A stretch of 64,000 nt of DNA from a bacterium (GCA_030693205.1 JAUYBG010000006.1:4015-68014), one strand, 5' to 3'. Counted from the stretch's first letter, positions 1 to 64,000 are shown. Numbers and translations are program-made. Notes: generated from the letters alone by a model not told the origin.

Positions 1-1
1 T

Positions 2-3000
2 ATCACGATTATTCCGCCCAGTCCTACCCCGGTTTTAAACAACCCAAGCGCTTATTGTGAAAGTAATAAGTCAAAAATAGCGCTGGAATGGTCCCCTTCC
101 GACAACGCAATTTATTATACTCTTTATCGCAATGGCGCGGCGCTGATCAATTTGTCGAATACTTCTTATGTTGACGCCGGCGTGGAAAGCGGAATCAGTT
201 ACAATTATTTTGTGCGGGCGTATGGAAAAGCAGGAACAAGCACTTCAGCCAGCGATACCAAAAGCATTACGGCGGTAAGCTGTACTCCTCCGGTTGCGCC
301 AACTCTTACCTTAACCAAAAGTTGCAGTGTAAATATGCCTCAAGTCAATCTTTCATGGTCTGTAACCAGCGCCGAGAACATAGTTAATTATGAAATAAAG
401 CGAGGGTTGGCAGCCGGATCTTTGGCAACGAAAGCTATTGTCGACAAATCAGTTTATTCTAAAATTGATAATGATGGAATTAATCCATCCACCGCATATT
501 ATTATCAGATAATTGCCAATAGTGTTATCGGGGTTAATCCTTCTTTTTCTTCCGTCAAATCGATTACTACCGATTCGTGTTTGCCAACCACTCCGGCGGT
601 TACTTTGAGCACTTATTGCGAGAGTGGCAATGCAAAAGTAAAAGTTAGCTGGACATCGGATAAGGCAAATACGGATCATTTTGAAATTTTTAGGCAAGAT
701 CTTAATGGCGGAACTATACCGATTGCGACAGTTGCCCTTGGCGGTACAAGTTATTCGTGGGTGGACACAAATCCTACCGCCCAAACAACAGCGTATAGTT
801 ACAAGGTGGTTGCTGTCGGCCAGTTAAACACCAAAACATCCACTCAAGGATTTAAGCCGATCACAACTTATAACTGCGCTATTCCCAGCGGTTTTACTTT
901 AACTAATCCTCCAAATATTTTTTGCCAAGGTTCATATCCAAGATCTGGTCTGAATTGGTCGCCAAGCAGTAATTCCACGTCTTATGATCTTTTTCGCAAT
1001 CGTTTAAACGCCGATGATTCTGTCGCTGAAACTAATACTTTTATTAACGCAACTTCGCCATATTCGGATATAGGATTCGGTAACGCTTTGAATTTTAATG
1101 GAAGCAGTTCCGTTGATTTTGGATTGACAAGCATGCCGCTTACCGGAGATCTGACCATAGAATTTTGGGCAAATCCATCCAGTGTTTCTTCGCCTTCAAG
1201 GCAAAATCCGATTTGTAAATCTTATGGCGGCGAATTTTGTTTAACTATGGAAATAAGCGGACAGCTTAGCTATTACCATGGTTCAGCGGGCGGCAACAAT
1301 TCGCCATATATGAGTTTTAACACTCCGAATGTTTTTGAAAACAATAAGTGGGTTCATGTGGTTATAACCAGAAATAAAGCAACAAGAACGATGAAATCCT
1401 ACAAGAACGGAAGCCCTGCAAGCTCTGGTACTTGGACGAGCAGTTATGATCCTTCGGTGAGCACATACAATTTATTCGCAGGAGAGGGATATGTTAATAA
1501 TTTTAAAGGATTAATAGACGAGGTCAGGATTTATAACAGGGTTTTAAGCAATACGGAAGCGTTGGAGCATTATGGCGGAATTTATAGCAATGAAAGTAAC
1601 TTGATTGGGTTATGGCATTTTGATGAAGGAAGCGGTCAAACTGTTTCCAATAGTTTTAATAACAGCAATAATGGCGTCTTGGGAGCTAGCATTGCTGTTG
1701 ACCTCGAAGATCCTTCCTGGACAAGCAATGGTTTGCAAACCGGCAATAAATACAATTGGCAAGTCAGGGCAAATGGCCCGGGTGGAGTTGTTTTATCCAA
1801 TCTTACTTCTTCTACAGTAATACCTGTTTGCGAACCGACAAAATTAGGTTTGGAGGCAAATACTTTTTGCCAAGGAAGCGTAAAATCTTCCGTGAGATTA
1901 AAATGGTCTTACTCTATCAATACCGATAAGTATGAAATTTATCGCGACAGCGCATTGATCAAAACGGTTTATAAAGCGGATTCCGAATATTTATCCAGAA
2001 CATGGGATGATAATAATAATGGTTTAGGGCTTAATTCGGGAGTTTCATATTCTTATTATATTAAAGCTGTCGGTCCGACTGGTCTAACCAATCAAAGCAA
2101 TTTTAGATCAGTAAACGCTTTACTCTGTGTTCCTCCGGATACTATTTCCAGCCTGACAGCAACTCCTTCCTGTTCCGGTTCTTATCCGAGAGTAAATCTT
2201 AACTGGGCAGATATTGTGAATACTGATTATTACACGGTTTACAGAAACGGCAGTCCTTTAACGCCCAATGCGACAATTTCGTCTTTTACGGATACAACAG
2301 TGGCGGTTAATACTTATTATACCTATCAAGTAACCGCTTATGGCCCAGGCGGTCCAAGCGAGCCGTCTAATAATGCGATAATTGATCCCGCTGTATCGCT
2401 TAATAATAATTATTGCACGCCTTCCGTGCCTGTAATTACTTCAGTTAACGGAGCTTGTACATCTGGTATTCCTTATAATACGGTTAATTGGTCGGACGCA
2501 ACAACTTATAATACCCAACAATATAAAATTTACAGAAACACTGAAAATAATTTTAGCACGGCGACTCTGACAAGAACTATAGATAAAAGCACGGAACCGG
2601 CGTTATTTAATTCCCGGTCATGGCAAAACTCCGGCCTTTTGGATGATACCGTGTATTATTATTGGATCAAAGCGATTGGTCCGGTGGGCGGGCTGGAAAG
2701 CGCTGTGTCTGTAGTGGCCAGCCGAAGAACCAATATTTGCACTTTACCTTCTGCGCCAAGCATAAGCTTAAGCAACATTTGTTCCAGCTACAATGATCCT
2801 GTTACGGTTTTAAATTGGAATAAAACAGCCAATACTACGGATTATACCATTTATAAAAATACCGTTTTAATGAAGACGATCAATTCGAATAGCAACGGTT
2901 ATATTAAAAATTGGCTGATAATCGGAGGGTTTACATATTCTCACGCGGGGTCTACGCCTACTGCCGCGGAAATCAATACGGCTTTAGCCGCTGATTATTT

Positions 3001-4957
3001 GGGAGGAGAGACAAGTGTAAAGCCGAGAGCGGGAAAAATATATGGCGGGAAAACCTGGTTTGAATATAGCGTGCCGTCAAGCAATCTCACCGATTTTACT
3101 CTTACTTCCGCTCCGATGTCCGCCTTGACTCCAAAAACTTACGCGAGCGCTTATGCTTTTGCTTATTTCTATAGTCCGGTGGCGCAGTCGGCGCAATTAC
3201 GTATTGGCAGCGATGATGGCGTAAAAGCTTTTGTAAACGGAGCGTGGGTTTACACAAATGCAACGCAACGAGGCGCTTCTCCTGATCAGGATACTAAAAA
3301 TATTAATCTTATCGCGGGAATCAATACTTTATTGATAAAAGTCCAGCAAGGAACGAGCGGCTGGGGTTTGTACGCGCGTATTACGGATGCGAGCGGCAAT
3401 GATATTTTAAATAATATTACCGCCTGGGACTCGGCAGCCGCGACAGGCGTAAGCAAGGATTATAATGTCTCTTCGATCGGTCCCGGGGGAACAAGCATTC
3501 CCACATCCAACATGGCAAGTTCCGCTCCGCTGAATTGCAATCCCTTAACGCCGGAGGTGACTTTAACGTCCGGATGCGATGGCGCTAATACGCAAATGAC
3601 TGTTTCTTGGCTTGCCGATTCGAATACTTATTATTGGAATATTTATAAGAAACGCAGCACAGACGTGAGCTTTATATTATTAAATCCTCCGGGAAGTATT
3701 GCCAGTTCTTCCTATGTGGATATGAATGTGGCAAGCAACGTCAGTTATGATTATTTTGTCAGGGCTTTTGGCAGCGGTGGAATAACCCGAACTTCGGATA
3801 TACAGACTGCGCTTGTTTTAACTTGCTATAACGCACCGATAAAACCGGTAATTGCAACTGCGCCGCAATGCGCCGGAATGACTTCGAGAATAAATATAAT
3901 ATGGTCGCCATACGATAATACCAAAACACTTTCATTCAATGTTCTTCGCAAAGATATTACAGCGGGCGAATCGGGTTACGCTAATATTTTTGAAAATCTA
4001 TCGCCGTCTTCCATAACAGAATATTCCGATGGCAGTGTTATCACCGGACATACCTATTCATATAGAATTGAAGCGGTTGGGTCAGGCGTGGATAATCATG
4101 CAATTTCGGACATAACTCCCGCCGGTGAAGGCGAGGCAATTGATTGCCTAAATACTCCTCCTTTTGATCCCCCGACACTGAATCTTAATTTTTCTGCCTA
4201 TACTGTTGTAACTGGCGGTTCGGTCTCATTAAGGTGGACAGATACTCAAAATGAAACTAAATATAAAGTTTTCAGAAGGATTAAGGGCGAGACGGAATTT
4301 GCTTATCAAAAACAAAATGGCTGGCTGGATTATTTAAAAAGTATTTTTGGAAAAATATCCAATGCGGCTTATGATAATCCTGTTGTAATAATGCTTGCGG
4401 GCGTAGATTATGTCGATCCTCCGATTTCCGGTCTCGTTAATTATATTGATAATACGGTTAGCGAAAATAGAACATATGAGTATCAAATTTTAGCCATAAA
4501 TAATGCGGGCGGCGGCGATGCGGGCATAACTTATTCAAACATTATTTCTCCTGTTTATGTTCCGATCGCGCCGCCTGTCGCTTCCGTGGTTTCTTCCGCC
4601 GTTTTTGGTCCGGGGAAAACCAGGATTCATTGGGTGCGGCCAAACCCGACGCTGGGTAATGAATATACGAATGCCGGAAAACCCCCGTTGTATGAAGTTC
4701 AAAGATCATCCACTCGAGATTTTATTGCCGGCACTTTTTCCGTTCTCGGTACAATATGTTCGGATATTATCAATAATGGTCCGGCGCGCGCATGCGGAAC
4801 AGAAGTTCTTGATGCCGAATTAGAATATATTGACAATAATGCTTCCGTGGCGGAAAAATATTATCGAGTTATAACCGAAAATTACGGCGGAAGAGCGGCG
4901 TCCACGTCTATCGTCGGTTATTCTAATTTGAAATGGAAAGAAGTGATACCGAGATAA
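2..4957 (+). CDS. Giant secreted/surface protein, 5' partial (the frame is open back to the window start). It has at least 12 FN3/Ig-like ~95-aa modules plus a LamG (concanavalin-A-like lectin) domain and a PA14 domain.
   Basis: The 1601-aa ORF continues upstream without a stop. Repeated modules carry a conserved C...NW...Y.IYRN...YYY..A.G pattern. A LamG-like segment is LTGDLTIEFWANP...VDEVRIYNRVLS. A PA14-like segment is GGFTYSHAGS...LRIGSDDGVKAFVNGAWVY. A hairpin terminator follows at 5016-5048. Confidence 0.75.
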   Translation: MTIIPPSPTPVLNNPSAYCESNKSKIALEWSPSDNAIYYTLYRNGAALINLSNTSYVDAGVESGISYNYFVRAYGKAGTSTSASDTKSITAVSCTPPVAPTLTLTKSCSVNMPQVNLSWSVTSAENIVNYEIKRGLAAGSLATKAIVDKSVYSKIDNDGINPSTAYYYQIIANSVIGVNPSFSSVKSITTDSCLPTTPAVTLSTYCESGNAKVKVSWTSDKANTDHFEIFRQDLNGGTIPIATVALGGTSYSWVDTNPTAQTTAYSYKVVAVGQLNTKTSTQGFKPITTYNCAIPSGFTLTNPPNIFCQGSYPRSGLNWSPSSNSTSYDLFRNRLNADDSVAETNTFINATSPYSDIGFGNALNFNGSSSVDFGLTSMPLTGDLTIEFWANPSSVSSPSRQNPICKSYGGEFCLTMEISGQLSYYHGSAGGNNSPYMSFNTPNVFENNKWVHVVITRNKATRTMKSYKNGSPASSGTWTSSYDPSVSTYNLFAGEGYVNNFKGLIDEVRIYNRVLSNTEALEHYGGIYSNESNLIGLWHFDEGSGQTVSNSFNNSNNGVLGASIAVDLEDPSWTSNGLQTGNKYNWQVRANGPGGVVLSNLTSSTVIPVCEPTKLGLEANTFCQGSVKSSVRLKWSYSINTDKYEIYRDSALIKTVYKADSEYLSRTWDDNNNGLGLNSGVSYSYYIKAVGPTGLTNQSNFRSVNALLCVPPDTISSLTATPSCSGSYPRVNLNWADIVNTDYYTVYRNGSPLTPNATISSFTDTTVAVNTYYTYQVTAYGPGGPSEPSNNAIIDPAVSLNNNYCTPSVPVITSVNGACTSGIPYNTVNWSDATTYNTQQYKIYRNTENNFSTATLTRTIDKSTEPALFNSRSWQNSGLLDDTVYYYWIKAIGPVGGLESAVSVVASRRTNICTLPSAPSISLSNICSSYNDPVTVLNWNKTANTTDYTIYKNTVLMKTINSNSNGYIKNWLIIGGFTYSHAGSTPTAAEINTALAADYLGGETSVKPRAGKIYGGKTWFEYSVPSSNLTDFTLTSAPMSALTPKTYASAYAFAYFYSPVAQSAQLRIGSDDGVKAFVNGAWVYTNATQRGASPDQDTKNINLIAGINTLLIKVQQGTSGWGLYARITDASGNDILNNITAWDSAAATGVSKDYNVSSIGPGGTSIPTSNMASSAPLNCNPLTPEVTLTSGCDGANTQMTVSWLADSNTYYWNIYKKRSTDVSFILLNPPGSIASSSYVDMNVASNVSYDYFVRAFGSGGITRTSDIQTALVLTCYNAPIKPVIATAPQCAGMTSRINIIWSPYDNTKTLSFNVLRKDITAGESGYANIFENLSPSSITEYSDGSVITGHTYSYRIEAVGSGVDNHAISDITPAGEGEAIDCLNTPPFDPPTLNLNFSAYTVVTGGSVSLRWTDTQNETKYKVFRRIKGETEFAYQKQNGWLDYLKSIFGKISNAAYDNPVVIMLAGVDYVDPPISGLVNYIDNTVSENRTYEYQILAINNAGGGDAGITYSNIISPVYVPIAPPVASVVSSAVFGPGKTRIHWVRPNPTLGNEYTNAGKPPLYEVQRSSTRDFIAGTFSVLGTICSDIINNGPARACGTEVLDAELEYIDNNASVAEKYYRVITENYGGRAASTSIVGYSNLKWKEVIPR

Positions 4958-5015
4958 GAAAAAGCTGAAAGCTCGAAGCGGGGCATTGAAAAAAATATAA
5001 TAAAGAGTATAATTA

Positions 5016-5048
5016 AAACAGTAAGAAATTTACTGTTTTAATTTATTC
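5016..5048 (+). terminator. Rho-independent terminator after the giant surface-protein gene.
   Basis: 9-bp stem aaacagtaa/ttactgttt with a 5-nt loop, followed by a T-rich tract. Confidence 0.55.
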
Positions 5049-5050
5049 AT

Positions 5051-5341
5051 ATGAAATTAACCGGCTTAGAAGTGCAGCGTATCGCTGATTTAGCCAGGAT
5101 TGAGTTGACCGGCCGAGAAAAAGAAAAATATGCCGAAGAGCTTTCGGCGGTTTTAGGTTTTATTGAACAGCTGTCAAAAGTGAATACCGATAATGTTGTT
5201 CCGACCAGTCAGGTTACCGGTTTGGTTAATGTTGTCCGGGAAGATAAGACGGAGGATTGCAACGAAGACACTCGTAAACAGATCTTTAAGGCCGCGCCGC
5301 TGGCAGAAGGGGAATATTTTAAAGTTAAGGCGGTGTTATAG
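5051..5341 (+). CDS. gatC: Asp/Glu-tRNA(Asn/Gln) amidotransferase subunit C.
   Basis: 96 aa with the GatC signature (LARLEL..EE.EK.....IL..VE.L..V.T..V.PT). Confidence 0.8.
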   Translation: MKLTGLEVQRIADLARIELTGREKEKYAEELSAVLGFIEQLSKVNTDNVVPTSQVTGLVNVVREDKTEDCNEDTRKQIFKAAPLAEGEYFKVKAVL

Positions 5342-5352
5342 AAAATAAAATT

Positions 5353-5427
5353 GATTTATGAAATATGATTTAAGATTTATGAATAATTATAATTTTCCCG
5401 TAAATCGTAAATCGTAAATCGTAAATC
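5353..5427. repeat. Heptamer-built palindromic intergenic element, copy 1. The left arm gatttatgaaatatgatttaagatttatgaat is followed by a spacer and then a gtaaatc x4 tandem.
   Basis: The left arm is near-identical to the 34-bp arms at 12337 and 36621. The right arm is the reverse-complement heptamers (taaatcN) and can pair with the left arm. Confidence 0.7.
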
Positions 5428-5575
5428 TGAGCAATTCTTTTGCGGTTTCAATGTATTTATCCGAATTAATCCCCCACCCATGTAATAAAATAATTGGAAT
5501 ATTTCCATCGCCAATTTGTTTATAATTTACATTCAAATCGTCAATTTTAATTTGTTTTTCCTGCATATTTAACAT
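5387..5575 (-). pseudogene. N-terminal remnant of an alpha/beta-hydrolase. Its reading frame runs into the heptamer repeat element.
   Basis: Only 62 aa, with the alpha/beta-hydrolase N-terminal motif IPIILLHGWG. The C-terminal residues (DLRFT DLRFT) are translated from the gtaaatc tandem, so the rest of the gene is missing. Confidence 0.55.
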
Positions 5576-5579
5576 ACAT

Positions 5580-5987
5580 CTACTTTTTTCTCAACTTCGA
5601 CGACTTATATATTTCCGGATGAAAAGGGTTTAATTTAATTATTTGCGTCTTGACAAGGTCAAACGCAGTCAATTTTTCCTTTAACTCTTCAAGCATTACT
5701 TCCTGATCATATCCTAAACAAATCATATCTGGTTTGTATTTCTGAATCACTTTATATTTATCATCCAAATCTCCCAAAACTACCAAATCTGCTAATTTGC
5801 TTTCGGATATTGTTTTTTGCCTGGCAAGCTCATTATTTTTTAGCAACCCGCTTTTTACCTTAAAAACATTCTTGTCTCTGGCAACAATAATAATTAAAAA
5901 GTCTCCGTATTCTTTGGCCTGCCTCAAAAAATCCCTGTGACCCTCGTGGAATATATCAAATGTCCCAAACACCATTACTTTTTTCAT
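5580..5987 (-). CDS. Cytidylyltransferase-like nucleotidyltransferase (TagD / RfaE domain-II family).
   Basis: FGTFDIFHEGH is an HxGH nucleotidyltransferase motif. The ~135-aa size matches glycerol-3-phosphate cytidylyltransferase-like proteins. It overlaps the lysS start by 4 nt. Confidence 0.6.
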   Translation of the reverse strand: MKKVMVFGTFDIFHEGHRDFLRQAKEYGDFLIIIVARDKNVFKVKSGLLKNNELARQKTISESKLADLVVLGDLDDKYKVIQKYKPDMICLGYDQEVMLEELKEKLTAFDLVKTQIIKLNPFHPEIYKSSKLRKK

Positions 5988-7447
5988 TTCTTTATCTTAA
6001 TTTCTTTCGGTCGCATCAATGGAAATATCTGACATTCTTTAATCGGCTTATCCATTAAAAAAGAAAATAATCGTTCACTGAAGCCATGTCCGCAAGTCGG
6101 CGGCATACCGTATTCCAGCGCTTCAACAAAATCATAATCTGCCATTTGCGCTTCTTTGTCGCCGGCATCTCGAAGTTTTTGTTGATTTTCAAATCTTTCT
6201 CTTTGATCGACTGGATCATTAAGTTCGCTATACCCTTGGCCGACTTCCGAGCCAGCAATAATAAAATGGAATCTCTCGGTAATATTTGGATTGCTCGACA
6301 ATACTTTTGCTAATGGAGAAGTAAATTTTGGTTCATTAATCAATATAGCGGGTCCCCCGATATTTTTACGGCAATATTTCCATAACGCATCCACCATACG
6401 GACGCGATTATTTGCTTCTGATTTAATTTTCAATTCGTATAATTTTTCCTGTATTTTTTTATCATTATCTTGCCAAATATCTATGCCTGTTTCTTTTTTG
6501 ACAGTTTCGGTATAATCAATAATTGGCCAATCGGCGCCCAAATCAACATCAAATCCTCTAATTTTGAATCCAAGGGTGCCAAAAGTTTTTTGCGCCACAA
6601 AACGATAGCAATCACGTAAAAATTTATACATATCTTCAAAGTTTCCGTATGCCCAATATGCTTCGCATTGAGTATAGTCTTGAAGATGTTCGGTAGATAC
6701 TCCCTCGTTTCTAAAAATCCTGCCTATTTCAAATGTTTTTTCAAAGCCAGCCACCATCAAACGTTTTTGCCATAATTCGCCGGCAGAGATGCGTAAATAG
6801 ACATCCGTATCAAAAGCGCTATGATGGGTTACAAAAGGATTAGCGTCAGCACCGCCGGTTGTATTTTCTAAAACAGGAGTTTCTACCTCTAAAAATCCGC
6901 GCTGCAAATGAAATTCTCGAACAGCATTCCAAAATACAGACTTTTTTTTAATCATCTCTTTAATTTCCGGATTAAATAAAATATCTAAATATCTTTTTCT
7001 CAGTCTTTCTTCCTCGTCCTGAAGCCCATGCCATTTTTCCGGCAAAGGCAAAAGTGATTTTGCCAAAATCCTGCAATTGGAAACCAAAAGGGTTTTTTCG
7101 CCCTTTTTTGTCGTAAAAATTTTTCCCGTAGCCTCAATAAAATCACCGACATCAAAATATCCGATCAAGTCCCATTGCGACGGAATAAGATCGTCTTTCT
7201 TGAAATAAATTTGAAAACTGCCCGAATCATCAGCGATATTGGCAAATATGGATCCTCCGTGACCCCGAATCGCCATTAACCGGCCGGCAAGGATGATCTC
7301 GGCTGATTCCTTTTCAAGTTTTTCCGCGTTTAAAATTGCTTCATTTGTTTTATGAGATCTCGCGGTTTTAGCCGGATATGGATCAATCCCGGCTTCAGCT
7401 ATTTTTTTCATTTTTTCCAAACGTACGCCGCGAATTTTATTAATCAC
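5984..7447 (-). CDS. lysS: Lysyl-tRNA synthetase, class II.
   Basis: 487 aa with an N-terminal anticodon-binding OB region and class II motifs (FRNEG..., GGADANPF...). There is overall LysRS colinearity. Confidence 0.85.
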   Translation of the reverse strand: MINKIRGVRLEKMKKIAEAGIDPYPAKTARSHKTNEAILNAEKLEKESAEIILAGRLMAIRGHGGSIFANIADDSGSFQIYFKKDDLIPSQWDLIGYFDVGDFIEATGKIFTTKKGEKTLLVSNCRILAKSLLPLPEKWHGLQDEEERLRKRYLDILFNPEIKEMIKKKSVFWNAVREFHLQRGFLEVETPVLENTTGGADANPFVTHHSAFDTDVYLRISAGELWQKRLMVAGFEKTFEIGRIFRNEGVSTEHLQDYTQCEAYWAYGNFEDMYKFLRDCYRFVAQKTFGTLGFKIRGFDVDLGADWPIIDYTETVKKETGIDIWQDNDKKIQEKLYELKIKSEANNRVRMVDALWKYCRKNIGGPAILINEPKFTSPLAKVLSSNPNITERFHFIIAGSEVGQGYSELNDPVDQRERFENQQKLRDAGDKEAQMADYDFVEALEYGMPPTCGHGFSERLFSFLMDKPIKECQIFPLMRPKEIKIKK

Positions 7448-7452
7448 AATAT

Positions 7453-7911
7453 TTAAATTATTTTTATTATTTTATACATATTCATTCCTTTGGGAGTTTT
7501 TACGGCTACTTTATCGCCGATCTTCTTGCCCAAAAAAGCGGCGCCAAGAGGAGATTCATTGGAGATCTTGCCGATAACCGGATTTGATTCATTGCGTCCC
7601 ACAATTGTGAAATTATGGCTTCCAGTGCCATTTTCCGCCTCTATGGTGGAACCGATCTGCACCACTCCGATTTTCTTTGGCTCCTCGATAATTGACGATT
7701 CTTTTAACATTTTTTCTATTTCTCCAACTCTTATTTCAGATTCCGCTTTTGCGTCTTTGGCTGCGGAATACTCGGCATTTTCACTCAAATCTCCAAGCTC
7801 TTTTGCCTCATGAATACGCCGGGCAATTTCTTGTCTTTTGGTGGTTTTTAAATAATCCAGCTCTTCTTTTAATTTCTTGAAGCCTTCTTCGGTTAAATAG
7901 GTTTTCGCCAT
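7453..7911 (-). CDS. greA: Transcription elongation factor GreA.
   Basis: 152 aa. The N-terminal coiled-coil LTEEGFKKLKEELDYLK...GDLSENAEY is characteristic of GreA. Confidence 0.85.
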   Translation of the reverse strand: MAKTYLTEEGFKKLKEELDYLKTTKRQEIARRIHEAKELGDLSENAEYSAAKDAKAESEIRVGEIEKMLKESSIIEEPKKIGVVQIGSTIEAENGTGSHNFTIVGRNESNPVIGKISNESPLGAAFLGKKIGDKVAVKTPKGMNMYKIIKII

Positions 7912-8026
7912 ATAAATATAATTTTATTGATTAAACTATGGTTTAAAAAAAATAGCGCTCCCGGAAGCAATACATGCCTATATATTAGCTTATTCGCGAA
8001 TTCATGTCAAACCTCATATTTTTATG

Positions 8027-9952
8027 CTATTTATCCTCAAAATACCAGCTCAAAACATCTTTTGCGACCGGAACCGCGTTTATACCGCCTTCTCCTCCAC
8101 CTTCTATTAAAATCGTTAGAACAATTTCCGGATCATCATATGGAGCAAAAGCCGTAAACCACGCGTGAGTCTTACCCGCATTGCCATATTCAGCGGTGCC
8201 GGTTTTTCCGGCTACTTTTACTTTTACATCCCTAAGCGATCCGCCTGACCCGCTCACGACAACCTCCCGCATACCGTCGCGGATAATATTAATATATTTT
8301 TGTTCGGCAATATTATCGTTAATTATCTGAGGCGCGAATTCTTTTGTTACACTGCCATCCTCGCTTGAAATTATTTTATCAACCAAATAAGGCTTGTAAA
8401 GCGTTCCACTATTGGCAAATACCGATGTCCATAAAGCGACTTGAAGCGGCGTAGTCAGAAGATAGCCTTGTCCAATAGAAATATGGTAGGTATTGCCGAT
8501 GGTCCATGGTTCATTCTTGCCTATATTGGCCAGTTTCCACTCTTTGGTCGGCACAAGGCCATTGGATTCATTGGGCAGATCAATGCCAAGTTTTTTTCCT
8601 AAATTAAACTTCCAAAAATATTCATCTATTTTTTCCACGCCAAGTCCGTTAAAATTTCCAAATCCTCCGCCAACCGTATAAAAGAAAATGTCCGAAGATT
8701 GCGCCATTGCGGAAATGATATTCATTGGCCCCAAACCTGAACGATTCCAACCATAAAAATCTTGATTATAAGCAGTGATCACGCCGCGATCTTCGATGAT
8801 CGTATTTTTATTTATAATTCCTTCGGATAGCGCAGCCGTGCCCATTACCGGTTTTATGGTCGAGCCCGGCGGATAAGTGCCGGATATTGCGCGATCAAAC
8901 ATCGGACTGAGCGGATCCTGGAAAATAGCGCTTATTTTATTTTTATTCGCGGGGTCCGCAAAAATATTATTATCATACGCCGGCAAACTCACCAATGCCA
9001 AAATTTTTCCATTCCGGGGATCCATCGCGATCGCTGCCGCGGCGCCGTTATTCTTTTCTTTAATTTTTATTTTTTTGGACATCTCGGCTAAAGTATCCTG
9101 AAGTTTTTTTTGCAAGTTTCCGTCTAAAGAAAGAATTAAATTACCGCCAGTTTTGGTTTCGGTTTTATTTAAAGTGAAAATAACTCGCCCGTTGGCATCA
9201 ATTTCCAAACTTTCTTTTCCTTTTTCGCCGCGCAAATATTTTTCATAATAAGCCTCAAGGCCTCCTTTCCCGATAAAATCGGCTGTTTCATAAGAATCAT
9301 CCGAACTTAGATCTTTTTGATTGACGCGTCCCGTATAACCGATTATATTTGAAAAATATTTCGCGTCCGGATACTCCCGTATAGCATTATTTTTTATTTC
9401 AAAACCGGGTATTTTTTCACCCAAAGATTCAATCGCCATCGCGCTCGTAATATCCAAATTATCCAGTATAAGTTCTGCTTTATAAGACGTACGGTCAATT
9501 TTTTCTAAATTACCACTGATCTCAGCGGGATCTCTTTTGGTAATTTTCGCGATATTTTCTACGATTTGCTTTAATTCATTTGCGTCGCGAGTAACCTCTT
9601 TGGGAATTGCCACTAAATCAAAGATCGCTTTATTTTTAACTAAAAAATTTTTATTTTTATCATAAATAATTCCCCTGTCAGCGTGGAAAGTAACTTCTTT
9701 TAAACGGTTATTTTCGGCTAAAATAGCAAAATTATTCGCGTCAATAACCTGAAGCTTGAATGTCTGCAAACTTAATACTCCGATCAAAACAATAATAATA
9801 GATATCGTGAATTTTGAATAAACACTAACCCGCTCGTTGCTGCCTAATATTTTTTCACCGCTATTGTGAATAAAAGGAGTAGTCTCTTCAAACTCCAAGT
9901 CGCTTGAAGTTTTTTTCTTAAGACGATATTTTGATGTTCCGGGCAAAACCAT
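8027..9952 (-). CDS. mrdA: Penicillin-binding protein 2 (transpeptidase).
   Basis: 641 aa with an N-terminal TM helix. Transpeptidase motifs are STIKP (SxxK), SSD (SxN) and KTGT. It sits downstream of mreBCD. Confidence 0.8.
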   Translation of the reverse strand: MVLPGTSKYRLKKKTSSDLEFEETTPFIHNSGEKILGSNERVSVYSKFTISIIIVLIGVLSLQTFKLQVIDANNFAILAENNRLKEVTFHADRGIIYDKNKNFLVKNKAIFDLVAIPKEVTRDANELKQIVENIAKITKRDPAEISGNLEKIDRTSYKAELILDNLDITSAMAIESLGEKIPGFEIKNNAIREYPDAKYFSNIIGYTGRVNQKDLSSDDSYETADFIGKGGLEAYYEKYLRGEKGKESLEIDANGRVIFTLNKTETKTGGNLILSLDGNLQKKLQDTLAEMSKKIKIKEKNNGAAAAIAMDPRNGKILALVSLPAYDNNIFADPANKNKISAIFQDPLSPMFDRAISGTYPPGSTIKPVMGTAALSEGIINKNTIIEDRGVITAYNQDFYGWNRSGLGPMNIISAMAQSSDIFFYTVGGGFGNFNGLGVEKIDEYFWKFNLGKKLGIDLPNESNGLVPTKEWKLANIGKNEPWTIGNTYHISIGQGYLLTTPLQVALWTSVFANSGTLYKPYLVDKIISSEDGSVTKEFAPQIINDNIAEQKYINIIRDGMREVVVSGSGGSLRDVKVKVAGKTGTAEYGNAGKTHAWFTAFAPYDDPEIVLTILIEGGGEGGINAVPVAKDVLSWYFEDK

Positions 9953-10445
9953 AAATTTTACTGTTTTTATAATATTTTATAAGACGATATCCAAAAACAC
10001 TAAGCGCGAAATTAAACAATATCTCTCCTGCTAAATTAATATCCATCAATTTGAAAATTCCCGCGTAACCCGTCGAGGCTTTCAAAAAAACATTCGCGAT
10101 CCCCAATAAAAAGTAAAACGCGGAAAAAGTGATCAAGCTGTTCAGTAAAAAATCCGAAAACCTTCCCCCTTTCAGGACATTTTCTCTTAAATAAAAACTT
10201 AACGAGTACGCGCCCAAAGCGGCTAAAGAAGTTGAACCAAAACTTACCGAGCTGACCAGATCTATCGTTATTCCCCCGACTATCGTTAAAATTAACATTT
10301 TTTCAAACGATAAAAAATAACATAATAAAAACAAAACAACGAGCGATAAATTGGGTGCAAATAAAAAAAAATCAAATAACCGGATAAAGCTTGTCTGGAT
10401 AATTACGCTTAAAATTAAAATTAAAATAGCATATGTAAGCTTCAT
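9918..10445 (-). CDS. mreD: Rod shape-determining protein MreD (polytopic membrane protein).
   Basis: 175-aa hydrophobic protein immediately after mreC. It overlaps mrdA. Confidence 0.6.
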   Translation of the reverse strand: MKLTYAILILILSVIIQTSFIRLFDFFLFAPNLSLVVLFLLCYFLSFEKMLILTIVGGITIDLVSSVSFGSTSLAALGAYSLSFYLRENVLKGGRFSDFLLNSLITFSAFYFLLGIANVFLKASTGYAGIFKLMDINLAGEILFNFALSVFGYRLIKYYKNSKIYGFARNIKISS

Positions 10446-10450
10446 TGAAA

Positions 10451-11245
10451 TTAATTTAATAAAATAAAAACTTTTTCTATTTTTTTCATATCGGCTAATG
10501 GAGAAAGAATGACCTTTTGGAATGTTTTGTTCGGATATTTTTCAACTGAAACAATTTTTGCCAGTGGAAATGCGGCAATACTGCCGCTGACCGGCAAAGT
10601 AACCAAAATATCATCCGCGTTGACTTCGGCATCCTGCAAAACCATATCGAAATACAACCCGATATTTTGATCATTTTTTACCAAACCTTGAACCCGAGTA
10701 TTTTGATCGATCGCGCTAATAACGCTTCGCCTATCGGTAAACAAAAGAACCCCGGCGGTATTTGCCGAAACATTGATTATCCTGCCGATATAAAAACCGT
10801 TTTGATCGATTACCGCCATATCCTTGCCAATCCCCGCTTCACTGCCCAAATTTATCAGTAAATAATCTGAAAAATTATAAGGATCTTTTCCAATAATCGT
10901 ACCGTCAACAAAAGAATGCTCTTTAATTAAAGGGAGACTAAGAATATTTCTTAACGTTTTATTTTCATTATTTACTTCCTTCAGATCAGAAATTTGCTTA
11001 CGCAGCTTATTATTTTCATCCATTAACAGAACTTTATCGTCGTATGCATTTCTTATTTCAAAGATCAAACGCAAAGAATCTTTTACGGAAAAATTTATTT
11101 TTGAAATAATAATTTCGGGATAATAAAAAAAATAGGAAAGTTTATTTTTAAATGCCTCCAAATAATTTTTATTGTTTAAAAAAATAATTATCACAATAAA
11201 AAAAATAGCGGCAAAAAATTTGATATTACGTTTAATCGGCCTCAT
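10451..11245 (-). CDS. mreC: Rod shape-determining protein MreC.
   Basis: N-terminal TM helix, a coiled-coil (LKEVNNENKTLRNIL) and beta-rich C-terminal domains. It lies between mreB and mreD. Confidence 0.7.
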   Translation of the reverse strand: MRPIKRNIKFFAAIFFIVIIIFLNNKNYLEAFKNKLSYFFYYPEIIISKINFSVKDSLRLIFEIRNAYDDKVLLMDENNKLRKQISDLKEVNNENKTLRNILSLPLIKEHSFVDGTIIGKDPYNFSDYLLINLGSEAGIGKDMAVIDQNGFYIGRIINVSANTAGVLLFTDRRSVISAIDQNTRVQGLVKNDQNIGLYFDMVLQDAEVNADDILVTLPVSGSIAAFPLAKIVSVEKYPNKTFQKVILSPLADMKKIEKVFILLN

Positions 11246-11277
11246 TTTACATTATCTGTTAAAACAATGGCTTAATT

Positions 11278-12330
11278 CTACGTTGGCACTTTTTCATCTT
11301 CAATTGAAACCAGAACCTCTCGCAAAGTATCGATGTTTTCAATAATAATACCGGTTCCCCTTACAACTGCGGTTAGGGGATCGTCGGCTATCCGCACCGG
11401 CATCTGAATTTCCTGATTAATTAATTTATCAATGCCTCTTAAAAGGCTTCCTCCTCCGACCAGAATAATACCTTGCCCCATGATATCCGCCACCAGCTCC
11501 GGCGGGGTTTCTTCGATCGTATTTTTAATATTTGAAACGATTATTCGCACGGAACGATTGATCGCTTTTCTTATCTGCTCATCGCTCACAATAACTTCTT
11601 TTGGCAATCCGGTAACCAGATCGCGCCCCCTGATCGGAACCTTGATAGTTTCCCCAAGCGGCCAAGCGGAACCGGATAAAATTTTAATTTCTTCCGCGGT
11701 TTTTTCACCAACCAAAAGATTAAATTCGTCCCGCGCATATTGAACGATATCATCATTCATTTCATCTCCCGCTACCCTTAAACTCCTGGAGGTCACGATG
11801 CCGCCCAAAGAAATGACCGCAATCTCGGTAGTTCCGCCCCCCATATCAACGATCATATTTCCAATCGCCTCTTGTACGGGAAGCTTAACTCCGATCGCCG
11901 AAGCCATCGGCTCTTCAACTAAAAAAACTTCTTTGGCGCCCGCCGAAAGCGCTGCGTCTCGCACCGCTTTTTTTTCAACCTGAGTTACTCCGCAAGGAAT
12001 TCCAATTACGACCGTGGGACGCGAAATAAAAGAAAAAAATTTTTCTGACGCCTTGTCGATAAAATATTTCAACATTTGCTCCGTAACTTCGAAATCGGAA
12101 ATCACGCCATCTTTAAGAGGCCTGATCGCGGTAATATATCCGGGAGTCCGCCCGACCATTATTTTTGCCTCACTCCCGACAGCCAATACTTGATTGGTTT
12201 TTTTATTTATCGCGACAACCGATGGTTCATTGATAACAATTCCTTTGCCGCGGACATAAACCAAAGTATTGGCCGTACCCAAATCTATGCCAATATCTCG
12301 CGAAAAAAATTTAAAAAAATCTTTGAACAT
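11278..12330 (-). CDS. mreB: Actin-like rod shape-determining protein MreB.
   Basis: 350 aa. GIDLGTANTLVYV and the phosphate-1/2 and adenosine motifs of the MreB/actin ATPase fold are present. Confidence 0.9.
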   Translation of the reverse strand: MFKDFFKFFSRDIGIDLGTANTLVYVRGKGIVINEPSVVAINKKTNQVLAVGSEAKIMVGRTPGYITAIRPLKDGVISDFEVTEQMLKYFIDKASEKFFSFISRPTVVIGIPCGVTQVEKKAVRDAALSAGAKEVFLVEEPMASAIGVKLPVQEAIGNMIVDMGGGTTEIAVISLGGIVTSRSLRVAGDEMNDDIVQYARDEFNLLVGEKTAEEIKILSGSAWPLGETIKVPIRGRDLVTGLPKEVIVSDEQIRKAINRSVRIIVSNIKNTIEETPPELVADIMGQGIILVGGGSLLRGIDKLINQEIQMPVRIADDPLTAVVRGTGIIIENIDTLREVLVSIEDEKVPT

Positions 12331-12336
12331 ATCAGA

Positions 12337-12429
12337 ATGATTTATGAATTATGATTTAAGATTTATGAATTTAACGCTGATTTATTCTTAAATCATAAAT
12401 CGTATATCGTATATCGTATATCTTAAATC
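12337..12429. repeat. Heptamer-built palindromic element, copy 2. It fills the whole mreB-proS intergenic region and starts 7 nt upstream of the mreB ATG.
   Basis: The 34-bp arm atgatttatgaattatgatttaagatttatgaat is identical to the copy at 36621. The right arm ttaaatcataaatcgtatat x3 is partly its reverse complement. Confidence 0.75.
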
Positions 12430-12441
12430 TTTGCCTAAATA

Positions 12442-13683
12442 TCATTTATCTATCAATTTGACTGCTTCTTCCAAACTCATTAATTTCACTTCTTCTCTGC
12501 CTCTTTCTTTTACTTCAATCTTACCCTTATTTCTCTCGCTTACCACCAATCTAAGCGGAATTCCAATGAGATCGCTGTCTTTAAATTTCATTCCCGCCGA
12601 TAAATTTCGGTCATCAAATAATACCTCAATATCGGCTTTTTGTAAAGACGCGTAAATATTTTCCGCTTCTTTCTTTGCGTTTTTATCATCCGGGTTGATC
12701 AGGATAAGATGCACGCGGAAAGGCGCAATGCTAGAGGGCCAGATAATGCCATTTTTGTCATTGCATACTTCAACCACCGTTCCCATCAAGCGATCAAGTC
12801 CAATGCCATAGCAACCCATAATAACAGTCTTTTCTTTTCCATCCTGATCTTTAAAACGCAAATTGAACGGCGCGCTATATTTCGTGTTCAGCTTAAAAAT
12901 ATTTCCCACCTCGATCGCTTTTTTAATTTCAAATTCCTCGCTTTGGCATTCCGGACAAACCGGGTTTATGTCAGCCAATATTTCTTTGTTGATCGACAAG
13001 TGGCATTTTTTGCAGATATAAATAACATCTTCCCCGGCTTCCGTAATTGTCTGAAATTCATGCGAGTATTTCGAAAAAGTTCCGCCGCTTGCCAAGGTCA
13101 AATAAGTTTTTCCCTTAATTCCGACTCTCTCAAAAATTTTCCAATATGTATCTTTTATTTTTTCATAAAATTCATTCAAATCTTTTTCATCCGCGTGAAA
13201 TGAATACATATCCTTCATCAAAAACTGCCGGCCCCGCAAAATTCCGCTCTTTGCCCGTTTTTCATTGCGAAACTTGGCCTGAATCTGATAAACCGACACA
13301 GGCAGATCTTTGTAAGAAGAAATGGACTTTCCAAGCAAGGGCACAACCACTTCTTCATGAGTGGCTCCGAGAGCGTATTCTTTGCTGTCATCGCCCTTAA
13401 GCTTAAACAAAACATCCAGCTCGTCCCAGCGGCCGGTTATCTGCCAATTCGCTTTTGGCTGAAGCGCCGGCATCAAGATCTCCTGCCCGCCTACCGCGTT
13501 CATTTCCTCGCGAATTATATTTCCAATCTTATTTATAACTCGAAGCCCCAGAGGCAAGTGCATATATATGCCGGCGGCCAGCTTGTCAATAAAACCCGCT
13601 CTCGTCAAAAGCCGCGCGTTCAGGCTTTTTTCCTCGGCTGAAATATTTTTAGTTGTTTTGGTAAATAATTGTGATTGGCGCAT
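12442..13683 (-). CDS. proS: Prolyl-tRNA synthetase, bacterial type, short form lacking the INS editing domain and carrying a Zn-ribbon insert.
   Basis: The N-terminus aligns with bacterial ProRS (QLFTKT...RAGFI.KLAAGIY..LPLGLRV..K...IIREEM). The class II core and the anticodon-binding C-terminus are present. It is 413 aa, against about 570 aa for typical bacterial ProRS. Confidence 0.8.
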   Translation of the reverse strand: MRQSQLFTKTTKNISAEEKSLNARLLTRAGFIDKLAAGIYMHLPLGLRVINKIGNIIREEMNAVGGQEILMPALQPKANWQITGRWDELDVLFKLKGDDSKEYALGATHEEVVVPLLGKSISSYKDLPVSVYQIQAKFRNEKRAKSGILRGRQFLMKDMYSFHADEKDLNEFYEKIKDTYWKIFERVGIKGKTYLTLASGGTFSKYSHEFQTITEAGEDVIYICKKCHLSINKEILADINPVCPECQSEEFEIKKAIEVGNIFKLNTKYSAPFNLRFKDQDGKEKTVIMGCYGIGLDRLMGTVVEVCNDKNGIIWPSSIAPFRVHLILINPDDKNAKKEAENIYASLQKADIEVLFDDRNLSAGMKFKDSDLIGIPLRLVVSERNKGKIEVKERGREEVKLMSLEEAVKLIDK

Positions 13684-13705
13684 AAAATAATGCTAATTTA
13701 AAAAA

Positions 13706-14824
13706 TTATAAAAAACTGCTGATTTTTTGCCAAATATGATAAGTTCCAAAATCTTTATATGTCACCAGCGCCATCAATAAGAGCAAAATGGCCATCCCCG
13801 CAAAATGAAACTTTCCTTCCGTTTCGGCGCTGACCCGGCTGCCTTTGATTTTTTCGATCAAGAGAAATAATATTCTTCCGCCGTCAAGAGCCGGAAATGG
13901 CAAGGCGTTGATAATGGCCAAATTTACCGACAAAAGGCCCATAAATTGCAAAACATAAGAAAGACCAAGCTGTGTCGCCTGCCCGACCATAACCGCTATT
14001 CCGACAAGACCGGATAACTGACCTGAAGTTTTTCCCGTCGTAAATAATTCTTTAAGAAGAGTAAACAAGGTAATGATTATGTAAGTTCCGACATCCCAAG
14101 TTTTTTTAATTCCCTGCCAGATGGATTCATACCAATTATACGAGACGATGCTTACCTCGCCCAGCGAAACCCCCACCGCGCCTTGATCCGCTGGAGCATC
14201 TTTCCGCGCCATCGCTTTTAATTCAAGATTATTATCTCCGCGCTTAATATTAAAAATTATGTTTCCCCCAAGATTATCATTGATAAATCCCTGGACTTCC
14301 GCGATATTTTTGGGTTCAACCGTTTTATTGTTCTCTGCGGTTTTCAGCGACAAGATCATGTCTCCCGGATTGATTCCGGCGACTTGTGCCGGCGAGCCGG
14401 CAACTACTTCCATGATCATCACGGATAATCCTTTTACATTATTGGCTGTTCCTGTTTCGTGAATATACGGGAAACCCATATAAGCGACCATGCTAAAAAG
14501 AATAATTGCCAAAAGAATATTGGCTGTTACTCCCGCAGCTAATATCTGAAATCTCTGCCAAATGGTTTTTGAGGCAAAACTTCTGTTGTCATCTTTGCCA
14601 TCGCCGTTTTCACCGACAATATTCACAAAACCCCCGACAGGAATCAAATTTATTGAATATATTGTTTCTCCTTTTTTAACGCCAAAAATCCTCGGCGGAA
14701 AACCAAAGCCAAATTCTTTCACCTTTGCTCCAGCTCTTTTGGCCATGATAAAATGGCCAAGTTCATGAAAGAAAACTAAAATTCCCAAAGTAATTACAAA
14801 AACCAATATAGTTACAATTGTCAT
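13706..14824 (-). CDS. rseP: Site-2 protease / RseP family M50 zinc metalloprotease with a PDZ domain.
   Basis: HELGHFIMAK is an HExxH motif within a TM helix. A PDZ segment and the C-terminal LDGG motif are present. Confidence 0.8.
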   Translation of the reverse strand: MTIVTILVFVITLGILVFFHELGHFIMAKRAGAKVKEFGFGFPPRIFGVKKGETIYSINLIPVGGFVNIVGENGDGKDDNRSFASKTIWQRFQILAAGVTANILLAIILFSMVAYMGFPYIHETGTANNVKGLSVMIMEVVAGSPAQVAGINPGDMILSLKTAENNKTVEPKNIAEVQGFINDNLGGNIIFNIKRGDNNLELKAMARKDAPADQGAVGVSLGEVSIVSYNWYESIWQGIKKTWDVGTYIIITLFTLLKELFTTGKTSGQLSGLVGIAVMVGQATQLGLSYVLQFMGLLSVNLAIINALPFPALDGGRILFLLIEKIKGSRVSAETEGKFHFAGMAILLLLMALVTYKDFGTYHIWQKISSFL

Positions 14825-14853
14825 AAAATAAAATTAAATATTTATCGTTTTTT

Positions 14854-15408
14854 TTATATCGTCATTATCTGTTTTTCCTTCTTCTCGACGATATCCGCGA
14901 TTTGTTCATTGCAACCATCAACCGCTTTTTGAATCTCTTTATCCAGGCGGAATTTTTCATCCTCGCCGATCTCTTTGTTTTTTTCCTGAGTTTTTACGAT
15001 ATCCCTCTGCCCTTCCCTGAAAATTCTTACGGAAACTTTTGCTTTTTCCGCGCGCTGATGCATTGATTTTACCGTTTTTATTCTTTCTTCCTCATTAAGC
15101 GGAGGAAAAACCAACTTTAGAGTCACGCCATCGCTTACCGGATTTACTCCCAGGTTAGCCGCGGAAATTGCCGCCACTACGTCTTTCATATTTTCCTTAA
15201 CCCAAGGCTCAACGATGATCAGCCTGGCATCAGGAACCGTGATATTAGCGGCTTGCTTCAGGGGAACTTTTGTGCCATAATAATCAACTAAAATGTTTTC
15301 AACCAAAATCGCGGAAACATGCCCGGTTCTCATTGCCTTTACATCTTCATTGAATTTGCTTACGATCTTGCCTAACTCGCTTTTTACTTCGTTGATATTT
15401 ATACTCAT
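14854..15408 (-). CDS. frr: Ribosome recycling factor.
   Basis: 184 aa with full-length RRF similarity (VRTGRA..L.V.YYG...PL.Q.A.I.VPDAR). Confidence 0.85.
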   Translation of the reverse strand: MSININEVKSELGKIVSKFNEDVKAMRTGHVSAILVENILVDYYGTKVPLKQAANITVPDARLIIVEPWVKENMKDVVAAISAANLGVNPVSDGVTLKLVFPPLNEEERIKTVKSMHQRAEKAKVSVRIFREGQRDIVKTQEKNKEIGEDEKFRLDKEIQKAVDGCNEQIADIVEKKEKQIMTI

Positions 15409-15425
15409 TTTATTATTATAAAAAA

Positions 15426-16541
15426 TTAAAACATCTTTTTTTTCGCCGGAGGAGGAACCGTGCCGGCATAAATAACTTTTGAATTATTGGGATCGATCGT
15501 CAGCGCGGTGATAACTCTTATTGTAGGCAAATTGCGCACCAGCCAATTTGACTCCGCTCCGTTGTTCGTAAAATAAACCTGCGAATCGATCGTGTAATAA
15601 ATGCTTTTTGAATCTTTCTGGCTGACAACCAAAGAATTCATCGGTAAGATCGCTGACGGAGTAATGATATTAACTGTCGACCATTTTATGCCTCCGTCGC
15701 TGGATTTCAACATACCGTTCAAAAAACCAATATAGATTATGTTTGGATCTGCCGGATCCACCGCGATCACATTTATAGCGTTGTTATAAGCCGGTATCTT
15801 GGTTAAATTATCCTTGAGAGACTCCCAGTCGTTGCCTTTATTAACAGACTTGAACAAGCCCTCCGACACACTGGTGGCGTAAAGTATCCTGGTGTCTTTC
15901 GGACTAATTACGAAATTATTGATTATTGCCGTCAAGCGATTTAGCACTGTCCAGCTTCGCCCGTAATTGGCGCTCTGAAAAATTTGCCCCTTGGTGGTAG
16001 TGATATATACGATGCTGGTATCATAAGAATCGATTTCGATCCTATTCACTAATTCTCCGGCGGTTAACGTCACGTATACTTCCTGCCAAGTCAATCCTTC
16101 ATCCTCGCTTTTCATAATCCTTCCTTTGCCATAGTCGCTTACTCCGGCCAAATACATATTTTTTATATTCTTATGATCAATGGCAACATAGTAAACCGCG
16201 GCTTGAAGAGAAAGGCCTGTTCCATTATACGAATCCCAGCTCTCGCCGGCATCTTTTGTCTGATACAAACCATTGGCCGCACTGCCGGCATAAATAATAT
16301 TGCTATCATTCGGATTAATAGCGAAGCTTAAAAAATTTATTTCAGACAGGTCCGTTTTTACCTTGGCGTCTGCCGGAAGAATCAATTGCAATTTCCTTTC
16401 CCAGGTCAGACCCCCGTCGATAGATTTAAAAACCCCCGCATCTTTTGGCACGGCGCTGGACGAACACCCCGGAAATGCGGCTCCAAAAAATAAAAACGCG
16501 GCAATGGCTAAAAATATAAATTGCTTTTTATTTTTTATCAT
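15426..16541 (-). CDS. BNR/Asp-box repeat (Ycf48-like beta-propeller) lipoprotein.
   Basis: A lipobox (AAFPGC) follows the signal peptide. There are six S-x-D-x-G-x-(T/S)-W Asp-box repeats (SIDGGLTWE, TKDAGESWD, SEDEGLTWQ, SANYGRSWT, SVNKGNDWE, SSDGGIKWS). Confidence 0.7.
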   Translation of the reverse strand: MIKNKKQFIFLAIAAFLFFGAAFPGCSSSAVPKDAGVFKSIDGGLTWERKLQLILPADAKVKTDLSEINFLSFAINPNDSNIIYAGSAANGLYQTKDAGESWDSYNGTGLSLQAAVYYVAIDHKNIKNMYLAGVSDYGKGRIMKSEDEGLTWQEVYVTLTAGELVNRIEIDSYDTSIVYITTTKGQIFQSANYGRSWTVLNRLTAIINNFVISPKDTRILYATSVSEGLFKSVNKGNDWESLKDNLTKIPAYNNAINVIAVDPADPNIIYIGFLNGMLKSSDGGIKWSTVNIITPSAILPMNSLVVSQKDSKSIYYTIDSQVYFTNNGAESNWLVRNLPTIRVITALTIDPNNSKVIYAGTVPPPAKKKMF

Positions 16542-17530
16542 ATTTCTAAAGCTAAAATTTCAAGCGCCAGGCGCTTGTTAATATTAGAGCTATTAATTAA
16601 ATTTAATATTATAACTAAATTATTAATAAAATCCACCGTTTTTTTTAGTCCGCCTTCGGTTTGCATCGCGCCGTTCGCAACGCCTCCCGATAAATATTTC
16701 TCTAAAATTTTTTTCCTCAAGCATAACAGCCAAAACCTCAAAACATCGCTGATATTTTCCCCTTTCTCTTCATTCTTGGATAAATTTTCCAGAAAAATTA
16801 TTTTTTCCGATAAGTTCGATGCAAAAAAATTCCAAAAAATTTCTTCTTTCTTGTAATGATCCTCGATCTTTTGCTCGTTTTTTAAAAACTCTATCGCCAG
16901 TCCGGGTTTGCCGGAAGAAATTGCGCTGATAGTTTTTGCTTTTTGCACCGGCGCTTTGCGGCTAACAAGAAAATTTTCAATTGTTTCGTCTTTCAAAGGC
17001 CAAAAACGGATTACCTGAGTCCGGGAAATCAAGGTTTTTAGCAAAAATTTGCTGTCGTCCGCGACAAGAATAATAATAGAATTGCCTTTTGGCTCCTCAA
17101 GCGTTTTCAAAAAAGCATTTACCGCTTCAACTGTAAACTTATGCGCTTCGTTGATGATCGCGATCTTGTATTTTGAATTATAGGGAAAAAGGCTTAAATG
17201 ATGCTCGAGTACCCTGATCTCATCGATCGAAATTGATTTTTTTTCTTCCCCGTCCTTGTCTAATATCTTATTTTTTGACGAATTTATGAACAAAACATCC
17301 GGATCGGTCTCATTTTCAATTGTCAGGCATCTGGGACATACGCCGCAAGCATTCCCAAATGTGCCGTTTTGGCAAGACAGATTTTTTGCAAATTCTTTAG
17401 CCAGCAAAAATTTTCCTAAATTTTCCACGCCAATGAATAAATAGCTATGCGCGATCTTTTTATTTCTAAGCGCCGCTGACAAAAGTTTTTTGGCGTTCTC
17501 GTGCCCGGCAACATTTAAAAAACTGTCCAT
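16538..17530 (-). CDS. holB: DNA polymerase III delta-prime subunit (clamp loader, AAA+).
   Basis: HSYLF.G motif, a Walker-A-like GKF motif, and the Zn module C..C...C..C (CQNGTFGNACGVCPRC) typical of delta-prime/tau. Confidence 0.75.
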   Translation of the reverse strand: MDSFLNVAGHENAKKLLSAALRNKKIAHSYLFIGVENLGKFLLAKEFAKNLSCQNGTFGNACGVCPRCLTIENETDPDVLFINSSKNKILDKDGEEKKSISIDEIRVLEHHLSLFPYNSKYKIAIINEAHKFTVEAVNAFLKTLEEPKGNSIIILVADDSKFLLKTLISRTQVIRFWPLKDETIENFLVSRKAPVQKAKTISAISSGKPGLAIEFLKNEQKIEDHYKKEEIFWNFFASNLSEKIIFLENLSKNEEKGENISDVLRFWLLCLRKKILEKYLSGGVANGAMQTEGGLKKTVDFINNLVIILNLINSSNINKRLALEILALEI

Positions 17531-17590
17531 ATTGCATTATATAACCCTTAATATAGTTATGATAACACAACAAAAGACCGTTAGCAAGAA

Positions 17591-18730
17591 CTAAAAATCG
17601 CTTTTTTCTTGACCGATTATCTTCCGGACATAATCTTTAATTTCGGTTTCAAACCTTTCCCGCGAAAATTTTTCCGCATGGCGGACGATTATTTCCCGGT
17701 TATATTTTTTTTCATTTTCAACAAACCGAACGACTGCTTCGGCGATGAGCGGCGCCACCGAATGATCAAAAAAATCTCCGGTCACGCCCTCAATAATTGT
17801 TTCTTTAGCGCCTCCTTTTCGGAGCGCGATAACCGGCGTACCTTCGCTCATTGCTTCAACAGGCGCAATTCCAAAATCATCCTCTCCGGGAAAAATCAAC
17901 GCCCGGGCATTTTGATAATAACCCGGCAACTCATCCCTTTTGACAAAACCCAAAAATTTTATATTCTTTCCGGCAATGCTTTCCAAATACTCTTTCTGTT
18001 CTCCGTCTCCGATAATATACAGCGGCCAATCCAGCTTATTAAAAGCCTCAATCGCGTTATCGATCTTTTTATACGCGCTTAATCTTGAAACTATCAAAAA
18101 ATACGTGTCCTTCGAAGCTTTAGCGAAGGAGGAATCTTCGGATTTTAATGCTCTGAATTTATGCGTATCAACAGGCGGATAGATCACATCGGATTTCGCT
18201 CGATAAAACTTTGCGATCCTTTTTTGCGTTGCCAGAGAATTGGCAATAAAATAATCAACCCTGTCAGCCACTGATTTATCCCACATTCTTAAATAATGCA
18301 AGATCGGTATGACAAATAATTTTTTAATTGCCCCCAATTCGTTTTCCCTTAAATATTCAAAATACCAATCCCATAAAAATCTGGTTGGCGTATGGCAATA
18401 AGAAATATGGATCGTCTTGGGCTTGACAATTATCCCTTTGGCAAAAGAAGAAGACGATGAGATCACCAGATCAAAATCTTTCAGATCGATGGTTTCCGGC
18501 GCAATGCCCGCCAATGGCAAGATATATTTTTTATGCCGGCGCAAAAAATTCGGAAATTTTTGCAAAAATGAAGCTTTGATCTTCGCGTCGGGAAAATATT
18601 CCTTGACGATTTTTTCATCGTAAAGCAATGTATAAATCGGCGCGTCGGGCCAAATGCGATGAAAAGAAAGCAATACTTGCTCGGCGCCTCCCCAGTAAGT
18701 TAGAAAATCATGGACAATTGCTATTTTCAT
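17591..18730 (-). CDS. Glycosyltransferase family 4 (GT-B, group 1).
   Basis: The C-terminal EDDFGIAPVEAMSEGTPVIA (E-x7-E) motif is characteristic of GT4 enzymes. Confidence 0.75.
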   Translation of the reverse strand: MKIAIVHDFLTYWGGAEQVLLSFHRIWPDAPIYTLLYDEKIVKEYFPDAKIKASFLQKFPNFLRRHKKYILPLAGIAPETIDLKDFDLVISSSSSFAKGIIVKPKTIHISYCHTPTRFLWDWYFEYLRENELGAIKKLFVIPILHYLRMWDKSVADRVDYFIANSLATQKRIAKFYRAKSDVIYPPVDTHKFRALKSEDSSFAKASKDTYFLIVSRLSAYKKIDNAIEAFNKLDWPLYIIGDGEQKEYLESIAGKNIKFLGFVKRDELPGYYQNARALIFPGEDDFGIAPVEAMSEGTPVIALRKGGAKETIIEGVTGDFFDHSVAPLIAEAVVRFVENEKKYNREIIVRHAEKFSRERFETEIKDYVRKIIGQEKSDF

Positions 18731-18807
18731 AGATGAATTTATATGATATTATCTTTATTTATAGCATACTTTGGGAATAAAAAAAAGAGGAAATGTCAAT
18801 TTTCCCC

Positions 18808-19209
18808 TTACTCCAAAATTTTCCTGATCTCTTTGCTTGTGTGAGCAATTTTTATTTTTGTCCAGATATTGTATTTTGAGATATTGAAAGCAAGCAATGT
18901 GTCGGGATTTATTTCTCCAATAATTATATCCGAGATTTTTCCTTCAATAATCACACCTTCATGCATCTCATTGATCTGCTCATTGTAGAGAGATATGCTT
19001 ATTGAAAATAATTTTGCGATACGATCCGCTATTGAAAAAATAATTCTGGGTTCTGGCTCAAGTATGCTTTTTGCCTCCGTTGAAACAATCGGCAAGCCAG
19101 TACGATATAGCACTATTACCCACCCCGCTCCCAGGTCTTTTTTAAGCAAGATTATTTTTTCTTGAATTTCTTTGATTCTATCAACCGCTAATTTTTCTCT
19201 ATCTTTCAC
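18808..19209 (-). CDS. Hypothetical protein (possible roadblock/LC7-like fold). It flanks the island's left border.
   Basis: 133-aa ORF with no confidently recognisable motif. Confidence 0.3.
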   Translation of the reverse strand: MKDREKLAVDRIKEIQEKIILLKKDLGAGWVIVLYRTGLPIVSTEAKSILEPEPRIIFSIADRIAKLFSISISLYNEQINEMHEGVIIEGKISDIIIGEINPDTLLAFNISKYNIWTKIKIAHTSKEIRKILE

Positions 19210-19327
19210 TTTTTCACCTTCCTTTAAAGAGCTAAGTCAATATTAAGGTATTTAAAAATTTTGTCAATATATATTAAACTAATTTAAAAAATACAATTTT
19301 TATATACCACTATAATTCTATATAGAA

Positions 19328-19618
19328 TCAGATTCTATTTCCGCCGCCAATTCCGCCAAAACTCCTTCCGGTGTCGACGCAATCGGTTTCGCGCATTTTT
19401 CCATCAGAAGCAATCAATTTCAACTGTCGACAAATTGTCGATGGTTCAAATCCATCTTCTTCTTTAACTCTAATTTTCATTTTAAACCAATAATCATTTG
19501 GATCTACGCTGTCAGTCAATGCCTGAACAACATCTATGACCGAAAACCACCATTCATTATTATAGATTATTTTTCTAATTTTCTTACCTTTAAACAAAGC
19601 AATTTTTACAGTTTCCAT
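19328..19618 (-). pseudogene. BRO-N (phage antirepressor / DinD-like) N-terminal domain fragment. Its 3' end runs through the island's left direct repeat.
   Basis: The BRO-N signature is KIRKIIYNNEWWFSVIDVVQAL. It is only 96 aa, against about 250 aa for typical BRO/DinD proteins. An alternative frame over the repeat reads TPEGVLAEL, paralleling the C-terminus of the ORF at 29115. Confidence 0.55.
19348..19377. repeat. Left copy of the 25-bp perfect (29/30) direct repeat bounding the accessory island.
   Basis: caattccgccaaaactccttccggtGtcg at 19348-19377 versus caattccgccaaaactccttccggtAtcg at 29145-29174. Confidence 0.8.
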
Positions 19619-19635
19619 AATATTTATCTTATCCC

Positions 19636-19703
19636 TTGATTAAATCTTTGGAAAATTTTGCGGCGGGATTTTTAATATGAATTGATTTTTAGGATTTTTT
19701 GAA
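19636..19703. repeat. 68-bp direct repeat, copy A (its mate is at 20531-20598, about 88% identical). It lies upstream of the BRO-N start.
   Basis: ttgattaaatctttggaaaattttgcggcgggatttttaatatgaattgatttttaggattttttgaat versus the copy at 20531. Confidence 0.7.
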
Positions 19704-19729
19704 TTTCGAGAACAGTTCTCGGCAGGATT

Positions 19730-20447
19730 TCATTTTAAAAGCTGAGTTACTAGCGCCACCATCTGATCTTTTTCTTTCGGCTTGCTTTCGGCGATAAGAA
19801 TCGCCAAGGCCGTTAAAGCGTTGTCGTTGATTTTTCTTTCTCCGTTTTCCCGATACAAATAATCGTTTTTATCCAAAAAATAAACAAACATAAAAGAGCC
19901 GATGCGCTTGTTGCCATCGGAAAACGGATGGTCTTTCACGGTTAAATACAAAAGATGCGCCGCTTTTTCTTCGGTGCTGAAAATCAATCGCGCTCTGTAA
20001 TTCTTTGAATTTGCTTTTAGCTTCCAAAAGTCGTTTTTCATTTACAGCATAACCCTTAATCAAATAATCTTTAACTATCTTAGTCGCCCAAATTCTGAAT
20101 TGAGTAGCTCTTTCCGAATTTATGCGATAACCGACGGAAATAATTGCATCAAGATTATAAAACTGGGTTTTATAGATTTTTCCATCGGCGGCAGTATGTT
20201 CCAAAATGGAACTAACTGAATTTTTATTTAGCTCGGCAGTTTTAAAGATATTGCGGAGATGCTTGGTAATTGCCGGCCTTTGCGTGCCAAAAAGCAAAGC
20301 AATTTGAGATTGCGTTAACCAAATAGTTTCATTATCAAGTTTTACTTCAATTTGAATATCGCCGCCTTTGGGCTTATAGATGACAATTCCGCCTCTGTTG
20401 AATTGTTCGAGTTTTTTCTTTTTTAGCATAGTTTTTATGACTCGCAT
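19730..20447 (-). pseudogene. RhuM-family N-terminal domain fused to a Doc/Fic-type toxin domain. The gene is interrupted by a frameshift (ORFs 19869-20447 and 19730-20041 overlap in different frames).
   Basis: The N-terminal part aligns with the full-length RhuM at 28057-29061 (WLTQ..IA.LF...R..I..HL.NI, VGYR..S...TQFR.WAT). The C-terminal ORF carries the Doc-type motif HPFSDGNKRIG. The two frames overlap by about 170 nt. Confidence 0.55.
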
Positions 20448-20530
20448 TATCTTCCGTCTAATCTCTCTTCAATTTAAAATTTAATTCTCGCGAAAGATTC
20501 GCTTGAAAATTATCTCCGGCGATTTTGGGT

Positions 20531-20598
20531 TTGATTAGATCTTTGGAAAATTTTGGGTCCGGATTTTCAATATGAATTGATTTTAAAGATTTTTTAAA
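20531..20598. repeat. 68-bp direct repeat, copy B (mate of 19636-19703). It lies upstream of the RhuM/Doc gene.
   Basis: See copy A. Confidence 0.7.
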
Positions 20599-20660
20599 TC
20601 TTGTAAGCAATTCTCAAAAATATTAAAAAGCGCTTAGTGCCTCATTTCCACTTTATATTA

Positions 20661-23600
20661 TTAAGAAATAATTTTTATAATATCCTTAGTAACTAATTTT
20701 CTATCACGCTTTTCACTAATCCAATCGCTATATTTAACTCTGTAAAATACCCACCCTGCAGCTTCAAGTACACGCTGGCGTTCTTCGTCGCTTTCAATAT
20801 GAATACCGTACGCCTCGTCTATTTCGTCTTTGAAATGAGAAGGGCCATCGCACTCAACCGCAATACGCTTACCCGTATTTGTATTACTCACAACAAAATC
20901 AATCTTGAAACCGCAACTTTCAACTTGATTCTGAATTTTATAGCCGCGTTTTAGATTTGCACGCATAAGATTGAAAAATTCTTCCTCAAAATATGAATCA
21001 AATGGCTTGAGATCGGTTGAATAAAACGCAACTTCTCCATTTTCTTGCACATACTCAAGATATTTCTTGAGCCAGATTTTTTCTGGCATTTCTTGCGTAG
21101 ACAAACTAACGAAACAATGCACCTGTAATCTTGCGCGCGAAAAAGCGACATTAACTCTGCCTTTGTTTATATCGGCGCGTATATCTCCGCCCTCACCAGT
21201 TAGCGGAACATATTTGTTTTTTTGTTCAGGCGTCCTAATAACAAATGAATAAATTACAATATCTTTCTCGTCGCCTTGAATGCCCTCAATAATACTCACC
21301 TTGTAATTGTCGTCTTCTTCCTTAAAACCTTCCTTCTCAAAGAGATTGCGAATATAAGTCGCTTGAGCATTAAAGAAAGATAAAATGCCGATAGATTTAT
21401 CGCGATAGCGTTCGTCATCCCGCAACTCTTTGAATAGGTTTAATATCGCCTTTGCTTCAGCGATATTTACATTATCTGAAAATTCCTCGCTCCAATCTGA
21501 TTTTATTTCATGAACAAGCATTATGCGGTTTGTGTCTTTGTAGGTTAGATAATTACTATTGATTGAAATTAATTCTTTACCTTTAGGTTTATAAAAATAT
21601 TTATTACTAAAGCCAATCAATTCTACCGCAGAACGATAATGGTAATGTAAGGGTTTTTCCATAAAACCACGATTTTTTGCAATATCTAAAACGGACTGAA
21701 CGGCATCGCCTGTCGCTTTGATTTGTTTATCTACTGGTATTTTATATGTATGCGCGAGTTGATCAAAAAACTTATTTGATTTAAACATTATCGTACTATC
21801 GCGCATTTGCTCGCTATCGCCAACAAATAAAACTCTATTTGTGCGATACATAACCGGTAAAGTGTAAGCAACGTTGCATTGCGATGCTTCGTCTAAAATT
21901 ACGTAGTCAAAAATTCCGGCTTCAAGCGGAATAATACGGCTTGCGTCATCAAGTTCCATAATCCAAACGGGAATTAAATCCAAAATTGCATTAAAATTAT
22001 TTACATCTTTTCGGAGATTATCAAACGTCTTAAACGCTTTTTTTGATTTTCCGAAAGCTTTTGCTAACTTGTTAACTATTTGCCTAATTGTTATCCCTTC
22101 TTTCCATTTTTTAAGAATTCCTTCATTGATAATATTCTGGATATAAAGTCCAACGCGCTTAACCCGTTCCTGTTCGGTGTGCTTTAACGCAGAACCTATT
22201 TTATTAATACTGTCTGTTTTTGCCAATTTCTGTAATTCCGATTTAATTTCCTGTGTTCGTAAGATTTTATTTTTAATTTCTTCTAAATTGGCAATTGCGG
22301 TGTTGTCAATTTTTCTATCTAAAATTTCAAACTCATCATCAGAAACTCCGCAAGTACTCAATTTTTGTCGCAATTTTTCCTCGGCATTTTCCAAACATTG
22401 AATATTTTCATAGTAACAACAATGATTATAAAGACAATCGAGCGTTTTTGCTTGTTCATTCCGCGACATACTACTTATCAAAATTTTATCTATGTAATCG
22501 ATAATTTCTCGTGGCAATTTTTTTCGAACATTACCAAGCCGAAAATTGCGACTAACATTGTTAATCTTGCGAAAAAAGTTTGAATGTCGATCGTATCCAG
22601 TTTTCGCAACATCATCTCTTAATTTCCCTATGGCCTCGGCAAAATGTTCGCCATTTAGATTAAGGACAGAAAGAAGATGGTCAAGTTCTTTTTTTTCGTC
22701 GCTTCGCTCATATTTTCTGATAATTTTGCCGATTGTTTCTATCTCTGCTTTTGCATTTTTAATTTCTCGCCATTCGTCAGATGAAAAACTTCTTGCAAAA
22801 CATCCAAAATCAGAAATATCTATATCGTATTCTTTAAGTTGTAATAACTCTTGATGAAGTTGGTATATTTTTCTTTGAATAGTGATAATTTCATTAAGAG
22901 CTTCCCGATTTTTTTCTTTTTCCCCAACAATTTGATCAATTGCCGGAATTGATATGTTTTTTCCACTATATTCTACTAAATGCCTTCTTGCGTTAAATTT
23001 ATAACCAAGTTTTTCAATATGGGAACCGAGTGCACTTAATTGTGGCGCTATTCCATCTGCTTCGTCTTCTTCCCCAATTTGTGCTGAATTTGGATTGGGC
23101 AGATAGCCGAATAAATATTTTACATCAAGCTTTTTGAGTTTATCTTTTACAACTTTGAGAGCTTGCGCTTTTTGACTAACAAAAAGCACGCGATTGCCAG
23201 TAGCGGCAAGATGACAAAGTATATTTGAAATTGTTTCTGACTTACCGGTTCCAGGTGGCCCTTGAATAATCGCCCCTTTATTGCCAAGAATTGAAAGAGT
23301 GGAAAGTTGGTATTTGTCGTAGAGAAATGGAAAATATAAATCTTTTTCATGGGGAGTTTCACCCTCAACGTTTAACTCATCGTTTTGTGTCCAGCTCGTA
23401 AGTGCGGTTTTAGCAAGTTCTTCTTCTGTTAGCTGGGAGAGTTTGGCTAAATCTTCAGCAAGAAAATAATTCGCCTTTGGGCTTAAGGCAATTTTAATTT
23501 CTTCAAGCGAAAAAGATTTTTCATCAAAATTAGCGTTTTTAAGTCGTAATTGGGCTTTTATTTTGTGCCAAATTTCTTTAAAAATTAATAAATCAGTTAT

Positions 23601-24233
23601 GGGCAAAGAAAATTGCCCTTCAATTTCATATTTACCCATTTCTTCCAAAAGCTGAAAATATAAATCCTCGCCAAGTATTGGTTCCAACATTCCTATATTT
23701 ACTTGGACTTCTGGATCAACAAAATAAATAGAGTACTCTTTAGCGCCAGTTTTTTTGTTAAATTCTTGTTCTATTTTTACTGGCAATGAAAAAAGTGGAT
23801 AACGGTCAATTTTAGTTTTAACTGGTTTTTCTTCCACATTTTCCTCTTGTTCTTCTGATGAAATAATATCGCCATTGCTTTCAATGGGAATTTCAATTTC
23901 AAAATACCCAAAACTTAATATGATCTGCTTTGTGTATTGATCATTTTTATATTTGCTATAAATATCGTCTATTTTATTTGCCAGCTCTTTTTCCTTTTCG
24001 TACTCGTCCATTTCATCTTTGGGAACATCCTTTGGATCATATTTGTAAAAAGTTTTTAGATCAATCAATTCTGCGATTTTTTCATCCGTGTCTCCGTTCA
24101 ATAAACCAAGTAATCCAAAAAGTTCTGCTGGTAGAATAACAGAATATTTTTGCTGTGCCAATATCGTATGTGCTCGGGTTAATTTTATATAACCAAGACA
24201 ATACTTAATGAAATTTGAAAGGTTATTGTCCAT
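20661..24233 (-). CDS. SF1 (Upf1/DNA2-like, AAA_11/AAA_12) helicase with an N-terminal DUF4011-like region and a C-terminal DUF559-type PD-(D/E)xK endonuclease domain. Putative defence helicase-nuclease.
   Basis: LYFPF...IIQGPPGTGKSETISNI is a DUF4011-to-Walker-A junction. A long coiled-coil insert follows. Motif II is YVILDEASQ, and helicase C-terminal motifs are present. The last ~110 aa read KIDFVV...KRIAVECDGPSHF...AGW.FYR, the DUF559/Vsr-like nuclease signature. Confidence 0.75.
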   Translation of the reverse strand: MDNNLSNFIKYCLGYIKLTRAHTILAQQKYSVILPAELFGLLGLLNGDTDEKIAELIDLKTFYKYDPKDVPKDEMDEYEKEKELANKIDDIYSKYKNDQYTKQIILSFGYFEIEIPIESNGDIISSEEQEENVEEKPVKTKIDRYPLFSLPVKIEQEFNKKTGAKEYSIYFVDPEVQVNIGMLEPILGEDLYFQLLEEMGKYEIEGQFSLPITDLLIFKEIWHKIKAQLRLKNANFDEKSFSLEEIKIALSPKANYFLAEDLAKLSQLTEEELAKTALTSWTQNDELNVEGETPHEKDLYFPFLYDKYQLSTLSILGNKGAIIQGPPGTGKSETISNILCHLAATGNRVLFVSQKAQALKVVKDKLKKLDVKYLFGYLPNPNSAQIGEEDEADGIAPQLSALGSHIEKLGYKFNARRHLVEYSGKNISIPAIDQIVGEKEKNREALNEIITIQRKIYQLHQELLQLKEYDIDISDFGCFARSFSSDEWREIKNAKAEIETIGKIIRKYERSDEKKELDHLLSVLNLNGEHFAEAIGKLRDDVAKTGYDRHSNFFRKINNVSRNFRLGNVRKKLPREIIDYIDKILISSMSRNEQAKTLDCLYNHCCYYENIQCLENAEEKLRQKLSTCGVSDDEFEILDRKIDNTAIANLEEIKNKILRTQEIKSELQKLAKTDSINKIGSALKHTEQERVKRVGLYIQNIINEGILKKWKEGITIRQIVNKLAKAFGKSKKAFKTFDNLRKDVNNFNAILDLIPVWIMELDDASRIIPLEAGIFDYVILDEASQCNVAYTLPVMYRTNRVLFVGDSEQMRDSTIMFKSNKFFDQLAHTYKIPVDKQIKATGDAVQSVLDIAKNRGFMEKPLHYHYRSAVELIGFSNKYFYKPKGKELISINSNYLTYKDTNRIMLVHEIKSDWSEEFSDNVNIAEAKAILNLFKELRDDERYRDKSIGILSFFNAQATYIRNLFEKEGFKEEDDNYKVSIIEGIQGDEKDIVIYSFVIRTPEQKNKYVPLTGEGGDIRADINKGRVNVAFSRARLQVHCFVSLSTQEMPEKIWLKKYLEYVQENGEVAFYSTDLKPFDSYFEEEFFNLMRANLKRGYKIQNQVESCGFKIDFVVSNTNTGKRIAVECDGPSHFKDEIDEAYGIHIESDEERQRVLEAAGWVFYRVKYSDWISEKRDRKLVTKDIIKIIS

Positions 24234-24344
24234 AATATTACTTCTTTTTCCTTCTTAAGCTTTATTAATCGCAATCTTACCCCAATTTGGGCTTAAAATT
24301 AATGAAAAAACGGCTGAAGAGCAAAGTTACGGATTTTCTCGTAT

Positions 24345-24529
24345 TTTTCCACCAGCGCTTTAATTTTTTCTTTGGCTTGTTGTTGCGTAATTGTTTTCCT
24401 TAAACTAAACTTCTACATTATCTTACCCCAAAACCTCCATAAAATCAAATAAAAAAATCCGGCGAATTTAATATTTCACCGGCTTGTCTTTTGGCAAATA
24501 ATTCATTTCTTGCCTTTTTTCAAAATCTT
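24345..24529. repeat. ~185-bp direct repeat, copy 1 (about 98% identical to 27896-28082). It carries a TTGATT-N17-TAAGAT promoter pointing at the helicase gene, and it also encodes the C-terminus of the ATPase fragment.
   Basis: Alignment of 24345-24529 with 27896-28082 shows only about three mismatches. Confidence 0.85.
24410..24438 (-). promoter_or_regulatory. Sigma70-like promoter (TTGATT-17-TAAGAT) inside repeat copy 1, about 180 nt upstream of the helicase-nuclease ATG.
   Basis: Minus-strand read: TTGATTttatggaggttttggggTAAGAT. The same module sits upstream of the rhuM ATG (29090-29118), and with TATAAT upstream of murC. Confidence 0.5.
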
Positions 24530-24722
24530 GCCTTTGCACTACTTCGTTCATCTGTAAATATCTTTGGGCTGAAATTCTTTTTGTAGGACTATTTACCTGT
24601 TCAAGCTTTGACCCGAATCTGGTTTTACCAGCCCCGTTTGCACCAATAATTACCATATTTTTTTCAATTATTATAGTTTCTTGTTCGCTACTATTAGATT
24701 TTGGAATTTGAATATTTTTCAT
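24468..24722 (-). pseudogene. Truncated N-terminal fragment of an AAA_15/AAA_21-type ATPase (Walker A only).
   Basis: IIGANGAGKTRFGSKLEQ is a P-loop, followed by about 40 aa and then a stop. The last ~20 codons are read from the 185-bp repeat, in a different frame from the RhuM copy. A full ATPase would exceed 350 aa. Confidence 0.55.
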
Positions 24723-24867
24723 ATCTTTTTATTTTCTATAATCTTAATTTCCTCTTCTGTCAACCCATACAGCTCATAAACTTTTTGGTCAATTCTTTTT
24801 AAATTAATATTTTTAATTCGACACTCAATTTTTAAACATAATCTATTTTATACTATCATCCTAAATT

Positions 24868-25626
24868 TTATTTTGACAGTTTAATTAAAATTTTAATAAT
24901 TTCTATAATATCGTGGTTATGCCTCTTAGAACACATGGCAAAAATTTTCATTATGTCAAACAACACATCCGCATTATTTTTGTTTATTATATATTCTAGT
25001 ATATCACTATTTTTCGAAGAATGTCCTATCAAACCGGAATAATTGCTAAATGATTTAATTGGTATGCAAAAATATACCATCGGTTGAACACCCGTTGCAT
25101 ATTGTTGTTTTTGTATAGATACCTCTACTTGCGTATTGTCGGCCGTTTGAATCATAAAAAGAGTTGGCAGTTTTATACTTGTTTCTTCAAAATTCATTCC
25201 ATTAAGAACTATTTTTGAGTTATGTTCAATTGCAATTTTTTTGTCATCTATAAAATCATTATATTTTTTAATTTCCTCCAATAACTTAGTAATTTTTTCA
25301 ATTGATACCAAGCCAACTTGTATTCCATCATAAATAAGTTCGGAAAGTTCATAAAGATATTTTGTTTTGCCGTTAGCGCCGATAAAAGTTAATCGTTTTA
25401 ACCTTGTGTCTTTTTTGCCATTCACAACATCATTTACAACAGCATCGTAGCCGATTTGCCATTCAAGATATACACTCTCGTCAAAATTTCTTGTTCTAGC
25501 GGCAAAAGTATCGCCAAACTGCAAATTATTCTTTCTCGTCTTAAATCTAAATTTTCCAGAATTTGATGCGGGAATTTTTATAATTATTTCCTTATTTTTT
25601 GTAATATAATCCATATATATTTTCAA
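24868..25626 (-). CDS. Hypothetical 252-aa protein (ORF-A). A candidate restriction endonuclease or effector partner of the adjacent methyltransferases.
   Basis: No recognisable motif. It is co-directional with ORF-B with a 4-nt overlap, and divergent from the two MTase genes. Confidence 0.35.
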   Translation of the reverse strand: MKIYMDYITKNKEIIIKIPASNSGKFRFKTRKNNLQFGDTFAARTRNFDESVYLEWQIGYDAVVNDVVNGKKDTRLKRLTFIGANGKTKYLYELSELIYDGIQVGLVSIEKITKLLEEIKKYNDFIDDKKIAIEHNSKIVLNGMNFEETSIKLPTLFMIQTADNTQVEVSIQKQQYATGVQPMVYFCIPIKSFSNYSGLIGHSSKNSDILEYIINKNNADVLFDIMKIFAMCSKRHNHDIIEIIKILIKLSK

Positions 25627-25970
25627 TAATTAATTGCTTTATTTATTATTTTTTTAAATTCTTTTGTAATGTCCTTAACGGAATTGATTTTTATACTATA
25701 ATTTATTCCCGGATATTGCATATAGCTAGCACTAACAAAACCGGGCATGTTCGGTTTATCTTTTAGCGAAAAACCGACATCAAGCTGAATTCCTGATAGT
25801 GTTTTACCTCTATAATATATAACAAAAACCATTTTGTCTTCTATGAAATAGCTAACATAAATTGGAAAAACCCGATAATCTATACTGGGGCTGCTAAACA
25901 TAATAATTTGATGTAATTTATCAAAGACTAGCCATTTGTCGCCCATTTTTTTTCTTAAATCTTCCAACAT
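25623..25970 (-). CDS. Hypothetical 115-aa protein (ORF-B), translationally coupled to ORF-A.
   Basis: ATGA overlap with ORF-A. A TAAGAT -10-like box lies 12 nt upstream of its ATG. No known domain was recognised. Confidence 0.35.
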   Translation of the reverse strand: MLEDLRKKMGDKWLVFDKLHQIIMFSSPSIDYRVFPIYVSYFIEDKMVFVIYYRGKTLSGIQLDVGFSLKDKPNMPGFVSASYMQYPGINYSIKINSVKDITKEFKKIINKAINY

Positions 25971-26035
25971 ATAGTTATTTTATCTTAATCTTGCCTAAAA
26001 ATCTATTAAGCCATTTTCTCAATTGATTTTCTTAA

Positions 26036-26064
26036 TTGATTTTTTGCTTAATATTTGATATTAT
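26036..26064 (+). promoter_or_regulatory. Sigma70-like promoter TTGATT-17-TATTAT for the MTase operon, preceded by an 11-bp direct repeat (caattgatttt x2) that may be an operator.
   Basis: TTGATTttttgcttaatatttgaTATTAT lies 49 nt before the 26113 ATG. The direct repeats are at 26019-26030 and 26032-26043. Confidence 0.45.
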
Positions 26065-26112
26065 AAGTATAGAGCAGATTTTCATATTCTGCAATAATAG
26101 GGTAAAAATTTC

Positions 26113-26751
26113 ATGCAAAGTAATATTTTAAATACAATTCAAAACATTGATTGTTTGGAGGGATTTAAAATAATTCCCGACAGCTCAATTGATCTTATTT
26201 TAACAGACCCGCCCTATGGATTAAATAAAACTGGGATAAAAAATGACCACGACCTAAGTTTATTTTATTTGTCTTTGCCAGAAAGCCATAGAGTATTAAA
26301 AAATGATTCTTTTTATATCACTTTTTTTAGCACAAAATTTTTACCGGATATTTTCAAAAATAATCCTTTTCGGTATTTTTGGAATTTCATTTTATACTGT
26401 CCGAACGGAAGTGTAATGTCACCTATTGGTTTTACTAAATATATGTCCTGCGTTGTTTTTAAAAAAGGTAATCCTAAGTTGATCAAAAGAGGTAAAGATA
26501 TTTTTCTAGACACACCGGGCAGAATGATTGAACCAGATGAAGGATTCATAAACCACCCTACGCCAAAACCCAAAACATTCATAAAAGAATTACTAATGCT
26601 TTTTTCAAAAGAAAATGACATTATCCTTGATCCGTTTATTGGAAGCGGAAGTACGGCAGTCGCTTGTAAACAATTGAAAAGAAATTATATAGGTTTTGAA
26701 ATTAGCAATGATTATTGCAACTTAGCAAACGAGAGATTAAAAAAATTTTGA
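26113..26751 (+). CDS. DNA N6-adenine / N4-cytosine methyltransferase, beta-class (motif IV precedes motif I).
   Basis: DLILTDPPYG (motif IV, DPPY) appears near the N-terminus. LDPFIGSGSTAVAC (motif I, FxGxG) appears near the C-terminus. 212 aa. Confidence 0.8.
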   Translation: MQSNILNTIQNIDCLEGFKIIPDSSIDLILTDPPYGLNKTGIKNDHDLSLFYLSLPESHRVLKNDSFYITFFSTKFLPDIFKNNPFRYFWNFILYCPNGSVMSPIGFTKYMSCVVFKKGNPKLIKRGKDIFLDTPGRMIEPDEGFINHPTPKPKTFIKELLMLFSKENDIILDPFIGSGSTAVACKQLKRNYIGFEISNDYCNLANERLKKF

Positions 26752-26752
26752 T

Positions 26753-27883
26753 ATGAATAATAAACAAGAAATTTTAGGCCAATATTTTACCAAAATTGAA
26801 ATTGTCAGAAATTTGGTAGATTTAGTTTTATCAAACAAACATTATAAAAATAGCATTAAAATACTTGAACCTTCTTTCGGAACCGGAAATTTTATCAAAG
26901 CACTAAAAGAGAAGAATCTTTCCAATATTGAAGGCTGTGAAATTGACGAAGAGTTAACCAAAAATCCGTCAGATTTTTTTAATATGCCTTTTGAGAAAAA
27001 ATACGACTTAATCATCGGCAATCCGCCTTTTAGTAAATATAATTTAAAAGAAAGCTACTTTAATATAAACAAACATCTTAAATTTAACGCATTAGCTTCT
27101 GTTTATTTAACAAAAAATGAGCTAAGAAAAGATAAAGAAAAAATTGAGAACATTTTTTTGCTCAAAAGCTTAAAACATTTACAAGATAATAATTCATCTA
27201 TTGGTTTTGTCTTACCCATCTCATTTTTTATAAAAAATAGAAATAAATCCATAAAAAATGAATTATTAAAATATTTTTCTACCATTATCATTTATCAAAA
27301 CGATAAGGTTTGGTTCGATAAAAATATTCCCTGTTGTTTTGCTGTTTTTACCAATTCCGACAAACTAAAAAATAAAATTGTTTTAATATATGAAAATGGT
27401 AAAAAAAATAAAGAAGTATTTAGCATAAATAATATCCATGAAGAATTAATTCCCCAAGTTGTTTATCATAAAAACAATGGGTATATAAAAAATGACATAG
27501 GAACGCCTTTGTCGGAATTTTTTGAAACAAAAAAGATAAATATAAAAAAATCATACGAGGAAAATAATATTTCGGCAAAAAATATTCTTGAAAAAAATAT
27601 AATTCCAGAAAATAAACTCACTGAAAATTATAAAATTGCTGTCGTGAGAGTCGGAAATTCCAGTGTCGGAAAGTGTGGTTTGATAAACGAAAAAGAAGAT
27701 ATTTTAAATGATATGTTTTATATCTTTGATGTAAAAAATCAATATATTAAAAATAAACAAATAAAAGAAAATATCTGTCGTCAAATAAATAAAAATATTG
27801 ATTATTTTAGAAATATAACTTGCCGAGTTGGGAGTAAATCAATTAAAAAAGAGGATATTTATAATTTTAAAGTTAGCATTTAA
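26753..27883 (+). CDS. DNA N6-adenine methyltransferase, gamma-class (TaqI-like) with a C-terminal target-recognition region.
   Basis: QYFT near the N-terminus, ILEPSFGTGNF (motif I) and IIGNPPF (motif IV, NPPF) in gamma order. It starts 2 nt after the upstream MTase stop. Confidence 0.75.
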   Translation: MNNKQEILGQYFTKIEIVRNLVDLVLSNKHYKNSIKILEPSFGTGNFIKALKEKNLSNIEGCEIDEELTKNPSDFFNMPFEKKYDLIIGNPPFSKYNLKESYFNINKHLKFNALASVYLTKNELRKDKEKIENIFLLKSLKHLQDNNSSIGFVLPISFFIKNRNKSIKNELLKYFSTIIIYQNDKVWFDKNIPCCFAVFTNSDKLKNKIVLIYENGKKNKEVFSINNIHEELIPQVVYHKNNGYIKNDIGTPLSEFFETKKINIKKSYEENNISAKNILEKNIIPENKLTENYKIAVVRVGNSSVGKCGLINEKEDILNDMFYIFDVKNQYIKNKQIKENICRQINKNIDYFRNITCRVGSKSIKKEDIYNFKVSI

Positions 27884-27895
27884 AGCAACAATGCC

Positions 27896-28082
27896 CTTTT
27901 TCCACCAGCGCTTTAATTTTTTCTTTGGCTTGTTCTTGCATAATTGTTTTCCTTAAACTAAACTTCTACATTATCTTACCCCAAAACCTCCATAAAATCA
28001 AATAAAAAAAATCCGGCGAATTTAATATTTCACCGGCTTGTCTTTTGGCAAATAATTCATTTCTTGCCTTTTTTCAAAATCT
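27896..28082. repeat. ~185-bp direct repeat, copy 2. It overlaps the last 8 codons and 3' flank of rhuM, and contains a promoter module plus the start of a short ORF (MQEQAKEKIKALVEK...).
   Basis: See copy 1. Confidence 0.85.
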
Positions 28083-29061
28083 TTTTCACTTCCCTGTCAA
28101 AATCGGAAATATAATTTTTATCCCGCTCTTGACGATATTTTTCATATTCTTGCAAAGCTTTATCTTCCGCCTGTTTCGCGCTCACTGTGCCAGCCGAATG
28201 CAATAACTTTTTCTCTGAAATAGTCAAAAATTCATCCAATTTTGTAATCCAATCCCGCATTTTCATCAATCGACCAGAAGCGGCCTGCAATTCCGCAAAA
28301 TCAATATAGAGCGAAACGATCAGATTTAATTGATTTATTTCCGATTCGGTCAAATAATTTTTCGCAACGACAATATCGTCAGTGGTAATATAATTTCTTT
28401 TAAAACTTGTAAGCCCCATCAAAGGTTTTTTACTATCGACTCGCTGAGTGATAATTTCTGCTGCCGTATGTCCATGCACGGCAAAATGCATTTTATTTTG
28501 CACGGTAGCGAAAAATTTTTGCGTCAATTCGGCATCAATCTTATAATCGATGCTTGTCGCATAAATATCAGTCACTTTCTGATAAAACATCCGCTCACTA
28601 CTACGAATATCCCGCACGCGCTGCAATAACTCTTGAAAATAACGCGCCCTGCCACCTGCCTGTTTGAGCCGTTCGTCATCTATTGTAAAACCCTTAATTA
28701 AATATTCCCGCAATCTTTCTGTCGCCCATTGGCGAAACTGCGTTCCCTGTTCAGACCGTACACGATAGCCAACCGCCAAAATAACATCAAGATTATAATG
28801 TTTAACATCACGCGCAACTTCTCGCAAAGCTTCTTTCTGAACTATCCGGAAATTCCGGATAGTTGAATTTTCATCCAGTTCTCGTTCTAAATAAATATTT
28901 GCTAAATGTTCATTAACAGTGCGTATATCGACATTAAAAAGTTCCGCAATTAGTTTTTGCGTCAACCAAACATTTTCATCTTCAATTCTAACGCGAATTT
29001 TTTGCTCATCGCCAAAGGTTTGATAAATAACAATTTGCGGTTTTTTAATTTCCTTTTTCAT
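28057..29061 (-). CDS. rhuM: RhuM-family (virulence protein RhuM / Fic-Doc-associated) protein, full length.
   Basis: 334 aa. The N-terminal half is a paralogue of the 19869-20447 ORF. The conserved VGYRV.S..GTQFR.WAT region is present. Confidence 0.7.
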   Translation of the reverse strand: MKKEIKKPQIVIYQTFGDEQKIRVRIEDENVWLTQKLIAELFNVDIRTVNEHLANIYLERELDENSTIRNFRIVQKEALREVARDVKHYNLDVILAVGYRVRSEQGTQFRQWATERLREYLIKGFTIDDERLKQAGGRARYFQELLQRVRDIRSSERMFYQKVTDIYATSIDYKIDAELTQKFFATVQNKMHFAVHGHTAAEIITQRVDSKKPLMGLTSFKRNYITTDDIVVAKNYLTESEINQLNLIVSLYIDFAELQAASGRLMKMRDWITKLDEFLTISEKKLLHSAGTVSAKQAEDKALQEYEKYRQERDKNYISDFDREVKKILKKGKK

Positions 29062-29089
29062 AAAATTTTCTTAAACTAAACTCTATCTA

Positions 29090-29118
29090 ATCTTACCCCA
29101 AAACTCGCTTAAAATCAA
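29090..29118 (-). promoter_or_regulatory. Sigma70-like promoter TTGATT-17-TAAGAT, about 29 nt upstream of the rhuM ATG.
   Basis: Minus-strand read: TTGATTttaagcgagttttggggTAAGATtagatagagtttagtttaagaaaattttATG. Confidence 0.55.
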
Positions 29119-29519
29119 ACGAAATTAACATCGCCATCTTCCTGCAATTCCGCCAAAACTCCTTCCGGTATCGGAACCGCCTCTCGCAGTTTGGAAATTC
29201 CCGGATAACGCCAAGCGGTAATTACGACTCGCCTTTCATTGCTAACTCCATCTTGAGTTATTTTTTTATCCTGATACATCACCCAAATCTCCTGCGGATT
29301 TTTCTTGGAACCGGATTTTTTCATCACGGCAACAGTATCCGGCGCGATACCCTGTTCTTCGCGATCATGGCGCGACAAAACACTCTTTACTTTTGCGGCG
29401 GACAAGCCATAAAACATCATTTTTCTCGCAATATGACGCGTCCAAGCCAGATAGCGAGTGTTTTTAGGCATTTTAAACCCCCACACTTTTGTGTTTGCCG
29501 CGTTTATTTTATTCGCCAT
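29115..29519 (-). CDS. Hypothetical 134-aa protein. Its last 8 codons form the island's right direct repeat.
   Basis: ORF with no recognised domain. The C-terminus ...IPEGVLAELQEDG is encoded by the repeat caattccgccaaaactccttccggt. Confidence 0.4.
   Translation of the reverse strand: MANKINAANTKVWGFKMPKNTRYLAWTRHIARKMMFYGLSAAKVKSVLSRHDREEQGIAPDTVAVMKKSGSKKNPQEIWVMYQDKKITQDGVSNERRVVITAWRYPGISKLREAVPIPEGVLAELQEDGDVNFV
29145..29174. repeat. Right copy of the island-bounding direct repeat. It is also the 3' end of the ORF at 29115-29519.
   Basis: See the left copy. Confidence 0.8.
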
Positions 29520-29590
29520 AATATTTCAAACTTAATCCCTTATTTTCTCCGACACTTTGTACGATAAGTGTGGGGGTAAATTGCATGAAA

Positions 29591-30688
29591 TTATTCTATC
29601 AATATTTTTAACGTCTCCCTCGCGCATTTTTCCCAAGAAAATCTTTTGGTATTTTCGTAGCCGGCTTGAATAAGATCCTGACGCAATGCTTCGTCGCTTA
29701 GCACTTTTTCCAGAGCCATCGTAATTTCCCTAGAATTTTTCGGATCGACAAAAACCGCGCCCGCGCCCGCAACTTCCGGCAAGCAAGAAGTATTAGATGT
29801 GATAACCGGAACTCCAGCCGCTTGCGCTTCCAGCACCGGCAAACCAAATCCTTCATAAAACGACGGGAAAAGAAAAACCGAGGAATTTTTCAACAAATCA
29901 TTCTTTTCGCTTTCCGTCACATATCCTTTCAAAACAATATCCTTTTTAAATGCTGAGGCGTTTATTGCGCTGGCGATTTTTTCGAAACCAAAACCCGTCC
30001 CGCCGACCAAAATCAGTTTATTTGAAAATTGCAAATTTTTTTGCCTAAATTTATTATACGCTTCGATAATTCCCAAAATATTTTTCTTCATTTCGATCCG
30101 CCCGATATATACAATAGAACCCCTTTTATTATTTTCTGGATCTTGACTCATAATTTTTGGCTCCTGCCCTATCCCATGATAAACTACACTAATTTTTTGT
30201 ACATTTCCGCCATATAATTTCATTAGATCTTTCTTAGTATTCTCTGAAACCGCAATAATTCTCGCGGCAGTTTTGAGTGCGTATTTCGTTGACCATCGCA
30301 AATACAGACGATGCCAAAAAGGATAAAGCTCCGGAAAATATTCATATTCCAGCCCGTGAAGCGCGACAACTGATCTTTTCGGATGGATCAGGGGCAAAAT
30401 ATGCACCGGGATAAACAAAACATCAATCTTGGAATTCAACATCTCCCAGGCCAGTCTTATTTGCGTCCAGCCAAAAGGAAAAGACAAAAATTTAAGCTCA
30501 AAATTTTCCGGCAACGTTTGCAGTTCTTTTAAACGCCCGGACCTAAGCCGCGGATTCAGATATAAAATAAAGCGATGAGCCCGAGATTCCGGGATCACCG
30601 CCAAATGTTTAATAAGTTGAAAAACATATTCTTCCACTCCGGTGGGATTTTCTTTTAAAGCCGCGGAAGTATTAATGCCGATGATCAT
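29591..30688 (-). CDS. Glycosyltransferase family 4 (GT-B).
   Basis: EGFGLPVLEAQAAGVPVITS (E-x7-E) motif. 365 aa. Confidence 0.75.
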   Translation of the reverse strand: MIIGINTSAALKENPTGVEEYVFQLIKHLAVIPESRAHRFILYLNPRLRSGRLKELQTLPENFELKFLSFPFGWTQIRLAWEMLNSKIDVLFIPVHILPLIHPKRSVVALHGLEYEYFPELYPFWHRLYLRWSTKYALKTAARIIAVSENTKKDLMKLYGGNVQKISVVYHGIGQEPKIMSQDPENNKRGSIVYIGRIEMKKNILGIIEAYNKFRQKNLQFSNKLILVGGTGFGFEKIASAINASAFKKDIVLKGYVTESEKNDLLKNSSVFLFPSFYEGFGLPVLEAQAAGVPVITSNTSCLPEVAGAGAVFVDPKNSREITMALEKVLSDEALRQDLIQAGYENTKRFSWEKCARETLKILIE

Positions 30689-30691
30689 AAT

Positions 30692-31693
30692 TTACGATTT
30701 TATACTCCGTTTATAGGCATCCAGATTATCAAGCGCCACCCCTGTTCCTTTTGCCACGCAAAGCAACGGCTCTTCCGCGACACAGCAAGATACGCCCGTA
30801 ACGGTAGAAATTAAAATATCCAAGTTTTTCAACAATGCCCCGCCTCCCGACAATACCATGCCTTTGTCTATTATATCCGCCGCCAGTTCCGGAGGAGTAT
30901 CGGAAAGAACCAGTTTTATAACCTTGATGATCTCTCTTAATTCGTCGGAAATTGCTTCGGTTACTTCATTGGAATTAATTGCAATTGTTTTCGGAAGACC
31001 GCTGATCAGATCTCTTCCCTTAACTTCAAACTCGATGGGTTCTTTAACAGGAATGGCACTGCCGATCGTTATTTTAATTTCTTCGGCCGTTTGTTCGCCA
31101 ATCGCCAAATTATGTTTTTTCTTGACATAATCAGCAATAGACTGATCCAGTTTGTCTCCGCCGATTCTTACTGACGATGACGAAACAATGCCTCCCAGCG
31201 ATATCACGGCTACCTGGCTTGTGCCCCCGCCAATATCAATGATCATATTGCCGGAAGGAGTATTAATCGGTATTCCCGCGCCAATGGCCGCCAAAATCGG
31301 CTGTTTGACGATATAAGCGGCTTTTGCGCCCGCATTCATCGCCGCATCGATAACCGCGCGCCTTTCGGTGGAAGTAATTCCTGCCGGCACTCCCACCATT
31401 ACTTCCGGACGAAAAAACTGAATACGGCCGCAAGTCTTATTGATAAAATATCGGAGCATAGCTTCAATAATCCGATAATCAGCTATAACGCCATCTTTCA
31501 TGGGACGCGAAGCGATTATGGTTTCTGGGGTCTTTCCCAACATTTCCTTTGCTTTGCTTCCAACCGCCAAGATCTTATTATCATCTAAAGAAACCGCCAC
31601 TACTGTCGGTTCGTTTATCACAATGCCTTTTCTGGGAACAAAAACCAAAGTATTGGCCGTACCCAGATCAATGCCAATTTTTTTAATAAACAT
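30692..31693 (-). CDS. mreB: Second MreB-like actin-family ATPase (paralogue). The start was chosen at the internal Met that aligns with MreB N-termini; the ORF-track start at 31816 adds 41 poorly conserved residues.
   Basis: MFIKKIGIDLGTANTLVFV... followed by the full set of MreB motifs. It is a clear paralogue of the 11278-12330 gene but not identical. Confidence 0.8.
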   Translation of the reverse strand: MFIKKIGIDLGTANTLVFVPRKGIVINEPTVVAVSLDDNKILAVGSKAKEMLGKTPETIIASRPMKDGVIADYRIIEAMLRYFINKTCGRIQFFRPEVMVGVPAGITSTERRAVIDAAMNAGAKAAYIVKQPILAAIGAGIPINTPSGNMIIDIGGGTSQVAVISLGGIVSSSSVRIGGDKLDQSIADYVKKKHNLAIGEQTAEEIKITIGSAIPVKEPIEFEVKGRDLISGLPKTIAINSNEVTEAISDELREIIKVIKLVLSDTPPELAADIIDKGMVLSGGGALLKNLDILISTVTGVSCCVAEEPLLCVAKGTGVALDNLDAYKRSIKS

Positions 31694-31825
31694 AAATTTA
31701 CTTACAAAAACTTTCTTACTTTCTTTTAAAATCATAGCAGTAATCAAAAAGCAAGTCAACCTTAAAAGACTTTCAAAATAACTGAAATATGTTATAATGG
31801 CATAAACTGAACTCATTTAAAGTTT

Positions 31826-31902
31826 TGTCATGCTGAACTTGTTTCAGCATCTAAGGTAAGCTAAAAATTAGTAATAGATTCCGAAACAAGTTCGGGATGA
31901 CA
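31826..31902. repeat. Composite inverted repeat. The 28-bp arms tgtcatgctgaacttgtttcagcatcta and tagattccgaaacaagttcgggatgaca flank a 21-bp centre. Each arm carries an internal hairpin with an AAACAAGTT core.
   Basis: The arms are reverse complements at 23 of 28 positions. An equivalent arm pair occurs at 58071-58178. It sits in the divergent mreB2 / membrane-protein intergenic region. Confidence 0.7.
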
Positions 31903-32024
31903 CAAATGGCATATTTTGGCTTAAAATAATATTTATTGGGAAAAACTTAAAATAACTTAACTCATACTAACTAATATTGCCTGCCAGTATTTAAATAACC
32001 GCCAGTATGCTAAAATAATTTTCT

Positions 32025-33434
32025 ATGAAACTGATAACCAGAAGAATTCTTTTTTGTTTTTGCATTATTTTGTTCTTGATCAGCTCGCCGCTGGTTATCC
32101 TATACGCGTTTGGATTCCGCTATGACTTCGCGGAAAAAAAACTGATGCAAACGGGCATAATCTACTTAACACCCAATATTCAGGATAATATAAAGATCTT
32201 GATCAACGACAAAAAAGAGTCGGGCAAAATAAATATCAAAGGTATTTTTAAAAAAGACTTTGTGCTCTATAATTTGATGCCAAAAACCTACAACATCAAG
32301 ATCGACAAGGAAAATTACCATCGTTGGGAAAAAAATCTTGTCGTTTCGCCGGGACTTATTACCTACGCTCAGCCTTTATTATTGCCGTCCGATCCTAAAA
32401 ATAATTTGATATTCAGCGACACTGATATTGCTCTCTGGTCAATTTCCGACAAGTTTAAAAAAATATTTTATCTAAAAAGCAACGATGAAAAAACATCCGC
32501 CAATATCTATGATTTTTCAAAAAAAACATTGAGCACCTTTCCCGTTGACGCGCTTGGCGATCAATCAAAAAAATCAAGCATTGTTTCCGAAGGCTCAAGG
32601 ATCTTTTTTGCCCCTGACGGAAAAAAATTCGGCTTTATTCTGCCGGAAGAGAACAACAGAATTGTTCTATTGAATTCCGCTGAAAAAAGCATCTTGTCAA
32701 TTGCAGATTTTATTTCAAATAATAAAATCTTGGATGAGCGCTGGGATGATTCCAGCCGTTATTTCCTTTATTTAAACGATAAAGAAGAGCTTAATTTATA
32801 CGATACGACAAACGGAAAACCGAAAAAAATTCTCGAAAATATACTGGGCTTTGCCCTGAAAAACGAAAATATTTATTATCTGGATCGGAATAATCTTTTC
32901 TTTTACCGATCCTCGATCAATAATCCGCTTGAAAAACAACAGCTCTCTTACGTCCCTATGTCCATTGCTCAAAAAGCCCAAAGAATGGAAATATTGATCT
33001 CCGCTAAAAATACTTTGGCTGTAATTACCCCGGAAAAAAATCTTTTTATCGTTGATAAAAACGGCACCCCTCTCAATATTGGAAACGATATAGAAGCGGC
33101 TATATTTTCCAAAGACGGCGAAAATCTCGTTTTTAATTCCTCCAATGAAATTTTTACCTATACGCTAGGCGGCGGCCAAAAAAATCTTGTCACCCGCTTA
33201 TCTCAAAAGATCTCTAATGTCAGCTGGTATAGCGATTACGCTCATATTTGGTATTTGGCAAATCAAATTATAAAGAATATCGAACTGGACTCGCGGCCTA
33301 CTCCGAACATTATTGATTTTATCAATATTCCCAAAAACCCTGCCAATATCATCTATACTGATTCAAATAACATTTACTACGACCAGCTGGAAAATAACGC
33401 TTTATCGATTTATCAGGTTGAAATACAAAAATAA
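32025..33434 (+). CDS. Membrane-anchored hypothetical protein (N-terminal TM helix, PEGA-like beta segment, C-terminal beta-propeller-like region).
   Basis: A hydrophobic N-terminus, then a large soluble domain. No catalytic motif was seen. Confidence 0.35.
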   Translation: MKLITRRILFCFCIILFLISSPLVILYAFGFRYDFAEKKLMQTGIIYLTPNIQDNIKILINDKKESGKINIKGIFKKDFVLYNLMPKTYNIKIDKENYHRWEKNLVVSPGLITYAQPLLLPSDPKNNLIFSDTDIALWSISDKFKKIFYLKSNDEKTSANIYDFSKKTLSTFPVDALGDQSKKSSIVSEGSRIFFAPDGKKFGFILPEENNRIVLLNSAEKSILSIADFISNNKILDERWDDSSRYFLYLNDKEELNLYDTTNGKPKKILENILGFALKNENIYYLDRNNLFFYRSSINNPLEKQQLSYVPMSIAQKAQRMEILISAKNTLAVITPEKNLFIVDKNGTPLNIGNDIEAAIFSKDGENLVFNSSNEIFTYTLGGGQKNLVTRLSQKISNVSWYSDYAHIWYLANQIIKNIELDSRPTPNIIDFINIPKNPANIIYTDSNNIYYDQLENNALSIYQVEIQK

Positions 33435-33470
33435 AACCCCAGTCCAAGAAAACAAATAAACTTCAAACAT

Positions 33471-33500
33471 AAAAACACCCGCCATTTCGGCGAGTGTTTT
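33471..33500. terminator. Bidirectional hairpin terminator between the convergent 32025 gene and rpsI.
   Basis: aaaaacacccgcc-atttc-ggcgagtgtttt: a 9-bp stem with one mismatch, flanked by A- and T-tracts. Confidence 0.55.
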
Positions 33501-33522
33501 CGAACATACTGTAAAATAATCC

Positions 33523-34023
33523 TTAGCGTTTCTGCCACTGTGGTGCGCGACGGGCTTTCTTGAGACCCGGCTTCTTTCGCTCTTTCTTCCTGGCGTCCCT
33601 GGTCAAGTACCCGATTCGTTTTAGAGGTTTCTTAAAAATAGGATTCGCCTCAATAAGCGCCCGGGAAATGCCAAGCCGAATCGCTCCGGCCGAGGAAGGC
33701 ACTCCGCCGCCGCTGACAATACAACTGATCTTAAACCTGTTCTGCAAATGCAATAAATTGACCGGCGAGACAACAACTTCCTGCAATTTTTTTAAAGGAA
33801 AATATTTTTTGTATTCCATGCCGTTTATGGTCATCTCGAGCGTTGTCTCTTCGCTTTTTCTTTGCGGATACAGCCTCACCTGCGCGGTAGAAGTTTTTCT
33901 TCGGCCTATGCCTAAAAAATACTTTTCGCTCTTTTTGGCAATATCCGGCACTTCTGCTTTTTCCATCAAAGGTTTTTCTTTAATAACTTCTTTTTTTATA
34001 TGTTTTTTAATAGCTGTTTTCAT
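33523..34023 (-). CDS. rpsI: 30S ribosomal protein S9 (with an N-terminal extension of about 35 aa).
   Basis: YFLGIGRRKTSTAQVRL... and the C-terminal KKARRAPQWQKR match the S9 signature. Confidence 0.85.
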   Translation of the reverse strand: MKTAIKKHIKKEVIKEKPLMEKAEVPDIAKKSEKYFLGIGRRKTSTAQVRLYPQRKSEETTLEMTINGMEYKKYFPLKKLQEVVVSPVNLLHLQNRFKISCIVSGGGVPSSAGAIRLGISRALIEANPIFKKPLKRIGYLTRDARKKERKKPGLKKARRAPQWQKR

Positions 34024-34051
34024 TACGAGTAATATTAATATTTATATGAAT

Positions 34052-34519
34052 TTACTTTTTAATTTTATCGCCATAGGGATGCTTATCGCCTTTAAACATC
34101 TTCAGTCTTAATATTTTCTTATCCCGAAGCTTATTTTTTGCGATCATGCCCCACAACGCCGCTTTTAAAACCAATCCGGAATCTTTTTTAAATAAAGTTT
34201 TATATTTGGTTTCGCTTAATCCGCCCGGAAATCCTGAAAAATGAAAATAGTTCTTCTGATCAGCCTTAGCGCCGCTTACTTTCAAGCCATCAGTATTGAT
34301 TACAACCGCGTAATCACCCGCGTCAATATGCGGAGTAAATGTAGGCTTATGCTTACCCATTAATACTTTTGCTATTTTTGTCGCGAACCTTCCGAGATAT
34401 TGATCTTTTGCGTCAAATAAATACCATTCTCTCGCAATGCCGTCTTGCTCGTCTTGCTTTTTTTGTCCGGGTTTTTGCTCATTATCGCCAGCTAGCCCTG
34501 TAGAATTTTTTTTAACCAT
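34052..34519 (-). CDS. rplM: 50S ribosomal protein L13 (with an N-terminal extension).
   Basis: WYLFDAKDQYLGRFATKIAKVLMGKHKPTFTPHIDAGDYAVVIN matches L13. Confidence 0.85.
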   Translation of the reverse strand: MVKKNSTGLAGDNEQKPGQKKQDEQDGIAREWYLFDAKDQYLGRFATKIAKVLMGKHKPTFTPHIDAGDYAVVINTDGLKVSGAKADQKNYFHFSGFPGGLSETKYKTLFKKDSGLVLKAALWGMIAKNKLRDKKILRLKMFKGDKHPYGDKIKK

Positions 34520-34563
34520 ATTTATTTATTATATATAAAAGGGAAATATTATTCCAATAAAAC

Positions 34564-34914
34564 TTATTTCAGCAATTCAACGACAACTAATTCCGCTTTG
34601 TCGTGCTGGCGTCTGCCGATCTTAGTCAAACGAGTATAGCCGCCGTTCCTTGAAGCGTAACGAGGCGCTATTTCGGAGATCAGTTTTTTTACGAATAAAG
34701 CGGGGATAAATCTTAAAAGATATCTTTCGGCGGCCAGATCTTTTTTCTTAGCGCGCGTTATCAATCTTTCGACATGAGGAGCAAGCGCTCTTCCTTTGGC
34801 TTTTGTCGTAATAATTTTTTCAGCATCAATCAATGAGCCTGTTAAACTTTTTAACAAAGCTTTTCTTTGAGATGCGGATCGATCCAGTTTTTTTACCTTA
34901 TTTAAATGTCTCAT
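34564..34914 (-). CDS. rplQ: 50S ribosomal protein L17.
   Basis: MRHLNKVKKLDRSASQRKALL... and GGYTRLTKIGRR match L17. Confidence 0.85.
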   Translation of the reverse strand: MRHLNKVKKLDRSASQRKALLKSLTGSLIDAEKIITTKAKGRALAPHVERLITRAKKKDLAAERYLLRFIPALFVKKLISEIAPRYASRNGGYTRLTKIGRRQHDKAELVVVELLK

Positions 34915-34926
34915 AGCTCGTTTTTA

Positions 34927-35913
34927 TTATTGTTTTAAGACTAAACCCAATTTACCCAGTTCTTTTTTAATTTCTTTCACGCTAACCGCGCCCATTTTTG
35001 GCATTTCCAGAAGACTCGCTTCGGATTTCTTCGAAATAGCGCCGGCTGTTTTTAATTTATTTTCTTTCAGCGCCGCTATTGTTCTGGCGGAAAAATTCAT
35101 ACTCTCAACTGATTTCAATAAAACTGATTCGTCTTTTTGCGGCTCTTTTGCGACTTCTTTAACTTTTTTCTTTTCTTTTTCGGGTACTACCGCGTCAGAA
35201 ACAACGTCTTCTTTCTTGGCAATCTTGCCGCTGATCAACCTTATCGCCTCAAATTGCTTAATTAAAATTTCCGCGGACTGACTGAGAGCGTCTTCCGGAT
35301 CAATGCTTCCGTCCGTCTCAATTTCAAATATTATCTTATTATAATCGGTTCTCTGTCCGACACGGGCGTTTTCCACTTCATAACCAACTTTTCGAACGGG
35401 AGAAAAAATCGCGTCAATAGCAATCACACCGGTTTCTTTCTTGCCTTTTGCTTGCTGTTCGATGGTTAAATATCCCAACCCTTTTTCAACCGTTAATTCA
35501 ATGTTTAATTCTGCATTTTTATTGGTAAGAGTGGCGATCGGAGCGTTTTTATTTATAACTTCGATCTGGCTATTGGGCTTAATATCGGAAGCAACTACAC
35601 TGCGCTCCCCTTTGGCGGAAATAGTGACTTTTACCGGTTCATCGCCAAATAATTTAAACCTCAATTGCTTTAAATTCAAAATGATTTCTACTATATCTTC
35701 CTTGACGTGAGGCAATGTCGAAAATTCATGCGAAACATTTCTGATCTTAGCCGATGTCACAGCCGCGCCTTGCAAGCTGGAAAGCATAACTCTCCGCAAA
35801 GCATTCGCCAGGGTAACTCCATATCCGGGATAAATATCGTCTATTTCAAAAATTCCCAAGTTTCCCTCTTTTTTAATTAATTTTGGCGGTTTTGGTAATG
35901 TAATAATATTCAT
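34927..35913 (-). CDS. rpoA: DNA-directed RNA polymerase alpha subunit.
   Basis: N-terminal dimerisation domain (GYG.TLANALRRVMLSS) and a C-terminal alpha-CTD. It follows rpsD. Confidence 0.85.
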   Translation of the reverse strand: MNIITLPKPPKLIKKEGNLGIFEIDDIYPGYGVTLANALRRVMLSSLQGAAVTSAKIRNVSHEFSTLPHVKEDIVEIILNLKQLRFKLFGDEPVKVTISAKGERSVVASDIKPNSQIEVINKNAPIATLTNKNAELNIELTVEKGLGYLTIEQQAKGKKETGVIAIDAIFSPVRKVGYEVENARVGQRTDYNKIIFEIETDGSIDPEDALSQSAEILIKQFEAIRLISGKIAKKEDVVSDAVVPEKEKKKVKEVAKEPQKDESVLLKSVESMNFSARTIAALKENKLKTAGAISKKSEASLLEMPKMGAVSVKEIKKELGKLGLVLKQ

Positions 35914-35983
35914 TTTATTTTTTCCCCTCGCACTTTTCCGTTTAAAACGGAAAAGATCGGAGCGGTTAATAAATTAATAATAA

Positions 35984-36613
35984 TTATCGAGAATAAAACT
36001 CGATCACCGGCTTGATATCTGCAGAGAGCCCTGCTTCCAATAATGACGGCGCTGCCATTATCTTAACTTCCATTTTTTCAAGATTAAACGCCATCCAAGA
36101 AGGAGCCTTCTTCTGTTTCAAAGCCTCGGTAATATTTTTAAAATAATTCTTTTTCTTGCTTTTTTCCTGTATAGAAATTACATCTCCGATCTTTACCCGA
36201 TATGAAGGAATATTCACTTTTTTGCCGTTAACGTTAAAATGGTCGTGATTGACAAGCAAACGCGCTTCGCTTCTGGAAGAAGCCAAGCCTGAGCGATAAA
36301 CAATATTATCCAAACGAAACTCAAGCATATTAAGCAAGATTACCGCCGTATCGCCTTTTATGCCCACGGCTTCATTGAGATACTTGACAAATTGTCTTTC
36401 GAGCACTCCGTAAGTCTTTCGAACTTTTTGTTTTTCCCTTAGCTGAGAGCCGTATTCGGTCAACCTAACCCTGGCATTCTTTCCGAGATGTCCTGGCGGA
36501 TAAGCGCGCCTGGTTAAAGCGCATTTTACCGTATTGCAACGCTCGCCTTTTAGAAAAAGCTTATCGCCGACTCTCCGACATACCTTACATTTTGCTGAAT
36601 TATATACTGCCAT
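35984..36613 (-). CDS. rpsD: 30S ribosomal protein S4 (zinc-ribbon type).
   Basis: CKVCRRVGDKLFLKGERC...C Zn-ribbon and an S4 RNA-binding domain. Confidence 0.85.
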   Translation of the reverse strand: MAVYNSAKCKVCRRVGDKLFLKGERCNTVKCALTRRAYPPGHLGKNARVRLTEYGSQLREKQKVRKTYGVLERQFVKYLNEAVGIKGDTAVILLNMLEFRLDNIVYRSGLASSRSEARLLVNHDHFNVNGKKVNIPSYRVKIGDVISIQEKSKKKNYFKNITEALKQKKAPSWMAFNLEKMEVKIMAAPSLLEAGLSADIKPVIEFYSR

Positions 36614-36620
36614 ATTTGCT

Positions 36621-36717
36621 ATGATTTATGAATTATGATTTAAGATTTATGAATATAATTTTCTCCGTTTCTTCCAACATTTTCTTCGTAAATCATAAAT
36701 CGTAAATCTTAAATCAG
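36621..36717. repeat. Heptamer-built palindromic element, copy 3. It begins 8 nt upstream of the rpsD ATG and sits inside the ribosomal alpha operon between rpsK and rpsD.
   Basis: The 34-bp arm is identical to copy 2. The right arm cgtaaatcataaatcgtaaatcttaaatcag is its near reverse complement. Confidence 0.75.
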
Positions 36718-36778
36718 TTTTCTTTTAAATAATATCTATCTTAACCCAATGTTAAATATTTAAATAATTATATTAAAC

Positions 36779-37237
36779 TTATATGCGCCGCGGTTTGGGC
36801 GGACGGCATCCGTTGTGCGGCACAGGAGTCACATCTTTGATGGCATTGATCGTCAAGCCTTGCTGCGCCAAAGATCTTATCGCTGAGTCTCTTCCTGAAC
36901 CGATCCCTTTTACGAACACATTCACTTCTTTTAATCCCAGCTTCTTCACTTTTTCAACAACATTTTTTACGATCAGTGAAGCGGCGTAAGGAGTGGATTT
37001 CTTAGTGCCTTTAAAACCAATTGATCCCGCGCTGGACCAAGCTAAAACTCTACCGGTATCATCAGCCAAAGTAACAATTGTATTATTATAGGTAGACTGA
37101 ATATAAGCCTGGCCTTTGACAACCATCTTTTTCAAATTTTTTGCCGCTCCGGAAGATTTTACCGCCGCAACTTTGTTCTTTACATCTTCACTTTCCTGAG
37201 CCGATACTCCAATTGTTAATACGCGTTTTTTTCCCAT
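36779..37237 (-). CDS. rpsK: 30S ribosomal protein S11 (with an N-terminal extension).
   Basis: AYIQSTYNNTIVTLAD..G..L.WSSAG and the C-terminal GCRPPKPRR match S11. Confidence 0.85.
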   Translation of the reverse strand: MGKKRVLTIGVSAQESEDVKNKVAAVKSSGAAKNLKKMVVKGQAYIQSTYNNTIVTLADDTGRVLAWSSAGSIGFKGTKKSTPYAASLIVKNVVEKVKKLGLKEVNVFVKGIGSGRDSAIRSLAQQGLTINAIKDVTPVPHNGCRPPKPRRI

Positions 37238-37263
37238 AGAATAAAATTAAATTTCTGTTTAGA

Positions 37264-37653
37264 TTATGTCTTGTTTAATCCCTTGATTCTGCCGCTACCC
37301 GCAGTTCGGCGGACATTTCCGCGAACCGTCCGGGAGTTGGTTTTTGTTCTTTGACCGCGAACCGGCAAGTGTTTGGCGTGCCGAATTCCTCTGTAAGCGC
37401 CAACATCTTTTAATCTCTTTATATTGAACATGATCGCCCGGCGCAACTCTCCTTCTACCTTATATTCTTTTTCAATGATCTGCCTCAAACGATTGAGCTC
37501 TTCCGGGCTTAACTCGCTGGTTCTTTTATCTTTATCGACATTTGCCTGCAATAAAATCTTACAAGATAAAACGTGGCCTATTCCATAGATATAGGGCAAA
37601 GCAAATTCAATTTTTTTATTATCGGGTATTGTTACCCCAGCAAGTCGTGCCAT
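37264..37653 (-). CDS. rpsM: 30S ribosomal protein S13.
   Basis: MARLAGVTIP..K.I..AL..IYGIG and GIRH..HLPVRGQRTKTNSRT match S13. Confidence 0.85.
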   Translation of the reverse strand: MARLAGVTIPDNKKIEFALPYIYGIGHVLSCKILLQANVDKDKRTSELSPEELNRLRQIIEKEYKVEGELRRAIMFNIKRLKDVGAYRGIRHAKHLPVRGQRTKTNSRTVRGNVRRTAGSGRIKGLNKT

Positions 37654-37734
37654 AATTTTTTATTTCTAAGTTTCAATATTAAATGAAAATTTTTGAATTT
37701 TTATATTAATCGCGCTTTTAAATCCGTGCTCGGC

Positions 37735-37848
37735 TTATCCTTGTCTTTGCTTATGTTTCGGGTTAGTACAGATTACAAAAAGCACTCCTTTGCGCTTGAC
37801 AAATTTGCATTTCTCGCACCTTTTTTTAATTGATGGGGTTACTTTCAT
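37735..37848 (-). CDS. rpmJ: 50S ribosomal protein L36. Not in the supplied ORF track because it is under 60 aa.
   Basis: Manual translation gives [37 protein letters not shown] (37 aa) with a TAA stop. It sits between infA and rpsM, as in the canonical operon. Confidence 0.85.
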
Positions 37849-37862
37849 ATGTCTAATATTAT

Positions 37863-38075
37863 TTAAAATCTTCTTGTGATCCGCCCTTTAGTTTTATCAA
37901 ACGGACTCATTTCCACTAAAACCTTGTCACCGGCTGAAATTCTTATCGAATGCATCCTCATTTTTCCTGATAAATAGCCAATAATCTCATCCCCGTTTTC
38001 AAGTTTTATTTTAAAAGTTGCGCTGGGCAAAGCCTCTAAAATAGTACCCTCGGTTTGAATAACTTTTTTTTCCAT
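37863..38075 (-). CDS. infA: Translation initiation factor IF-1.
   Basis: 70 aa; [32 protein letters not shown]...GDKV.VE.SPFD..KGRIT matches IF-1. Confidence 0.85.
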
Positions 38076-38306
38076 ATTTCAATAAGATCAATGTAAATAC
38101 TTTAAAAAGCGCAATATAAATAAAATAAAATAAAAGTATCCTACGCCTATTGCTTAGCGTTGGTACTTTATTAAATAAATGCGCTAATTATATTAATTGT
38201 TTCCAAGTAAATTAGCTATCTAATACCACTGTTCCAAGTATATATTATATAATATATAATGTCAACTTTCTAAAAAATTATTCAAGATTACAACTTTTAT
38301 ATATTA

Positions 38307-39965
38307 TCATTCCCCGTGCGGAATGTCAAGGGTTATACTCACGTTCTTTTCTATGCTTGGTATTTTTTTGACCCAAAACGGCCACAAATTAACACTGACC
38401 TTGTTTATATCAGGATAGTTATTTTTAACATATTCCTCCAATTCTTCCTTGCTCTTTCCGACTATTTTTGCGCGCATCTCGCTTTCGTTGATCAAATTGA
38501 ACGCATTGGCATGCGATTGAGCGGATAATTTGATCGTATCCGAACCGATTATCAGGGCATCTCCATATTCTAATCCGTTATCAATAAGGACAAAATTTTT
38601 CTTTTCTTCGTTTATTTCTTTCAAAATGCTCTTGGCAATTTCTTTAACATCGTTTAAATTAAACAGGAAAGCGATCGCGGATATTTTCAAACTTGCTTTA
38701 AATTTATTCGCTGGCTGATCAATGCTAAGCGGGGAAATCAGCTCTCCGCTTTTTACGCTTATCGCCTGATCGATCATTGTCAGATCGGATGGTTTTTTAT
38801 CATTCAATTGGGAAACAATATCTTTTTTTGCCTCTTCTTCTAGGAAGTCTTTTGCTTTTTTAAAATCATCCGCGGATATTACCGTTGTAAACCCCGAAGC
38901 GCCTCCGGAAGTGGCCGTTACGGACTTCGCGTATATTTTAATATATTTCGCAGTGCCTTTAAATCCCGGAATAGTAAAATCAGCAGGTTCAATATTGTAA
39001 TCGGGACCGGATTCGGAAGCGACTATCGGCACATCGATCTTTCCCGGAACATCGCTGCCCGCTTCATCTCTAATAAATCCCGGCACTGTTACGCTGTCTG
39101 TTATTTTAAATATCTTGCCGTCAGTGGTAGAAAGCCTGGTGTTTTCCACCAATTTCTGGGGAAACGAAGACCATTCATTGTAAATGGTTACTGTACCGGT
39201 AGCATTGCTTGTTATCTGCTTTTTGCCTGTAGCTGTGAATTGTCCGTCCTTTTCAATATTAGCGGATATTACTGTCGCGGGAATTTTCTTATTTTCGATA
39301 TCCACTTCTTTGACGTTTCTATCGATTATAAAATCAAAACTTGTGTTGATCGGATTGGCTTTGGGAGTAATTACTATTTTTGCTGTCGGCAACAGAACAT
39401 ACCCCGCTACCCCCACCGCTATGATCACCATTATAATAAATGCTATAAAAATGTTTCTGCTTGTCCGGGGAACTTGAAATTTTACCGCCTCTTCTTCGAG
39501 TTTTTCAGTTTCATCGAATTCTTCAAATCTTTTTTCCATCTTAGGAGGCAACGGCTCCTCTAAGATTTCCGGCGCTTGTTTCCGGGGAAGTTCGCGTTGA
39601 TAAGATAAATCTACCGGACCCTTGCTCCAGACAATTGAATCAACCAGTCTTGGTTTATGCGTAAAACTATTGGCATTAACGGCGTATTTTGCTTTAGTTT
39701 CATCGCCACTGTCCTTTTTCTCGGCTACCTTTAGATTTATTCCGGAATTTTCAACTAATATTTTTACCGCTTCATCGACAGTGGAAACCGATATGCTCTT
39801 ATTGAGATTCTCGGCGATCTTCTTGAACATCTTTAGGTTTACAACGCTTAAAACAGGAACGGTTCTTGATAAAACCAATAAATTAATTTCTTTTTCCTGG
39901 CTCGACTTAATTTTTCCGGCAATGATATCAACAGTATCCTCATTGCTTAAATAAATTGTTTGCAT
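38307..39965 (-). CDS. Hypothetical 552-aa protein with a single internal TM helix (lineage-specific).
   Basis: Hydrophobic segment IFIAFIIMVIIAVGVAGYVLL in mid-protein. No recognised domains. Confidence 0.3.
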   Translation of the reverse strand: MQTIYLSNEDTVDIIAGKIKSSQEKEINLLVLSRTVPVLSVVNLKMFKKIAENLNKSISVSTVDEAVKILVENSGINLKVAEKKDSGDETKAKYAVNANSFTHKPRLVDSIVWSKGPVDLSYQRELPRKQAPEILEEPLPPKMEKRFEEFDETEKLEEEAVKFQVPRTSRNIFIAFIIMVIIAVGVAGYVLLPTAKIVITPKANPINTSFDFIIDRNVKEVDIENKKIPATVISANIEKDGQFTATGKKQITSNATGTVTIYNEWSSFPQKLVENTRLSTTDGKIFKITDSVTVPGFIRDEAGSDVPGKIDVPIVASESGPDYNIEPADFTIPGFKGTAKYIKIYAKSVTATSGGASGFTTVISADDFKKAKDFLEEEAKKDIVSQLNDKKPSDLTMIDQAISVKSGELISPLSIDQPANKFKASLKISAIAFLFNLNDVKEIAKSILKEINEEKKNFVLIDNGLEYGDALIIGSDTIKLSAQSHANAFNLINESEMRAKIVGKSKEELEEYVKNNYPDINKVSVNLWPFWVKKIPSIEKNVSITLDIPHGE

Positions 39966-39990
39966 AGCTCTATTATACTACAAAAATGAT

Positions 39991-41892
39991 TTATTCCAAA
40001 ATCGCCTTGATTCTCCGCACTCCCGCGGAGCTGGCTTCTTCTTTTTTTATTTTGAATTTGCCCAAAACTCCGGTATTGGCCGCGTGCGGACCGCCGCAGA
40101 TCTCGCGCGAGAATATGCCGGTTCTCTCGTCGCCGATCGTATAAACTTTTACCCGCTCGCCGTATTTGATTTCAAAAATACCCATTGCGCCAAGCCGTTT
40201 CGCGTCTTCCAGGCTCATTTCTTCTAAGCCGACAAGAAGATTTTTTTGTATTTGCTCATTCACAATATCTTCCACTTTTTTAATTTCTTCCTTAGTCATT
40301 TTTTCCGAATGCGAAAAATCAAAGCGCATTCTTTCGGCCGTGATATTGCTTCCGCGCTGATAAATATTCTCGCCCAAAACTTTTCTCAAAGCAGCGAGTA
40401 AAAGATGCGTCGCAGTATGATATTTGGCAGTTTGCTCGCTATGATCAGCCAAACCGCCTTTGAATTTTCCAGCCGAAGCGGTGCGGGAAAGACTCTGATG
40501 CTTTTTAAACTCTTCGTCAAATTCTTCTTTATTATACGTCATCTGATAGTGCGCCAATTCTTCTTTAACTAATTCCGGGGGGAAACCGTAGCTCTGGTAT
40601 AGGTCAAAAGCGTCTTTCCCCGGAATCATGCTGACAAAATCGGTATTATTATCCTTGAGAATTTTGGCGATTCCCGAGGTACAACTTTTTTCTTTTTTTG
40701 ATACATATTCTTTCAATTTTCTTAATCCCGTTTCCAAAGTTTTTTCAAATTTCTCTTCTTCGTTTTTTATTTCATCCAGCATCTTGTTTTTACTCTTTTT
40801 TAAATCCGAATAATTTTCTTTGTAAATATTGTTTACCGCTTCTGCCAATGGCGTAAGAAAGTTTGCTGGCATTTCCAGCGTTTTGCCATGCCTAATCGCC
40901 CTTCTTAATAATCTTCTTAAAATATACCCTCTTTCAACGTTTAACGGCACAACTCCGTCAGAGATCATAAATACCGAAGCACGAATATGGTCAGCGATTA
41001 TTCTGAACTCTTTTTTATAATCTTGATAATTTTTACCGGAAATCTCTCCAATTTTTCCAATAAGCGGAATAAACACATCAGTCTCATAAACATTGCTGTA
41101 TCCGTTCAAAATCGCCAGTGTCCGCTCCATTCCCATTCCTGTATCGACATTTTTCTGCGCCAGCGGCACGAACTTTCCTTCCGCGGTTTTGTTGTACTGC
41201 ATAAAAACATTATTCCAAATTTCCACATATCGGCCGCATTTGCAGCCGGGACGGCAATCATCTCCACTGGGACATTTTTCAAGATTAACCGGCTTTTCCA
41301 GATCAATAAAAATCTCCGTATCCGGCCCGCAAGGCCCGGTAATGCCTGCCGGTCCCCACCAATTATCTTCTTTGGGCAATGGAAAAATTCTCGCAGTTTT
41401 GGCGTTTTTGTCTTCCTTCGCGTAAACTTCAGCCTTTATCTTGAACTTTTCAAAACATTCCTGCCAAATTTTGATCGATTCATCGTCTCTTGGAGCGTCT
41501 TTATCCCCTTCGAAAACCGTGACTTTTATTCTTTTAGGATCGATCCCCAGCCATTTTTTATCAGTCAAAAATTCCCAGCTCCAGCGAATTGATTCGTCCT
41601 TAAAATAATCTCCCAGCGACCAATTTCCCAGCATCTCAAAAAAAGTATTGTGCGTGCTGTCGCCCACATCATCAATATCGCCCGTCCTGACGCATTTTTG
41701 CACATTCACGAGCCTCTTGCCTGCCGGATGATTTTCCCCCAGCAAATAAGGCACCAGCGGATGCATTCCCGCGGTGGTGAATAAAACAGTCGGATCGTTT
41801 TCCGGCACAAGCGAAGCTGAAGGTATTTCCACGTGCCCTTTGCTTTTGAAAAATTCTATATATTTTTTCCTTAAATCTTTTGAGGTGATCAT
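39991..41892 (-). CDS. alaS: Alanyl-tRNA synthetase, short form with catalytic and editing domains and no C-Ala/DHHA1 domain.
   Basis: The N-terminus FTTAGMHPLVPY...F.MLGNWS.GDYFK is the AlaRS core. The editing-domain HTATHLL...CGGPH motif is present. It is 633 aa against about 870 aa for typical bacteria. Confidence 0.85.
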   Translation of the reverse strand: MITSKDLRKKYIEFFKSKGHVEIPSASLVPENDPTVLFTTAGMHPLVPYLLGENHPAGKRLVNVQKCVRTGDIDDVGDSTHNTFFEMLGNWSLGDYFKDESIRWSWEFLTDKKWLGIDPKRIKVTVFEGDKDAPRDDESIKIWQECFEKFKIKAEVYAKEDKNAKTARIFPLPKEDNWWGPAGITGPCGPDTEIFIDLEKPVNLEKCPSGDDCRPGCKCGRYVEIWNNVFMQYNKTAEGKFVPLAQKNVDTGMGMERTLAILNGYSNVYETDVFIPLIGKIGEISGKNYQDYKKEFRIIADHIRASVFMISDGVVPLNVERGYILRRLLRRAIRHGKTLEMPANFLTPLAEAVNNIYKENYSDLKKSKNKMLDEIKNEEEKFEKTLETGLRKLKEYVSKKEKSCTSGIAKILKDNNTDFVSMIPGKDAFDLYQSYGFPPELVKEELAHYQMTYNKEEFDEEFKKHQSLSRTASAGKFKGGLADHSEQTAKYHTATHLLLAALRKVLGENIYQRGSNITAERMRFDFSHSEKMTKEEIKKVEDIVNEQIQKNLLVGLEEMSLEDAKRLGAMGIFEIKYGERVKVYTIGDERTGIFSREICGGPHAANTGVLGKFKIKKEEASSAGVRRIKAILE

Positions 41893-42161
41893 TTTTTTGC
41901 TATATATGCTCTTTTTTGCCGCATTGCATTTTGATTTAGATCGAATTCTTCTGTTTTTAAAACTTTCAACCGCGTCTCTGCCGCTTCAAGAGCCATTTTA
42001 GCCCTTGAAAAATCTTGCTGAAATTTCCTGATCTGAATGTTCAAGTTTAAAATTTCATTCCTTACCCGGCGCAAACCCTCATCGGTTTGCTGCAAGTCTA
42101 TCTGCATCCTAAGCTTTGAGCTTAAAGCTTCGTCTTTATCATCAATAATGTCATCATTCAT
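41889..42161 (-). CDS. Small coiled-coil protein; its 3' end overlaps the alaS start by 4 nt.
   Basis: 90 aa, predicted all-helical with heptad periodicity. Function unknown. Confidence 0.3.
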   Translation of the reverse strand: MNDDIIDDKDEALSSKLRMQIDLQQTDEGLRRVRNEILNLNIQIRKFQQDFSRAKMALEAAETRLKVLKTEEFDLNQNAMRQKRAYIAKK

Positions 42162-42228
42162 AAGTATATTTTATGCAAAATTATGTAGATTATTACCATT
42201 ATATCTTTTTTCTTAAAAACTAACAAGT

Positions 42229-44256
42229 TTAGTTTACTTTATAAATTTTTATATCGCCTTCCTGAAAAACCACTGGATAATTTTCTGTAAAAAATTGCTC
42301 GTTAAAATTCGGCATAGATCTTTCGGCAGCGCCGATAAAAATATAACTAACGGAGTACTTTTTTAACAAATCTTTCGTGCCGGCTGAACCGCGATAAATT
42401 TCCATAATATCTTTTTCCCGCGCCTGATATTTGATCCCGTGCGACCAAAGCCAGCCGGGATACCCCATCACGACAGGCCTGCCGGCCAAAGAATTCACCG
42501 GATTTAAATGAGAAGTGCCGGTTAAAATTATATCATTTGATAAAGTATTATTTATAATCCATTCCGCCGCCTTTTGCTCTTTAGCGCCAAAAATCTCGTA
42601 AAACGGCGGTCCGGCGAATGAAGATCGCGAAAAGGTATCAATTAAGCCGACAAAAATCATAAAAAATGTCAAAATAACTGCAATAAGTTTGTTAAACTTA
42701 AATTTCCATTGCTCAAAAAAATAAACAATGATTACGCTTCCCAACAAATAAAAATAACCAAAGATCTTACCGTTATCATAATCCCACGGCTGGAATTTTA
42801 TTGTATTTACAACAATAAAAATAAAAAACCCGCTAAAGATCAGCCCGAACACAGAATCTTTTTTCCGCCAAAGATCATTTTTTTTGTAAATAAAATAAAT
42901 TATTGCGGCGATCAAAAGCGGAAAAAACAAACCGAAATTTTCCCACAAATAAGAAATCCAGGCGCCTACCGGTGAACCGCCTGCCGGATTATACTGTATA
43001 GAGCCGATTCCTCCCGACTCACTCATCCATCCTAGTCGAAAAGTTAAAAAATTCACTCCAGAAGAAAAATCAAGAATAAAAAAATATGATATCAGAAACC
43101 CAATTATTGTGCCGGTTAAAATCGTATTAAATAAATTTTTCGCCAAAGATTTTTCGCGAATAAAAATTTTCCAAACATAAAAACCAAAAACAATAAGCAA
43201 AATCGCGATAAAACTATGCATGTGAATTAAAGGCAGAAATCCGATCAAAAGTCCAATGAAATAAAAATATTTTTTATGTCCATTTTTAAGCGCCTCACTC
43301 AAAACATATAAAATCATCGCACCTGCCGCAAAGCCAAAAAAGAATGATCTTTGGTGCGTAAGAAACATGGTCGTAAAACTTGACCAAATATTATTTTGCG
43401 CCGGAAAAACCGCATTATAAAAAACCACGATCGGATACGGAAGATGCAAAATATAATTAATTATCCCTCCAATACTGCTTTTTTCCCAAAGCAAGCTATC
43501 TTGAAAAATTTTTATAAATTCCGCTCCCGAACCAAGAAACATAATCAAAAAAGCCAAGATCCGCATCGCGACAGTTTTAATAAACGCGGAAATAAATTTA
43601 TAAATAAAGAAAAAGCCCGTAAAAAACAAAATGTACGAAGGTAAATTAAAAGATAAAATATAATTGCCGCTTAAAACATAAAAAACGCCGCTCAAAAGAT
43701 TAATTAAAAAAGCGTAAACAAGCTTACTGCCTAAATAAATCGGTTCCTCAAGCGCAAATGGATTGTTATGGATAAAATAGCTAACCTCGGCCATATGAAA
43801 CGGTATATCTCCGTATCCCGCAAACGCAACTTTATAAGCACCATCCTGGTAAACTATTGTTTTGGAAAATATATCAAAGAAAAATAATAGAAATAATAGA
43901 AAAAAAATTATTTCCGGCCAAGAAATTTCTTTTAGCTTTCCAATCAAAAAACTCGTATTTAATTCTTTGGAACTTATCGCGCTTTTTAGTTTTTTAAAAT
44001 TTATAAATCCGAAATATACGCTATAAATCCCGCCTAACGCCATAAAGATCCATACAGCGGTGGCGAAATTACCGGTTAAAATGCTTGCGAATAAAATAAA
44101 ATATCCCATCACTACCAGCCCAACAACAAAAGCCATTGGTAAAATTTCAATTTTTTTTGCTTTATCCGCAAGAAAAAAAATACCAATCGAATAACCGGTT
44201 ATAAATACTATAATTAAAGCGATAAAAATAAAAAACATAAACAAAAAATTACTCAA
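42229..44256 (-). CDS. Polytopic membrane protein, likely a GT-C family glycosyltransferase (PMT/ArnT/YfhO-like) with a C-terminal soluble domain.
   Basis: More than 12 predicted TM helices over about 520 aa, then a soluble C-terminal domain of about 150 aa. This is the general architecture of GT-C enzymes. There is no motif-level proof. Confidence 0.35.
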   Translation of the reverse strand: MSNFLFMFFIFIALIIVFITGYSIGIFFLADKAKKIEILPMAFVVGLVVMGYFILFASILTGNFATAVWIFMALGGIYSVYFGFINFKKLKSAISSKELNTSFLIGKLKEISWPEIIFFLLFLLFFFDIFSKTIVYQDGAYKVAFAGYGDIPFHMAEVSYFIHNNPFALEEPIYLGSKLVYAFLINLLSGVFYVLSGNYILSFNLPSYILFFTGFFFIYKFISAFIKTVAMRILAFLIMFLGSGAEFIKIFQDSLLWEKSSIGGIINYILHLPYPIVVFYNAVFPAQNNIWSSFTTMFLTHQRSFFFGFAAGAMILYVLSEALKNGHKKYFYFIGLLIGFLPLIHMHSFIAILLIVFGFYVWKIFIREKSLAKNLFNTILTGTIIGFLISYFFILDFSSGVNFLTFRLGWMSESGGIGSIQYNPAGGSPVGAWISYLWENFGLFFPLLIAAIIYFIYKKNDLWRKKDSVFGLIFSGFFIFIVVNTIKFQPWDYDNGKIFGYFYLLGSVIIVYFFEQWKFKFNKLIAVILTFFMIFVGLIDTFSRSSFAGPPFYEIFGAKEQKAAEWIINNTLSNDIILTGTSHLNPVNSLAGRPVVMGYPGWLWSHGIKYQAREKDIMEIYRGSAGTKDLLKKYSVSYIFIGAAERSMPNFNEQFFTENYPVVFQEGDIKIYKVN

Positions 44257-44330
44257 AATATTTTATTAACGATGCCCCCATTAGATTTTAAAGCGCATTT
44301 TGGCGATTCAACGCTGAAAAAAACTACAAA

Positions 44331-45470
44331 TTACAAACTAATTATTCCGCCACCCAGCGCTTCTTCTCCTTTATAAAAAACCACCGACTGTCCGGACGTC
44401 ATAGCACGCTGAGGAACAGCGAACTTCACTTCATACTTCCCCTTTTCTAGCGGCTTCACTATTGCCTCTTCCAGCTTATGCCTATAGCGAATTGTCGCTT
44501 GGCATTTTGCCGAGCTCGAAGGCATTTTACCGCTTATCCAGTTGACGCTTTCGGCTATCAAATCTTTCCGATACAGCAATTTATCCTCGGTATCAGAAGT
44601 TACGATAAGCTCGTGCGTTTTATAATCCATCTTTACCGCATAATACGGCTTTCCCCCGCCAATACCCAAACCATGCCGCTGGCCGACAGTAAAAAGCGGC
44701 AAACCCGAATGTGTTCCGAGAACTTTTCCGGCGGTATCGATAATCTTTCCCGGAGTCAAATCAAGATATTCGCTAATAAATCTTCTTACATCGTTGTCCG
44801 ATATAAAACATATTTCCTGGCTCTCGGGCCGATTCCACACAGGAAGATCAAGTTTCTTCGCCATTTTCCTAACATCGGTTTTTAAATGATCGCCAATGGG
44901 AAATAAATACTTGGCCAATTGCGCTTGCGTTAGATTATACAAGAAATAACTCTGGTCTTTGTTCCTGTCCTTCGCCTTAAGTAATTTATAAACTGGAATT
45001 TGGTTTTTGTTTGGGATTTGGGATTTGGGATTTGGGATTTCCCGCTTTATGCGCGCATAGTGCCCTGTCGCCACGGCATCCGCGCCAAAACTTTCCGCTT
45101 TTTCCAGCAAAAGCTTGAATTTTATTTCCTTATTGCAAACCACGCAAGGATTGGGCGTAGCGCCTTTTTTTAATTCGCTTAAAAAATGATCAACCACCGC
45201 TTTTTTAAATTCTTCGGCAACATTCAGCGTGTAAAACGGAATACCGATTTTTTCGCATACCCCGCGCGCCATTTTTTCCGCTTCCAGCGAACAGCAGCGA
45301 TTTACAAATTCATCCAGTTTTTGCCCGTCTTTCGGCGTTTCAAACCAAAAATGCATAAATACTCCCATAACGTCATAACCCTGCTTTGCGAGCAGGGCGG
45401 CAGCCACGGAACTATCCACGCCGCCGCTCATCGCGACGGCAATTTTAATTTTTTTCTTAGTTAAATTCAT
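44331..45470 (-). CDS. mnmA: tRNA-specific 2-thiouridylase MnmA. The start was chosen at MNLTKKK; the ORF track extends to 45548.
   Basis: IAVAMSGGVDSSVAA is the PP-loop SGGxDS motif. The catalytic-cysteine regions are present and the C-terminus is KDQSYFLY. It contains an in-frame heptamer-encoded insertion (see repeat at 45003). Confidence 0.85.
   Translation of the reverse strand: MNLTKKKIKIAVAMSGGVDSSVAAALLAKQGYDVMGVFMHFWFETPKDGQKLDEFVNRCCSLEAEKMARGVCEKIGIPFYTLNVAEEFKKAVVDHFLSELKKGATPNPCVVCNKEIKFKLLLEKAESFGADAVATGHYARIKREIPNPKSQIPNKNQIPVYKLLKAKDRNKDQSYFLYNLTQAQLAKYLFPIGDHLKTDVRKMAKKLDLPVWNRPESQEICFISDNDVRRFISEYLDLTPGKIIDTAGKVLGTHSGLPLFTVGQRHGLGIGGGKPYYAVKMDYKTHELIVTSDTEDKLLYRKDLIAESVNWISGKMPSSSAKCQATIRYRHKLEEAIVKPLEKGKYEVKFAVPQRAMTSGQSVVFYKGEEALGGGIISL
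45003..45043. repeat. Degenerate tandem heptamer (gggattt x4, with decayed flanks) inside the mnmA coding sequence. It encodes an in-frame IPNPKSQIPNKNQIP insertion.
   Basis: tttgggatttgggatttgggatttgggattt. The peptide EIPNPKSQIPNKNQIP sits between the conserved HYAR and KDQSYFLY blocks of MnmA. Confidence 0.7.
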
Positions 45471-45477
45471 TTTTTTA

Positions 45478-45747
45478 TTACTTCTTCCAATATTCGTCCG
45501 CTTCTTTCTCAAGCTTTTCCAAGCGCGTATAATAATCAGAAAACTCATTAAGATGAGCGAGAGCGATCTTGCCAGTTATGATCGGGTCGTCGTCCGTAAC
45601 ATTTGTTTTTGGATCCACTAATCCATGCTCAAGCTCGACGTCGAGTCCCATTCGAAACTGCTCAACATTATATTTATCCCATTTAATACCAAAGCTTTCA
45701 CCAATGGTTTTTGCTTCCTCGGTTGTAAAATGTTTGTTATCTGGCAT
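45478..45747 (-). CDS. Hypothetical small protein with an ELEHG motif. The internal Met start was chosen to avoid overlap with the next gene.
   Basis: MPDNKHFTTEEAK...FRMGLDVELEHG...ALAHL..F.DYY. The domain was not assigned. Confidence 0.4.
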   Translation of the reverse strand: MPDNKHFTTEEAKTIGESFGIKWDKYNVEQFRMGLDVELEHGLVDPKTNVTDDDPIITGKIALAHLNEFSDYYTRLEKLEKEADEYWKK

Positions 45748-45754
45748 ATTATAA

Positions 45755-46021
45755 TTATTTATTTTTTTCAAAACTATAGCCGCATTTTTCGGGCGTGATC
45801 CATTCTTGCTTGGTGCGCGGATATTTTCGGCACTGTAAAAACCGATATTTCCAGATCGCGCAATAACTTTTTCCTTTCCCGTCAAAACGCAAAAAAAGAC
45901 ATTTCACCGGCAACTGGCAACACGCGCCGCAATTAGCGCATTCACCCCGCCGATTTTCCGCCACCGAAAAAAAAGACATTATCGACCGATACAGTTTGCT
46001 CTTAAAATTATTTTGCATCAT
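45755..46021 (-). CDS. YkgJ/UPF0153-family putative Fe-S or zinc cluster protein.
   Basis: The ECANCGACCQ (CxxCxxCC) cluster motif is typical of the YkgJ family. Confidence 0.55.
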   Translation of the reverse strand: MMQNNFKSKLYRSIMSFFSVAENRRGECANCGACCQLPVKCLFLRFDGKGKSYCAIWKYRFLQCRKYPRTKQEWITPEKCGYSFEKNK

Positions 46022-46076
46022 AAACCAATAAAATTTAAATCACTAAGATTAACGTAATACTACTTCCGGGTTTTAT

Positions 46077-46526
46077 TTAAAACTTCTCTTTCCCTCTTTT
46101 CCCTTTCCTAAATTCATTTTTAAGCCACGCCAACGGCGAAAGTCCTTTTATTTTTTTCCAAATCAGCGCTGCCCGATGCTTTCTCGAAATAAAACCTTTT
46201 TTCTGGCTTTCTATGTTCATTTCAAGCTTATCGCGCACCTCATCGATCGCTTGATATAAATCTTCCGCCTGCGCTTCCGCTCTGATAAGATGCTTGGGAA
46301 AAGTTAAAGTTGCCATAGCGATAAAAATCTTCCCGCTTTTGTGATGATGCGTCAAAACACCGACTTCCACATCAGCAATTGATACCGAATGGCTGCTGCT
46401 TTCTTCTTTTTCCCCGGTAGAACCGCCCAAAATGGAGAATTTTTCCAATCCGCCGATTTTGTTATTAATGTAATCTTTTATTGTCTCGGTTAATTCTAAA
46501 TTCTTGCCTCTGATGGTAATGCGCAT
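46077..46526 (-). CDS. hpf: Ribosome hibernation promoting factor (RaiA/HPF family).
   Basis: MRITIRGKNLELTETIKDYI... and the beta-alpha-beta-beta-beta-alpha fold signature of sigma54-modulation protein/HPF. Confidence 0.8.
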   Translation of the reverse strand: MRITIRGKNLELTETIKDYINNKIGGLEKFSILGGSTGEKEESSSHSVSIADVEVGVLTHHHKSGKIFIAMATLTFPKHLIRAEAQAEDLYQAIDEVRDKLEMNIESQKKGFISRKHRAALIWKKIKGLSPLAWLKNEFRKGKRGKEKF

Positions 46527-46565
46527 ATTTTCAGGTTAAAAATTAAAGATTAAAAGTGTAAAATT

Positions 46566-47522
46566 TTAGAACCCCACATATTGTATTTCCTCCTCAAGCT
46601 GTATGCCAAAATTAACACGAATTTTCTGTTTAATCAAGCTTATCAGCATTATTACGTCTTCGGCTTTAGCCCCGCCAGTATTAATAATAAAATTCCCATG
46701 CTCCTTGGAAACCATTGCTCCGCCGATTTTTTTGCCCAGCAAGCCATATTCTTCAATCAACCACCCTGCCGGTATTTTTTCTATTGCTTTAAATTCTTCC
46801 AATTCAGGATATCGTTCAGTTAATTTCTCGAAAACTCTTTGATTTTCCTTTATTAGCGGATTTTTAAACACGCTACCGGCGCTTGGACCGGCAGGATGCC
46901 TTCCTTGCCGTTTCGCAACATATTCTTTTATTATTTTTTCACTCTCCAGTTTATCGCCTTTTTTCAGTTTTAAAACCGCGCTTAAAATAATATATTTTTT
47001 TTCTTTGAACGCACTGCTGCGATAATCAAACTTGCATTCCTCTCCGGCCAAAACCTCTTCCTTCAAATTATCAGAATTAAGGACTTTTACGCTTTTCACA
47101 AATTCACCAATCGAATGATTAAACGCCCCGGCATTACCATAGATCGCTCCGCCAATTGTTCCCGGAATCCCTATCAAACACTCCAGCCCGATTAATTCAT
47201 TTTTAACGGTTTCATTCACTATTTTTCCCAAAGGAACTCCGCTCTCGCAAATAACTTCTTCAGCTTGTATCTTATGATCGGTATTTTGCAGTTTGATCAC
47301 CAATCCGTCAAACCCTTTATCTGAGACCAAAATATTGCTTCCACTTCCTATTACATAATAAGGTAGTTTTAATCCTTTGGCAAATTGCATCGCTTGTTTG
47401 ATTTCCAAGGCGGTTTTTGCCGCATAAAAATATTTTGCCGGTCCGCCGATCTTAAAAGTGGTATATGGCGCCAGTGGAATATTTTCTTGAACATTTTTTA
47501 ATAAATTTTTAATAACAGTCAT
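46566..47522 (-). CDS. murB: UDP-N-acetylenolpyruvoylglucosamine reductase. The start was chosen at MTVIKNLL; the ORF track extends to 47597.
   Basis: LAPYTTFKIGGPAKYF is the FAD-binding N-terminus. GSGSNILVSD and a C-terminal substrate domain are present. Confidence 0.8.
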   Translation of the reverse strand: MTVIKNLLKNVQENIPLAPYTTFKIGGPAKYFYAAKTALEIKQAMQFAKGLKLPYYVIGSGSNILVSDKGFDGLVIKLQNTDHKIQAEEVICESGVPLGKIVNETVKNELIGLECLIGIPGTIGGAIYGNAGAFNHSIGEFVKSVKVLNSDNLKEEVLAGEECKFDYRSSAFKEKKYIILSAVLKLKKGDKLESEKIIKEYVAKRQGRHPAGPSAGSVFKNPLIKENQRVFEKLTERYPELEEFKAIEKIPAGWLIEEYGLLGKKIGGAMVSKEHGNFIINTGGAKAEDVIMLISLIKQKIRVNFGIQLEEEIQYVGF

Positions 47523-47583
47523 GGTCTGTTTCTTTACTTTTAAAATTATCTCACAATTGTAATAAAGTTTCAATAAAACAGTA

Positions 47584-49362
47584 TTATTCTCCCTCAACTT
47601 CTCCCAAGCTCTGCAAACTGAATAATCTATAATACAAACCCCGCTTTTTGATCAGGGCGCTATGTTTGCCTGATTCGACGATCCTTCCTTTGTCCAGCAC
47701 TAATATCTTATCCGCGTGCTGAATCGTACTCAAGCGGTGCGCGATAACAAAAGTGGTCCTGCCTTTGATCAATTTTTTAAGCGCTCTTTGCACCAGTAGC
47801 TCGCTTTTGGAATCCAGCGCCGAAGTCGCCTCGTCTAAGATCAATATCTTCGGATTTTTCAAGATCGCGCGGGCGATCGCCACTCTTTGCTTTTGTCCGG
47901 TGGATAATTTTACCCCTCTTTCTCCGACTTGCTGCGCGAGCTTATCGGGAAAATTATTTATGAACTCATCCGCGTGCGCCGCTTCGGCCGCCCGCCATAT
48001 TTCCGCGTCCGTCGCATCAAGTTTTCCGTAAATAATATTATTTTTCAGCGTATCGTTGAACAAGCTGATCTCCTGCGGCACAATGGCGATCTGGCTCCGC
48101 AAACTTTTTAAATCCAGATCTTGAACATCTGTTCCGTCAAGCATTATTTTCCCGCTGGCAGGAATATTGTAGCGCGAGATCAGATCCACCAATGTCGATT
48201 TCCCGACCCCGCTTTCACCGACCAAAGCGATCACTTGACCCGGCCTGGCTTTAAAATTTATATCTTCCAGCACCGGATTTCCTTTATTATAATTAAAATC
48301 CACGTCTTTAAATTCTATTTGGCCTTTGATCTTATTCAAAACTATCGCTCCTGATTTTTCATATGGTTCCAGGGGCTCATTAAATAATTTTAAAGCTTTT
48401 TTAACGACGCCTACCGAGCGCTTGAACCGTTCAAGATTTTGTGAAATTCGCCGCAAAGGATTAAAAATCAAGCTGCTGTACCCGATAACCGTAACTATCT
48501 CACCGATTGAAATCAAGCTGCGGTCTTTTAATAAAATCAAAACCCCGAATAATAAAATAGTGGTAATGCTAATAATGACCTGCTGATAAGAATCAAGCGC
48601 GCTCCACGCGTTAATAAAATCTTTATACCTCGCGTAGCTGGTATTTAAAGATTTTTTCGCTTTTTCGGTTTCGTATTTTTCATTCACATTCGTTTTTACA
48701 ACTTGAATATTGGCGATGGAATCATGCATAATCGCATCCCCTTCTTCATAAGAGCTGATCATCTTAAGCAGCGCGCCGCTAATGCTATTGATTCTGCTCA
48801 AAGTGATCCAAAGGTAAAAAACAATGGCCAGTCCCAAAAATAAAGCGATCCTCCATTCTATATTTAATATCACCAAATACACCAAAACGACTGTCAAAAG
48901 ATCGGAGCCAAAAACAAAAACTATATCCGTAATGATTGACTCCAAAAAATCGGATGCTCTTATGTATTTTGAAGCGAGTTTTCCCGTCTTTTGAGTTTTA
49001 TGAAAACTTAACCTCAAACGCATCACATAACTGTTCAGGTCGGCGATCAGATCAACCGCGCATTTTACGCTGATTTTTCCCCCTTCGCGCACCACATACC
49101 GATGAGCCCAGTCTTTAATAAAGCTTAAAACCAGCCAAATAAACAAAATCAGGGCAAAAACCGATATCCCTTCACCGTTGATGATCAAATCAATGATTTT
49201 TCCATAAATATAAGGAACAGCGGCTTCGATGGCGGAAGCAAAAAATGCCACGCAAAAAATGATATAAACCTCGCGCTTATATTTCGCTAAAAACCTCCAA
49301 ACGATTTTCAAATCATCAGCGAACTCCATAAAAAAATATTTTTTATTTTTTAACCAATTCAT
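47584..49362 (-). CDS. ABC transporter, fused permease/ATPase (MsbA/lipid-exporter type), embedded in the mur cluster.
   Basis: Six TM helices, then GESGVGKST (Walker A), LSTGQKQR (signature) and ILILDEATSALD (Walker B). Confidence 0.8.
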   Translation of the reverse strand: MNWLKNKKYFFMEFADDLKIVWRFLAKYKREVYIIFCVAFFASAIEAAVPYIYGKIIDLIINGEGISVFALILFIWLVLSFIKDWAHRYVVREGGKISVKCAVDLIADLNSYVMRLRLSFHKTQKTGKLASKYIRASDFLESIITDIVFVFGSDLLTVVLVYLVILNIEWRIALFLGLAIVFYLWITLSRINSISGALLKMISSYEEGDAIMHDSIANIQVVKTNVNEKYETEKAKKSLNTSYARYKDFINAWSALDSYQQVIISITTILLFGVLILLKDRSLISIGEIVTVIGYSSLIFNPLRRISQNLERFKRSVGVVKKALKLFNEPLEPYEKSGAIVLNKIKGQIEFKDVDFNYNKGNPVLEDINFKARPGQVIALVGESGVGKSTLVDLISRYNIPASGKIMLDGTDVQDLDLKSLRSQIAIVPQEISLFNDTLKNNIIYGKLDATDAEIWRAAEAAHADEFINNFPDKLAQQVGERGVKLSTGQKQRVAIARAILKNPKILILDEATSALDSKSELLVQRALKKLIKGRTTFVIAHRLSTIQHADKILVLDKGRIVESGKHSALIKKRGLYYRLFSLQSLGEVEGE

Positions 49363-50917
49363 CCGCCACCTTATAAATATCTCCCGCGCCCATGATCAAT
49401 AAAACATCACCGGGTTTGATTTTTTCATCGATCAATTTTCGAACTTCATCCAAATTTTTGGCATAAAAAATAGAATCGGATTGCAAAAAAACATTATTAT
49501 TGTCATTGCGAGCCCCGCTTGTCGGGGCGTGGCAATCTCTCAACTTGTTTGATAATCTGGCATTAGCCAGAGATTGCTTCGTCGCTTCGCTCCTCGCAAT
49601 GACAGCTTTTATATCTTCCGCCAGTCTTTGCGAGCTCACATTTTGATCTTTTTTTTCTTCTCTTCCTGCAACATCGAAAATTTTCGCCAAAACCAAAACA
49701 TTCGCGCTGTCAAAACTCTTCAAAAAATCATCGTAGAGCATTTTCGTCCGATTATGCTGGTGCGGCTGAAAAACCGCGACAATTCTTCGTTCGGGATAAA
49801 ATTCCCGTGCCGCTTCAATCGTCGACCTCACCGCTGTCGGATGATGCGCGTAATCGGAAATTACCGTTGCGCCGCGATATTCGCCTTTTATCTCAAATCT
49901 CCGCCAAATTCCGCCAAAATCAGCTAAGGATTTTTTTATTTTTTCCGCATCAATTTTCAAATGCAAGCCTGTTGCTATTGCGGCTAACGCGTTATAAACA
50001 TTGAATTTCCCGGGAAGTTTAATCACAAACTCGCCCAAATCTTTATCTCTATAATTTACTTTGAATTTTGTTTTCCCGTTCTCGGTTTTAAAATCATACC
50101 CCCTTACATCATTATTCTCGCCGAGACCAAATTGTATAATTTTCAGCTTTGCATTCGGACTTTTAACTTTTAACTTTAAACTTTCAACTTGCTTGTCGTC
50201 TCCATTCAAAATCAAAACTCCATTATCCGGCAAATGTCCAATAAATTCCTCAAAGGCGCTTCTGAAGTCTGCAATATCTTTATAGTAATCCGTATGGTCA
50301 AGCTCGATATTATTCAAAACGATAATTTTCGGATAATATTCCAAAAAATCACGCTTGTATTCGCAAGCTTCCGCAATAAAATAATGTTCACTGTTTATCG
50401 AGTTGCCAATTCTCAAATTTCCATCAAATTCCGGCACTTTACTCCCTACCACGACACTCGGATCCAATCCGCCGCCTGCCAAAACAAGGCCAACCATTGA
50501 AGTCACAGTTGACTTGCCATGCGTTCCGCAAACAGCAACACCAAATTTATCATTCAATAAAAACCCCAAAGCTTCCGGATAGCTCATAAGAGGTATCCTG
50601 TTTTCTTTAGAGGCTATCATTTCAACATTATCGTAAGCTATCGCAGGCGTATAAATAGCCAGATCCGCGTCCTTCGGCACATTTTCTTTTTTTTGGCCGA
50701 TAAAAATTTTTGCTCCCATTTTTTCTAGCTTTGCCGTAATATCGGATTCACCCAGATCTGAACCGCTAACCTTCTTGCCTTGCGCAAGCATAAGCTTGGA
50801 TATCGCAGAAATGCCAATTCCGCCAATTCCAATAAAATGAATTTTTTTTATTTTATCAAAATCTATTTTTTTCAACCCGTTAAAAATTCCCATATTTATG
50901 CTATCGTTTATTGCCAA
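49343..50917 (-). CDS. murC: UDP-N-acetylmuramate--L-alanine ligase. It contains a 34-codon in-frame palindromic insertion.
   Basis: GIGGIGISAIS (N-terminal Rossmann) and GTHGKSTVTSM (Mur ligase P-loop). The C-terminal domain is interrupted by ARSEATKQSLANARLSNKLRDCHAPTSGARNDNN. Confidence 0.85.
   Translation of the reverse strand: MAINDSINMGIFNGLKKIDFDKIKKIHFIGIGGIGISAISKLMLAQGKKVSGSDLGESDITAKLEKMGAKIFIGQKKENVPKDADLAIYTPAIAYDNVEMIASKENRIPLMSYPEALGFLLNDKFGVAVCGTHGKSTVTSMVGLVLAGGGLDPSVVVGSKVPEFDGNLRIGNSINSEHYFIAEACEYKRDFLEYYPKIIVLNNIELDHTDYYKDIADFRSAFEEFIGHLPDNGVLILNGDDKQVESLKLKVKSPNAKLKIIQFGLGENNDVRGYDFKTENGKTKFKVNYRDKDLGEFVIKLPGKFNVYNALAAIATGLHLKIDAEKIKKSLADFGGIWRRFEIKGEYRGATVISDYAHHPTAVRSTIEAAREFYPERRIVAVFQPHQHNRTKMLYDDFLKSFDSANVLVLAKIFDVAGREEKKDQNVSSQRLAEDIKAVIARSEATKQSLANARLSNKLRDCHAPTSGARNDNNNVFLQSDSIFYAKNLDEVRKLIDEKIKPGDVLLIMGAGDIYKVADELVKK
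49504..49605. repeat. 102-bp palindromic element inserted in-frame within murC. It has 11-bp terminal inverted repeats gtcattgcgag/ctcgcaatgac and nested hairpins.
   Basis: TIR at 49504-49514 versus 49595-49605. Inner palindromes are ccccgcttgtcgggg, and gcaatctct...agagattgc. The length is 102 bp, 34 codons with no stop. The core ctcaacttgtttga resembles the AAACAAGTT motif of the intergenic elements. Confidence 0.7.
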
Positions 50918-50979
50918 ACCGCATTAAAAATAATTTGCATATTTCTAGCGGGTTAAATATTTTTATCATTGCTTATTAA

Positions 50980-51008
50980 ATTATACCCCAAAACAAGTTT
51001 AAAATCAA
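50980..51008 (-). promoter_or_regulatory. Near-consensus sigma70 promoter TTGATT-17-TATAAT for murC.
   Basis: Minus-strand read: TTGATTttaaacttgttttggggTATAAT, about 60 nt upstream of the murC ATG. The spacer ends in the same TTTTGGGG seen in the island promoters. Confidence 0.55.
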
Positions 51009-51011
51009 AAT

Positions 51012-51040
51012 AAAAAGAGCCGGCTTACAGCGCTCTTTTT
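51012..51040 (-). terminator. Hairpin terminator after murG.
   Basis: Minus-strand aaaaagagc-gctgtaagccg-gctcttttt, i.e. a stem plus a U-tract. Confidence 0.45.
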
Positions 51041-51049
51041 ATTAAAAAT

Positions 51050-52156
51050 CTATTTTCCCAGTCTTATAATCTCCTCAGCGATCAATTGCGCCGCATCGAG
51101 CGACATTAATTGCCTGGCGGCGCGAATCATCTGAACTTGCTTTGATTTATTGTCCAATATTCCAAAAATAGCGTCATAAAGCATATTGGGCGTCAGGTTA
51201 GTTTCATCCAGCAACAACGCCGCGCCTTTGCTGCTGTAATAATAAGCGTTTTTTAATTGATGGGCGCCGGCAGAATTCGGAAGAGGAACTAAAACCACCG
51301 GCTTATTCAAATTGATTATTTCCGAAATATTATTTGCTCCGGCCCTGCTGACGACCAGGTCGCTTATGGCATAAGCATCCTTAAGATTGTCTAATAAAAA
51401 AGGATAAGGATGATAATCTTCAATGTTTGTCAGGCCAAAATCGGAAATTGTTTTTTTTACATCTTCATAATTATCAATCCCGCATACATGTATGACCTGA
51501 GCCTTCGTAACGATCTTAACTAGCGCCTCCAGCACTATATTATTAATTTTTTGCGCTCCTTGGCTTCCCCCTAATATCAAAAGCGTGGGTAAATCTCTTT
51601 TCAAGCCAAATTCTTCTATTGCCCGCTCTTTATCGCCCTGAAAAATCTCCTGGCGAACCGGATTGCCCGTAAGAATTATTTTCTTCCTGCTAAAATAATT
51701 TCCCGCCTCGGCAAAAGAAACCGCGATCCTGTTGGCCAATTTTCCTTCAATGGTATTTGCCAATCCCGCCACCGAATCAGATTCATGAATAATTATCGGG
51801 ATGCGGAAAAACCAGGCCGCTAGCACGACTGGAAAAGACGCATATCCGCCTTTTGAAAATACCACATCGGGCATAAACGAATAGACTTGGAAAAAAGCCT
51901 GAATTGCGCCAATCGGCAAGTTTATCAAATCAATAATATTATCAATTGACCAATATCTGCGCAGTTTATACGCCTTAATGGTCTTAATCGGGATACCGGA
52001 AATAGCGATAACTTCATTAAACGGACTATCACTGCCTATAAACAGAAAATTTGGTATTTCGTGAAGCGTACTTAATATTTCTTTTACTTTTGCGGCTACT
52101 GCGATAATAGGCATAATATGCCCTCCTGTTCCGCCGCCGGTAAATAATACTCTCAT
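51050..52156 (-). CDS. murG: UDP-N-acetylglucosamine--N-acetylmuramyl-(pentapeptide) pyrophosphoryl-undecaprenol GlcNAc transferase.
   Basis: MRVLFTGGGTGGHIMP is the GT28 N-terminal G-loop. There is a C-terminal UDP-GlcNAc binding region. Confidence 0.85.
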   Translation of the reverse strand: MRVLFTGGGTGGHIMPIIAVAAKVKEILSTLHEIPNFLFIGSDSPFNEVIAISGIPIKTIKAYKLRRYWSIDNIIDLINLPIGAIQAFFQVYSFMPDVVFSKGGYASFPVVLAAWFFRIPIIIHESDSVAGLANTIEGKLANRIAVSFAEAGNYFSRKKIILTGNPVRQEIFQGDKERAIEEFGLKRDLPTLLILGGSQGAQKINNIVLEALVKIVTKAQVIHVCGIDNYEDVKKTISDFGLTNIEDYHPYPFLLDNLKDAYAISDLVVSRAGANNISEIINLNKPVVLVPLPNSAGAHQLKNAYYYSSKGAALLLDETNLTPNMLYDAIFGILDNKSKQVQMIRAARQLMSLDAAQLIAEEIIRLGK

Positions 52157-52250
52157 GGTAATAAGATAGTTAACATGCTTCTTTAACTACGAACAAGCAG
52201 AAAGCTTATCTCTAAAACTCTCTGCTTTTTTTGGGAATTTATTAGTTATT

Positions 52251-52607
52251 CTATTTCTTCTTGCTCGTTTTAATTTTTTTAGCCGCACGAGAAATATTTT
52301 TCCAATGTGATTTCATTTCTTCCGCAAACGTTGATAGTTCGGCCGCGCTAATATCTTTTGCGGCTTCATATTTTGGCTTAACTTCATCAATAATTTGATT
52401 GTACTTTTCCTCCGTCAAATCCTGGACTTTCTGGACTTTTTCAGCGGTTTCTTTTTGCATTTCCGCCATCCAGCTTTTAATTTTTTTTGCGGCTTTTTTC
52501 CTGTCTTTAGGCGAAGTTAAAAGATAAGCTGCTAGGGCTGCACCGGCTACTAATCCGGCTCCGACTAAAATTTTCTTTGTGTTGTCGCTATTTTGCGTCT
52601 TTACCAT
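52251..52607 (-). CDS. YtxH-like small membrane-anchored helical protein.
   Basis: N-terminal TM helix (GAGLVAGAALAAYLL), then a charged helical region. 118 aa. Confidence 0.45.
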   Translation of the reverse strand: MVKTQNSDNTKKILVGAGLVAGAALAAYLLTSPKDRKKAAKKIKSWMAEMQKETAEKVQKVQDLTEEKYNQIIDEVKPKYEAAKDISAAELSTFAEEMKSHWKNISRAAKKIKTSKKK

Positions 52608-52624
52608 ATTTTTAATTTAATTAA

Positions 52625-52867
52625 TTATTTTTTTAAAAACTTGCCGACACCTTTAACAATTCCTTTTATTATTTTTCCGCTTGTAAGAGTCAGGTCATTC
52701 TCGAGCACTGTCAGTTTTTCTTCCAAACTGCCTTCGAGAGATTTCACTCGTTTTATAATAATAACCGCGTCCTGCAAAAAAATTATCGCGTAATATAAAA
52801 CCATGCTTAGTTCAACGGCTAATATAAGCAACAAAACCGCAATAAATAATAAAAGAAAATCTTGCAT
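52625..52867 (-). CDS. Small membrane protein (DUF948/YtxH-like).
   Basis: 80 aa with an N-terminal TM helix and a charged helix. Confidence 0.35.
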   Translation of the reverse strand: MQDFLLLFIAVLLLILAVELSMVLYYAIIFLQDAVIIIKRVKSLEGSLEEKLTVLENDLTLTSGKIIKGIVKGVGKFLKK

Positions 52868-52959
52868 ACGGCGCTAATAACGGTTAAATAAATACTTTAT
52901 AATTATACCGCATTTCTAAAATTAGTAAAGCCCTTAATTATTAGTCCGCTATTTCTTTC

Positions 52960-53166
52960 CTAGATCCCTATCCCCCTAGCCCAGCCGAAGATGTTCTCGA
53001 ATTGGTTGATGATCATCTGGATGATGGATTGGCGTTTGACCGGCGAGAGGACCGTGTAGTCGGAGGAGATGATGGTGTTGCCGAACTTGTCAGTGGAAGC
53101 GACGCGGAAGCGGTAGACGGTGCCGGGTTTGAATTGGGTAAGGACCACGATGTGGTTCGTGCCCAA
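52960..53166 (-). pseudogene. High-GC gene fragment encoding the C-terminal strands of an FN3/Ig-like domain, embedded in the low-GC dcw region.
   Basis: About 52% GC over about 200 bp, against a background near 35%. Codon choice is ggc/acc/gtc/cgc/ttc-rich. The peptide is ...TQFKPGTVYRFRVASTDKFGNTIISSDYTV... with no start codon and no N-terminal part. Confidence 0.5.
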
Positions 53167-53289
53167 ACCTAAAAATTTACATTTTTTCTTTCTTTTTTAA
53201 TTATACTACTTTTTCAGAATTATGCCAAGCATCACTTTATAGTTTTAGCTATCTCTTTTGAAAAATATTTTCCATATAAGATTTTATGT

Positions 53290-54399
53290 TTAATGAGATT
53301 TTCTTGGAGTATGGCTTGAAACATTCAATATTATCCCAACCCCGAACAAAGCAGTTGCTAGCGCAGACCCGCCATAGCTGATAAAAGGCATAGGAACTCC
53401 CGTCATCGGTATAAATTGCGTAATCGCGGCAATATTCATAAAAAACTGAATAACAAGAATAAAAGTAATTCCGGAAACCAATAATTTCCCAAAATTATCC
53501 GGCGCGTTCTTGGCTATGATAAAACACCGCCAAACAAATATTAAAAATAAAATGATCAACGCCAAAAGTCCCGCGAAACCCAGCTCTTCTCCGGTAATAG
53601 CAAAAATAGAATCGCCGAAAGGCTCGGGCAAATAATTATATTTTTGCCGGCTCTGTCCCAAACCCAGGCCGAATAATCCGCCTGAACCTATGGCAATTAC
53701 CGCTTGATTGATCTGATAGCCGGTATTCAACAAATCCGCCTTCGGATCCAAAAAAGTCACAAAACGTTGCAATCGATAAGGTTCAGTTTTAATAAAAACC
53801 GCCAAAGCGGAAATCCCCAAAATTATTAACGAAAAAACGTGAATTATTTTTGCTCCGGAAACATAATAAAGTGCCAGGGCGGACAGCGTAACAATGCCAA
53901 GCATTCCCAGGTTCGGCTGAGCAATAATAAGAACGCTTAAAATCGCTACGATGGCCAAAAATGGAAAAAGCGTCGCTTTGATATCGTTTATCTTGCTGCC
54001 TTTTTTATCAAGCCATGCCGCCAAATAAATAATAAAAAACATCTTAACAAACTCAGACGGCTGAAGCGTATAGGAACCAATAGTGATCCATCTTGCCGCT
54101 CCGCCATGATAAAAGCCCAGAGACGGGATAAGAACAACAACTAAACCAATAACGCTAACAACAAAAAGAATTGGGGATAATTTTATCCACCGGCGATAAT
54201 AAAATTTTAAAGCGAAAAGAAAAAAAATAATTCCCGGAATAATTCCGTAAATAAGCTGATGCTTGGCGTAGTAATAGCGATCGCCAAATTCCTGAAACCC
54301 TTTAATGACGCTAGCGCTGGCCACCATTATCAAACCAAACAGCAATAAAAGCAATACTGTTCCGATTAAAACGTAGTCTGGCCTGTAAGATTTAATCAT
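53290..54399 (-). CDS. ftsW: SEDS-family peptidoglycan glycosyltransferase (FtsW by dcw context).
   Basis: Ten TM helices. GSGGLFGLGLGQS..K..YLPE..DSIFA is the SEDS signature. Its position between murD and murG supports the FtsW call. Confidence 0.8.
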   Translation of the reverse strand: MIKSYRPDYVLIGTVLLLLLFGLIMVASASVIKGFQEFGDRYYYAKHQLIYGIIPGIIFFLFALKFYYRRWIKLSPILFVVSVIGLVVVLIPSLGFYHGGAARWITIGSYTLQPSEFVKMFFIIYLAAWLDKKGSKINDIKATLFPFLAIVAILSVLIIAQPNLGMLGIVTLSALALYYVSGAKIIHVFSLIILGISALAVFIKTEPYRLQRFVTFLDPKADLLNTGYQINQAVIAIGSGGLFGLGLGQSRQKYNYLPEPFGDSIFAITGEELGFAGLLALIILFLIFVWRCFIIAKNAPDNFGKLLVSGITFILVIQFFMNIAAITQFIPMTGVPMPFISYGGSALATALFGVGIILNVSSHTPRKSH

Positions 54400-55820
54400 A
54401 AAACAGTCAGCTTTAATTTATCATAGACTTCCCGAATAATTAATTCGGCATCCGCCGTAAGATGATAATCAGCTGAAACAAACGACCCCGTAGATTCAAC
54501 TCGAGCCGCTTCGCTTTCCGGTTTTATCTTTCTCCCCTTTGCCGCCGCCAGAACAATAAGCTCATTTGGCGATTTTAAATCAAGAACAGAATACCCTGGC
54601 CGCAAAAAATTCAACTTGTCATTTTCAAGACAATAAACTCCTGCTTTTAATTCGCTGCTTGGAGCACACACCATTTTTTCTTTATTCCTTAAAACCAGCT
54701 GTGAACCGGAAATGGCTAAAACATTCTTGTTGGATAGATCTTTGGCTCTGGGATCAACATCATATTTTTCTCCTAAAAATTCAAGAAAATGCAAAGCGAT
54801 CATGGGAATTGCTAAATTTTTAATTTCCAGTTTTGTGTAAAAAGGTATGGAAGCGACAAATCGCGGATTGATCTCGATTAAATAAACATCTTCGTTTTTT
54901 TCGCTTATGATAAAATCCAAGCCAAAAATCCCTTTATATCCTTTTCCTTTAAGATACATCCCTATTTTTTTACCAATTCCGTTCATTTCATCCAGTGCCT
55001 TGGCTGAAACAGAAAGGACTCCCCAATCGTTTCCGCAAGTTGTGCCGAGATTATTCGTGCATAATTCTTCGCCGGTAATCTGATAGCACGGCTTACCCAC
55101 ATAAGCCCCCGATGAAGTAACACAAGCATTAACCGTTGCAGGAATGCCGCGAATAAACTTCGAAACTTTTACCATAAAAGATTTTTTGCCGGACGGATTG
55201 CGAAAAAAAGTATCCATTAACCTGCCGTAGTCATCTTTGCTTCTGATAAAAAAAGTGGAACTGCCGGCATAACCGCTTTTAAGCTGAATGACGAAATAAT
55301 CGTAATATTTTTTCAACTCCCAATAACTGATGCGCCCGAAATCTATCGTTTCCGCGTCGGGAGTTCTTATGTGCAAACTTTTGGCGATAAACAAGAAATT
55401 GAACTTATCCTCGATCTCTTTCGACAAAACTGTCGTGTTGTTCAAAAATTTCCAATTATTTTCCAAAGCGATCTTTTCGGCCGCCAGTGACGGCTTGAAT
55501 ACGACCACTGCCGCTTGCACGCCCGGCGGAGTGTTTTCCTTTATATATTTTTTAACCGATTCTTGGCCCAGCAATATCGCGGAACTCCTAAGGATCACGT
55601 TCTTCTTGCCAAATTCTTTTTCCAGACAAAAAATTTTTGCGCCCGCCTTTTCCAGATAGTCCACTTCGTCATCATAATCAATGCAAATAATGTGGTAGTT
55701 GGGAATAATATTCTCCAAACCTATGCCTCTGTCAACAACGTTTGAAACATAAAAAATCGGAGTTTTTGAACCCTCAAAAATCTTTTTTATGTCAGCTAAA
55801 TTGTTTATTGTATATGCCAT
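54396..55820 (-). CDS. ATP-grasp family carboxylate-amine ligase of unknown specificity, translationally coupled to ftsW.
   Basis: GLDFIISEKNEDVYLIEINPRF is the ATP-grasp Mg/ATP motif. It is 474 aa with a 4-nt overlap with the ftsW start. Confidence 0.6.
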   Translation of the reverse strand: MAYTINNLADIKKIFEGSKTPIFYVSNVVDRGIGLENIIPNYHIICIDYDDEVDYLEKAGAKIFCLEKEFGKKNVILRSSAILLGQESVKKYIKENTPPGVQAAVVVFKPSLAAEKIALENNWKFLNNTTVLSKEIEDKFNFLFIAKSLHIRTPDAETIDFGRISYWELKKYYDYFVIQLKSGYAGSSTFFIRSKDDYGRLMDTFFRNPSGKKSFMVKVSKFIRGIPATVNACVTSSGAYVGKPCYQITGEELCTNNLGTTCGNDWGVLSVSAKALDEMNGIGKKIGMYLKGKGYKGIFGLDFIISEKNEDVYLIEINPRFVASIPFYTKLEIKNLAIPMIALHFLEFLGEKYDVDPRAKDLSNKNVLAISGSQLVLRNKEKMVCAPSSELKAGVYCLENDKLNFLRPGYSVLDLKSPNELIVLAAAKGRKIKPESEAARVESTGSFVSADYHLTADAELIIREVYDKLKLTVL

Positions 55821-55919
55821 ATATTAAATTATATGAATATTGATATTCTATCATTTTTTTAGGAAAAAAACAAAAAATGCGCGAAAACTAAAATTAACCT
55901 GCAAATTAAAAAAGCGGCC

Positions 55920-56381
55920 CTAAAAGAAAATTTTTAACGCGCCCAAAGTAACTCCCAGCACCAAAAATCCAGCGATAATAATTCCCGCGCTGATTAAAGC
56001 CAGCGCCCGACAAAAAGGAATTCCGAAAAGAAACGCGATTATCGCGGCTGTCCATGCGCCAGTCATAGGCAGCGGAATCGCCACAAACATAACTAAAGCC
56101 AAACTGCCCCAATTCTCGTGTTTTTTATAATAATTCTTTCTCGTTTTCAAAAGAACTTTCCATAAAAACCGCTTTAAAAAAGGCAAACGCCTCGTTAAAA
56201 TTTTTACCGCAGGACATAAAAAGCGAATAAGCAGCACCGCAATGGCGATATTGCCTGATATTGACCAAAACAGCGCGTTCGCCGGCGACATTTTATACAC
56301 GCCAATAGCCAGCGGTATAGCCGCGCGCAGTTCGCCTATCGGCGTCATTGCTGTTAAAAATGTAGCTAACTCCTGATTCAT
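55920..56381 (-). CDS. Small integral membrane protein (COG2426-like).
   Basis: 153 aa with four predicted TM helices. Confidence 0.35.
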   Translation of the reverse strand: MNQELATFLTAMTPIGELRAAIPLAIGVYKMSPANALFWSISGNIAIAVLLIRFLCPAVKILTRRLPFLKRFLWKVLLKTRKNYYKKHENWGSLALVMFVAIPLPMTGAWTAAIIAFLFGIPFCRALALISAGIIIAGFLVLGVTLGALKIFF

Positions 56382-56484
56382 AAAATAAAATATTAATGAT
56401 CAAGTTGCGAAATGAATTGCATTATACTATCGAATAATAATTATGCGGTCATGGAATTACTTTAAATAAGTCTAAATTTTAAAT

Positions 56485-57564
56485 TTAGACTTTAAAATTA
56501 AACTCCAGCCTTTTAAATACTTCTTCAACTTCATCTATATTCTCCGCTCTAAAAATATTCCTGCTTTCAATATCCTCTATTTTACCATTTGTTTTCTTTC
56601 CTGTCAGCAACACTACGACTTTCTTGCCTTTCACTTTTTCTCTAAGTTTTATCGCGCCGGCAAAACCGGCCGCGCTTTCATAGCCTGTTTCAATATTATT
56701 TTTTTCTAAAATTTTACTTGCTTCCGTAATATCGACATCAGCCACTACCGCTCCTCCGCCGGCGGAATTTTTAATCACCATCAAAATATTTACTAATTTT
56801 TCTTCCGGAATATTTTTTGCCACGATCCCGCGCGCCAAACTTTCATTTCCGCCTATAAATTTTTTGTCAAAATGCCCGGCGATCGGATGAACTTTGGCGG
56901 TCTGCACCACGTATATGGCAGGAATTTTTTTAATCTCTCCGGATTGCGCCAAATCATCAAAGGCTTCAGCAATAGCAATTACCGTGCTGGCGCTGGAAGT
57001 AGGAATAAAAATCGCATCAATCTCGCCGCAGTGTTCAAAAATCTCAAAAGCGATTGATTTTAATCCGTAATAAGATTTTTCATCCGCGCCTGGCCGGAGA
57101 TTCCTGATTTTAAACTTTTTAGAAGCCAGATCCGCCAAAGTGAGCGCGTGTTTGGAAATTATTATTTTTGCGCCGCACCCCGCCATTTTAATTAATTTTT
57201 CTTTATCGATCTTGGGCGAAACAAATATAAAAAGTTTTATGCCGGCTAGCTGGCAATAAGCCGCAGCGGATACTGCCGCGTTGCCGGAAGAAGAAATGAT
57301 CAATACTTTTTCTCCGTTCTCTTTGGCGCGTGAAACTTGATAAGCAAGCAATCTGTCTTTGTGTGAACCATTGGGATTAAGATCTTCACGCTTAAAAATC
57401 AGCTCTTTAAAACCTAGCTCTTTGGCAATATTCGGCATACTGATCTCCGGCGTATTTCCCTCATTCAAAGTCAGCCGATTTTCTTTTTTGATCATCGGAT
57501 AAAAACCAGCGTAACGCCAGACATTTTTTAACTCAGAATTAATTTTTGATCGAAAAATTGACAT
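56485..57564 (-). CDS. thrC: PLP-dependent fold-type II enzyme, threonine synthase-like.
   Basis: VWRYAGFYP...LNEGNTP is the ThrC N-terminal motif. LNPNGSHKDR carries the PLP lysine. There is a glycine-rich loop SSGNAAVS. Confidence 0.55.
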   Translation of the reverse strand: MSIFRSKINSELKNVWRYAGFYPMIKKENRLTLNEGNTPEISMPNIAKELGFKELIFKREDLNPNGSHKDRLLAYQVSRAKENGEKVLIISSSGNAAVSAAAYCQLAGIKLFIFVSPKIDKEKLIKMAGCGAKIIISKHALTLADLASKKFKIRNLRPGADEKSYYGLKSIAFEIFEHCGEIDAIFIPTSSASTVIAIAEAFDDLAQSGEIKKIPAIYVVQTAKVHPIAGHFDKKFIGGNESLARGIVAKNIPEEKLVNILMVIKNSAGGGAVVADVDITEASKILEKNNIETGYESAAGFAGAIKLREKVKGKKVVVLLTGKKTNGKIEDIESRNIFRAENIDEVEEVFKRLEFNFKV

Positions 57565-57608
57565 TTTAAAATTTTATGTTAAAGTTAAAGAAAAATAGGA
57601 GGTAAAAA

Positions 57609-57821
57609 ATGGGTGACTTAATCGATCTTTTAAAAATGTTTTCCGCGCCGACTATTGTTCCGGTATTGATAATGTTAGCGCTTGTAAAGATCCATATTGC
57701 ACTTTTTGGCACAGCTGCACTTTTTAATCCGCTATCGCAAGTAATCATTGTCATAATTGCTTGTATAGCAATATTAACAGTTTGGAAATACATGTTAAAA
57801 GATGTAGATATGAGCTTATAG
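57609..57821 (+). CDS. Small hydrophobic membrane protein (70 aa).
   Basis: A strong RBS (aggagg, 8 nt upstream), two predicted TM helices, and a hairpin terminator after it. The overlapping minus-strand ORF 57566-57793 was rejected. Confidence 0.5.
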   Translation: MGDLIDLLKMFSAPTIVPVLIMLALVKIHIALFGTAALFNPLSQVIIVIIACIAILTVWKYMLKDVDMSL

Positions 57822-57848
57822 GACTCGCTTGGGTCCTTTTTTTATTTG
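57819..57848 (+). terminator. Rho-independent terminator.
   Basis: aggac-tcgcttgg-gtcct followed by tttttttatttg. Confidence 0.55.
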
Positions 57849-57909
57849 ACTCAAAAGCTGATTTTAGATATTATAATACTAGAATTTTAACATTTTAACA
57901 TGTAAATAT

Positions 57910-58065
57910 ATGTCTTCACAATGCGATGTTTGTAAAAAAGATATTTTAGCCGATGATTTTCCTAATATCACCATCGGAGATGTTATCAGCTGCCCTCACT
58001 GCGGGTGCGAACTGGAAGTGATAAGCATCGAACCTCTGGAAGTGCAAGCGCTGGAAGAAAAATGA
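57910..58065 (+). CDS. 51-aa zinc-ribbon protein (CxxC...CxxCGCELEV) resembling LysW/ArgW amino-group carrier proteins. Not in the ORF track because it is under 60 aa.
   Basis: Manual translation: MSSQCDVCKKDILADDFPNITIGDVISCPHCGCELEVISIEPLEVQALEEK. The CPxCGxELEV...PL spacing is LysW-like, but the terminal EDWGE is absent. Confidence 0.4.
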   Translation: MSSQCDVCKKDILADDFPNITIGDVISCPHCGCELEVISIEPLEVQALEEK

Positions 58066-58070
58066 CCTTT

Positions 58071-58178
58071 GGTCATCCCGAATTTATTTCGGGATCTTTA
58101 ATGCTTGTTTCTATTTTCATAGATTCTATTGTGCAATATAGTAGTTCCTATAGATCCTGAAACAAGTTCAGGATGACA
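58071..58178. repeat. Second composite inverted repeat of the AAACAAGTT family. Arms ggtcatcccgaatttatttcgggatctt and tagatcctgaaacaagttcaggatgaca flank a 52-bp centre.
   Basis: The second arm is 26/28 identical to the reverse complement of 31826-31853. Both arms end in TGTCAT/ATGACA-like termini. It overlaps the murD 3' end. Confidence 0.65.
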
Positions 58179-59667
58179 GATTAAACTTTTCCACAATTAA
58201 ATTCCTTATCGGTTTTTTAAGAATATCAATGTACCTCGCTTGAAAATGCGCCGAGGCAGGCGAAATTAATACAATATCGCCTGTTTTTATTTGCTCTTTT
58301 AATAGATCCAGCGCCTCTAAAAAATCATTATATTCAAAAAGTTTCATTTTTTGACATTCGGCGTTTATAATTTGGTTTTTAATAATATCACTTCCTGTTC
58401 CCGGCAATAAAATCAAGATATCCACCTTGCCGACAATCTCTTCCGTCATCCCTGCATAATCCATCCCTTTATCGTCCCCGCCCATAATTAAAATCATTCT
58501 TGACTCTTGGCTCTTGATCCTTAACTCATTCAGCGCTTTTATCGCCACGATCGTAGAATCAGGGTTGGTAGAAGCCAGATCATCATAAAATTTTACCCCA
58601 TTATATTCACCGATAAATTCGATTCGATGCGGAAGGCCTTGAAAATCCTGAATTGTTTTTTTTATTTCTTCCGGCTCCGCGCCCGCCAAAGAACCAACCA
58701 ATGCTGCGGCTAAAACATTCTCTATATTATGTTCACCTAGAAGCTTAATATCCCTCAAATCGCAAATCTCTTTTTTATCACTTTTAATTTTTACAAAAAT
58801 TTTTCCGTTTTCCACGCAAGCTCCGCTTTTAACTTCACTTTTTCTGCTGAAGAAAAAAACTTTTATGCCTCGCGTAATCAATTCTTCGCCAATTTTTTTT
58901 GTAATTTCATTATCATAATTCAAGACTGCGACATTATCTTTTTTCGTATATTGAAAAAGGCTTTTTTTAACCGCAATGTATTTCTCAAAGCTGCCATGCT
59001 CATCAATATGATCAGGCGAAATATTGGTAATTATTCCGATATCAGGGCTTCTGCCCAAATCAATCGTTAGCTGGCGATTGCTTGTTTCCAATACTAAAAT
59101 ATTGTCTTTCCCCATTTTTGAAACCTTATCCGGCTCTTGCGCGCTTCGCCGGTCATTGCCCGCCAAATACACATTTTTCTTTTTGCCGGATTTTAATAAA
59201 ATTTCATAGATCAACCGCGAGGTAGTGCCCTTGCCTTTTGTGCCGGTAACAGAAATTATTTTTCCCTTAGCCATCTCAAAATATAATTTAGTCAGACTAG
59301 AAAATTCAATGCTTTTTTTCTTCGCATCTTCGAGTCCGGGGAAATTGGGTTTGTACAAATACCAAGATGACGGCACAAAAACAATATCCGCGCTATCCAC
59401 ACCTTCAAGATATTTATCCTTAAGTTTTAATTTTATCGGCAATTGTAAAAAATTTTCAAACGCTTTAATTTTTTCTTTTCCTTTCAGCCACAAATGCGTC
59501 TTAAAAAAATTATTTTTAAATTCTTCCTGATCCCGAGAAAAATCATGCGCCGTAATGCTTTTAATCCCGTTTTTAATGAAAAATTCCAAAACCGCGCTTC
59601 CTTCCGTTCCCGAAACGCCGACAATATGAATATTCTTGGTTTTAATTTTTTCTAAAAATTTATTCAC
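58168..59667 (-). CDS. murD: Mur ligase, most likely UDP-N-acetylmuramoylalanine--D-glutamate ligase.
   Basis: N-terminal Rossmann IHIVGVSGTEGSAV. The P-loop is ISVTGTKGKGTTSRL and the Mur ligase central and C-terminal domains are present. The position upstream of ftsW supports MurD. Confidence 0.65.
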   Translation of the reverse strand: MNKFLEKIKTKNIHIVGVSGTEGSAVLEFFIKNGIKSITAHDFSRDQEEFKNNFFKTHLWLKGKEKIKAFENFLQLPIKLKLKDKYLEGVDSADIVFVPSSWYLYKPNFPGLEDAKKKSIEFSSLTKLYFEMAKGKIISVTGTKGKGTTSRLIYEILLKSGKKKNVYLAGNDRRSAQEPDKVSKMGKDNILVLETSNRQLTIDLGRSPDIGIITNISPDHIDEHGSFEKYIAVKKSLFQYTKKDNVAVLNYDNEITKKIGEELITRGIKVFFFSRKSEVKSGACVENGKIFVKIKSDKKEICDLRDIKLLGEHNIENVLAAALVGSLAGAEPEEIKKTIQDFQGLPHRIEFIGEYNGVKFYDDLASTNPDSTIVAIKALNELRIKSQESRMILIMGGDDKGMDYAGMTEEIVGKVDILILLPGTGSDIIKNQIINAECQKMKLFEYNDFLEALDLLKEQIKTGDIVLISPASAHFQARYIDILKKPIRNLIVEKFNLSS

Positions 59668-59686
59668 GTTTTTTCTTTAAAAGATT

Positions 59687-60223
59687 TTATGCAATAAAAC
59701 TTCCGATCGCTTTGGCAATATCCTCGCCATTCTTATCCACTGCTATTTTAAACCATACCGTATAATTTCCGGAATTTTCTGAAATATCTTTTTTTAATTC
59801 GTCGAAATTGATCCATTTCCAGTCATCAGCCTCTTCCGGATTAATGCGCGGCTCGCCATCGAATCTTCCAATAAAAACATGATCAAATTCATGTTCCCAA
59901 AGCCCATGATCAAGCTTTGCCTTATAAATAAAACTAAAAATTTCTTTCATCTCGCAATCAAAGCCCATTTCTTCCTGAAGCCGCCGATGCACTGCCTCTT
60001 CAAATCTCTCTCCGCTTCCCGGGTGACTGCAACACGTATTGGTCCAAAGCCCGCCGGAATGGTATTTTGATCTGGCGCGTTGCTGCAACATCAATTCTCC
60101 TTTGGAATTAAAAATAAAAATTGAAAATGCGCGATGAAGCTTTCCTTCCTGGTGCACTTTTAATTTTTCTCCCAAACCTATCTCTTTATCGTTTTTGTCG
60201 ACAAGTATGATTTTTTCTTCCAT
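59687..60223 (-). CDS. idi: Isopentenyl-diphosphate delta-isomerase, type 1 (Nudix fold).
   Basis: HRAFSIFIFNSKGELMLQQRA..K.HSGGLWTNTCCSHP matches the IDI-1 active-site Cys/Glu region. Confidence 0.8.
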   Translation of the reverse strand: MEEKIILVDKNDKEIGLGEKLKVHQEGKLHRAFSIFIFNSKGELMLQQRARSKYHSGGLWTNTCCSHPGSGERFEEAVHRRLQEEMGFDCEMKEIFSFIYKAKLDHGLWEHEFDHVFIGRFDGEPRINPEEADDWKWINFDELKKDISENSGNYTVWFKIAVDKNGEDIAKAIGSFIA

Positions 60224-60249
60224 AATATTTTATTTATCGGAATCGCGTT

Positions 60250-60966
60250 TCACAACAATGCTACATCGTTGATTATCAGATCAAAATCATAACCTAAATA
60301 TTCAGCCGCACTGCGACAGTATGTCATTCGACCAGTAAATATTTCAAAATACTCGATTATGGGCACAAATTTCGTATCGATCTTAATGGTTAAAATTATT
60401 TTTTTCTTATCTTTGCTGACTTTTAAATGCGCTTCCGTGGTGGCGTAATTGACCCTATCATGAATGTCTTCCTTGATCTCGTCCAAATTTTTGGAAAAAA
60501 CTCTTTTTCTCGACACGTCGGATTTATCGGCCAGAACGACAATCGCTGAAATAATATTGGTAAAACGCATTTCTTCTTTGTCATGATTGGCAATCGCCTG
60601 CATTACCCGCGTTAAATCCTCCGGAGAAAGATCGGTGGAAAAAAACTGACTGAATAAAAGCGCCCCCCAATAATGATGGCTCGTTCTTCCGACAAAATTT
60701 CCAATATCATGGCAATAGCCGGCGATGGCGGCAAGCTCCATATCTTTTAATCCTAATCCCATATCTTGGGCAATATTGCGGGCTCGATCGGAAACCAACG
60801 TCGCGTGCCGCAAGCCGTGCTCGGTATACGAAAGCGCCTTTAAAGAAGCTTCTGACTGCTTGATAAATTCCAAAACCATCGGATGGCTTTTGATTTTTGC
60901 CAACAAATTAAAATTCGCTAAATTATTTTCCGGCCTATCCGATCCTAAATTTATTTTTTTTATCAT
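60250..60966 (-). CDS. HD-domain phosphohydrolase.
   Basis: H...HD motif (GLRHATLVS...GYCHDIGN). Confidence 0.65.
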   Translation of the reverse strand: MIKKINLGSDRPENNLANFNLLAKIKSHPMVLEFIKQSEASLKALSYTEHGLRHATLVSDRARNIAQDMGLGLKDMELAAIAGYCHDIGNFVGRTSHHYWGALLFSQFFSTDLSPEDLTRVMQAIANHDKEEMRFTNIISAIVVLADKSDVSRKRVFSKNLDEIKEDIHDRVNYATTEAHLKVSKDKKKIILTIKIDTKFVPIIEYFEIFTGRMTYCRSAAEYLGYDFDLIINDVALL

Positions 60967-60991
60967 TTTTGTTCCTTTCTTATTATTGAAT

Positions 60992-61990
60992 TTATTTTTT
61001 AATTAAAACCTGTTTAATTATTCTTCGGACAGAAATCAAATTATAAAACTTTAAAATATCGGGCAAATCTTCGATCGCGACTCCTCCGATTTCCCGCCGG
61101 GCATTTAGAATTAAAATGCTGTTAGAAGTCTGGCGTTTGGCTTTTGGCGTTTTGAATTTTTCCACAACTATGCCGATGTGCGCAACTTTTGTCGCCTTGC
61201 GGCGCAAAAACACCAGATCGCCGAAGTGCGCCGCGCTCAGCTCGATTTTTTCGCCGCAAAGCGCTTGATCGCTGGAATGTCGCGGCAAAAGAATTCCAAA
61301 AATATCCGAATAAAATTTCTGCGTCAATCCCGAGCAGTCAATGCTTTGTCCGGTCATACCTCCCAATAAATACTGAGCATTCAAATATTTTTCCAAAAAA
61401 CGAAGGAACTTGCTCTGAATATTTTTTGCCAAACGCTTTCTGACCACCTCGCCCGCCCTTACCCTTTTTGTTTTTATCCATTCTTTCTTTATTATTTCCC
61501 ACTTGCTAAGTGCTATCCGGGAAGAATCCACCCAGCCGATCGTCAGATCGCGAGTTTGCGCCAGATACCAAATACCTTCTTTGAGTAATATTCTCACAAA
61601 ATCACCTTTCATCGCCTGGCTAGCCAACCCGCCTAGACTCGATTTATTCGAGGCTGGTGATTCTCCGGTTGTATTTTTTTTATCTGACAATTTTACCCGC
61701 ATATCGGCAACATCGGCCGTAATTATACCCCATCCGATTTCCAAATCATCTTTCGGATCGCTTAAAACCCTGATGCTGTTCTTAACTCTATTGTTTTTTA
61801 TGATTTCTTTTACGGTTACAAAAACTTCATTTTTCTGTTTCTCTGACAAAACCGCGCCCTCGAGAATAATAAAATCGTTAAAACTTTTTACTTTTACGTC
61901 AAAAAATACCGCGCCGTACTTTTTTTTATAGCGTGACTTAATATTTTTTATTTTTTTTTCCACCGATGATATCAAGATGCTTTTTATCAT
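60992..61990 (-). CDS. NlpC/P60 (C40) family cell-wall peptidase with N-terminal SH3-like domains.
   Basis: Catalytic triad context SIDCSGL...H.GDLVFL...HIGIV. Confidence 0.75.
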   Translation of the reverse strand: MIKSILISSVEKKIKNIKSRYKKKYGAVFFDVKVKSFNDFIILEGAVLSEKQKNEVFVTVKEIIKNNRVKNSIRVLSDPKDDLEIGWGIITADVADMRVKLSDKKNTTGESPASNKSSLGGLASQAMKGDFVRILLKEGIWYLAQTRDLTIGWVDSSRIALSKWEIIKKEWIKTKRVRAGEVVRKRLAKNIQSKFLRFLEKYLNAQYLLGGMTGQSIDCSGLTQKFYSDIFGILLPRHSSDQALCGEKIELSAAHFGDLVFLRRKATKVAHIGIVVEKFKTPKAKRQTSNSILILNARREIGGVAIEDLPDILKFYNLISVRRIIKQVLIKK

Positions 61991-62012
61991 TTTTTGTTTC
62001 TTAAATTAAAAA

Positions 62013-63071
62013 CTACCTTGCCACTGTCGCAATGATCAATCCTACCGCCGCGGCCATTCCGGAAATTATCCAAAATCGCATCGTTACTTTTGTTTCAGGC
62101 CAGCCCAAAGCTTCAAAATGATGATGGATCGGCGTACTCAAGAATATTTTCCTGCCCCAATATTTTTTTGAGATCGTCTGAATAATTACCGACCCGGACT
62201 CGATCACCAAAATGATCGCGATGATCGGCAATATAAAAACCGTATCAGTAAGCATTGCGATTATTCCGAGAGTTGTTCCCAGCGCCATCGAACCGGTATC
62301 GGTCATAAAAAACATCGCCGGATAAATATTATACCAGACAAAAGCAAGCAGCGTGCCCAAGATCGCCGCGATAAAAATAGTCAGTTCGATATTCCCTTGC
62401 ATAAAAGCGATCATCGCATAAGCGCCGAATGATGTCAAAGCTACGCCTCCGGCCAAACCATCAAGCCCGTCAGTTTCATTTAGAGAAAAAGATGTCGCTA
62501 CCACTACCAAAATAAAAAGCGGAATATACCATAAACCCAAATACACCTCGCCCAATCCGGGAATACTGATCGCGTTCCATTCAAGCTTATAGTAAAGCCA
62601 CCATGCTCCGCCGACAGCAACCAGCGTATAAAGCAATAGCCTGATCTTCACGCTTAACCCTCCGCCATTCGGACCGATCTTAAAAATATTCAGAATATCG
62701 TCAAGCGCCCCGATAATTCCGGCGATAACCATTGCGCCGATCGGAAGCCATGTCTTCTCACGGCTTAAAAAATTCAATCGATCGAATATTGAGTCCGAAA
62801 AAATATGCGCTAAAAAAGCAAAACCTAGGGCGAGCGCCAAGACCGGCACCCAGATTATCAGACCGCCCATTGTCGGAGTGCCTGTTTTTTTTTGATGAAG
62901 CGCGGTAAAAACCGGCGTATTGCCCTCGGCGCGAATACTTTTGCCTAATTTATGGCGAATTAAAAACCTGATAAATGCCGGCGTGATCGCCCAAGCGGCA
63001 ATAAACGCAATTATAAAAACGATTAAAACTCCGATTATTTCTCGCGAATAAAACATAAGTTTAATTTTCAA
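62013..63071 (-). CDS. mraY: Phospho-N-acetylmuramoyl-pentapeptide transferase.
   Basis: Ten TM helices. LNETDGLDGLAGG and TPTMGGLIIW are MraY motifs. Confidence 0.85.
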   Translation of the reverse strand: MKIKLMFYSREIIGVLIVFIIAFIAAWAITPAFIRFLIRHKLGKSIRAEGNTPVFTALHQKKTGTPTMGGLIIWVPVLALALGFAFLAHIFSDSIFDRLNFLSREKTWLPIGAMVIAGIIGALDDILNIFKIGPNGGGLSVKIRLLLYTLVAVGGAWWLYYKLEWNAISIPGLGEVYLGLWYIPLFILVVVATSFSLNETDGLDGLAGGVALTSFGAYAMIAFMQGNIELTIFIAAILGTLLAFVWYNIYPAMFFMTDTGSMALGTTLGIIAMLTDTVFILPIIAIILVIESGSVIIQTISKKYWGRKIFLSTPIHHHFEALGWPETKVTMRFWIISGMAAAVGLIIATVAR

Positions 63072-63084
63072 TTTTTAATTATTT

Positions 63085-63960
63085 TTATTTCCATTCATAA
63101 GAATCCCAGATCCATTTTACCAATTTTTCCATTTCCGAGAATCTGCCATTAGCGCCGATCACCACAGCCACTATTCGATGCTGACGCGTTGAATCTTCGA
63201 CTACCAAAAGCAAGCTCTCTCCCGCCTCATCCGTATATCCTGTTTTTCCGCCGATTATTCCGGGCAAATTCCCCAAAAGTTTATTGGTATTTTTTATAAA
63301 ATGATCGTTCTTGCCGTCAGCTGATCTTATATTTATCTTATCAATTATGGTTATGCTAAAAATTTCCGGATAGTCATTGAGAAGGCCTCTTGATAACGTC
63401 ACGACATCTTTCGCCGTAGAATAATTATCTCTTTCATCAACGCCATCAGGATTGGTAAAATGAGTGCCGGTCAATCCCTCTTTTTCCGCGAAATTATTCA
63501 TTAATCCGACGAAGTAACGGATTCCTTGCTCTTTTGAATTATTTTTTTTCGTAATATCTTCCGCGATCGCGCGGGCGGCGCCATTGCTTGAAGCGATAAG
63601 CATTATTTTTAAAAGATCGCCGACTTTTATTTTTTCGCCAATTAATAAATAACCGCTGTCTCCTTCAGCCCCAAGCGCTGTTTTGCTTATCTCCACGATC
63701 TCACTAAAATTATAATTCCCTGCCTTAATTATCAAATTAGAATTCTCGGTTTTAATAAAATCCAGCATAGCGCTGGCCGTCGCAAGCTTGGTAAGGCTGG
63801 CGATCTTAACTTTTTGCTCCGCGTCTTTTTCATAAAGCGTCTGGCCGCTAAAATCATCAACCGCCAAAACCGATTTGGCATTAATTAAAATATCATTTTT
63901 CCCCTCTTTTCTAACCGGCACTAAAATTTTCTCAAACGGCAAAACATAATTTTGACGCAA
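63085..63960 (-). CDS. dacA: D-alanyl-D-alanine carboxypeptidase (class-A low-MW PBP, S11 family).
   Basis: SLTK (SxxK), SSN (SxN) and KTGYT (KTG) motifs are in the correct order and spacing. Confidence 0.75.
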   Translation of the reverse strand: MRQNYVLPFEKILVPVRKEGKNDILINAKSVLAVDDFSGQTLYEKDAEQKVKIASLTKLATASAMLDFIKTENSNLIIKAGNYNFSEIVEISKTALGAEGDSGYLLIGEKIKVGDLLKIMLIASSNGAARAIAEDITKKNNSKEQGIRYFVGLMNNFAEKEGLTGTHFTNPDGVDERDNYSTAKDVVTLSRGLLNDYPEIFSITIIDKINIRSADGKNDHFIKNTNKLLGNLPGIIGGKTGYTDEAGESLLLVVEDSTRQHRIVAVVIGANGRFSEMEKLVKWIWDSYEWK

Positions 63961-64000
63961 AAAAAATGTATTTTTCCCGGTTTCCGGCCATTTTGGCGCA

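Follow-up and report, generated by a model that had tools for sequence, protein, structure and literature searches.

The ATP-grasp ligase encoded between murD and ftsW in the window, by which we mean the whole 64,000-nucleotide stretch of bacterial DNA analyzed here (GCA_030693205.1 JAUYBG010000006.1:4015-68014), belongs to a gene set that is widespread among ultra-small (CPR) bacteria and is not a lone cross-bridge ligase. The conserved unit that emerges across about 160 related loci consists of an NlpC/P60 amidase, MurD, a LysW-like carrier protein, a PLP enzyme and the ATP-grasp ligase (Table 1). The carrier, the PLP enzyme, the amidase, the gene fusions and the tie to MurD point to the position-2 (D-glutamate) step of peptidoglycan precursor synthesis, with a protein-tethered substrate, and not to a cross-bridge. 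We tentatively suggest that the ligase is the loader of a LysW-type module serving the MurD step, an assignment to which we give somewhat less than even confidence. In the published literature we found no description of a carrier-PLP-ligase-amidase-MurD gene set, nor any report linking LysW to peptidoglycan, MurD or CPR.

Table 1. Features of the window around the ligase gene (strand as in the window; a point marks a non-coding region)
Feature	Coordinates	Strand	Basis and remarks
FtsW, 369 aa	53290..54399	minus	TIGR02614, 355.8 bits (cut-off 337.5)
ATP-grasp ligase, 474 aa, clade I	54396..55820	minus	ATG-start ORF, Pfam ATP-grasp_3, AF2 fold; proposed carrier loader
PF06695 (Sm_multidrug_ex) small membrane protein	55920..56381	minus	Pfam, 102.7 bits; between PLP enzyme and ligase
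Threonine-synthase-like fold-type II PLP enzyme, 359 aa	56485..57564	minus	Pfam PALP, 181.9 bits
Divergent intergenic region, PLP-enzyme operon/carrier gene	57565..57909	.	Back-to-back promoter-like sites
LysW-like zinc-ribbon carrier, 51 aa, pI 4.05, tail ...ALEEK	57910..58065	plus	ORF, PF21344, LysW structure match
M-type MurD, 499 aa	58168..59667	minus	TIGR01087, 233.1 bits (cut-off 211.95)
Cytoplasmic NlpC/P60 cysteine amidase, 332 aa	60992..61990	minus	Pfam NLPC_P60 (PF00877), 64.2 bits; proposed releasing hydrolase

The ligase family and its junction with ftsW

An earlier note on this DNA had described the ligase gene as encoding an ATP-grasp protein of 474 residues, and the reading frame and the ATP-grasp motif KGIFGLDFIISEKNEDVYLIEINPRF are present, the frame beginning with ATG. 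The protein passes the Pfam ATP-grasp_3 model (PF02655, 31.6 bits against a cut-off of 23.2), and its AlphaFold (AF2) model (pLDDT 94.5) has a three-domain ATP-grasp fold that matches BC, PurD and PurT at E~1e-16, with TM scores of 0.5-0.6 and 10-15% identity to solved structures; the top 50 structural matches are all of the BC/PurD/PurT/PurK type. Six residues (E137, K139, D302, E316, N318 and R320) are invariant among 45 aligned sequences, and the last four of these, with the Pfam score and the fold, place the protein in the ATP-grasp superfamily and support its reading as a carboxylate-amine ligase. An exhaustive profile search returned 1115 cluster representatives at E<=1e-30, so the ORF is not due to chance; the family comprises at least 1100 clusters, and the window protein belongs to its clade I. 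Related loci were collected with a profile built from a 12-sequence ligase alignment, and their neighborhoods were mapped over +/-10 kb around each match.

Comparison with the Ddl and RimK/LysX enzymes, which the earlier note had put forward as points of reference, was carried out with sequence models and structures, and neither family matched, the fold being of the BC/PurD/PurT type instead. A replacement of Ddl is excluded, since no Ddl model matches and hhalign against E. coli DdlB gives a probability of 2.4%; judged by the Dala_Dala_lig N and C domains and by a sole Ddl role, the ligase falls outside that family, and a canonical Ddl is encoded within the same cluster in L011, L015, L016 and L018. 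No match to RimK/LysX (TIGR00768 and relatives) was returned from NCBIfam at E<=0.01, and the protein lies outside the RimK-type sequence family of about 280 aa. Among its NCBIfam and Pfam matches at E<=0.01, which concern family models only, there is no D-aspartate ligase family. The nearest named model, NF005096 (PRK06524, 'biotin carboxylase'), aligns over nearly the whole protein (residues 5-469), and the three-domain fold and the E-x-N-x-R loop are shared with biotin carboxylase, PurD, PurT and PurK, but the window ligase scores 136.3 bits against a cut-off of 684, the tested clades score 97-171 bits, and no biotin-carrier or carboxyltransferase was recognized among the ligase neighbors. 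These low scores, together with the TM scores and identities given above, rule out an orthologue of a purine enzyme, CPS or biotin carboxylase, the first two being kinds of homology that the earlier note had weighed against its own reading.

The reported coupling of the ligase to ftsW is real at the level of the junction: the plus strand reads TCAT at 54396-54399, hence ATGA in the coding direction, so that the ligase stop overlaps the ftsW start. Its conservation is partial. ftsW lies directly downstream of the ligase in 23 of 38 clade I loci, and the junction is tight (overlap or a gap of at most 5 nt) in 14 of the 24 clade I loci with ftsW within 400 nt, but among 27 loci anchored on the M-type MurD described below, ftsW is next in only 7 and absent in 20. 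The weight that had been placed on co-translation with FtsW is not supported, the most faithful peptidoglycan neighbor of the ligase being this specialized MurD, also outside dcw clusters. Nor is the ligase alone between murD and ftsW, as had been stated, for the carrier, the PLP enzyme and the PF06695 protein also lie there. The placement of the ligase in peptidoglycan-precursor clusters, on the other hand, is conserved in very divergent Patescibacteria (35% identity).

A LysW homologue with its enzymes

The small gene that diverges from the PLP-enzyme operon encodes a true LysW homologue with a different tail. It passes Pfam PF21344 (36.2 bits against a cut-off of 27), its profile matches Thermus LysW (3wwl) at E=1e-11, the top five Foldseek matches to its AF2 model are all LysW (TM 0.76-0.81), and it has the CxxC...CxxC zinc ribbon of the LysW fold. 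In relatives the gene occupies the same place on the same divergent strand. It is not annotated in the Logan assembly record of this locus; the source gene list instead places an ORF of 70 aa in the gap between murD and the PLP enzyme, which we reject because it has no homologue in any locus, the LysW-like ORF being the conserved gene. In automatic annotation and in public sources the carrier bears the name 'lysine biosynthesis protein LysW'. As that name implies, the module might provide carrier-protected lysine or ornithine for position 3 of the stem peptide, and the LysW fold and Pfam membership agree with such a role. We nevertheless regard it as extremely unlikely: the carrier scores 32.3 bits against the equivalog TIGR01206, under the cut-off of 53.2; the family ends in (E)EEK where LysW has an EDWGE tail with terminal Glu; the linked Mur ligase is MurD and not MurE; and neither a LysX/RimK-type ligase nor homologues of LysZ/Y/J/K were recognized in those loci whose gene maps or precomputed Pfam assignments we inspected closely. 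The missing pathway genes already largely refute a classical LysW pathway.

The LysW/LysX systems of Thermus, Sulfolobus and Thermococcus (3wwl, 3vpb, 5k2m) are nonetheless among the closest parallels. They share with the module a small, acidic carrier whose zinc ribbon belongs to one fold and family, an ATP-grasp ligase, a dedicated hydrolase that could release the product and basic partner enzymes, the carrier here being very acidic and its partners basic. Apart from the carrier tail and the TIGR01206 score, they differ in the ligase, which is a 474-aa BC/CPS-type enzyme here and of the RimK/LysX type of about 280 aa there; in the PLP enzyme, which stands here in place of kinase, reductase and aminotransferase; in the hydrolase, an NlpC/P60 amidase here and the M20 peptidase LysK there; and in the genomic partner, here MurD. 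Ligase and LysW-type carrier genes co-localize, and the ligase may act on the carrier.

In the best 120 members of the carrier family, the C-terminal residue is K in 117 and the tail is EEK in 114. The α-tubulin tail ...EEY passes through a cycle in which TTL, an ATP-grasp ligase, acts with papain-like VASH or with MATCAP metallo-carboxypeptidases, and by analogy the ligase could add L-lysine to the α-carboxylate of an ...EEE tail, the gene encoding the pre-loaded form; the PLP enzyme would then modify the side chain of the tethered Lys, for example by β-replacement to a lysinoalanine-type diamino-dicarboxylic acid, and the papain-like peptidase would release the modified Lys for the wall. The acidic tail with its encoded last residue and the pairing of an ATP-grasp ligase with a papain-like peptidase mirror the ...EEY/TTL/VASH arrangement, and in the sister clade II the ligase carries a fused tyrosine carboxypeptidase domain of the MATCAP type (PF08014, 154.7 bits), which suggests chemistry at a protein C-terminus. 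Enzymes of the PLP superfamily, such as SbnA, carry out β-replacement with amine nucleophiles, and SbnA is among the weaker matches to the PLP enzyme. The tubulin cycle differs in that the present system is bacterial and has a PLP enzyme and MurD as partners. In L021, P0296 and P0340, moreover, the carrier ends in EEKG with the module intact, which argues against strictly C-terminal chemistry and makes the functional group more likely a side chain than the terminal carboxylate; no EEE ending occurs among the best 120 carriers; the product would be one for MurE to use, whereas the linked ligase is MurD; and the alternation with MurI described below is left unexplained. We consider a cycle of this kind unlikely.

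The PLP enzyme resembles threonine synthase, its best PDB match being the Aquifex enzyme (E=2.6e-28), and it retains the PLP lysine and the SSGN loop. A true threonine synthase is excluded, however, by a TIGR00260 (thrC) score of 84.1 bits, under the cut-off of 167.1, and by replacement of the phosphate-binding motif, N-S-x-N-P-x-R having become nLRP[SG]; GNAGN has likewise become SSAST. The conserved Arg of nLRP could bind phosphate or another anion. We know of no racemases among threonine-synthase-like enzymes. A homologue in a Poribacteria MAG (L167) stands alone, apart from any module, and in a 'Gemmatimonadetes' MAG MurD, carrier and PLP enzyme share one contig while the ligase lies on another. 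The PF06695 protein is confined to the lineage of the window (L003-L006, L093) and to the type C loci, where it lies close to the clade II ligase; it is lineage-specific and probably not a core part of the module. In the divergent intergenic region, promoter consensus matches, which are pattern matches only, lie at 57898-57870 (-) and 57846-57874 (+), and no Rfam family or riboswitch matched between 52000 and 64000, this region included.

Two types of amidase accompany the module, both keeping the catalytic Cys and His and neither with a discernible signal peptide. That of the window has BON-like, SH3_16 and NlpC/P60 domains, with IDCSG and AHIG in its translation providing the catalytic Cys (DCSG) and His of NlpC/P60 peptidases, whereas the NlpB family has weak Pfam matches but conserves DCSG, G-H and HSS in 12 sequences. 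The best PDB matches of the window amidase are MepS/Spr and YkfC-type dipeptidyl-peptidase VI, so that its closest solved relatives are peptidoglycan stem-peptide peptidases.

Linkage of the module to a MurD subtype

Species-representative genomes supplied 42 non-redundant clade I loci, among which the PLP enzyme was found in 28 of 36 and the carrier in 23 of 33. A second set, of 59 metagenome loci collected around the M-type MurD, has the carrier in 51 of 59, the PLP enzyme in 38 of 43, the ligase in 29 of 34 and the amidase, upstream of MurD, in 50 of 53. The ligase is fused to the PLP enzyme in P0073, P0085, P0093 and P0425, to the NlpB amidase in P0374 and P0397 and to NlpC/P60 in P0426, P0466 and P0475, all of these fusions belonging to clade I. 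The five-gene unit also occurs outside dcw clusters, in L030, L070, L072 and L060.

These partners bear on the proposal of the earlier note that the enzyme is a stand-alone side-chain or cross-bridge ligase like Aslfm, acting on UDP-MurNAc-pentapeptide. In Enterococcus faecium, Aslfm is an ATP-grasp D-aspartate ligase encoded beside Racfm, the enzyme that makes D-Asp. Here too an ATP-grasp ligase lies beside a possible D-amino-acid maker, and an amide to a lysine ε-amine is proposed, but the acceptor there is the Lys of UDP-MurNAc-pentapeptide and here would be that of a carrier protein, and amidase, carrier and MurD are additional constant partners. With carrier, PLP enzyme and amidase as constant companions, the stand-alone version finds no support, and the analogy with Racfm/Aslfm may be kept as a minority rival. 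In a broader form, the ligase might add a D-amino acid from the PLP enzyme directly to a UDP-MurNAc-peptide, the zinc ribbon being accessory or regulatory. The conserved Mur/dcw location, the frequent tight coupling to ftsW, the always adjacent or fused PLP enzyme and a ligase that is not LysX-like would all fit; left unexplained are the EEK ending, which hardly varies although the protein is a true LysW homologue, the ligase-amidase fusions, the tie to a remodeled MurD outside dcw clusters and the absence of ftsW from most MurD-anchored loci, and direct action on the precursor appears improbable to us.

A role outside the wall, in a graspetide- or RimK-like system that tags proteins or makes a small modified peptide and is simply carried along in dcw clusters, has in its favor the clade II relatives in DPANN archaea, whose neighbors are a RimK-like ligase and a 7-TM protein, with no Mur genes. 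Clade I, however, separates from clade II in the tree and is statistically tied to a MurD subtype, and the amidases belong to peptidoglycan-peptide peptidase families; we judge this role very unlikely.

The linked MurD is a distinct subtype, here called M-type, active-looking but with, as its sequence indicates, a remodeled amino-acid pocket. The window protein is a MurD by its equivalog score and by K115, N138, H183 and K198, and the subtype keeps these residues as well as T321 and K348, catalytic residues being present in 73-74 of 74 sequences. D182 is mostly Asn. The canonical D-Glu pocket motif, S415-[FL]-[DGN]-x-F-x-[DN]-[YF]-x-x-R425-G, is intact in nine canonical relatives and E. coli but absent from the M-type, in which position 415 is G, H, Y or F and never Ser in 74 sequences (His in the window), a single residue is deleted at D417, R425 is lost and about 18 residues are inserted in the N-domain. 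Ala414 and Leu416, which flank Ser415, lie near D-Glu (PMC8788868). The module is present at 53 of 59 M-type loci (absent from 6) and at none of 5 canonical loci (Fisher p=6e-5).

MurI shows the converse distribution. The canonical glutamate racemase adjoins murD only in relatives without the module, in the same murD-adjacent slot (MraY-MurI-MurD-FtsW in the type C loci), and within +/-10 kb it occurs in none of the 42 clade I loci and in no metagenome locus that carries the module. In L098, an M-like MurD stands beside an ordinary MurI, the two genes overlapping, so that an altered pocket alone need not mean a tethered substrate.

The type B (Microgenomates-like) clusters and L042 have MurA/B/C/E/F and Ddl; between mraY and ftsW, where murD would otherwise lie, they carry the module, and there is no MurD within 10 kb. 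The published complete Microgenomates genome gives no Mur detail. This arrangement would suit a module that replaces MurD, the ligase with carrier and amidase itself installing residue 2 on UDP-MurNAc-L-Ala, as all other Mur enzymes are present. In most loci, though, the module adjoins an apparently active MurD, as do the orthologous ligases of the sister loci L030 and L070, and type B genomes may encode MurD elsewhere; replacement seems to us quite unlikely.

A possible carrier-dependent route to D-glutamate

The reading that we favor, while holding it short of an even chance, is a carrier-dependent route in which the ligase loads L-Glu on the carrier Lys, the PLP enzyme epimerizes it, and the product is used by MurD and set free by the amidase. 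In the first step, the ligase would use ATP to couple the γ-carboxyl of L-glutamate to the side-chain amine of the invariant Lys in the acidic EEEK tail, the amino acid and the linkage both being guesses. The PLP enzyme could then bind the free α-amino group of the tethered Glu and invert Cα to give γ-linked D-Glu. The specialized MurD, its pocket for a free γ-carboxylate rebuilt, would couple UDP-MurNAc-L-Ala to D-Glu, either still tethered or after release, and the cytoplasmic NlpC/P60 amidase would free the product and regenerate the carrier, in either order with the MurD step. NlpC/P60 amidases cleave peptidoglycan stem-peptide bonds.

Several points run counter to this route: the lack of a nearby MurD in the type B clusters and L042; locus L146, with MurD-PLP enzyme-FtsW and neither carrier nor ligase in view; the pairing of an M-like MurD with an ordinary MurI in L098; the resemblance of the PLP enzyme to a family with no known racemases, and its conserved Arg; the MATCAP-type fusion in clade II, with its hint of C-terminal chemistry; and the BC/CPS-like, not LysX/RimK-like, character of the ligase.

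The route has a partial precedent in Xanthomonas, where MurD2/MurL provide an ATP-consuming, one-way L-to-D route to D-Glu near a variant MurD (PMC8788868). In both cases, a variant MurD with altered pocket residues lies beside novel genes, in organisms that lack, or here appear to lack, the usual D-Glu supply, and the route proposed here would likewise spend ATP on a one-way conversion; in L038 and L060, the residues corresponding to MurD2 P433 and F435 are likewise Pro and Phe. The M-type differs, however, in keeping K348 (Arg in MurD2) and in having mostly Asn at D182 (Glu in MurD2), and the chemistry proposed here relies on PLP and a protein carrier, with epimerization before or independent of the UDP-sugar.

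More generally, there is a real but lesser possibility that in much of the CPR and in certain other lineages the second residue of the stem peptide is built on a LysW-like carrier, with a PLP enzyme, a specialized MurD and release by NlpC/P60; L-Glu would be converted to D-Glu for this position, which might even hold a non-canonical residue. Peptidoglycan precursor synthesis is, to our knowledge, regarded as fully mapped with the exception of MurD2/MurL. If the carrier-dependent route is true, it would be the first step in this synthesis to depend on a carrier protein, would add to MurI/Dat and MurD2/MurL a third way of incorporating D-Glu, and would bring new biochemical logic to a textbook pathway. 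The LysW carrier principle would extend from amino-acid biosynthesis in thermophiles and secondary metabolism in Streptomyces to the cell wall, NlpC/P60 enzymes would gain a biosynthetic, cytoplasmic role, and the label 'lysine biosynthesis protein LysW' would be corrected in organisms without that pathway. Such a route would bear on the source of D-glutamate in genome-reduced CPR lineages without an identified MurI.

The ligase and its neighbours in the window

The window is AT-rich (38% GC), and in the region of the ATP-grasp gene all genes but one lie on the minus strand. The ATP-grasp motif quoted in the earlier note is present in the 474-aa product, and the overlap of its stop codon with the ftsW start (ATGA) is real; it is not correct that murD and the ligase gene are direct neighbours, as genes for a LysW-like protein, a PLP-dependent enzyme resembling threonine synthase and a membrane protein separate them.

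Features of the window around the ATP-grasp gene; minus-strand genes are in transcription order
Feature	Position	Strand	Remark
DacA-like carboxypeptidase	63085-63960	-	
MraY	62013-63071	-	
NlpC/P60 protein	60992-61990	-	NlpC/P60+SH3 form
HD protein and Idi/Nudix protein (IPP isomerase, Nudix type)	59687-60966	-	between amidase and MurD
MurD	58168-59667	-	
PLP-dependent enzyme	56485-57564	-	
PF06695 (Sm_multidrug_ex) membrane protein	55920-56381	-	
ATP-grasp protein, 474 aa	54396-55820	-	
FtsW	53290-54399	-	
YtxH-like protein, MurG, MurC, ABC exporter, MurB		-	downstream of FtsW
LysW-like ORF	57910-58065	+	between murD and PLP enzyme
70-aa ORF	57609-57821	+	between PLP-enzyme start and carrier gene
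Hairpin TCCCGAA...TTCGGGA	58070-58100		
Hairpin TCCTGAA-ACAAG-TTCAGGA	58150-58175		
Insert in murC	49493-49591	-	in frame, ~99 nt

In Pfam the ligase matches the generic ATP-grasp_3 domain and nothing else; its top NCBIfam model, PRK06524 'biotin carboxylase', aligns over the full length with 136 bits, the cut-off being 684, and a PDB sequence search returned only a local match, to the carbamoyl-phosphate synthetase catalytic loop (E=0.04). Built from 45 homologues, an AlphaFold model reached very high confidence (pLDDT 94.5); among solved structures it comes nearest to biotin carboxylase domains, PurD, PurT, PurK and a Streptomyces peptide ligase, with TM 0.5-0.6 and 10-15% identity in every case. 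By these comparisons the protein is a three-domain BC/CPS-type ATP-grasp ligase, in a family of 1115 cluster representatives (E<=1e-30) without any characterised member.

A relative from Parcubacteria (loci L001/L002), only 35% identical, has the same gene order as the window (MraY, NlpC/P60, MurD, an opposite-strand 50-aa gene, PLP enzyme, ATP-grasp, FtsW, MurG, MurC, ABC, MurB), and its 50-aa gene carries a precomputed Pfam match to 'Zn_ribbon_LysW'. The equivalent ORF in the window reads MSSQCDVCKK...CPHCGCELEVISIEPLEVQALEEK and scores above the cut-off of Pfam PF21344 (36.2 bits against 27). The family profile matches solved LysW proteins from Thermus (E=1e-11), Thermococcus (2e-10) and Sulfolobus (9e-6), and the five best structural matches of the AlphaFold model (pLDDT 87, falling to 53 at the last residue) are LysW structures, at TM 0.76-0.81. 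These scores and matches indicate that the ORF is a real LysW homologue. The LysW equivalog cut-off is not reached (32.3 bits against 53.2). LysW ends in ...EDWGE, whereas the carrier described here ends in ...EEK, a difference that falls where LysW is functional; among the 120 best family members the terminus is K in 117 and EEK in 114, and the tail is EEK in all 54 carriers adjoining the MurD subtype that travels with these genes, hereafter M-type MurD. Public annotation names these carriers 'lysine biosynthesis protein LysW'; no homologues of LysX, LysZ, LysY, LysJ or LysK were recognised in the loci inspected in detail.

The 70-aa ORF, a competing call in the Logan assembly gene list, would encode a hydrophobic two-helix protein; it is preceded, at 7 nt, by a strong AGGAGG ribosome-binding site and followed directly by a hairpin and T-run that resemble a terminator, and no homologue was found in about 160 related loci. 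The carrier gene and murD converge, and the two hairpins listed in the table, which lie at their 3' ends, may be terminators, the second resembling a widespread short repeat with the translation ...HPELVSGS.... The HD and IPP isomerase genes form an insertion confined to the window's lineage, the HD gene occurring also in locus L093; an IPP isomerase beside MurD would fit undecaprenyl-phosphate supply. The PF06695 gene lies within this operon in the window's lineage only, and a related ligase, P0020, has an N-terminal fragment matching a VTT/DedA domain; both may have to do with the handling of lipid carriers and not with the ligase and its partners. The murC insert has imperfect palindromic ends (CGAAGCGACGAAGCAATCTC...GAGATTGCCACGCC...GCTCGCAATGAC) and adds the peptide SEATKQSLANARLSNKLRDCHAPTSGARNDNNN to the MurC C-terminal domain; one of its 14-mers is found again at about 22695 in the window, and the insert resembles a miniature repeat element that an essential gene has tolerated.

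A conserved module linked to MurD

Two sets of loci were collected: queries with the ligase gave 79 from species-representative genomes, and queries with the neighbouring MurD gave 80 from metagenomes. Both were annotated with the window proteins and the E. coli dcw proteins as probes. A neighbour-joining tree of the ligases falls into two groups; the window protein belongs to clade I, which goes together with a module of carrier, PLP enzyme, ligase and cytoplasmic papain-like amidase. Where the flank suffices, 28 of 36 clade I loci encode the PLP enzyme and 23 of 33 the carrier. Anchored on M-type MurD, again counting only loci with enough flank for each partner, the carrier is found in 51/59, the PLP enzyme in 38/43, the ligase in 29/34 and the amidase, upstream, in 50/53. 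FtsW, whose co-translation with the ligase the earlier note had stressed, lies downstream in 7/27, and the unit of amidase, MurD, carrier, PLP enzyme and ligase also stands away from any dcw cluster (L030, L070, L072, L060). The link of the module is thus to MurD, not FtsW. The earlier observation was essentially right and its interpretation partly so: the gene is peptidoglycan-related and no housekeeping ATP-grasp enzyme, whereas the carrier and the link to MurD, the interesting parts of the system, were missed.

Gene fusions tie the parts together: the PLP enzyme is fused to the ligase in four proteins, and the ligase to an amidase in two (NlpB) and three (NlpC/P60), every one of them in clade I. 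The amidase of the window is of the NlpC/P60+SH3 form; the other form is a family of ~235-285 aa, 'NlpB', with weak Pfam matches to Amidase_6/NlpC_P60 and conserved DCSG, G-H and HSS motifs; a signal peptide was seen in neither. Among proteins of solved structure, the amidase is most closely related to the peptidoglycan stem-peptide peptidases MepS/Spr and YkfC-type dipeptidyl-peptidase VI. In the PLP enzyme the Schiff-base lysine and an S-S-G-N loop are retained, but the phosphate site known from threonine synthase is gone. In one lineage a 661-aa DUF4185 protein lies between PLP enzyme and ligase (L017:8012-9997), with the carrier gene 5 kb away on the same strand. Replacement of Ddl by the ligase module was excluded, because four clusters encode both the module and a canonical Ddl.

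The linked MurD passes the MurD equivalog model and retains K115, N138, H183, the carbamylated K198, T321 and K348. In 74 M-type sequences, position S415, which in MurD structures contacts the gamma-carboxylate, is never Ser but G, H, Y or F, position 417 has a one-residue deletion, R425 is lost, and the N-domain has an insertion of ~18 aa rich in basic residues; S415 and R425 are kept in nine canonical-motif relatives and in E. coli. Asp182, Lys348, Ala414 and Leu416 have been placed near D-Glu (PMC8788868). Judged by these residues, the module-associated MurD is a recognisable subtype. Among MurD loci with enough flank, 53 M-type loci have the module and 6 do not (4 of these 6 with <1.2 kb of downstream sequence), against none and 5 for canonical MurD (Fisher's exact test, p=6e-5).

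A possible carrier-borne route to D-glutamate

We suggest that the module runs a load-modify-release cycle on the carrier, as in LysW pathways, but for MurD. The ligase would join L-Glu via its gamma-carboxyl to the tail lysine of the carrier, the PLP enzyme, requiring a free alpha-amine, would invert C-alpha of the tethered Glu, and M-type MurD, with its gamma-carboxylate pocket rebuilt, would together with the NlpC/P60 amidase use and release D-Glu; we infer all chemical details of this cycle. Attachment via the side chain is favoured because EEKG tails occur with an intact module.

The sister ligases could point to another use of the tail. Clade II ligases (L031-L082), in CPR bacteria and DPANN archaea, lie downstream of a RimK-like ATP-grasp protein and a 7-TM membrane protein (e.g. 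L048:10001-11431), have no Mur neighbours, one lineage excepted, and in P0467 and P0445 carry a fused MATCAP domain, resembling tubulin tyrosine carboxypeptidase, or a fused GNAT. Clade II may represent an uncharacterised system in which ligase and peptidase act on C-termini, and its fusions suggest, by analogy with tubulin tyrosine ligase, that the wider family works on acidic protein C-termini. The same fusions speak for the terminal lysine of the carrier being itself the cargo, in the manner of tubulin tyrosination, which we consider improbable.

In line with the proposed D-Glu cycle, the module alternates with the glutamate racemase MurI, which was found in none of the 42 clade I loci and in none of the module-bearing metagenome loci. 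Loci with MurI beside MurD (type C), including a Paceibacterota genome, have the order MraY-MurI-MurD-FtsW-MurG, with the Asp/Glu racemase confirmed by Pfam, and carrier, PLP enzyme and amidase are absent from them and from L098. Several observations do not fit the cycle, the clade II fusions among them. In L098 (78-2329) an M-like MurD overlaps, and is translationally coupled to, an ordinary, canonical MurI. In L146 (2-3212) the genes for M-type MurD, the PLP enzyme and FtsW follow one another with overlaps, and carrier and ligase are not in view. Finally, the near-complete Microgenomates-like (type B) clusters and L042 (L011, L012, L015, L016, L018, L021, L026, L063, L081, L042), with MurA, B, C, E, F, Ddl, MraY, MurG, FtsW, FtsA and FtsZ present, have no MurD within 10 kb, and the module takes the canonical murD slot; type B genomes may have MurD elsewhere, or the module as its replacement. 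Between murE and murC, Microgenomates-type clusters also encode an ATE_C (arginyl-tRNA-protein-transferase C-terminal) protein of ~260 aa (L012:1383-2168; also L011, L015, L016, L017, L018, L021, L042, L063, L081), which could act as a Fem-like transferase, dependent on aminoacyl-tRNA, on the stem peptide or the cross-bridge and would then match the modification that the earlier note had sought in the ligase.

There is a precedent for bacteria that spend ATP on a one-way L-to-D conversion beside a variant MurD, in MurD2/MurL (PMC8788868). In the library searched, no paper was found that links peptidoglycan, MurD or CPR bacteria to LysW or to other amino-group carrier proteins. The system differs from carrier-mediated amino-acid processing as known in its tail, ligase class, and tailoring and release enzymes, and the cell wall would be a new destination for such processing.
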